NCBI GenBank assembly: GCA_016933055.1 | Contig: JAFGBS010000033.1 | Span: 65,693-97,692 of the forward strand | DNA from: Promethearchaeota archaeon | GTDB lineage: Archaea; Asgardarchaeota; Lokiarchaeia; Sigyniarchaeales; Promethearchaeaceae | Length of the DNA: 32,000 nt | Direction of reading: 5' to 3' | Notes under the pieces: generated by a model | Databases searched by the model: none | Seen by the model: the letters and a program-made list of their open reading frames with translations, nothing else | Told to the model about the DNA's origin: nothing | Part shown: piece after piece, positions 1 to 32,000 of the stretch | Position numbering within the stretch: position 1 is the stretch's first letter | Layout: every line of letters begins with the position of its first letter | Translations under genes and position numbers: made by a program

Positions 1-2
1 AA

Positions 3-3000
3 AGGATTACTATAATAAATGCTTCGCAATATAATGTATCTGAATATGCTTATTATAGATCACCTAAAACTGATATATTAATAAAAAATGAAAATCTTTC
101 GATGGGAATACCAAATAATTGGGAAACATCCGTACTTTCTTTATCTGTCCCGTCTGTTTTTGAAGCCCTGGAAATTTTTAATGACTATGGTTTAAATGGT
201 GATTTTTCGGGTGGAACTGCAAATCCATGGGAATACTATACCACTCATTCTTGGTACAGTGGAATTCCCATGAGTGAGCCATATGCAAATTTTACGTATG
301 ATTCGTTAGATGAAAATGCATATGCAGATTTTTATGGAGGGAATAAAGGATTTCCCGTGAGAAGTGACTTCACGGAACCTGCTTTTTTTGGCGCTGCATC
401 CACAACAATTCCAGATTTCGATAAATCTGATTCAAATCTCGAATTCGGAGAATTGTATGAAGAAGAAACGACCGAATTTTCTATCAATGATGAATTTTTT
501 GAGGACCCTGAATATAATGTAATTCTTGATCCCTATGGCGGATACCGGGGAAATTCAAAAGTCACAGGAAATTGGATTGCTGGAATTAATGCATTAGAAA
601 ATATAATTGATACAAGATGGTCTTTGTTGTATGGTTATGGTTCACCTAGTGTGTGCTTCAGTACTCCCTTTTACATTCCTTTTGAAGCTGATAGCGTATC
701 AATCACTTTTCGTTGGAGTGTCGAAAATTTAGGCTATGAATATGCTGATGATTTTTTGGTAGCTTCAAGGATTAATCATCAGTATATTAATGGTAGTGTA
801 GGATTATATGGAGAAGATTATTCCGTAGATACTCTTGATTACACTGTTTTAGAATATGATGGTACTAGATCAGGATATGGAAGCGGAGACATAAGGAGCC
901 ATGAGTACTGGGAGAGAACTTATAACATTACTGAGTTATTAGGACCATATGGATATCATGCAGGATGGCATACTCTCGATTTTGGTATTGCTCTATTGAG
1001 TCCAGATAGCACCGATGATGATGTTATTGTTAATTGGGACTATATTATGATCAATGCTACTCATTATGATTGGTATAAATCCGCAGAATTAAATTTTGAA
1101 TTTCTTTGGGAAGATTTAGGGAGCACCGACCCTAATGGAAATCTCGCATTTTCCATATACATTGGAGAAGAGGGAACAGATAATTTCATGAGATATTTTA
1201 TTGGATATAGCACCCAATTACAAGAAGGTAGTTGGAATGAAGCGAGTATAATTCTTCCTCAACACTATCACAAAGCTTTTGAAGTAGATACCTTCAATTT
1301 TTTTGTGGGAATGGAAGATGCTGGACCATTAGTAGGCCCTCCTGAAACAACTGTTGGATTTTACCGAAGATTAACCGTAGATAATTTCTACTTAACCGTT
1401 AATTTTGACCTAGGTCCCCCTGAAACTTTGGGATTAGAAATGAAACTTAATGATGGAACTAATTGGATGCAAGTCAATAGTACAAACGAGATTTATACTG
1501 AAATCCAATCTACCACTTTAGAGGTGCAGTTTAATTTAACTACCAATCCTATATCAGATTCATACATTCGGTTTCAAGCTTATATAGTAGCGAAAAAATT
1601 TTCTGAACATCAAGCATTTTCAACAGTTAGTATTCACTCATTTAATGACCTATCTGCGCTGTGGAACACAACCTATAACAATACAGAGTCTGTCAATGAA
1701 TTTGATGACCCTTCCTTGTTGGGTGCAAATTCTAAATTTCTACTTTACTTATTGCGATTTGAAAACCTTCCAGCTTTCGATGGGATGGGTGACAATTCTA
1801 ACGATTGGAATGTATACCGAGCAGTGGACCCAAATGCACGTGATCAAACCCTCCGGATTATAAAAAATAGTAATGATCCTTTTCTTCAGAACATTACGAT
1901 ATATAACGCTACGTCAGGGAATCGAGGATCTCTTACACGAGGTTTATGGGAGTTAGATTCAAGTCAGGTTAATTATATGGTTAATGGAAGTCTCTATCTT
2001 GATGGTGGGATCAATAACGAGATATATTATAATGGGGACCTTGCAGAATATCATTTATATGTTAGAAATTCCAGTGGAATTTTTGGAAACTACAAAACTC
2101 AAATTTGGAATGCCACGTTGAATACAACAACGAATTTTCCAAAATACTATTCCAATGTAAATAACGCTACGTATGATTGGACGGTCTTTGATGAGGGAGT
2201 AGGATTATACCGGTTGTATAATCTTTGGAATGATACAAATTCCTTAAATCAGACTCGTAGACTTGGATGGTATCGGGACACTTTCGAAGTCTGGCGGCAT
2301 ACCACCGCTTCAATTCTTGAGGGGACGCTGGGAGTCACTGTAAGCTCAGGCGAATCTGCAGTCTATCATATTCAGTTTAATCAGACTAGTGTTGGTACCT
2401 CCGGTGTCACTGGTGCGCATATATATGCGTATAATGCAAGTTCTGGTAATTTATGGGGTAGAGATATTCCTCCTTATGTATATCTATTAGATTATTTAAC
2501 TGATGATTCTGGAGGCGCCTACACAATCGCCCTGAAAACGATTTCTGTCCCAACTGGAAGCTATCAAGTCAATTTTACTATCTACAAAGCCTTTCATGAA
2601 ATTTTTATAACATTGAATACGGGACTGACGATTACAGGTGCCTTGGGAAGTATGGATATAACCTATAATTCGGGAGCTTTTATCTATCAAGCATCTCCCA
2701 CAAGATTATATTTGGACTCAAATAATATCCCCTACGTAAATGATTCTACAAATTCAGTTATCGAAATAACCTTGGAGGATTCTACTAGCAGTGCACGACT
2801 AAGGGATGCATATATTTCAGCTTCGTTTAATGACTCAAGTAGTAGTTTGATGATTGCTCGTGAAAAATATTCCATTACGTTTGTAGAAAGTGATAAAGGA
2901 GTATATATTCTGACAATAAATACTGTAAATCTTCATGTTACGAACGGGTCTCCTTTTTTTAATTATACTCTACAAATATCGTATTATAAACCAGGTTACG

Positions 3001-5648
3001 CCTTAAAAGTACATCGAGTGGAGGTTCAAATCGATCCAGTTCCCTTAGTTATTACTCCAGAACCTATTCTTCCACAATATGAAGAAGAGATATTAACGAT
3101 ACAAGCGACAACTTTCGCTAATAACACCGGGATTCTTAGTGCTTATGAATTTTGTGAGCTGAATTATTCCGTATATAATTCTTCGGGATACATTTTTGGG
3201 GGATCTTTACCGAAAAAGATATTTAATTTCTTTGAAATTAATATTGAGCTAATTAGCACTCATGATTTACATCCTGGTGAATATTACGTAATATTGAATG
3301 GAACTGGTATTGATCTTTCTACATCAGTTTCTGGAAGTTTACCATTTACCATTTATTCAAAATATGTGACTCTATTAAGCTTAACTTTTCCAAATGAAGT
3401 CAGAATCGGCAATTATTTTAGTATATCCTCAAAATTACAGTATGCTAATCTCACAGTTTTAGCTAGTGAGGAAATTTTCCTTACTATTAATTACTCGACA
3501 ATCTACTCGTTCCAGGTAAGTGTACAAACTGATTATCAAGGTAGAGGAATTTATGAACTTCTGATTCCTGAATATTACGAGGGAAATGATTTTACAGTGT
3601 ATGCTCAATATTTTGGGACCAATATATTAAACCCATCTCAGACTATAAAAAACCAGATTATATTAGGTAAAATTCCTGTGAATATTACTTTTATAGATAC
3701 ACCTGAAACCATCCAAGTAGGATATAGTGTGACATACCAAGCGACACTTTCAATTCTTTATGAACAAGACTACGAAGGAAAAATTCTCACTATGTATGGA
3801 TATTACGATTTTGATGGTAATCTCTCCCAACCTTTTCTCATAAGGGAATTAGCAGCGAGTAGTGATGGATTGGTATCCTATACAATAGACGAAATTGAGA
3901 ATGGTCATATAAATCTATCAGTATTTTTGGAATTTCAAGGAGATATTAGTACAGAGGATCAATTTAATTCCATAAATGGATCTATAATTCCGAAATGGGA
4001 CTCATCTTTTGTATTACAGAATTTTCCCAGCACCATGCGTCTTGGACAGACAGTTCCAATCGATTTGACTTTAAATTCCACAAACATCACCTTTTCGGAA
4101 TCCTTTGCCGTAATGCCCATCATCATTAAATTTGATTATGGCACCGTTAAACAGGAATTTCTCTACTATACAGATGAAAATGGTACACTCTCTTACAATG
4201 TAAAAATTCCCGATTCTGATGTATCCGTTGTTAACTACTCGGTATATTTTCCTGGGACTTCTAAGATCGAACCGTTTCTAATATCAGGTTCTATGCTAAT
4301 ACTACCCAAACTCGGTACAATACTTGAGATGGATAGTTTTGTATTGGGTCAGCAACGTACTGGAACTTTTTCATATTCCGCTATTTTGCAAGATGAATTC
4401 GGTTTCCCGGTGCCAAACGCCACAGTATACTTCAGAATCTACGATGAAAATGATCTGCTTATTGATTCACCGTTTACAACCACTAATAAAGAGGGTGTAG
4501 CAGCGATCTCAATAACTTTTGAGCAATCAGGGACTTATAAAATAATCGCAGAATTTGATGGAACGGGGATCTATTCAACAACCACGTCCCAAGAAATCAT
4601 AGTGGAAGCTGTATCAGATTTGATGTATTTTGTCGGATTTTTACCTTATATAGGTGGTTCTCTTGCAGTTGTTGTGGCAGGTGGTTTTATTTATCAGTAT
4701 GCTGTCGTAGTACCTAGAAGAAAGAAGCGTCTCAGATCTTTGAAAGCGATTCATCAAAGGTTTTCTGATGTTGAAAATATTCAATATATCTTAATTCTAA
4801 CGAAAACAGGTCTATCTGTTTTTTCTCGATCTTTTACCAGTGTTCCTATTGAGGAAACTCTTATTTCTGGATTTCTAAGTGCAATCTCCAGTTTCGGGGC
4901 AGAGATTGGTACGAAAATGAAACAAAGCGAATCAACTGATAAAGGATTGGAACAACTTTCCTATAAACAGTTCAAGATTATTGTTGATGACCTTGCTATT
5001 GTCCGTACAGCTCTATTACTTCTAAAAGATGCATCTCCTGATTTAAAGGAAAAACTTCGTCGATTTAATCTCCGTTTCCAAGAGAAATATATGGGGATCC
5101 TTCAAAACTGGACAGGGGAGATCCCCGCAGAAGGTCCGATTTTGGAAATGGTTGAAGAATTTTTAGAGGTTGATCTACTTTATCCTCACAATGTTAATGT
5201 GGCAAAATTAAATGAAAACTTGAAAACCTTGGAAAAGAAATCTATCAATCACAAGATTTTGGAAGCTGCCCACAGTGAACCATTCGGTGATGTTTTCTAC
5301 ATTCGGGAGATGATGAACCATTTACGGGCAACTGGGGAAGAAGACATTCATATCTTCAATGGAATAATCGAACTTGTAGAAAAAAATGCCATTTTTGCCA
5401 TTAATCCCCGTACTAGGATTCTCATTGATCAATTTAAACCGATCATAGACCAACTAAGCGAGGATGCGAAAATTGTTTTATTACAAATTTACGATGGGAA
5501 TAAGAATGAATCTAAGCTGCGTAGAATAAAAGAAATTTCCAATTTTGATCAAGGATCAAGAAGTTTGATTCAAATGGGTTTAATACAACAGGATTTATCT
5601 TTAACACCGGCGGGAGAGGCGATTGCAACAATCCTTAAACTAATATAG
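3..5648 (+). CDS. Giant single-pass surface (glyco)protein, 5'-truncated by the window edge: jelly-roll/Ig-like ectodomain, one TM helix, cytoplasmic longin-like domain and two winged-helix-like segments
   Basis: The frame of the 102..5648 ORF is open back to position 3 (RITIINASQYNVSEY...), so the true start lies upstream of the window. Ectodomain is beta-rich in T/S/Y/N with Ig-like motifs (GSYQVNF, PGEYYVILNG, SGTYKIIAEFDGTG). TM about 4623..4712 followed by RRKKR. Longin-like pattern at 4779..5165. C-terminal wHTH-like end (SLIQMGLIQQDLSLTPAGEAIA). Confidence 0.85.
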   Translation, partial: RITIINASQYNVSEYAYYRSPKTDILIKNENLSMGIPNNWETSVLSLSVPSVFEALEIFNDYGLNGDFSGGTANPWEYYTTHSWYSGIPMSEPYANFTYDSLDENAYADFYGGNKGFPVRSDFTEPAFFGAASTTIPDFDKSDSNLEFGELYEEETTEFSINDEFFEDPEYNVILDPYGGYRGNSKVTGNWIAGINALENIIDTRWSLLYGYGSPSVCFSTPFYIPFEADSVSITFRWSVENLGYEYADDFLVASRINHQYINGSVGLYGEDYSVDTLDYTVLEYDGTRSGYGSGDIRSHEYWERTYNITELLGPYGYHAGWHTLDFGIALLSPDSTDDDVIVNWDYIMINATHYDWYKSAELNFEFLWEDLGSTDPNGNLAFSIYIGEEGTDNFMRYFIGYSTQLQEGSWNEASIILPQHYHKAFEVDTFNFFVGMEDAGPLVGPPETTVGFYRRLTVDNFYLTVNFDLGPPETLGLEMKLNDGTNWMQVNSTNEIYTEIQSTTLEVQFNLTTNPISDSYIRFQAYIVAKKFSEHQAFSTVSIHSFNDLSALWNTTYNNTESVNEFDDPSLLGANSKFLLYLLRFENLPAFDGMGDNSNDWNVYRAVDPNARDQTLRIIKNSNDPFLQNITIYNATSGNRGSLTRGLWELDSSQVNYMVNGSLYLDGGINNEIYYNGDLAEYHLYVRNSSGIFGNYKTQIWNATLNTTTNFPKYYSNVNNATYDWTVFDEGVGLYRLYNLWNDTNSLNQTRRLGWYRDTFEVWRHTTASILEGTLGVTVSSGESAVYHIQFNQTSVGTSGVTGAHIYAYNASSGNLWGRDIPPYVYLLDYLTDDSGGAYTIALKTISVPTGSYQVNFTIYKAFHEIFITLNTGLTITGALGSMDITYNSGAFIYQASPTRLYLDSNNIPYVNDSTNSVIEITLEDSTSSARLRDAYISASFNDSSSSLMIAREKYSITFVESDKGVYILTINTVNLHVTNGSPFFNYTLQISYYKPGYALKVHRVEVQIDPVPLVITPEPILPQYEEEILTIQATTFANNTGILSAYEFCELNYSVYNSSGYIFGGSLPKKIFNFFEINIELISTHDLHPGEYYVILNGTGIDLSTSVSGSLPFTIYSKYVTLLSLTFPNEVRIGNYFSISSKLQYANLTVLASEEIFLTINYSTIYSFQVSVQTDYQGRGIYELLIPEYYEGNDFTVYAQYFGTNILNPSQTIKNQIILGKIPVNITFIDTPETIQVGYSVTYQATLSILYEQDYEGKILTMYGYYDFDGNLSQPFLIRELAASSDGLVSYTIDEIENGHINLSVFLEFQGDISTEDQFNSINGSIIPKWDSSFVLQNFPSTMRLGQTVPIDLTLNSTNITFSESFAVMPIIIKFDYGTVKQEFLYYTDENGTLSYNVKIPDSDVSVVNYSVYFPGTSKIEPFLISGSMLILPKLGTILEMDSFVLGQQRTGTFSYSAILQDEFGFPVPNATVYFRIYDENDLLIDSPFTTTNKEGVAAISITFEQSGTYKIIAEFDGTGIYSTTTSQEIIVEAVSDLMYFVGFLPYIGGSLAVVVAGGFIYQYAVVVPRRKKRLRSLKAIHQRFSDVENIQYILILTKTGLSVFSRSFTSVPIEETLISGFLSAISSFGAEIGTKMKQSESTDKGLEQLSYKQFKIIVDDLAIVRTALLLLKDASPDLKEKLRRFNLRFQEKYMGILQNWTGEIPAEGPILEMVEEFLEVDLLYPHNVNVAKLNENLKTLEKKSINHKILEAAHSEPFGDVFYIREMMNHLRATGEEDIHIFNGIIELVEKNAIFAINPRTRILIDQFKPIIDQLSEDAKIVLLQIYDGNKNESKLRRIKEISNFDQGSRSLIQMGLIQQDLSLTPAGEAIATILKLI

Positions 5649-5654
5649 TTTAAT

Positions 5655-5662
5655 AAAAAAAA
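5655..5662 (-). terminator. Oligo-T tract (T8 on minus strand), candidate archaeal terminator of the 7TM gene
   Basis: A8 run on + lies 5 nt past the 7TM stop codon in a 19-bp convergent gap. Archaeal intrinsic terminators are oligo-T tracts. Confidence 0.35.
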
Positions 5663-5667
5663 TATAA

Positions 5668-6450
5668 TTACTTACTTTTTTCATCTATTTTAGTAGTCTT
5701 AATCTCCCCTTTTTTTTTCGAGCGGATAGCTAATCCTGAGAACATAACAATGATTGAAATGGAAATAATTGCGAAAGATGCAATGTCCATTATCTGGCTA
5801 ATTGTATTTTGTAAAGCCCCATAGAAGGGTAATTGCCCCATAACATTCACAATGGTTCCACCAATCGCAATCAAAACACCGAGTAAAAATCTCTTCATAT
5901 TACGATTCTTCAAACCGGTAGTTTTTTTCACACCATAGTTGTACAAGACTAAGCATGCACTAATCAAGAAAATGAATAATAATATAATGAGAGGGAATAA
6001 TATATAGAGATTCAAGGTAGTATCTACAGGCTGATAGGTATTGATAGTAATCCAATCCGGAATGAATAGCGGTCGTGTCCAAATTATTAGCATCAATGAA
6101 TATACACTGCATAATATGATCCATGGCAAGGTATTCTTCTTGAATGTTATCCACAATCTACTGTGTGCTTGCATCATCATAGCAAAATACAATAACATTC
6201 CTGCAAAAAGTATAGAAATCAGACTTACACGAATAAAGATTAATATAAATATATCCTTGCTTGCATCTATTGCTAAAAGATCATAGATTAACACTCCCCC
6301 GGTATAAAATCCTAACAATAAAAATGAAGTTGCTAGATATATATTTGGCAAGTTTTTTCTTGATCTGAAAAAAACCAATATTGCACAAATGAATCCCGTA
6401 GCCGTGGTTATTCCTTCAAAAACCACTTTGAGAATGAATTCTGCTTCCAT
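5668..6450 (-). CDS. Stand-alone 7-TM membrane protein (HisKA_7TM-like sensor module without kinase)
   Basis: Seven hydrophobic stretches counted by eye, short basic C-tail, no catalytic domain. Confidence 0.7.
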   Translation of the reverse strand: MEAEFILKVVFEGITTATGFICAILVFFRSRKNLPNIYLATSFLLLGFYTGGVLIYDLLAIDASKDIFILIFIRVSLISILFAGMLLYFAMMMQAHSRLWITFKKNTLPWIILCSVYSLMLIIWTRPLFIPDWITINTYQPVDTTLNLYILFPLIILLFIFLISACLVLYNYGVKKTTGLKNRNMKRFLLGVLIAIGGTIVNVMGQLPFYGALQNTISQIMDIASFAIISISIIVMFSGLAIRSKKKGEIKTTKIDEKSK

Positions 6451-6715
6451 ATTTTTCTATCGTTATCTCTCCTTTTATTCTTATTTACTGATTCTATTAT
6501 ACTAATAGTTCACCCAAATGGAAAATCAATACATTTTTTTGATTTGGATAATAATCCTTAACTTTTTAGAAAATCAGAGATGATTAGGGATTCAACTAAC
6601 TCAATAGAAACCTATGTATCTCATACTTTATTATTCCTGTATTTTTAGGTATAATTCCGTGGGCTGCTTTCCGATTCACTTGACCAGTTTTACTCCGAAA
6701 AAATCATAATTTTGT

Positions 6716-7678
6716 TTATACTGGTTGTATCTTCACGGAAATGGGAGTGTTGAATCTTGTATTTTTATTATTAAGAGCTTGAATTATAGCATTATCCCAA
6801 GAAATAAGATCATGATATTCTGGTAATAATTTCCGAATCAATGAATCTTGAAAATGAGCACCTCGCCAGGAAAATGCCAATATAATTTTAGCCATATTGT
6901 TTAGTTTGCCCCATGATATGAAAATTGACGGTTTCATTTTTTGGAAAGGTGTTTGGATTAAGGAGGAATGTTTATTGAGAAATAAATCGAGTGGAATATG
7001 ATAAGAAGGTACATGAAAACTTTGGTTATAAGCTGGTTTTTCAATCAATATAGAAATTAATTCACATAAATTATCCACTGGCATGATGGAGATTAATTTT
7101 TTTCCTTTTCCGAAATAAAATACCTGCTTATTTTTAATTAACTCAACCAGTTTAGGAGAGACCATGCAATCTCCTTTTCCGATCATAAGTGGTAATCTTA
7201 ACACAGTAAAAGGGATTCCAGATTTTAGAACTACTACTTCCGCTTGAGCCTTGCTTCTTGAATATTTTGAAAACAAAAAATGAGGGCGTATCTTGGTTGA
7301 ATATTCATCTCGATTTTGACCCAATGTCCGAAATCCGTACACTGACACGGAACTTAGGTATATGAAATTTTTGCAATTCTTCTGTTTTGCGTAATCAATG
7401 ATTTTTCTTGTACCATCTACATTGGTCTGTTTTAATGTCTTAAATCGAGCATTATCATCGAGTAAACCAATAGTATGGATAATAACATCAAAATCAATAT
7501 CATTGAAAACTGTGGCACAAGAATCTTTGTTAATATCAAACACAAATTCTCTTTTGTCTAAAGGTGGTCGAGATCGGGTAGTTCCATAGGTTTCGTAGCC
7601 TTTTTCATCAAGAAATTTTCTGATTGCATAACCTAGGAATCCCGAACTGCCAGTGATTAGAATTTTCATAAGTTTCAT
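6716..7678 (-). CDS. Extended SDR, NAD(P)-dependent epimerase/dehydratase, 3beta-HSD/OleD-like
   Basis: TGSSGFLG Rossmann motif, NVDGT, YLSSVSVYG, YSRSK (YxxxK) followed by AEVVVL, and LRLPLMIGKGD resembling the 3beta-HSD/NSDHL RPxxIxGxGD segment. Confidence 0.8.
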   Translation of the reverse strand: MKLMKILITGSSGFLGYAIRKFLDEKGYETYGTTRSRPPLDKREFVFDINKDSCATVFNDIDFDVIIHTIGLLDDNARFKTLKQTNVDGTRKIIDYAKQKNCKNFIYLSSVSVYGFRTLGQNRDEYSTKIRPHFLFSKYSRSKAQAEVVVLKSGIPFTVLRLPLMIGKGDCMVSPKLVELIKNKQVFYFGKGKKLISIMPVDNLCELISILIEKPAYNQSFHVPSYHIPLDLFLNKHSSLIQTPFQKMKPSIFISWGKLNNMAKIILAFSWRGAHFQDSLIRKLLPEYHDLISWDNAIIQALNNKNTRFNTPISVKIQPV

Positions 7679-7728
7679 TTTTCAATTGAGTTTATAGGTA
7701 GAAAAAATACGATTAATCCCTCATCCAC

Positions 7729-8712
7729 TTAGATTTTCGATTTTTTTGTGTAGAATTCTGATTTTCTAAGCAAAATATATCGGGCAAGAGGCTTAAACAT
7801 CCATATAAAGAACCGTTTACCGCGAATTCGTTTCTTCATTGTGTCATAGACGTCTCGCAAAGTATGTCTTTGATAATGGAATTTATCTTGAGATTCAACG
7901 GTATCAAGGTATCCACAATGATATCCTTCAGTACTGAATGCTTCTGGTGGAAGTAAATTTCTTCCTAATCCATATATTTCCATCATATCGTCCAAATAAT
8001 CTTTATAGGTAATTCTGCAATTCTCTCCACCTGCTATGTGGTACGTATTTCCCCAAATATCAATACAATCCACTGCATTAGCAAGAGCTAATCCTACATC
8101 CTTTGAATGGCAAATCTCAAGACTGGTCGCGAGAGGCATTTTGAACATAGTTGGCTGAAATTGTACTCGATAAGGTTCAACTATATAGGTTAATCTGAAA
8201 ATTGCAAAATCAATCCCTGACTCTTTGATGATCTTTTCTGCTTTAATTTTAGTTTTGGCATATTCATCCCCTTTACTCGGTTGTACGGGATCCGATTTCT
8301 TAATGAATGGATTACGTACTCGATCGCCATATATTGAAATAGAGGATGTGAATATGAGTTTTGTATTCGGCGAGGATTCTTGAATGATAGAGATGATATT
8401 TTTTGTCCCTCCCACGTTCACTTGTTCTGCCAATTTTGGGCGTAAATCTGCAAGTGGTGGTATTATTGCTCCCAGATGGATTACGACATCTTGTCGTTTG
8501 ATAGCGGGAATAAGATCTTCTCTTTTTCGTAGATCTCCCCAAATGATTTCAACTTTTTTCCTCAATTTCCTCGCAATCAAGCGATTCTTTGGATTTTTGA
8601 GCTCAAAGATAGTTATTTTATAACCTTTATTCAGTAATTCTTCTAAAGTGGAGGATCCAACGTTTCCGAATGCTCCCGTCAATAATACTCGTTTTGTCAT
8701 TGCAGTTACCAT
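7729..8712 (-). CDS. Extended SDR, NAD-dependent epimerase/dehydratase, 3beta-HSD-like
   Basis: TGAFGNVG, HLGAIIPP, NVGGT, FTSSISIYG, YAKTK (YxxxK). Acidic residue at the end of beta2 (ITIFE). Confidence 0.8.
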   Translation of the reverse strand: MVTAMTKRVLLTGAFGNVGSSTLEELLNKGYKITIFELKNPKNRLIARKLRKKVEIIWGDLRKREDLIPAIKRQDVVIHLGAIIPPLADLRPKLAEQVNVGGTKNIISIIQESSPNTKLIFTSSISIYGDRVRNPFIKKSDPVQPSKGDEYAKTKIKAEKIIKESGIDFAIFRLTYIVEPYRVQFQPTMFKMPLATSLEICHSKDVGLALANAVDCIDIWGNTYHIAGGENCRITYKDYLDDMMEIYGLGRNLLPPEAFSTEGYHCGYLDTVESQDKFHYQRHTLRDVYDTMKKRIRGKRFFIWMFKPLARYILLRKSEFYTKKSKI

Positions 8713-8990
8713 TTTTTATGATATACTTTCCTTAGATATGTAGTTATAACAATCATGCTTCTATTAATTAAAAGCAAGGAATGCTCAGAAATTTTGTATT
8801 TTTGAGCCAAAATTTTTGATACATCTATTATTTTTAACGATCATAATAGAAAATTCTCAATTCTTCCTACATTACTATAATAATTTGATTGTAAAGAATT
8901 TGGGTGTTGTTATCACAACTTCTTTAAATACTCCAGATCTCACTCATCTTCTCCTGAATTCTGAATTGGATGAGAAAGCGAAAATGTCGC

Positions 8991-9029
8991 TTGTTATATA
9001 TATATAGTATATTGTTAAATATATATAGT
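8991..9029. repeat. 18-bp direct repeat, 17/18 identical, 21-bp period (TTGTTA[T/A]ATATATATAGT)
   Basis: Copies read directly at 8991..9008 and 9012..9029, between the divergent SDR2 and HTH_10 genes. Confidence 0.75.
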
Positions 9030-9156
9030 TGATCATTAAAAAAAAATCGGTGAAAGTACAATTATTATTATCAAAATAACGAAAACTCATTTCTATTAAT
9101 TTCTGTGGTTCACACCGAAATTAAAATATAGGTTAATACTATTTATATGGTACACC

Positions 9157-9903
9157 ATGCGAATTCTTAGACTCCAAATATCCAGTGAAATGGTAAAAAA
9201 ATGGGGTTTCTCTCTATTTGATCAACTAGAATTCTTGGAAATCATCAATGTCTGGCAGTATTCGCAGACAAATTTCTTTTCCATTCAAAAATTGATCTTT
9301 AAAAAAGAATATGAAGCAATTTTAGACGACCTCCAAAAACTTAAAGAGAAATTAAGTGCCACCTATCTGCAAATAATTCGTAAAAAAGATAATGAAATTG
9401 TTTGCATTTTAAAACAACATCGGGATAGCGGTTTTTGGCCGATTATCTTACCAGGAGCTTGGGCGTTAGTCCCTCCTATTATTATTGATCCCGATTATAT
9501 TCTACTTACACTCGTAGCCCCGAAGGAATACATCCATAATTTGTTCCAAATGGTCAAAATGTTTACAGAAGATTACACAGTACTCGCTGTTGAAAGGATG
9601 AATGATGTTGACCATATCGAGGAATTATTGGGAGTTCATAATATGCCTTTTCCAACATTTACTGACCGTCAACGCGAAATAGCCAGCTACGCTGTTAGAA
9701 ATGGTTTTTATCATTCTCCAAAAAAGATCAGCGCCAAAAGTATTGCTGATAGGAAAGGAATATCAGTAAGTGCAGTGAATGAACACCTACGCAAGGTAGA
9801 GAAAGTAGCAATGGACTACTTTTTTGGGGAAAAAATTTCAAGTACTAATAAAAAGAAAAAAAAGTGGTTTGCAAGACCGTTTTCCTTCCTTAAACGTGAA
9901 TAA
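9157..9903 (+). CDS. Archaeal HTH_10 (bacterio-opsin activator-type HTH) transcriptional regulator
   Basis: C-terminal FTDRQREIASYAVRNGFYHSPKKISAKSIADRKGISVSAVNEHLRKVE matches the HTH_10 consensus (TxRQxExLxxAxxxGYYxxPR...LGIS...HLRxAE). Confidence 0.85.
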   Translation: MRILRLQISSEMVKKWGFSLFDQLEFLEIINVWQYSQTNFFSIQKLIFKKEYEAILDDLQKLKEKLSATYLQIIRKKDNEIVCILKQHRDSGFWPIILPGAWALVPPIIIDPDYILLTLVAPKEYIHNLFQMVKMFTEDYTVLAVERMNDVDHIEELLGVHNMPFPTFTDRQREIASYAVRNGFYHSPKKISAKSIADRKGISVSAVNEHLRKVEKVAMDYFFGEKISSTNKKKKKWFARPFSFLKRE

Positions 9904-17970: not shown

Positions 17971-19227
17971 TTAAGTATCCCTCAAAGGCTTAAGAACCCA
18001 ACCTGCGGTTCGTTTCGTCAATGGACCCATGGAATCATGTTTCTTTATTTCAAATGGTTTGGGCATGAGAAAATTTCCCATTTCTTTTAACTCGATAGTT
18101 AATAACTCTAATTGGTTCTTTGATAATTCTCCGAAGAGAAAATACTTTATGAGGGGAGGATCCAGCTCCCAATCCCATATTCCTACTACAACTCCATTTA
18201 AAATTATGGTGTTTGTTGCATTTCCAGATCTATCAAAGATATAATCCTTTCCTTCTTCAATATATCGGTCCCGAAATTTATATCCCATAATATAAGGATC
18301 CAGAATGGGCAATAGGGAAATAATGGATTCATGAGCCGGATTTAAAACTTTTGCTAAAATTAACTGATCTGAAGAAATATAGAATTCTTGATTAAACGGA
18401 TTCACATCAATCGTGGTCAATTTTAAAAATAATTTCTCAAGGCTTTCCTTAACAACAGTTTTTCCAAAACCCGTCCACCATACAATATCATTAAGACAAA
18501 CTGGACCATAATGGTTGACGTATTGAAGAATTATTTTCTCGATAGCTTCTTGTTCTGTTATAGAATCTAATTTAACATTTGGTACTGCTTCTTCGAATAA
18601 TTCATATGTGTGCATTCTATCCAACCAATTATTTCGGGGTTTACTACGAACAATCAGTCCCAGATCTGATAAAATAATTAAGATCGAGGACAGATCTACA
18701 TCCGTTTGCAATTTTTCTCTTATTTCTCTTATTGTTAGTGGTTTGTTTTTCAATAAATCCAAAATTCTCTCTTTATAGTCCAACAAGGTTTGGTTTCCTA
18801 TTTTAATATAATCCAAACGTTTTTGCATCTGTCTTAGACGATATTTCAGAGTTGCAACATGCATAGTAGGTATTAGATCTTCATGATGAAAAAACACCGT
18901 ACCCCGAATACATCGAATTTTCGCAATATTCTTACTTTTATATAGAAGTTCGTGCAAAACATCGGTTGTAAAGTCCTTGCCGCGACAAAATAGCGATATA
19001 TATGCAGAAGAAGTATTTGTTGCATGCAAACCCAGTAAATCCGAAATAATTTGACTTATATTATTGGTATGCGTGTCTTTTGTTAAATGTGATTTCTCTA
19101 AAATAAACCGATTTCCGATTTCTTTAGGCATATTCATCTTATATTCAATTTTGATAACGGGATCTAATAAATAAATAGAAAAGTCGTTTATCATATCAAC
19201 TTCCAGAAACGAATAGGATAGGCTCAT
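17971..19227 (-). CDS. AlkZ/YcaQ-like winged-helix (HTH_42) DNA glycosylase family protein
   Basis: GLHATNTSSAYISLFCR, IRGTVFF, YVNHYGPVCLNDIVWWTG, LLPILDPYIMGYKFR, GVVVGIW. The true start may be the later Met near 19137 (MNMPKEIGNRFILEKSHL). Confidence 0.8.
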   Translation of the reverse strand: MSLSYSFLEVDMINDFSIYLLDPVIKIEYKMNMPKEIGNRFILEKSHLTKDTHTNNISQIISDLLGLHATNTSSAYISLFCRGKDFTTDVLHELLYKSKNIAKIRCIRGTVFFHHEDLIPTMHVATLKYRLRQMQKRLDYIKIGNQTLLDYKERILDLLKNKPLTIREIREKLQTDVDLSSILIILSDLGLIVRSKPRNNWLDRMHTYELFEEAVPNVKLDSITEQEAIEKIILQYVNHYGPVCLNDIVWWTGFGKTVVKESLEKLFLKLTTIDVNPFNQEFYISSDQLILAKVLNPAHESIISLLPILDPYIMGYKFRDRYIEEGKDYIFDRSGNATNTIILNGVVVGIWDWELDPPLIKYFLFGELSKNQLELLTIELKEMGNFLMPKPFEIKKHDSMGPLTKRTAGWVLKPLRDT

Positions 19228-19477
19228 TTAAGATGTAGGCACTCCTATACTTTCAAAGCTATACTAGGGTTAGATCTTTTTTGGATAGGCTTGAAGCATA
19301 GGGTGAAAAAGAATAGGGCTTTTTGAACACTGAACTTTAGGTTCCTAACCATTGGTTCAATATATATATCAAGAAAATTCCCAAACATAAAATAAATACA
19401 ATTCTAATTGATATAAGTAATATTTTTATTCACATCATGGATGTCCTTGGTTATTTAAAATTTTGTTAGGTGAAAAT

Positions 19478-20389
19478 ATGGTAAAAAAAAAACGGAAAAC
19501 TCCATATGTACCTGGAATTGCCGCTATGAAATTCAAACCGAACCATGATTGGACCATGATGGAAGCAAAAGCACTTTTTTTGGATATGAATAGCAATCGA
19601 AACATTCCTCTTGACACAATTAAATATGAGGATTGCATAATCGGAATGAGATCTCTCTCTGAAAGATCTGTTGATTTAGTAGTTGCAGATCCACCTTTTG
19701 GTATCGATTTTTCAGATAAAGAGAGTCTTTATAATCGTAATAGTAACCTTATTCTGGATGGATATGAAGAAGTGTCTAGGATTAAATATTCAGATTTTAC
19801 CAGTTTATGGATACATGAATTACCCAGGATTATGAAAAATACTGCTTCTGCTTATATTTTCTCAGGCTGGACAAACCTAAAAGAGATTTTAGAAGCAATA
19901 GGTCAGTCCGGATTATTTATAATTAATCATATAATATGGAAATACCAGTTTGGAGTATTTACAAAACGTAAATTTGTAACCAGCCATTATCATATATTAT
20001 TTTGTGTGAAAAATCCGAAAAAATATTTTTTCAACAAAATTGAACATTACCCCGAAGATGTATGGATAATTCCACGGAGATATCGGCCAGGTCAATCAAA
20101 AAACAATACAAGACTACCCGATGAAGTCGTATCTCGTTGCATTCATTTTTCATCTAGACCCGGAGATGTCGTATTTGATCCGTTTCTGGGTAATGGCACT
20201 ACGGCAGTTTGTGCTATAGCCAACTTTCGACATTATTTTGGATTTGAGATCAATAAGAACATGAAGGAGATAATTGAAAAAAGCCTCTCCGAGACAGATT
20301 TAGGCAGAGATTATATTCCTTATACCGAATTGTTACCATCACTAGAAGAACTGGCAGAAAAATATCCTGCTGTTAAAAAAAGATTGTAA
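19478..20389 (+). CDS. Beta-class amino (N6-adenine or N4-cytosine) DNA methyltransferase, orphan
   Basis: Motif IV VDLVVADPPF precedes motif I VFDPFLGNGTT (beta order), with GFEIN downstream. ATG at 19478 preferred over TTG at 19463. No nuclease gene adjacent. Confidence 0.88.
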   Translation: MVKKKRKTPYVPGIAAMKFKPNHDWTMMEAKALFLDMNSNRNIPLDTIKYEDCIIGMRSLSERSVDLVVADPPFGIDFSDKESLYNRNSNLILDGYEEVSRIKYSDFTSLWIHELPRIMKNTASAYIFSGWTNLKEILEAIGQSGLFIINHIIWKYQFGVFTKRKFVTSHYHILFCVKNPKKYFFNKIEHYPEDVWIIPRRYRPGQSKNNTRLPDEVVSRCIHFSSRPGDVVFDPFLGNGTTAVCAIANFRHYFGFEINKNMKEIIEKSLSETDLGRDYIPYTELLPSLEELAEKYPAVKKRL

Positions 20390-20406
20390 AAACCATTAAA
20401 ATAATA

Positions 20407-21018
20407 TTATTTCGATAATTTCTCCAAAACTTCATTGATTTTATGAGTGATTTGTCGTTTTGCATTAGTTAAGATACGTTTTTCCTTGTCGAATGTCTCA
20501 GCGAGTAACCGAATGAAACATAAATTATATAGTAGCGAAATACTCTTATCGCTTGTTTGGGCAAGTAATTGGAAATCTTCCTTCACTTCTTTGAACTCAT
20601 TCTTTGATTGCTTTTCGAAGGTTTTTTTTATGCGATTTAGTCCATAGCGTTTATATGCTTGTTCTCTGGCATTCTCAAGCAGTTTTGTTAGCACCATATA
20701 AATTACAATAAGATTTTGGTTATGTAAATCCCCCATACCCTCAAAATTCTTGAGAATTTGCTCCCGTACATGAGAGAGATTCATAGAGAACAGATTTTCA
20801 AAATATAATAAAAAGCGATCAATTTCATCGGGATTTAATAAATCTATTTGATCATAAATGCTTTCAATAAAAGTATCAAGAAGAAATCCTACATCTTTAA
20901 ATTGCATAACATTCTGGGGCATGCGACCCATAATTTTGTCCTTGGAAAGAAATAATTGCTGATACACGGCTTGTTGCAATAAAGTTGTCATGTTAAATTC
21001 AGGTACTAACTCTGCCAT
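20407..21018 (-). CDS. Hypothetical all-helical protein
   Basis: 203-aa ORF fills the gap between convergent and divergent neighbours; GGAGG upstream of the ATG; no recognised motif. Confidence 0.65.
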   Translation of the reverse strand: MAELVPEFNMTTLLQQAVYQQLFLSKDKIMGRMPQNVMQFKDVGFLLDTFIESIYDQIDLLNPDEIDRFLLYFENLFSMNLSHVREQILKNFEGMGDLHNQNLIVIYMVLTKLLENAREQAYKRYGLNRIKKTFEKQSKNEFKEVKEDFQLLAQTSDKSISLLYNLCFIRLLAETFDKEKRILTNAKRQITHKINEVLEKLSK

Positions 21019-21149
21019 CTCGCAAATATTCCTCCATGCCCTAAGAGAAAAAATTACTCTATAATATTATAATGTATTATTAACTAAAAATCATATCCTT
21101 AATATTTAGTCCAAATTATCATTAAGAATCTCACACCGATGATTAAACT

Positions 21150-22010
21150 ATGAATACTTTCTTTTCTTTAATCTTCTTATATTCTCTTCAAAAAGATGAG
21201 AGATTTATTGAAAACCTCTTGAATGTGAAAAAATTTTGCATATCTTGCGGAGAAGAAAAATGCGATGACTGCAGAGATAATTATGGACCATTTTCCGAGA
21301 ATATTGTCGGAGTGTATCAATTACCAGAAAGTACAAGTTTGTCATCTCTAATTGATGAACCAGAATCATTTCTACCTGAAGACATTCCGGAAGCAAATGT
21401 ATTGATTGTAGTTAATTTACACGGTGATATCCTCACTAGCATTCCAGAATTTGCTTATAATCACGGCATAAAATTGGTTATTGTGCCGATCGAAATTGGA
21501 GAGTTAGTACCTGAGGGATTGGAACGCCAAGTTAGTGATGAATTAGACAACTATAAAATAGAATATGCATTTCCACGCCCTTTTTGTGCTTTAATGAAAA
21601 ATTCAAAATACCCATTGCTAAATGAGTTCATAGACTATTTTCATTTGGGATATCCAAAGATGGACTTTAAAATAGAGAACAACCGCATTATAGAATGTGA
21701 AGTAAAAACTACTGCACCATGTGGTTCTACGTTTTATATTTGTAGAGAATTGGTCAGAAATAATACTCTTATAAATAAAAAACTTAAAGAACTGATTTCT
21801 AAATCTCATCATGCGTATCCCTGTAATGCCAGTATGAAAGAAGATCCCGTTCTCGGAGATACTACGCTTCACATTGCTGGATATATCCATCGTGAAGCAA
21901 TTTATTCTGCAATTTTAGAAAAAACCCATGATAGTAAGGCGAGAATAATCTCTGATTTGAAAAAAGAAATCGAAGAACTCAGGAAAAATTCTTTTGGAAA
22001 TGCAAAATAA
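21150..22010 (+). CDS. DUF166 family protein (archaeal), Cys-rich
   Basis: ERFIENL.N..FCISCGEEKCDDCR, AFPRPFCAL, TAPCGST, HHAYPCNASM..D...DTTLHIAGYI as recalled for DUF166. Confidence 0.7.
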   Translation: MNTFFSLIFLYSLQKDERFIENLLNVKKFCISCGEEKCDDCRDNYGPFSENIVGVYQLPESTSLSSLIDEPESFLPEDIPEANVLIVVNLHGDILTSIPEFAYNHGIKLVIVPIEIGELVPEGLERQVSDELDNYKIEYAFPRPFCALMKNSKYPLLNEFIDYFHLGYPKMDFKIENNRIIECEVKTTAPCGSTFYICRELVRNNTLINKKLKELISKSHHAYPCNASMKEDPVLGDTTLHIAGYIHREAIYSAILEKTHDSKARIISDLKKEIEELRKNSFGNAK

Positions 22011-22203
22011 GTCTTCTATCTATTTAGTCATCCTCCATAACAACAACAATAAAAATTTAATTGCAGTTAAAAGTGATATTCAAGCAATTCGTTAAAAGAT
22101 GATGGCATTTTTTCTTTAAGATCTCTTAAGTTTCAGAATACAATGCTTTTTTTTTGAATTTCGAAAAAAGTCCCGAATAAAAAATGATAAAGAGAAAAAA
22201 AAT

Positions 22204-25143
22204 CTATTCGATATAAATTGCAGGCTTCATAGGTCGTGCTTTTAATCTCTTATTCGAAGGGTCATAAATATCTTTCCGTCCCGCATTCGCAATTATGATT
22301 GACGTCCGGTATTTCTTTTTTAATATATCTATATACCCTTCAATTGCTTTCTGTTGATTATTGGGCGATAACATATCTATGCGGAAACTGTTGGGACTTT
22401 TTTGCATAAATTTGACTTCTTGTGCGACCTCCTTCATAACATTTTGTAATTCGGGAATTTTCTTTGCTGCAGACATAATTTTTTTTATGTCAATAGCTTC
22501 ATGTTCGAATAAACTATGAGTTAATTGATACAAAGTGTTTTTCCATGGTTCATTAATGTAAATATATATTGAATTGGGATCCTGTTTTATCAACGAAACA
22601 ATTTGATCAATGTCCTCCGCTAACTGGGATAGGAATTTTGCTTGTTCGGCTAGAATTCTATCATGGTTAGTAACGGTGATGGATGGGATCAATGTATTTG
22701 TGCAAAAATCTGATTTATTTTCCCGTAATCCCAACTGATCATAAATTTCTTCGCACAGGTGAGGAATTACCGGTGTTAATATCACAACTAAATCTTCAAA
22801 GATTGATCGAATCACTTGGTTACGCTCTTGTATATCTTCCATATCCTTGTCGTATTGGTCTAATTCATTAACAACATTGAAGAATCCTGTTTGAATGAAT
22901 TCACGAGCATTAAAATCTTTGATTGCTTGAATCGCTTTATTCATTAGGAGTTTGGTACTTGAAACCAGTAAATTCGAGCGGAAACTGAAATGTATTTTAT
23001 CATCTTTCCTTACATTTGAGATGGATTGAGCATACTCATAGAATCTCCGTAATTTCTTCTTAGAATTTTCTACCTCTTTATCCCTCCAATCAACAATTGA
23101 ATCGGCTGCAGCAACAGCTGCTAAATGCAAACGGGTTAAATCCACACTATATTGATCAGGGATATAAGCCATGGGAATTACATTTCCTTTTGATTTTCCC
23201 ATTTTTGATCCTTCACGAATTAATAAGTCATTCAGAGAAAACGCTTGTAACCAGTATTTTTTCGGAAATATTGCTGCATGATGGAATATGGCAAATGACA
23301 AATGATTAGAAATATGTGCAATCGCAGTATGCCTAAAATCATTGGGGTACCAATAAACGAATTCATTTCGGATTTCCTTAATTATTCCTACTGGGATTTT
23401 AATTTTCTCACTTAAGTCCTTCATTCTTCCTTTACGCAGAAATACATAATCAAAAAATTCGGGGATCAATTGCTTATCCGAAATACCATGTTCCCGCATC
23501 TTTTTGATGATGGTGTAAAAAGCCATATATATTACGGAATCACTTAATGATTCAATAATCCAACCTTTGCCTTTTTCTAGTGGAAATTCTGTCCCTAATC
23601 CCCTTCGTCTGACGCAAGGACGCTTATCTAGCCAATCAAAGACGTTTTCAAAGCTTTGACGAAACTTCGGGGGGATTATCATCATATTGTTTAATTCATC
23701 TAACGCTTTCTTTTTCCATTCGGGATCTCCATAATTAAGGAAATATTGATCCGGAATAACTGCTACTTCAATATATGCTCCACAGCGACATTTTGCTTCA
23801 ATTGAGGGTTCATAAAAATGCATTCCTAATTCTTTTTCGATTAACATCTGTTCAGCGCGATTTTTAGCTTCTTCTACTCGTAGTCCTTGAAGTTCCCCTG
23901 TGTTATCTTTCATTATCCCATTATAAAATTCCGTTTTATAGATCGTTTGTGTAGCTCGCTCTAACTTTTCCTCATCTAATTGACTGTTTACTCCCAGTTC
24001 TTTACAAATTTCTACAGCCGGTAGGTCTCCAAAATCTTTGTTTGATATAATCGAAATCGGTTGTAATGCCTGTAATTCTTCATTATCTAATGTATATTGA
24101 ACAATCGTGTTTTCATCTTTCTGTAAATCGACTAAGGCAATATAATCATAGGGCGCATGACCGGGTACAGAGTAAACTACACCCGTAGCATGATCTGTGT
24201 CTACAAAAGTAGCAGGATAGATAGGAACTTTCTTTTTAGTAATTGGAACTTCCACGGATTGTCCTATTAATTCTTCTCCAAAAAAGGATCTTACTTCAGT
24301 AAAGGATTGATTTTGCAATTTTAGTTTTTCTATGGCTTCCTTAGATACAATCCAAGTTTCCGAATTTATTTTTATTTCTACATAATAACGATCGGGATGG
24401 ATCCAAACATTGGTTATACCAAAAATTGTTTCGGGGCGTAATGTTGCAGCTACTAAATACTTCTTATCCCTCAGTCGATACTTGATACCAACAAGTTCTT
24501 GTACTTCTACTTTTTGTTCATCACCCGATTGAATGTCATCTTCTCCTACAGCGTTATTATCATTTGGACACCATAAAATCGGATATGAGCCCTTCGTGAT
24601 ATATCCTTTATCATTTAGTACTTTATATTGCCATTCGATAAATCTATTATATTCGGGATCTCCCGTGGTAAATTGATGAGTGGAATCAATGGAAAAACCC
24701 ATGCGCTGAAAATCCTGGATCAGTTTACCCGAGAAATACATTGCAACATTCATAGGTTCTGCAAAGCTTTTAAGAACTTTTTCTATTTCTTGCTCATCTT
24801 TCTCGTAGATACTAACATAGTCTTTATAAAGATCCCAATATTTCGGTTCCCGTTTTTTCAATCGATCTGCAACAGATAACACGGGAGTACCAGTTATATG
24901 AAATGCCATAGGGAAAAATACATTATATCCCGATTGTCGTTTATATCGCGCAAAAATATCTCCCAAATTATAGGTACGGCAGTGACCAATATGTAAAGGC
25001 CCCGTTGCATATGGATACGGAACAGTTATAAACCATTTCGGTTTTTTCGTATCGATCTTGCTTATGAAAATTTCTTCATCTTTCCATTTCTTCTGCCATT
25101 TCTTTTCAATTTTGCGCAGTTCGGTCAGAAAGTCATCTTTCAT
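22204..25143 (-). CDS. leuS: Leucine--tRNA ligase, archaeal/eukaryotic type
   Basis: IEKKWQKKW, ITVPYPYATGPLHIGH (HIGH), ATLRPETIFG and GVVYSVPGHAPYDY (CP1 editing domain), KMGKSKGN (KMSKS variant), KARPMKPAIYIE end. ATG at 25143 has AGGAG upstream. Confidence 0.96.
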   Translation of the reverse strand: MKDDFLTELRKIEKKWQKKWKDEEIFISKIDTKKPKWFITVPYPYATGPLHIGHCRTYNLGDIFARYKRQSGYNVFFPMAFHITGTPVLSVADRLKKREPKYWDLYKDYVSIYEKDEQEIEKVLKSFAEPMNVAMYFSGKLIQDFQRMGFSIDSTHQFTTGDPEYNRFIEWQYKVLNDKGYITKGSYPILWCPNDNNAVGEDDIQSGDEQKVEVQELVGIKYRLRDKKYLVAATLRPETIFGITNVWIHPDRYYVEIKINSETWIVSKEAIEKLKLQNQSFTEVRSFFGEELIGQSVEVPITKKKVPIYPATFVDTDHATGVVYSVPGHAPYDYIALVDLQKDENTIVQYTLDNEELQALQPISIISNKDFGDLPAVEICKELGVNSQLDEEKLERATQTIYKTEFYNGIMKDNTGELQGLRVEEAKNRAEQMLIEKELGMHFYEPSIEAKCRCGAYIEVAVIPDQYFLNYGDPEWKKKALDELNNMMIIPPKFRQSFENVFDWLDKRPCVRRRGLGTEFPLEKGKGWIIESLSDSVIYMAFYTIIKKMREHGISDKQLIPEFFDYVFLRKGRMKDLSEKIKIPVGIIKEIRNEFVYWYPNDFRHTAIAHISNHLSFAIFHHAAIFPKKYWLQAFSLNDLLIREGSKMGKSKGNVIPMAYIPDQYSVDLTRLHLAAVAAADSIVDWRDKEVENSKKKLRRFYEYAQSISNVRKDDKIHFSFRSNLLVSSTKLLMNKAIQAIKDFNAREFIQTGFFNVVNELDQYDKDMEDIQERNQVIRSIFEDLVVILTPVIPHLCEEIYDQLGLRENKSDFCTNTLIPSITVTNHDRILAEQAKFLSQLAEDIDQIVSLIKQDPNSIYIYINEPWKNTLYQLTHSLFEHEAIDIKKIMSAAKKIPELQNVMKEVAQEVKFMQKSPNSFRIDMLSPNNQQKAIEGYIDILKKKYRTSIIIANAGRKDIYDPSNKRLKARPMKPAIYIE

Positions 25144-25539
25144 CTTGCTTCTCCTTGGATGTTTGTATATAGTGGGTAAAAAAAACGTTTCTGAATCCTT
25201 GCATCCCGAATACGAACTCAATGCGTATCATATGCACTGAATGGCTGGTGTCTAAAAATGAGAATTCAGAATTTTCAAATGGTGATTGTGACCGAGGTTT
25301 TATGTATTTTTGAAATCTAACAGAGAAGACAATTCCTCACTTATAATCACCTATCATATTTATGGAGATTTTTTAGTATAAATCTTGCGTTTTTTCCATG
25401 TCACCTCCATGTTACATCCTTAGAATAAGGATATTTGTCCATATCAAAAGGGGGAGGGAGTGGATTGTGATTCAATCCAAATCTACAAATCCCTTAGAAT
25501 CTCTAAAAAGAAATTATTCTGCATAATAAGGCGGATATC

Positions 25540-25833
25540 ATGCTAGCAAATGAGATTGTTCTCAATGAGAACTGTCGTGTAATTCCCGTTCGAGAGATGC
25601 TACAATCCTGCTCAAAAACTGTATTAAATAAATTACTACATAGTGTAGATATTTGTACATGTTGTGGAGAACTTGTTCCCAAACATATTAACAGTCCAAT
25701 ACGAACAACCGGTAAATGCAAATTATGCAATTCTCTGTTTGAAGAGATGCGAAAAAATAGCTTTGAAGCACTAGAAAATATGGTAGCCATAAGTAGATAT
25801 CTAAAAATTGAAATTAACAAGCAAGAGCGATAG
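25540..25833 (+). CDS. Small hypothetical protein with putative Zn-finger (CTCC...CKLC)
   Basis: 97-aa ORF divergent from leuS; CxxC-x17-CxxC spacing followed by an amphipathic helix. Confidence 0.5.
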   Translation: MLANEIVLNENCRVIPVREMLQSCSKTVLNKLLHSVDICTCCGELVPKHINSPIRTTGKCKLCNSLFEEMRKNSFEALENMVAISRYLKIEINKQER

Positions 25834-25929
25834 AGCGATATACCAAGATGTAATTTTTTCCTTTTTTTCCAAATTATATTGAATCAGGAAACCCATTAGT
25901 ATTTTATAGATAAGTATGAATTCTTGATT

Positions 25930-26724
25930 ATGATAGATCCTTATCACTTTGCCAATCCTATATTAACAACGATTTTTAATCGAAGATCGGTTCGAAATTT
26001 TGATGAGATGCCTATACCACAAAATATAAAGGATCTTATTATAACTGGTGCTATGCGTGCACCAACTGCAGGCAATATGATGTTATATTCCATTTTAGAA
26101 GTGGACTCTCAAGAGATAAAAACCGCATTGGCAAAGACTTGTGATAATCAACCGTTTATTGCCACCTCCCCTTTTATTCTCCTTTTTCTGGCAGACTATC
26201 AAAAGTGGTATGATTATTTTGAATTTTGTAATGTCAAAGAGATGTGTTCCCGATTGGAACTACAGTATAATGATCCGAAAGAATCCAATTTATTAATGTG
26301 TTTTGTGGACGCAGTAATCGCTGCACAGAATGCAGTAATTACAGCTGAATCCCAGGGAATCCGTTCCTGTTATATTGGAGATATTATGGAGCATTATGAG
26401 ACTCATCGAGATTTGTTCCAACTTCCCAAATATGCGTTCCCCGCCGCGATGGTTTGTTTTGGATACCCTAAACATCCAGAACCACTTGGCCAAATAACCA
26501 AACGGTTTGAGAAGAATTTGATTTTCCATAAAAATTCATACGCTCCTTGGTCACTCTCCCGAATTAGAGAATTCCATGCAGACATCACCACAACACGAAA
26601 AATTCCCACAAAATATTCTGAATTGAAGAATGTCGGACAATACATCTACAAATTTAAAAGTGGAGCCGAATTTAGCAAAGAGATGAATCGTTCTGTTAAA
26701 GAGATGCTGAAAAATTGGCGATAA
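25930..26724 (+). CDS. Nitroreductase family flavoprotein (NfsA/Frp/NfrA-like)
   Basis: RRSVRNF, APTAGN, NQPFIATSP, DAVIAAQNAVITAESQGIRSCYIG. Start is either ATG 25930 or TTG 25924. Confidence 0.88.
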   Translation: MIDPYHFANPILTTIFNRRSVRNFDEMPIPQNIKDLIITGAMRAPTAGNMMLYSILEVDSQEIKTALAKTCDNQPFIATSPFILLFLADYQKWYDYFEFCNVKEMCSRLELQYNDPKESNLLMCFVDAVIAAQNAVITAESQGIRSCYIGDIMEHYETHRDLFQLPKYAFPAAMVCFGYPKHPEPLGQITKRFEKNLIFHKNSYAPWSLSRIREFHADITTTRKIPTKYSELKNVGQYIYKFKSGAEFSKEMNRSVKEMLKNWR

Positions 26725-26779
26725 TAATAATGATGAAATTGCGGGACTAAATTAAAATAAAAAAAGTGAGAAATGAATT

Positions 26780-27535
26780 TTATATTTGATCCAAAATATC
26801 GCTTTTCTTTTTATCGTAATCCTCTTGAGTTATAATTCCATTATCCAGTAATTCCTTTAGTTTCTCCAATTTGTTTAAAGGCGCCATTGGATCTTCCTTT
26901 TCCGTTCGAGCTCTTGTTTCAAACCAAGGTTCGGGAGCATGTGGTGCTCTTGGGGGGGTAGGTGGTCTTACATGTTTCATTCTCCTAACATGTGGAAATT
27001 CCCGTTCCAACTTGTATAAGGATTTTTTAACCGCATCTTGTACCTTTTCGTTTATTGTTTTTCCAAGTTCTTCCATCTTCTTCCCTATTTCTTCAAAATC
27101 GATTTCTTCAATTTTCTTTTCGAAATCTTCATAGTCAAAATCGATATCTACTTTTATATCTTTTAATTTCTCTAAATCTCTCAATTTTTCGAGACCTTTC
27201 AGTCCTTCTAGGCCTTTCAGTCCTTCCTCTAAACCTTCTTTCAATTCTTCTTCAAAGTCTTTCAATTCTTCTAATCCCTCTTTAAATCCTAATTCTAATT
27301 GTTTTGCTAAATCTACTCCTGCTTCCCCCAAGGCCATGATTCCATCAAGTGAACCTCGGATTAGCTCGGAAACAGAGACTCCTGCCTTTTTAGCGTATTT
27401 TTTTACCCTTTCTCTCATGTATTTCGGGATTGTAAAATTCACGCGGACAAATTCGTCCTCCTCTTCTTCCTCCCCATCTTCTTCCTCCTCGTCATCGAAG
27501 AAATCAGGGTCCTTATCCTCATTAAAATCTGTCAT
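26780..27535 (-). CDS. Ribbon-helix-helix (CopG-like) regulator fused to a charged coiled coil, Pro-rich linker and C-terminal SHOCT domain
   Basis: Acidic N-terminus, RHH FVRVNFTIPKYMRERVKKYAKKAGVSVSELIRGSLD, PPTPPRAPHAP, SHOCT-like LEKLKELLDNGIITQEDYDKKKSDIL. Confidence 0.8.
   Translation of the reverse strand: MTDFNEDKDPDFFDDEEEEDGEEEEEDEFVRVNFTIPKYMRERVKKYAKKAGVSVSELIRGSLDGIMALGEAGVDLAKQLELGFKEGLEELKDFEEELKEGLEEGLKGLEGLKGLEKLRDLEKLKDIKVDIDFDYEDFEKKIEEIDFEEIGKKMEELGKTINEKVQDAVKKSLYKLEREFPHVRRMKHVRPPTPPRAPHAPEPWFETRARTEKEDPMAPLNKLEKLKELLDNGIITQEDYDKKKSDILDQI
27195..27272. repeat. In-frame intragenic tandem repeats (14 bp x2 at 18-bp period; 15 bp x2 at 21-bp period)
   Basis: CCTTTCAGTCCTTC at 27195 and 27213; TCTTTCAATTCTTCT at 27237 and 27258. 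They encode EGLKG and EELK units. Confidence 0.8.
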
Positions 27536-27732
27536 TTTCTTTAGTTTCTCCGTTATTTATTTTTATTTTCGTCGATATTGTACTTTTTTTGAGTAGTTTT
27601 TCATTTCGGACATATAACTAGACATGTTTTTGGTTAGATAGATTTCATGATATTGAATTTCTGACATTTTTTTTTATTCACCTATTTGTTGTTTATACAC
27701 ATTGAGTGTTAAGTATACATATTCAATACATA

Positions 27733-27746
27733 TATATAAATCTTTG
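27733..27746 (-). promoter_or_regulatory. Candidate BRE-TATA promoter (CAAAGA-TTTATATA) for the RHH-SHOCT gene
   Basis: Minus strand reads CAAAGATTTATATATA about 200 bp upstream of the ATG and matches the archaeal TATA consensus. Confidence 0.5.
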
Positions 27747-27752
27747 CACATC

Positions 27753-27774
27753 CAATACACATCAGTGTGTATTG
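27753..27774. promoter_or_regulatory. Perfect 9-bp inverted repeat CAATACACA-tcag-TGTGTATTG, candidate operator
   Basis: Read directly. It lies immediately upstream of the candidate BRE of an RHH regulator gene. Confidence 0.6.
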
Positions 27775-27856
27775 ATCCCTTAAAACCATGTATAGGTCGA
27801 TCAAACAGATTTGGAAGATTTGGAGAAGAAAAAAATCTTAGGTAGTTACCAAATGA

Positions 27857-28681
27857 TTATTCCGTGTCTGGAATGGCAATTGCAATTCCAGAGAAAAATG
27901 AGATGAAACCGACGAACAGAATCCATTCCCACATAGAGGTGGAAAATGCTAATATTTCAACTATCTTGCTTCCCAGCAAAGAACCAATGAAAGCCCAAGG
28001 TTGTGTAACTGCTGAACCAACTACCGCAATTCCAAAAATAATTAAAGAGGGTATAATTTTCTTAATATCAACGAATTTTGTGCCCCCTTTTCTTAGATTG
28101 TTATCACGGAATAAAATTACCAGCAGGGTAGTGCTACCAAAAATAAAGCAGGAAAAAAGAATTGCTGCAATAGGCCAGTGAATGATCTTGAGTTGAAATG
28201 TCGAGTTAAAAAAATTCACTTCAGCATCAGCGATAAATGCAATCAAAAACATTCCCACGCAAGTTACTTGGTATAATCTGAGGAACAATTTTGCCAATTT
28301 GGGTGGTGAAATATGCGCAATTCTTTGATAGATATAATAGGAAAAACTTAATAGTGAAAAGCATCCTACTAACAAACTCAACGAGAACCCCCACCAGCCG
28401 GTTCTATTTATAAGATAATTCCCTAGTTTCGATATGGAATGAGTGAGTACGGAATATTGTTCAGGAAAAAGCATATAAGCAGCAAATAACCCACCGAGAA
28501 ATATAAACAGAAATGTAGGAATGAATGTGCTGGTTAAGAATTTCTTTGAATAATTACCAAATATATAATCTCGGAAAGTATAATCTTTCCATGATTTTGC
28601 ATCTATTTTCAACTCTTTGAAATGATTTTTAACAGATTCACGCAATCGATTCGTTTTACTGTTATTTTTTTTATAATACAC
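27857..28681 (-). CDS. DUF998-like multi-pass membrane protein
   Basis: GTG start with GGAG upstream, YSVLTHSISKLG motif, about six TM helices, conserved-looking His (IHWPIA). Confidence 0.6.
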   Translation of the reverse strand: MYYKKNNSKTNRLRESVKNHFKELKIDAKSWKDYTFRDYIFGNYSKKFLTSTFIPTFLFIFLGGLFAAYMLFPEQYSVLTHSISKLGNYLINRTGWWGFSLSLLVGCFSLLSFSYYIYQRIAHISPPKLAKLFLRLYQVTCVGMFLIAFIADAEVNFFNSTFQLKIIHWPIAAILFSCFIFGSTTLLVILFRDNNLRKGGTKFVDIKKIIPSLIIFGIAVVGSAVTQPWAFIGSLLGSKIVEILAFSTSMWEWILFVGFISFFSGIAIAIPDTE

Positions 28682-29016
28682 TTAACCAGTCTCCAATTAT
28701 TCAACAATAATACACTATTTTTGAATCTCTTTTGTTTAATACAGTGAATATATCATCGCCTAAAAGTAAATTGGTCATCAATTCCATCAAAAACCGATAA
28801 AAACTTAGCTATTTACTGGTTTATTTTAATATACTGCTTTTTAATTAATATTTCACTTGAGGAATTCAACAAACATGCTTTTGAAGGTGAAGGTGACAAA
28901 TCAACGGAAATTTCCCAGAGAAGATGCAATTTTAATATATTGGAGATTTCCCTGAATCCACGTAAATCTGGTAGAGATAATGAAATACACGAAAAATAGC
29001 ATAGAGTGTTAATAGC

Positions 29017-29892
29017 TTAAAAACCCCAAAAACCGAAAATATCTAAGATTATTGGTATTCCCATTATGATCGCTAATGAAGCAAGTAATTTTTTTAAAAA
29101 AACTCCATTCATTCGATGGGATAGGATAGTTCCTGAGAAAGCCCCTATTAAGGAAGCAATTCCCATTGGGAGTATAAAGTTCCACAATATTGGAGCGGAA
29201 CCCGTTCCAAAGCCAGGAAAATTCCAATCAATAAGCGGAAAAATTGCTGCCGTGAGAAAACCGAACGCATTTGTGAAAACCATCGAAAATTCTGCGGTTG
29301 CTACAGAAATTAATGGTGTTAGACCCAACAAAATCATCGTCGATGTGTATACGGTACCTCCCCCCATACCAACACTACCTGTGACAAATCCACCAAGAAA
29401 AGATGAGGTTAAGATAAGAATCCATTTTTTAGAACTTTTTATCTGAATATAATGTTCTTTATCCATAAAGGACACGGTAACTATACGAGATTCAGCATGT
29501 TCTTTAACACGATTTCTACGTAGTAATATTAAGATAGCAAGAAGCCACAGCAATCCTACAACCAAGACTTTCAAAACATTTGGCGATTTTAAGTAAAGAA
29601 TATCTGCTATCCATTTACCCACCAATAAACCGGGTATTGCGAATAAATCATATACTAATCCTAATTTCCAATCAATACAATTATACTGAAAATACCCTAC
29701 TGTGGCTGAGATGGTGACAAATAACATACAAAAAAGGGATATTTCTCGCGCTTCAGGAACACTTAATTCAAAAAACGTTACGAGTAAAGGAACAAATAGC
29801 ACACCCCCTCCTATCCCAACCATAGAGCTCAGAAAACTTACTAATAACGCAATACTAAATAGTAAAAGAAAAAATCCGATGGCAATTTCCAT
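29017..29892 (-). CDS. TSUP (TauE/SafE) family sulfur-compound/anion transporter
   Basis: SSMVGIGGGVLFVPLL and the internal repeat TGSVGMGGGTVYT; IGAFSGTILS..MNGVFLKK. Confidence 0.88.
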   Translation of the reverse strand: MEIAIGFFLLLFSIALLVSFLSSMVGIGGGVLFVPLLVTFFELSVPEAREISLFCMLFVTISATVGYFQYNCIDWKLGLVYDLFAIPGLLVGKWIADILYLKSPNVLKVLVVGLLWLLAILILLRRNRVKEHAESRIVTVSFMDKEHYIQIKSSKKWILILTSSFLGGFVTGSVGMGGGTVYTSTMILLGLTPLISVATAEFSMVFTNAFGFLTAAIFPLIDWNFPGFGTGSAPILWNFILPMGIASLIGAFSGTILSHRMNGVFLKKLLASLAIIMGIPIILDIFGFWGF

Positions 29893-29909
29893 TTTATATC
29901 TTCAATTTC

Positions 29910-30497
29910 CTAATCTAAGAATTTCACTTCTCCAGTATCTAAATCATAAAGAGCAGGGATAATACATGGCATATTACATCCATCAATTAACTCAGATAGT
30001 ACTTGTCTGATGTAATTCACTTGTGTTTTTACATTTTCACACCATTGTCCTTGGGGAAAAAAGCCGAACCATTTTAATGGATCCTGTCCTGTTTGTTTCT
30101 CTATTTTATCAAGTGTATTTTTACCCAATTTTGTCATCAGATGCTCGATTTTATTTTTATCCCCTAAAATTGACATACCGCAGCGAGTATGCCCTAACAC
30201 GATCAAGAATTTCGCACTTAATTCATATATTGCTATGAGTACAGAGCGTAATATATCCTCTGTAATCATGTTGCCTGCATTCTTCAGAACTAATAACTCC
30301 CCCGGTTTTACGTTAAAGATTCGTTCTACTTGTACACGGGAATCAACACAAGAGAGAATAATAGTTCTCATAGAATCATTTACTGTATCCGAACCGTCTT
30401 TTATTTTCATCCAAATCTCATTTCTCGAAAGAAGCATAGATTTCAATTCTTCTTTATCTGTGTCTTCTTCGCAATAACATAGGTTATCCTCTGGCAT
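29910..30497 (-). CDS. Beta-carbonic anhydrase, cab-type/clade D
   Basis: Zn ligands CVDSR (CxDxR) and HTRC (HxxC); KNAGN; LYDLDTGEV end. Confidence 0.9.
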   Translation of the reverse strand: MPEDNLCYCEEDTDKEELKSMLLSRNEIWMKIKDGSDTVNDSMRTIILSCVDSRVQVERIFNVKPGELLVLKNAGNMITEDILRSVLIAIYELSAKFLIVLGHTRCGMSILGDKNKIEHLMTKLGKNTLDKIEKQTGQDPLKWFGFFPQGQWCENVKTQVNYIRQVLSELIDGCNMPCIIPALYDLDTGEVKFLD

Positions 30498-30593
30498 GGA
30501 ACTTCACTGAAATGTTTATGAGGAGAAATTTATGAAAGCTTAAAGAGTTTCCCAAGAAGAAAATTAGAAAAAAACAAGAGAAGAAAAAAAAAA

Positions 30594-31895
30594 TTATGCT
30601 TGTTCGGGTGGTTTTAGGAAATAGGCTAGTCCGATTGCTCCTAAAGATAGGACACCCATGATGATAAATAATCCAATGAATCCTATCGTGGCACCTAACA
30701 CACTGGATAACAACGCTCCAGCTATCCCCGCTATGCCATAAGCCGTGAATACTAATCCATAGTTTGGACCCAAATTCTGAATTCCAAATGTGTCTGCTGT
30801 TGCTGTAGGATAAAGAGAAAAATTTCCTCCAAAGCAGAAATAGATTAAATTCACCACTATGAAGAAGAACCACCCAATGCCACCAATAATTGGTAATAGA
30901 ACCATTAATATAGCCTGGACTCCGAACATGGCAAACATAGTCTTTTTGTAGCCCAATTTGTCGGAAAGGAATCCCCAAAATATTCTTCCCAGTCCATTGA
31001 ATAATGCTGCCCAAGCTCCTACTTGAGTAAGGAGTACATCCGTTAAACCTTCCTCTAACCCAAAAGTTTTGAAATTACCTATCGTAAACAAACCTGCTGC
31101 AGCGGTAAGAATAAACATTCCCCACAGCATCCAAAATTGAGGTGTTCTTATAGATTTTTCTCGAGGGATTTCAACCAAAATTTCTTTACCATCTTCAGAG
31201 AGTTTCACTGGTGGTGCCCAATTTGGGGGACAATATCCTTCTTCTGGATTTTGCAGTAAAAAAGATCCTCCCACGGTCATTAGTAAATAGATACCTCCCA
31301 GTAACAAAAAGATCCATGGTACACGTTCAATTATCGGAGATACTGCTTCATAGTACTTCTTTCCATCGATTGTATTAATAATAGTCGGATCTAGATTATT
31401 TGGATTGATAAATGCTTTAGTTATAAGATTAAAAATAAACGCACCTGCACCAAATCCAGCTACGGCAATTCCATTAATCAATCCTTTCTTATCTGGAAAC
31501 CATTTAGCAGCACAAGCAATAGGGCATACATATGCAAATCCAATTCCAATTCCAAAGAGAATCCCGTAGGTGAAAAAAGCACCAACAAAACTTTTCATGA
31601 AGAATGTCAAAATTACACCCAAACTCATTAACACGGCACCAATCAACCCAACAGTCATCGGACCCATTTTTTGTTGCAATTTACCGCTAAAAATCATGGT
31701 TACAGCGAAAGCTAACAAACCAACGGCGAAAATGTACTGAGTGTGTTGATACAAAATATTCGAATTTTGCGCTTGTAAGTAGGATGTAAAATAGGGTGTT
31801 AAATTTCCCCATGAATAAATAGTCCCTAATGCAAGTTGGATTAAAACTGCACCAATCACTACTATCCATCGATTCCTAATTTTTATTTCAAACAT
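30594..31895 (-). CDS. MFS transporter, oxalate:formate antiporter (OFA)-like
   Basis: QLALGTIYSW, GIGIGFAYVCP...KWFPDKKGLINGIAVAGFG, TPQFWMLW, NGLGRIFWGFLSDKLG, FGGNFSLYP..TADTFG...GPNYG. ATG at 31895 after AGGTTGA. Confidence 0.9.
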   Translation of the reverse strand: MFEIKIRNRWIVVIGAVLIQLALGTIYSWGNLTPYFTSYLQAQNSNILYQHTQYIFAVGLLAFAVTMIFSGKLQQKMGPMTVGLIGAVLMSLGVILTFFMKSFVGAFFTYGILFGIGIGFAYVCPIACAAKWFPDKKGLINGIAVAGFGAGAFIFNLITKAFINPNNLDPTIINTIDGKKYYEAVSPIIERVPWIFLLLGGIYLLMTVGGSFLLQNPEEGYCPPNWAPPVKLSEDGKEILVEIPREKSIRTPQFWMLWGMFILTAAAGLFTIGNFKTFGLEEGLTDVLLTQVGAWAALFNGLGRIFWGFLSDKLGYKKTMFAMFGVQAILMVLLPIIGGIGWFFFIVVNLIYFCFGGNFSLYPTATADTFGIQNLGPNYGLVFTAYGIAGIAGALLSSVLGATIGFIGLFIIMGVLSLGAIGLAYFLKPPEQA

Positions 31896-32000
31896 AGTAA
31901 TCAACCTATTTTATTATAATATCTAAGGTCAGATATTGATTACATGTCTAGGGGATTTTTAAAAAACATTTCTTCTCGAGATTAATCCGTAATTAACACA

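What the first reader, a model, noticed from the sequence alone, without database searches (positions are those of the whole stretch)
4623..5648. Receptor-like architecture: giant ectodomain, one TM, longin-like domain, two winged helices
Seen: after the TM and RRKKR, the sequence IQYILILTK / GLSVFSRSF / EETLISGFLSAISSFGAEI / LEQLSYK / FKIIVDD / VRTALLLL / LKEKLRRFNLRFQEKY / ILEMVEEFL follows the beta-beta-alpha-beta-beta-beta-alpha-alpha order of a longin fold. Two winged-helix-like segments follow (about 5250..5405 and 5451..5640). Established: longin domains are eukaryotic trafficking and small-GTPase regulatory modules and Asgard signature domains; winged helices serve in DNA binding and in ESCRT-II-type protein contacts. 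Inference: a eukaryote-like single-pass receptor or adhesin coupling an extracellular cue to GTPase or membrane-remodelling machinery.
Basis: partly seen in the sequence, partly recalled or inferred. Interest (0 to 1): 0.75.

Follow-up and report, generated by a model that had tools for sequence, protein, structure and literature searches.

The report
Asgard surface protein, longin-winged-helix tail
This gene of a Loki-type Asgard archaeon encodes a giant sugar-coated surface protein whose short inner tail has the longin and winged-helix folds that eukaryotes use to dock small GTPases. The layout is real and common across Asgard archaea, but what the tail binds is still unknown.

Summary
The ORF ending at 5648 is the 3' part of a 1935-aa gene that starts 160 nt upstream of the window with a signal peptide. 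It has a ~1570-aa sequon-rich ectodomain, one TM helix (4620-4712), a PRRKKR stop-transfer motif and a 311-aa tail.

It matches solved longin domains (Sec22b, synbindin, VAMP7, AP mu/sigma, SRX) at Z 11-12.3, better than roadblock/MglB (Z 9-10). The last 79 residues are a MarR-type winged helix (Z 9.5). The middle segment fits a winged helix only by its secondary-structure pattern.

The tail has no Pfam family. It recurs behind a TM helix in 192 of 209 retrieved relatives, under ectodomains of very different size. It occurs in 188 of 201 sampled genomes of the phylum, several copies each, and is better conserved than the ectodomain (40-62% vs 25-42% identity).

Coupling to a GTPase or to ESCRT is not shown. 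There is no conserved neighbour, no informative fusion, and the GAP-longin GP motif is absent. The closest known layout is NPRL2/NPRL3. The scan met this family before on paralogous DNA. I found no published description of the receptor-like fusion.

The parts
3..5648 (+). 3' 1881 codons plus the stop of a 1935-aa gene. The true start (ATG) lies 160 nt upstream of the window at contig position C10:65533 and encodes a signal peptide, MREKRKN-ILYLSISLVLIVLLP-TMA.
   Evidence: The database protein P0002 (1935 aa) is 100% identical.
3..4619 (+). Ectodomain (window part). It is N/S/T/Y-rich and K/R-poor. The whole ectodomain carries 42 N-x-S/T sequons. It is conserved over its full length in ~1900-2000-aa orthologues at 25-42% identity.
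   Evidence: The Atlas feature search points to Big_1-rich Ig-like proteins, as a lead only.
4365..4586 (+). Membrane-proximal bacterial Ig-like domain (Big_1).
   Evidence: Pfam PF02369, E 2.5e-9, 37.5 bits against a cut-off of 34.9. Orthologues also carry MG2/MG4 macroglobulin-type domains.
4620..4712 (+). Single transmembrane helix.
   Evidence: Hydropathy maximum of 1.88 over 19 residues at P0001 1540. 192 of 209 relatives have a TM directly upstream of the tail.
4713..4775 (+). Polybasic stop-transfer motif (P-[RK]5; P in 90% of the family) and juxtamembrane helix with conserved L10, F17, D19 and N22.
   Evidence: The pI of this segment is 11.8.
4776..5180 (+). Longin-fold domain (beta-beta-alpha-beta-beta-beta-alpha-alpha). 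The family signature L-[IV]-S-G-F-[LI]-S-A-x-S-S-F lies on helix 1, with A57 and F61 invariant.
5181..5408 (+). First winged-helix-like domain (beta-alpha-alpha-beta-alpha-alpha-beta). It is present in nearly all family members. The fold was not independently matched.
   Evidence: pLDDT >95. No Pfam or PDB sequence match. Many relatives end right after it.
5409..5645 (+). Second winged helix, MarR/TubR/Rio2-like. It is found in this orthologue group and in part of the family only.
   Evidence: VIA Z 9.5, rmsd 2.3, 74 aligned residues. Profile against PDB sequences gives E 3.3e-4 to the CheF C-terminal domain and 4.6e-4 to ZitR.

Best explanation
The gene encodes a type-I (signal peptide, single-pass) glycosylated surface protein of a Loki-type Asgard archaeon. 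Its conserved 311-aa cytoplasmic tail is a docking module made of a juxtamembrane basic helix, a longin domain and one or two winged helices. Asgard archaea attach this same module to many different ectodomains.

Most likely mechanism (inferred, not shown): the variable ectodomain binds something outside the cell, such as a partner cell, a surface or a polymer. The membrane-held longin domain acts as longin and roadblock domains do elsewhere. It would serve as a platform that binds a conserved cytosolic partner, either one of the many Asgard small GTPases or a soluble longin/roadblock protein through beta-sheet pairing. The winged helices would act as protein-contact modules rather than DNA binders. 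The protein would thereby link the cell surface to GTPase-type regulation or localisation at the membrane.

Shown here: the topology, the folds, the family and its conservation pattern. Inferred: the identity of the partner and the direction of signalling.
For: - Topology: signal peptide, one TM helix followed by PRRKKR, and 42 sequons outside against 2 inside.
- Longin fold: AF2 pLDDT 92. VIA Z 11-12.3 to Sec22b, synbindin, Trs23, VAMP7, AP mu/sigma, Fuzzy and SRX across the whole domain. Foldseek E about 1e-4.
- WH2 fold: Z 9.5.
- Modularity: 192 of 209 relatives have a TM directly upstream of the tail, with ectodomains from under 100 to about 2480 aa.
- Spread: 768 representatives, and 188 of 201 genomes of the phylum, several copies each. 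The window's own genome holds 5 copies of the full tail.
- Conservation: the tail is more conserved than the ectodomain (40-62% vs 25-42% identity), as expected for a shared cytoplasmic partner and diversifying outer parts.
- Winged helices: they are about neutral in charge (median -1 to +1), which argues for protein contacts rather than DNA binding.
- Context from the literature: longin and roadblock domains act as GTPase platforms (PMC3747258). Asgard genomes fuse them to GTPases (PMC10933270), and one roadblock-Ras fusion lies 10 kb upstream here. Lokiarchaea lack an S-layer and show complex surface proteins (PMC9834061).
Against: - No partner is identified.
- Neighbours of the orthologues differ from locus to locus, and no GTPase gene is adjacent.
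- GTPase-motif genes are not clearly enriched near the four complete copies in this genome: 2 seen against about 1 expected.
- The C-terminal extensions of relatives carry no informative domain.
- The GP motif of GAP-type longins is absent: G33 is 95% conserved but is not followed by P.
- Longin domains also have roles without a GTPase, as in SNARE regulation and coat cores.
Confidence: 0.5

Rival explanations
1. Passive anchor or organiser. The tail does not signal. It ties envelope glycoproteins to a cytoplasmic scaffold (cytoskeleton or a submembrane lattice), or clusters them by longin-longin pairing. In this way it would replace the missing S-layer lattice.
For: - The same tail sits under many unrelated ectodomains and in many copies per genome.
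- Lokiarchaea lack an ordered S-layer and show numerous protruding surface proteins (PMC9834061).
- Longin and roadblock domains commonly dimerise (PMC3747258, PMC10933270).
Against: - No scaffold partner is known.
- A simple anchor would not need a 230-310-aa, three-domain tail kept at 40-62% identity.
- Other giant surface proteins of the same genome manage with a short basic tail.
Confidence: 0.22
2. Sorting or trafficking tag. The longin-winged-helix tail is recognised by machinery that delivers, localises (for example to protrusions) or removes surface proteins (ESCRT or vesicle release). In effect it would be a cargo protein with a built-in adaptor-like domain.
For: - The best structural matches include coat-adaptor longins (AP mu/sigma, zeta/delta-COP) and Sec22/VAMP7.
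- Tandem winged helices are ESCRT-II-type contact modules (established knowledge).
- The tail is shared by many different cargo-like ectodomains.
Against: - ESCRT-II chains did not appear among the listed matches.
- No ESCRT or coat gene is nearby.
- Internal trafficking in Asgard archaea is itself unproven.
Confidence: 0.15
3. Membrane-tethered transcription regulator. The MarR-like winged helix binds DNA, either at the membrane (ToxR/CadC style) or after proteolytic release of the tail.
For: - WH2 matches MarR/PadR/TubR DNA-binding proteins at Z 8-9.5.
- At sequence-profile level WH2 matches ZitR/AdcR at E about 5e-4.
Against: - WH2 is missing from about half of the aligned family, whose core is longin plus WH1.
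- Both winged helices are about neutral or acidic, not basic.
- The equally good hit to the CheF C-terminal domain is to a protein-protein adaptor.
- NPRL2/3 and ESCRT-II show that tandem wHTH often bind proteins (PMC3747258).
Confidence: 0.08

Closest known systems
NPRL2 / NPRL3 (Npr2/Npr3), subunits of GATOR1/SEACIT, and the 'NPRL2-like longin' proteins already reported in Asgard archaea (Liu et al., bioRxiv 10.1101/2020.10.19.343400)
   Same: [quoted passage not shown] Both are cytosolic modules that work at a membrane surface.
   Different: - There is no sequence-level match to Pfam NPR2/NPR3.
- NPRL2/3 chains were not among the listed structural matches.
- The GP motif is not conserved.
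- Here the module is covalently tethered behind a TM helix and a ~1570-aa ectodomain, whereas NPRL2/3 are soluble heterodimer subunits.
Eukaryotic longin domains (Sec22b, VAMP7, Ykt6; TRAPPC1/2/4; AP sigma and mu N-termini; zeta/delta-COP; SR-alpha SRX; Fuzzy/Inturned, Mon1/Ccz1)
   Same: The fold and strand order are the same over the whole domain: Z 11-12.3, rmsd about 3 A, 115-134 aligned residues.
   Different: - Sequence identity is 8-16% and there is no Pfam membership.
- In longin SNAREs the longin domain is N-terminal and the TM helix C-terminal. Here the TM helix precedes the longin domain and the N-terminus is a giant extracellular part.
- An extra juxtamembrane helix precedes strand 1.
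Roadblock/LC7-MglB proteins, including Asgard roadblocks (PDB 9jue, 7yh1, 7f8m) and the Lokiarchaeal Roadblock-Longin protein (8yqg)
   Same: The beta-beta-alpha-beta-beta-beta core is related (Z 9-10). One NCBI record names an orthologue 'roadblock/LC7 domain-containing protein, partial'. Pfam Robl_LC7 is weakly hit by 4 of 114 tails.
   Different: The matches are shorter (102-112 residues, ending near tail residue 130). The two C-terminal helices fit longin, not roadblock.
Actinobacterial conservon / G-protein system (CvnA-D; MfpB-E)
   Same: The parts list is similar: a membrane sensor, a roadblock-type domain and an HTH-type protein (DUF742, a GEF in M. smegmatis) that regulate a small Ras-like GTPase (PMC13343842, PMC13621833, PMC11343762).
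   Different: In the conservon these are four separate genes in one operon, with a histidine-kinase-like sensor. Here there is one fused polypeptide, no kinase domain, no DUF742 match and no adjacent GTPase gene.

Membership tests
Longin fold (SNARE-like superfamily) | Secondary-structure order beta-beta-alpha-beta-beta-beta-alpha-alpha | tested here: met
   AF2 model with pLDDT 92: E23-30, E35-40, H48-69, E80-84, E87-93, E97-103, H109-131, H140-151.
Longin fold (SNARE-like superfamily) | Structural superposition on solved longin domains over the whole domain, and better than on the related roadblock fold | tested here: met
   Z 11-12.3 with 115-134 aligned residues to Sec22b, synbindin, VAMP7, AP mu/sigma and SRX. 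Roadblock/MglB reach Z 9-10 with 102-112 aligned residues.
Longin fold (SNARE-like superfamily) | Sequence membership in a Pfam longin-type family (Longin, Sybindin, Sedlin_N, Clat_adaptor_s, SRX) | tested here: not met
   There is no Pfam or NCBIfam family for the tail at E<=1. None of these families appears among 114 relatives at E<=0.01.
NPRL2/NPRL3 (GATOR1) and GAP-type longins (FLCN, SMCR8) | Longin domain followed by winged HTH repeats | tested here: met
   Longin at tail 22-156, then two alpha/beta units. The second is a verified wHTH. The architecture definition is from PMC3747258.
NPRL2/NPRL3 (GATOR1) and GAP-type longins (FLCN, SMCR8) | Sequence similarity to the NPR2/NPR3 families | tested here: not met
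   Pfam scans of the tail and of 114 relatives list neither family. The profile against PDB sequences gives no NPRL hit at E<=10.
NPRL2/NPRL3 (GATOR1) and GAP-type longins (FLCN, SMCR8) | Conserved GP motif in the beta1-beta2 loop (PMC12290439) | tested here: not met
   The loop is K-[ST]-G-[TLVI]-[CSP]. G33 is 95% conserved, the next residue is never mainly P, and P reaches 19% only at +2.
NPRL2/NPRL3 (GATOR1) and GAP-type longins (FLCN, SMCR8) | Catalytic arginine finger in the equivalent structural position | tested here: inconclusive
   R98 (82% R) and K/R39 are conserved. I could not superpose on NPRL2 or FLCN to check whether the positions are equivalent.
Roadblock/LC7 | Pfam Robl_LC7 match, with the alpha-beta-beta-alpha-beta-beta-beta order ending after strand 5 or one helix | tested here: inconclusive
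   Weak Robl_LC7 hits occur in 4 of 114 tails (best E 3e-4). A helix precedes strand 1. Two C-terminal helices follow strand 5, as in longin.
MarR-type winged helix-turn-helix DNA-binding domain (for WH2) | wHTH fold | tested here: met
   Z 9.5, rmsd 2.3, 74 residues to TubR. Many MarR/PadR rows lie at Z 8-9.4. The profile hits ZitR at E 4.6e-4.
MarR-type winged helix-turn-helix DNA-binding domain (for WH2) | Basic DNA-contact surface and DNA binding | tested here: inconclusive
   Net charge of WH2 is +1 here and the family median is -1. This does not favour DNA binding, but it is no assay.
ESCRT-II type tandem winged helices | Structural match of the WH1-WH2 pair to Vps22/25/36 | tested here: inconclusive
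   No ESCRT-II chain is among the 50 listed rows of either search of the WH1-WH2 model. WH1 was hardly sampled by the lists.
Actinobacterial conservon-like G-protein system | Operon with a small Ras-like GTPase and a DUF742 protein | tested here: not met
   There is no GTPase gene next to this gene or its orthologues. The nearest one is 10 kb upstream. There is no DUF742 match.

The most novel reading that the evidence does not exclude
Asgard archaea possess a large, phylum-wide family of single-pass surface receptors. Their common longin-winged-helix tail directly recruits or regulates small GTPases at the plasma membrane. This would be a prokaryotic forerunner of eukaryotic receptor-to-GTPase or cargo-to-coat coupling. 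It would mean that longin platforms were already wired to the cell surface before endomembranes existed.
Probability: 0.3. Interest if true: 0.85.

Novelty: new variant of a known kind. Interest (0 to 1): 0.6.

Why it matters
Longin and roadblock domains and small GTPases are among the most expanded 'eukaryotic signature' families in Asgard archaea, yet nobody knows what they do in cells without visible endomembranes.

This family places a longin module at a defined spot: the inner face of the plasma membrane, directly under large, variable, glycosylated surface proteins. It does so in nearly every sampled Asgard genome. That gives a concrete and experimentally tractable bait, a soluble and well-folded 230-310-aa tail, for finding the cytoplasmic partners of Asgard longins. 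It also lets one test whether surface contact, which is central to syntrophy and to models of eukaryogenesis, is coupled to GTPase-type regulation.

If the tail turns out to be only an anchor, it still marks a major class of Asgard envelope proteins.

Tried and rejected
- Homodimer prediction of the tail (two copies, alignment A1): no verdict (score 0.13 against a mark of 0.42). It counts neither for nor against pairing.
- Sequencing runs: no RNA holder is listed, so nothing can be said about expression. The DNA comes from a sediment metagenome.
- The search for related loci with the alignment failed for lack of a conserved stretch. The single-protein scan gave 3 loci.
- Profile of the whole tail against PDB sequences: nothing below E 0.05.
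- hhalign of WH1 against WH2: no relation (probability 0.6%), so an internal duplication is not detectable.
- WH1 against PDB sequences and Pfam: nothing.
- NPRL2/NPRL3 and ESCRT-II chains did not appear in the listed structural matches. This is absence from lists only.
- Conserved synteny: none among the window, L014, L015, L023/L024 and L025.
- Proximity of GTPase-motif genes to the four complete copies in this genome: 2 within 10 kb against about 1 expected, which is not informative.
- C-terminal extensions of ten relatives: no Pfam domain beyond weak TPR.
- Literature searches for a described TM-longin receptor in Asgard archaea: none found in the library searched.
Full report
**What is there**

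The finding lies at the 3' end of one long + strand ORF (window 3-5648). The window is G000:C10:65693-97692. Reading the contig upstream shows that the frame opens with an ATG at C10:65533, 160 nt before the window. The N-terminus MREKRKN-ILYLSISLVLIVLLP-TMA|EF is a classical signal peptide. The full product has 1935 aa and is identical to a database protein, P0002.

The only strongly hydrophobic segment in the window-encoded part is P0001 1540-1570 (window 4620-4712). It is followed at once by PRRKKR. The ectodomain carries 42 N-x-S/T sequons (2.6 per 100 aa) against 2 in the tail. It is rich in N, S, T and Y and poor in K and R. The signal peptide, the positive-inside rule and the sequon distribution agree on a type-I topology with the last 311 residues in the cytoplasm. 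Pfam sees only a membrane-proximal Big_1 Ig-like domain (window 4365-4586). It sees nothing in the tail, and neither does NCBIfam.

**Folds of the tail**

I built a 114-row alignment of tails (A1). With it, AlphaFold2 gives a confident model (mean pLDDT 92, pTM 0.82). The model has these parts:
- A juxtamembrane helix (tail 2-22).
- The elements E23-30, E35-40, H48-69, E80-84, E87-93, E97-103, H109-131 and H140-151.
- Two alpha/beta units after that.

Foldseek against the PDB ranks zeta-COP, TRAPP longin subunits, AP sigma, SRX and MglB first (E about 1e-4). An exhaustive VIA-align search of 48,161 chains gives Z 11-12 to synbindin, AP-4 mu, VAMP7, sedlin, Sec22 and SRX over tail 22-156. The second look gives Z 12.3 to Sec22b. 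Roadblock/MglB proteins score lower (Z 9-10), align fewer residues and stop near residue 130. The domain is therefore a longin fold, not roadblock and not PAS/GAF.

The last 79 residues match MarR/TubR/Rio2-type winged helices at Z 9.5, rmsd 2.3 A. A sequence profile of this part reaches the CheF C-terminal domain and ZitR at E 3-5e-4.

I also folded the tail from residue 150 on, as the WH1-WH2 pair (pLDDT 96). Its middle unit (tail 157-232) has the order beta-alpha-alpha-beta-alpha-alpha-beta. [quoted passage not shown] However, no listed fold match covered it, and it has no sequence match. Its assignment therefore stays provisional.

**A family, not a one-off**

An exhaustive HMMER search found 768 cluster representatives at E<=1e-3, 366 of them at E<=1e-10.

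Of the 209 relatives I retrieved, 192 have a TM helix directly upstream of the tail. Of those, 171 have more than 300 residues N-terminal to the helix, with a median of about 1100 and a maximum of about 2480. The rest are mostly fragments that begin inside the tail.

Many members end after the first winged helix, so the core module is TM, basic helix, longin and WH1. WH2 is an addition in this orthologue group and in some others.

The family signature includes:
- P-[RK]5 after the TM helix.
- D19 and N22 in the juxtamembrane helix.
- G33 in the beta1-beta2 loop.
- A nearly invariant L-[IV]-S-G-F-[LI]-S-A-x-S-S-F on helix 1 of the longin domain.

In 201 sampled genomes of the phylum, 188 have a match at E<=1e-10. 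Among high-quality genomes the figure is 85 of 86. Most have several copies. Source names place relatives in Promethearchaeota/Lokiarchaeota, Sigyn-, Hod- and Heimdallarchaeota. Atlas clusters are 99-100% archaeal.

The window's own genome has five genes with the full tail. It has about a dozen more with the longin domain alone, some soluble and some behind polytopic membrane domains.

This particular gene belongs to a well-kept orthologue group of ~1900-2000-aa proteins. Within the group the tail is more conserved (40-62% identity) than the ectodomain (25-42%).

**What it probably does**

The pattern is many fast-changing ectodomains over one slowly changing cytoplasmic module. This argues that the tail meets a common cytoplasmic partner.

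Longin and roadblock domains are platforms or regulators for small GTPases, or subunits that pair through their beta-sheets (PMC3747258, PMC10933270). Asgard genomes are full of such GTPases and often fuse them to roadblock or longin domains (PMC10933270). A roadblock-Ras fusion lies 10 kb upstream of this gene. The winged helices are about neutral in charge, which fits protein contact better than DNA binding. Lokiarchaea lack an S-layer and display complex surface proteins (PMC9834061).

My best reading, at about even odds, is a surface receptor or adhesin whose longin-wHTH tail docks a small GTPase or a longin/roadblock partner at the membrane. The actinobacterial conservon is a prokaryotic precedent for this parts list. 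It combines a membrane sensor, a roadblock protein, the HTH-type DUF742 GEF and a Ras-like GTPase (PMC13343842, PMC13621833, PMC11343762).

None of this is shown here:
- Neighbours are not conserved.
- GTPase genes are not clearly enriched nearby.
- Extensions in relatives are uninformative.
- The GP motif of GAP-type longins is missing.

The rivals are a passive anchor or organiser, a sorting tag, and a membrane-tethered transcription factor. The last is the least likely.

**Comparison with what is known**

The nearest known layout is NPRL2/NPRL3, a longin domain plus wHTH repeats. 'NPRL2-like longin' proteins and their fusions to two-component domains have been reported in Asgard archaea (bioRxiv 10.1101/2020.10.19.343400). 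Membership is not supported here. There is no sequence match, there is no GP motif, and this protein is membrane-tethered rather than soluble.

I found no paper in the searched library that describes a single-pass surface protein with a longin-wHTH tail. Public records call these proteins hypothetical, Ig-like or, once, roadblock/LC7.

The scan itself has met the architecture before. I re-derived the folds and the distribution independently.

**Verdict**

This is a new variant of a known kind, namely Asgard longin-domain signature proteins wired to the cell surface. Interest is moderate to high because it offers a defined bait for finding what Asgard longins bind.

Noticed in passing
window 5668-6450 (- strand): A 260-aa polytopic membrane protein with weak similarity to the 7TM N-terminal region of histidine kinases (HisKA_7TM, E 1.5e-4, below the cut-off). 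It is convergent with the surface-protein gene, and only 19 nt separate the two stop codons.
   Followed up: no
window 9918-10709 (- strand): A steroid 5-alpha-reductase / polyprenol-reductase-type enzyme (PF02544, E 4.5e-50). This family is mostly eukaryotic and is linked to dolichol synthesis. It lies near two NAD-dependent sugar epimerase/dehydratase genes (6716-8712) and the heavily sequon-bearing surface protein.
   Followed up: no
window 11537-16683 (+ strand): A two-component cluster: a multi-PAS histidine kinase, two stand-alone receiver proteins (overlapping starts) and a hybrid PAS kinase with two receiver domains.
   Followed up: no
L026:909-1868 (G000:C10:54908-55864, + strand), 10 kb upstream of the gene: A 319-aa fusion of a roadblock/LC7 domain (E 7e-7) with a Ras/Roc-family small GTPase (E 7e-40). 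It is an example in this genome of a roadblock-type domain fused to a GTPase.
   Followed up: partly
G000:C17:458730-469006 (- strand): A soluble 294-aa protein with a longin domain related to the tail lies in a same-strand cluster. The cluster includes a 2031-aa signal-peptide, single-pass surface protein that has only a short basic tail. This may be a split version of the fused architecture.
   Followed up: partly
G000:C5:78418-80703 (- strand); G000:C2:179378-180592 (- strand): The same longin domain, without the winged helices, also sits at the C-terminus of polytopic membrane proteins: one of 762 aa with about 11 TM helices, and one of 405 aa with about 4. The longin module is therefore attached to several kinds of membrane protein.
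   Followed up: no
window 5409-5645: The best PDB sequence hit of the WH2 profile is the C-terminal domain of CheF, the archaeal adaptor between CheY and the archaellum (7od9, E 3.3e-4; 7ovp, E 0.022). This is a protein-protein adaptor rather than a DNA binder.
   Followed up: no
window 17971-20389: An AlkZ-like DNA glycosylase gene (- strand) lies next to an N6/N4 DNA methyltransferase gene (+ strand), divergently arranged.
   Followed up: no
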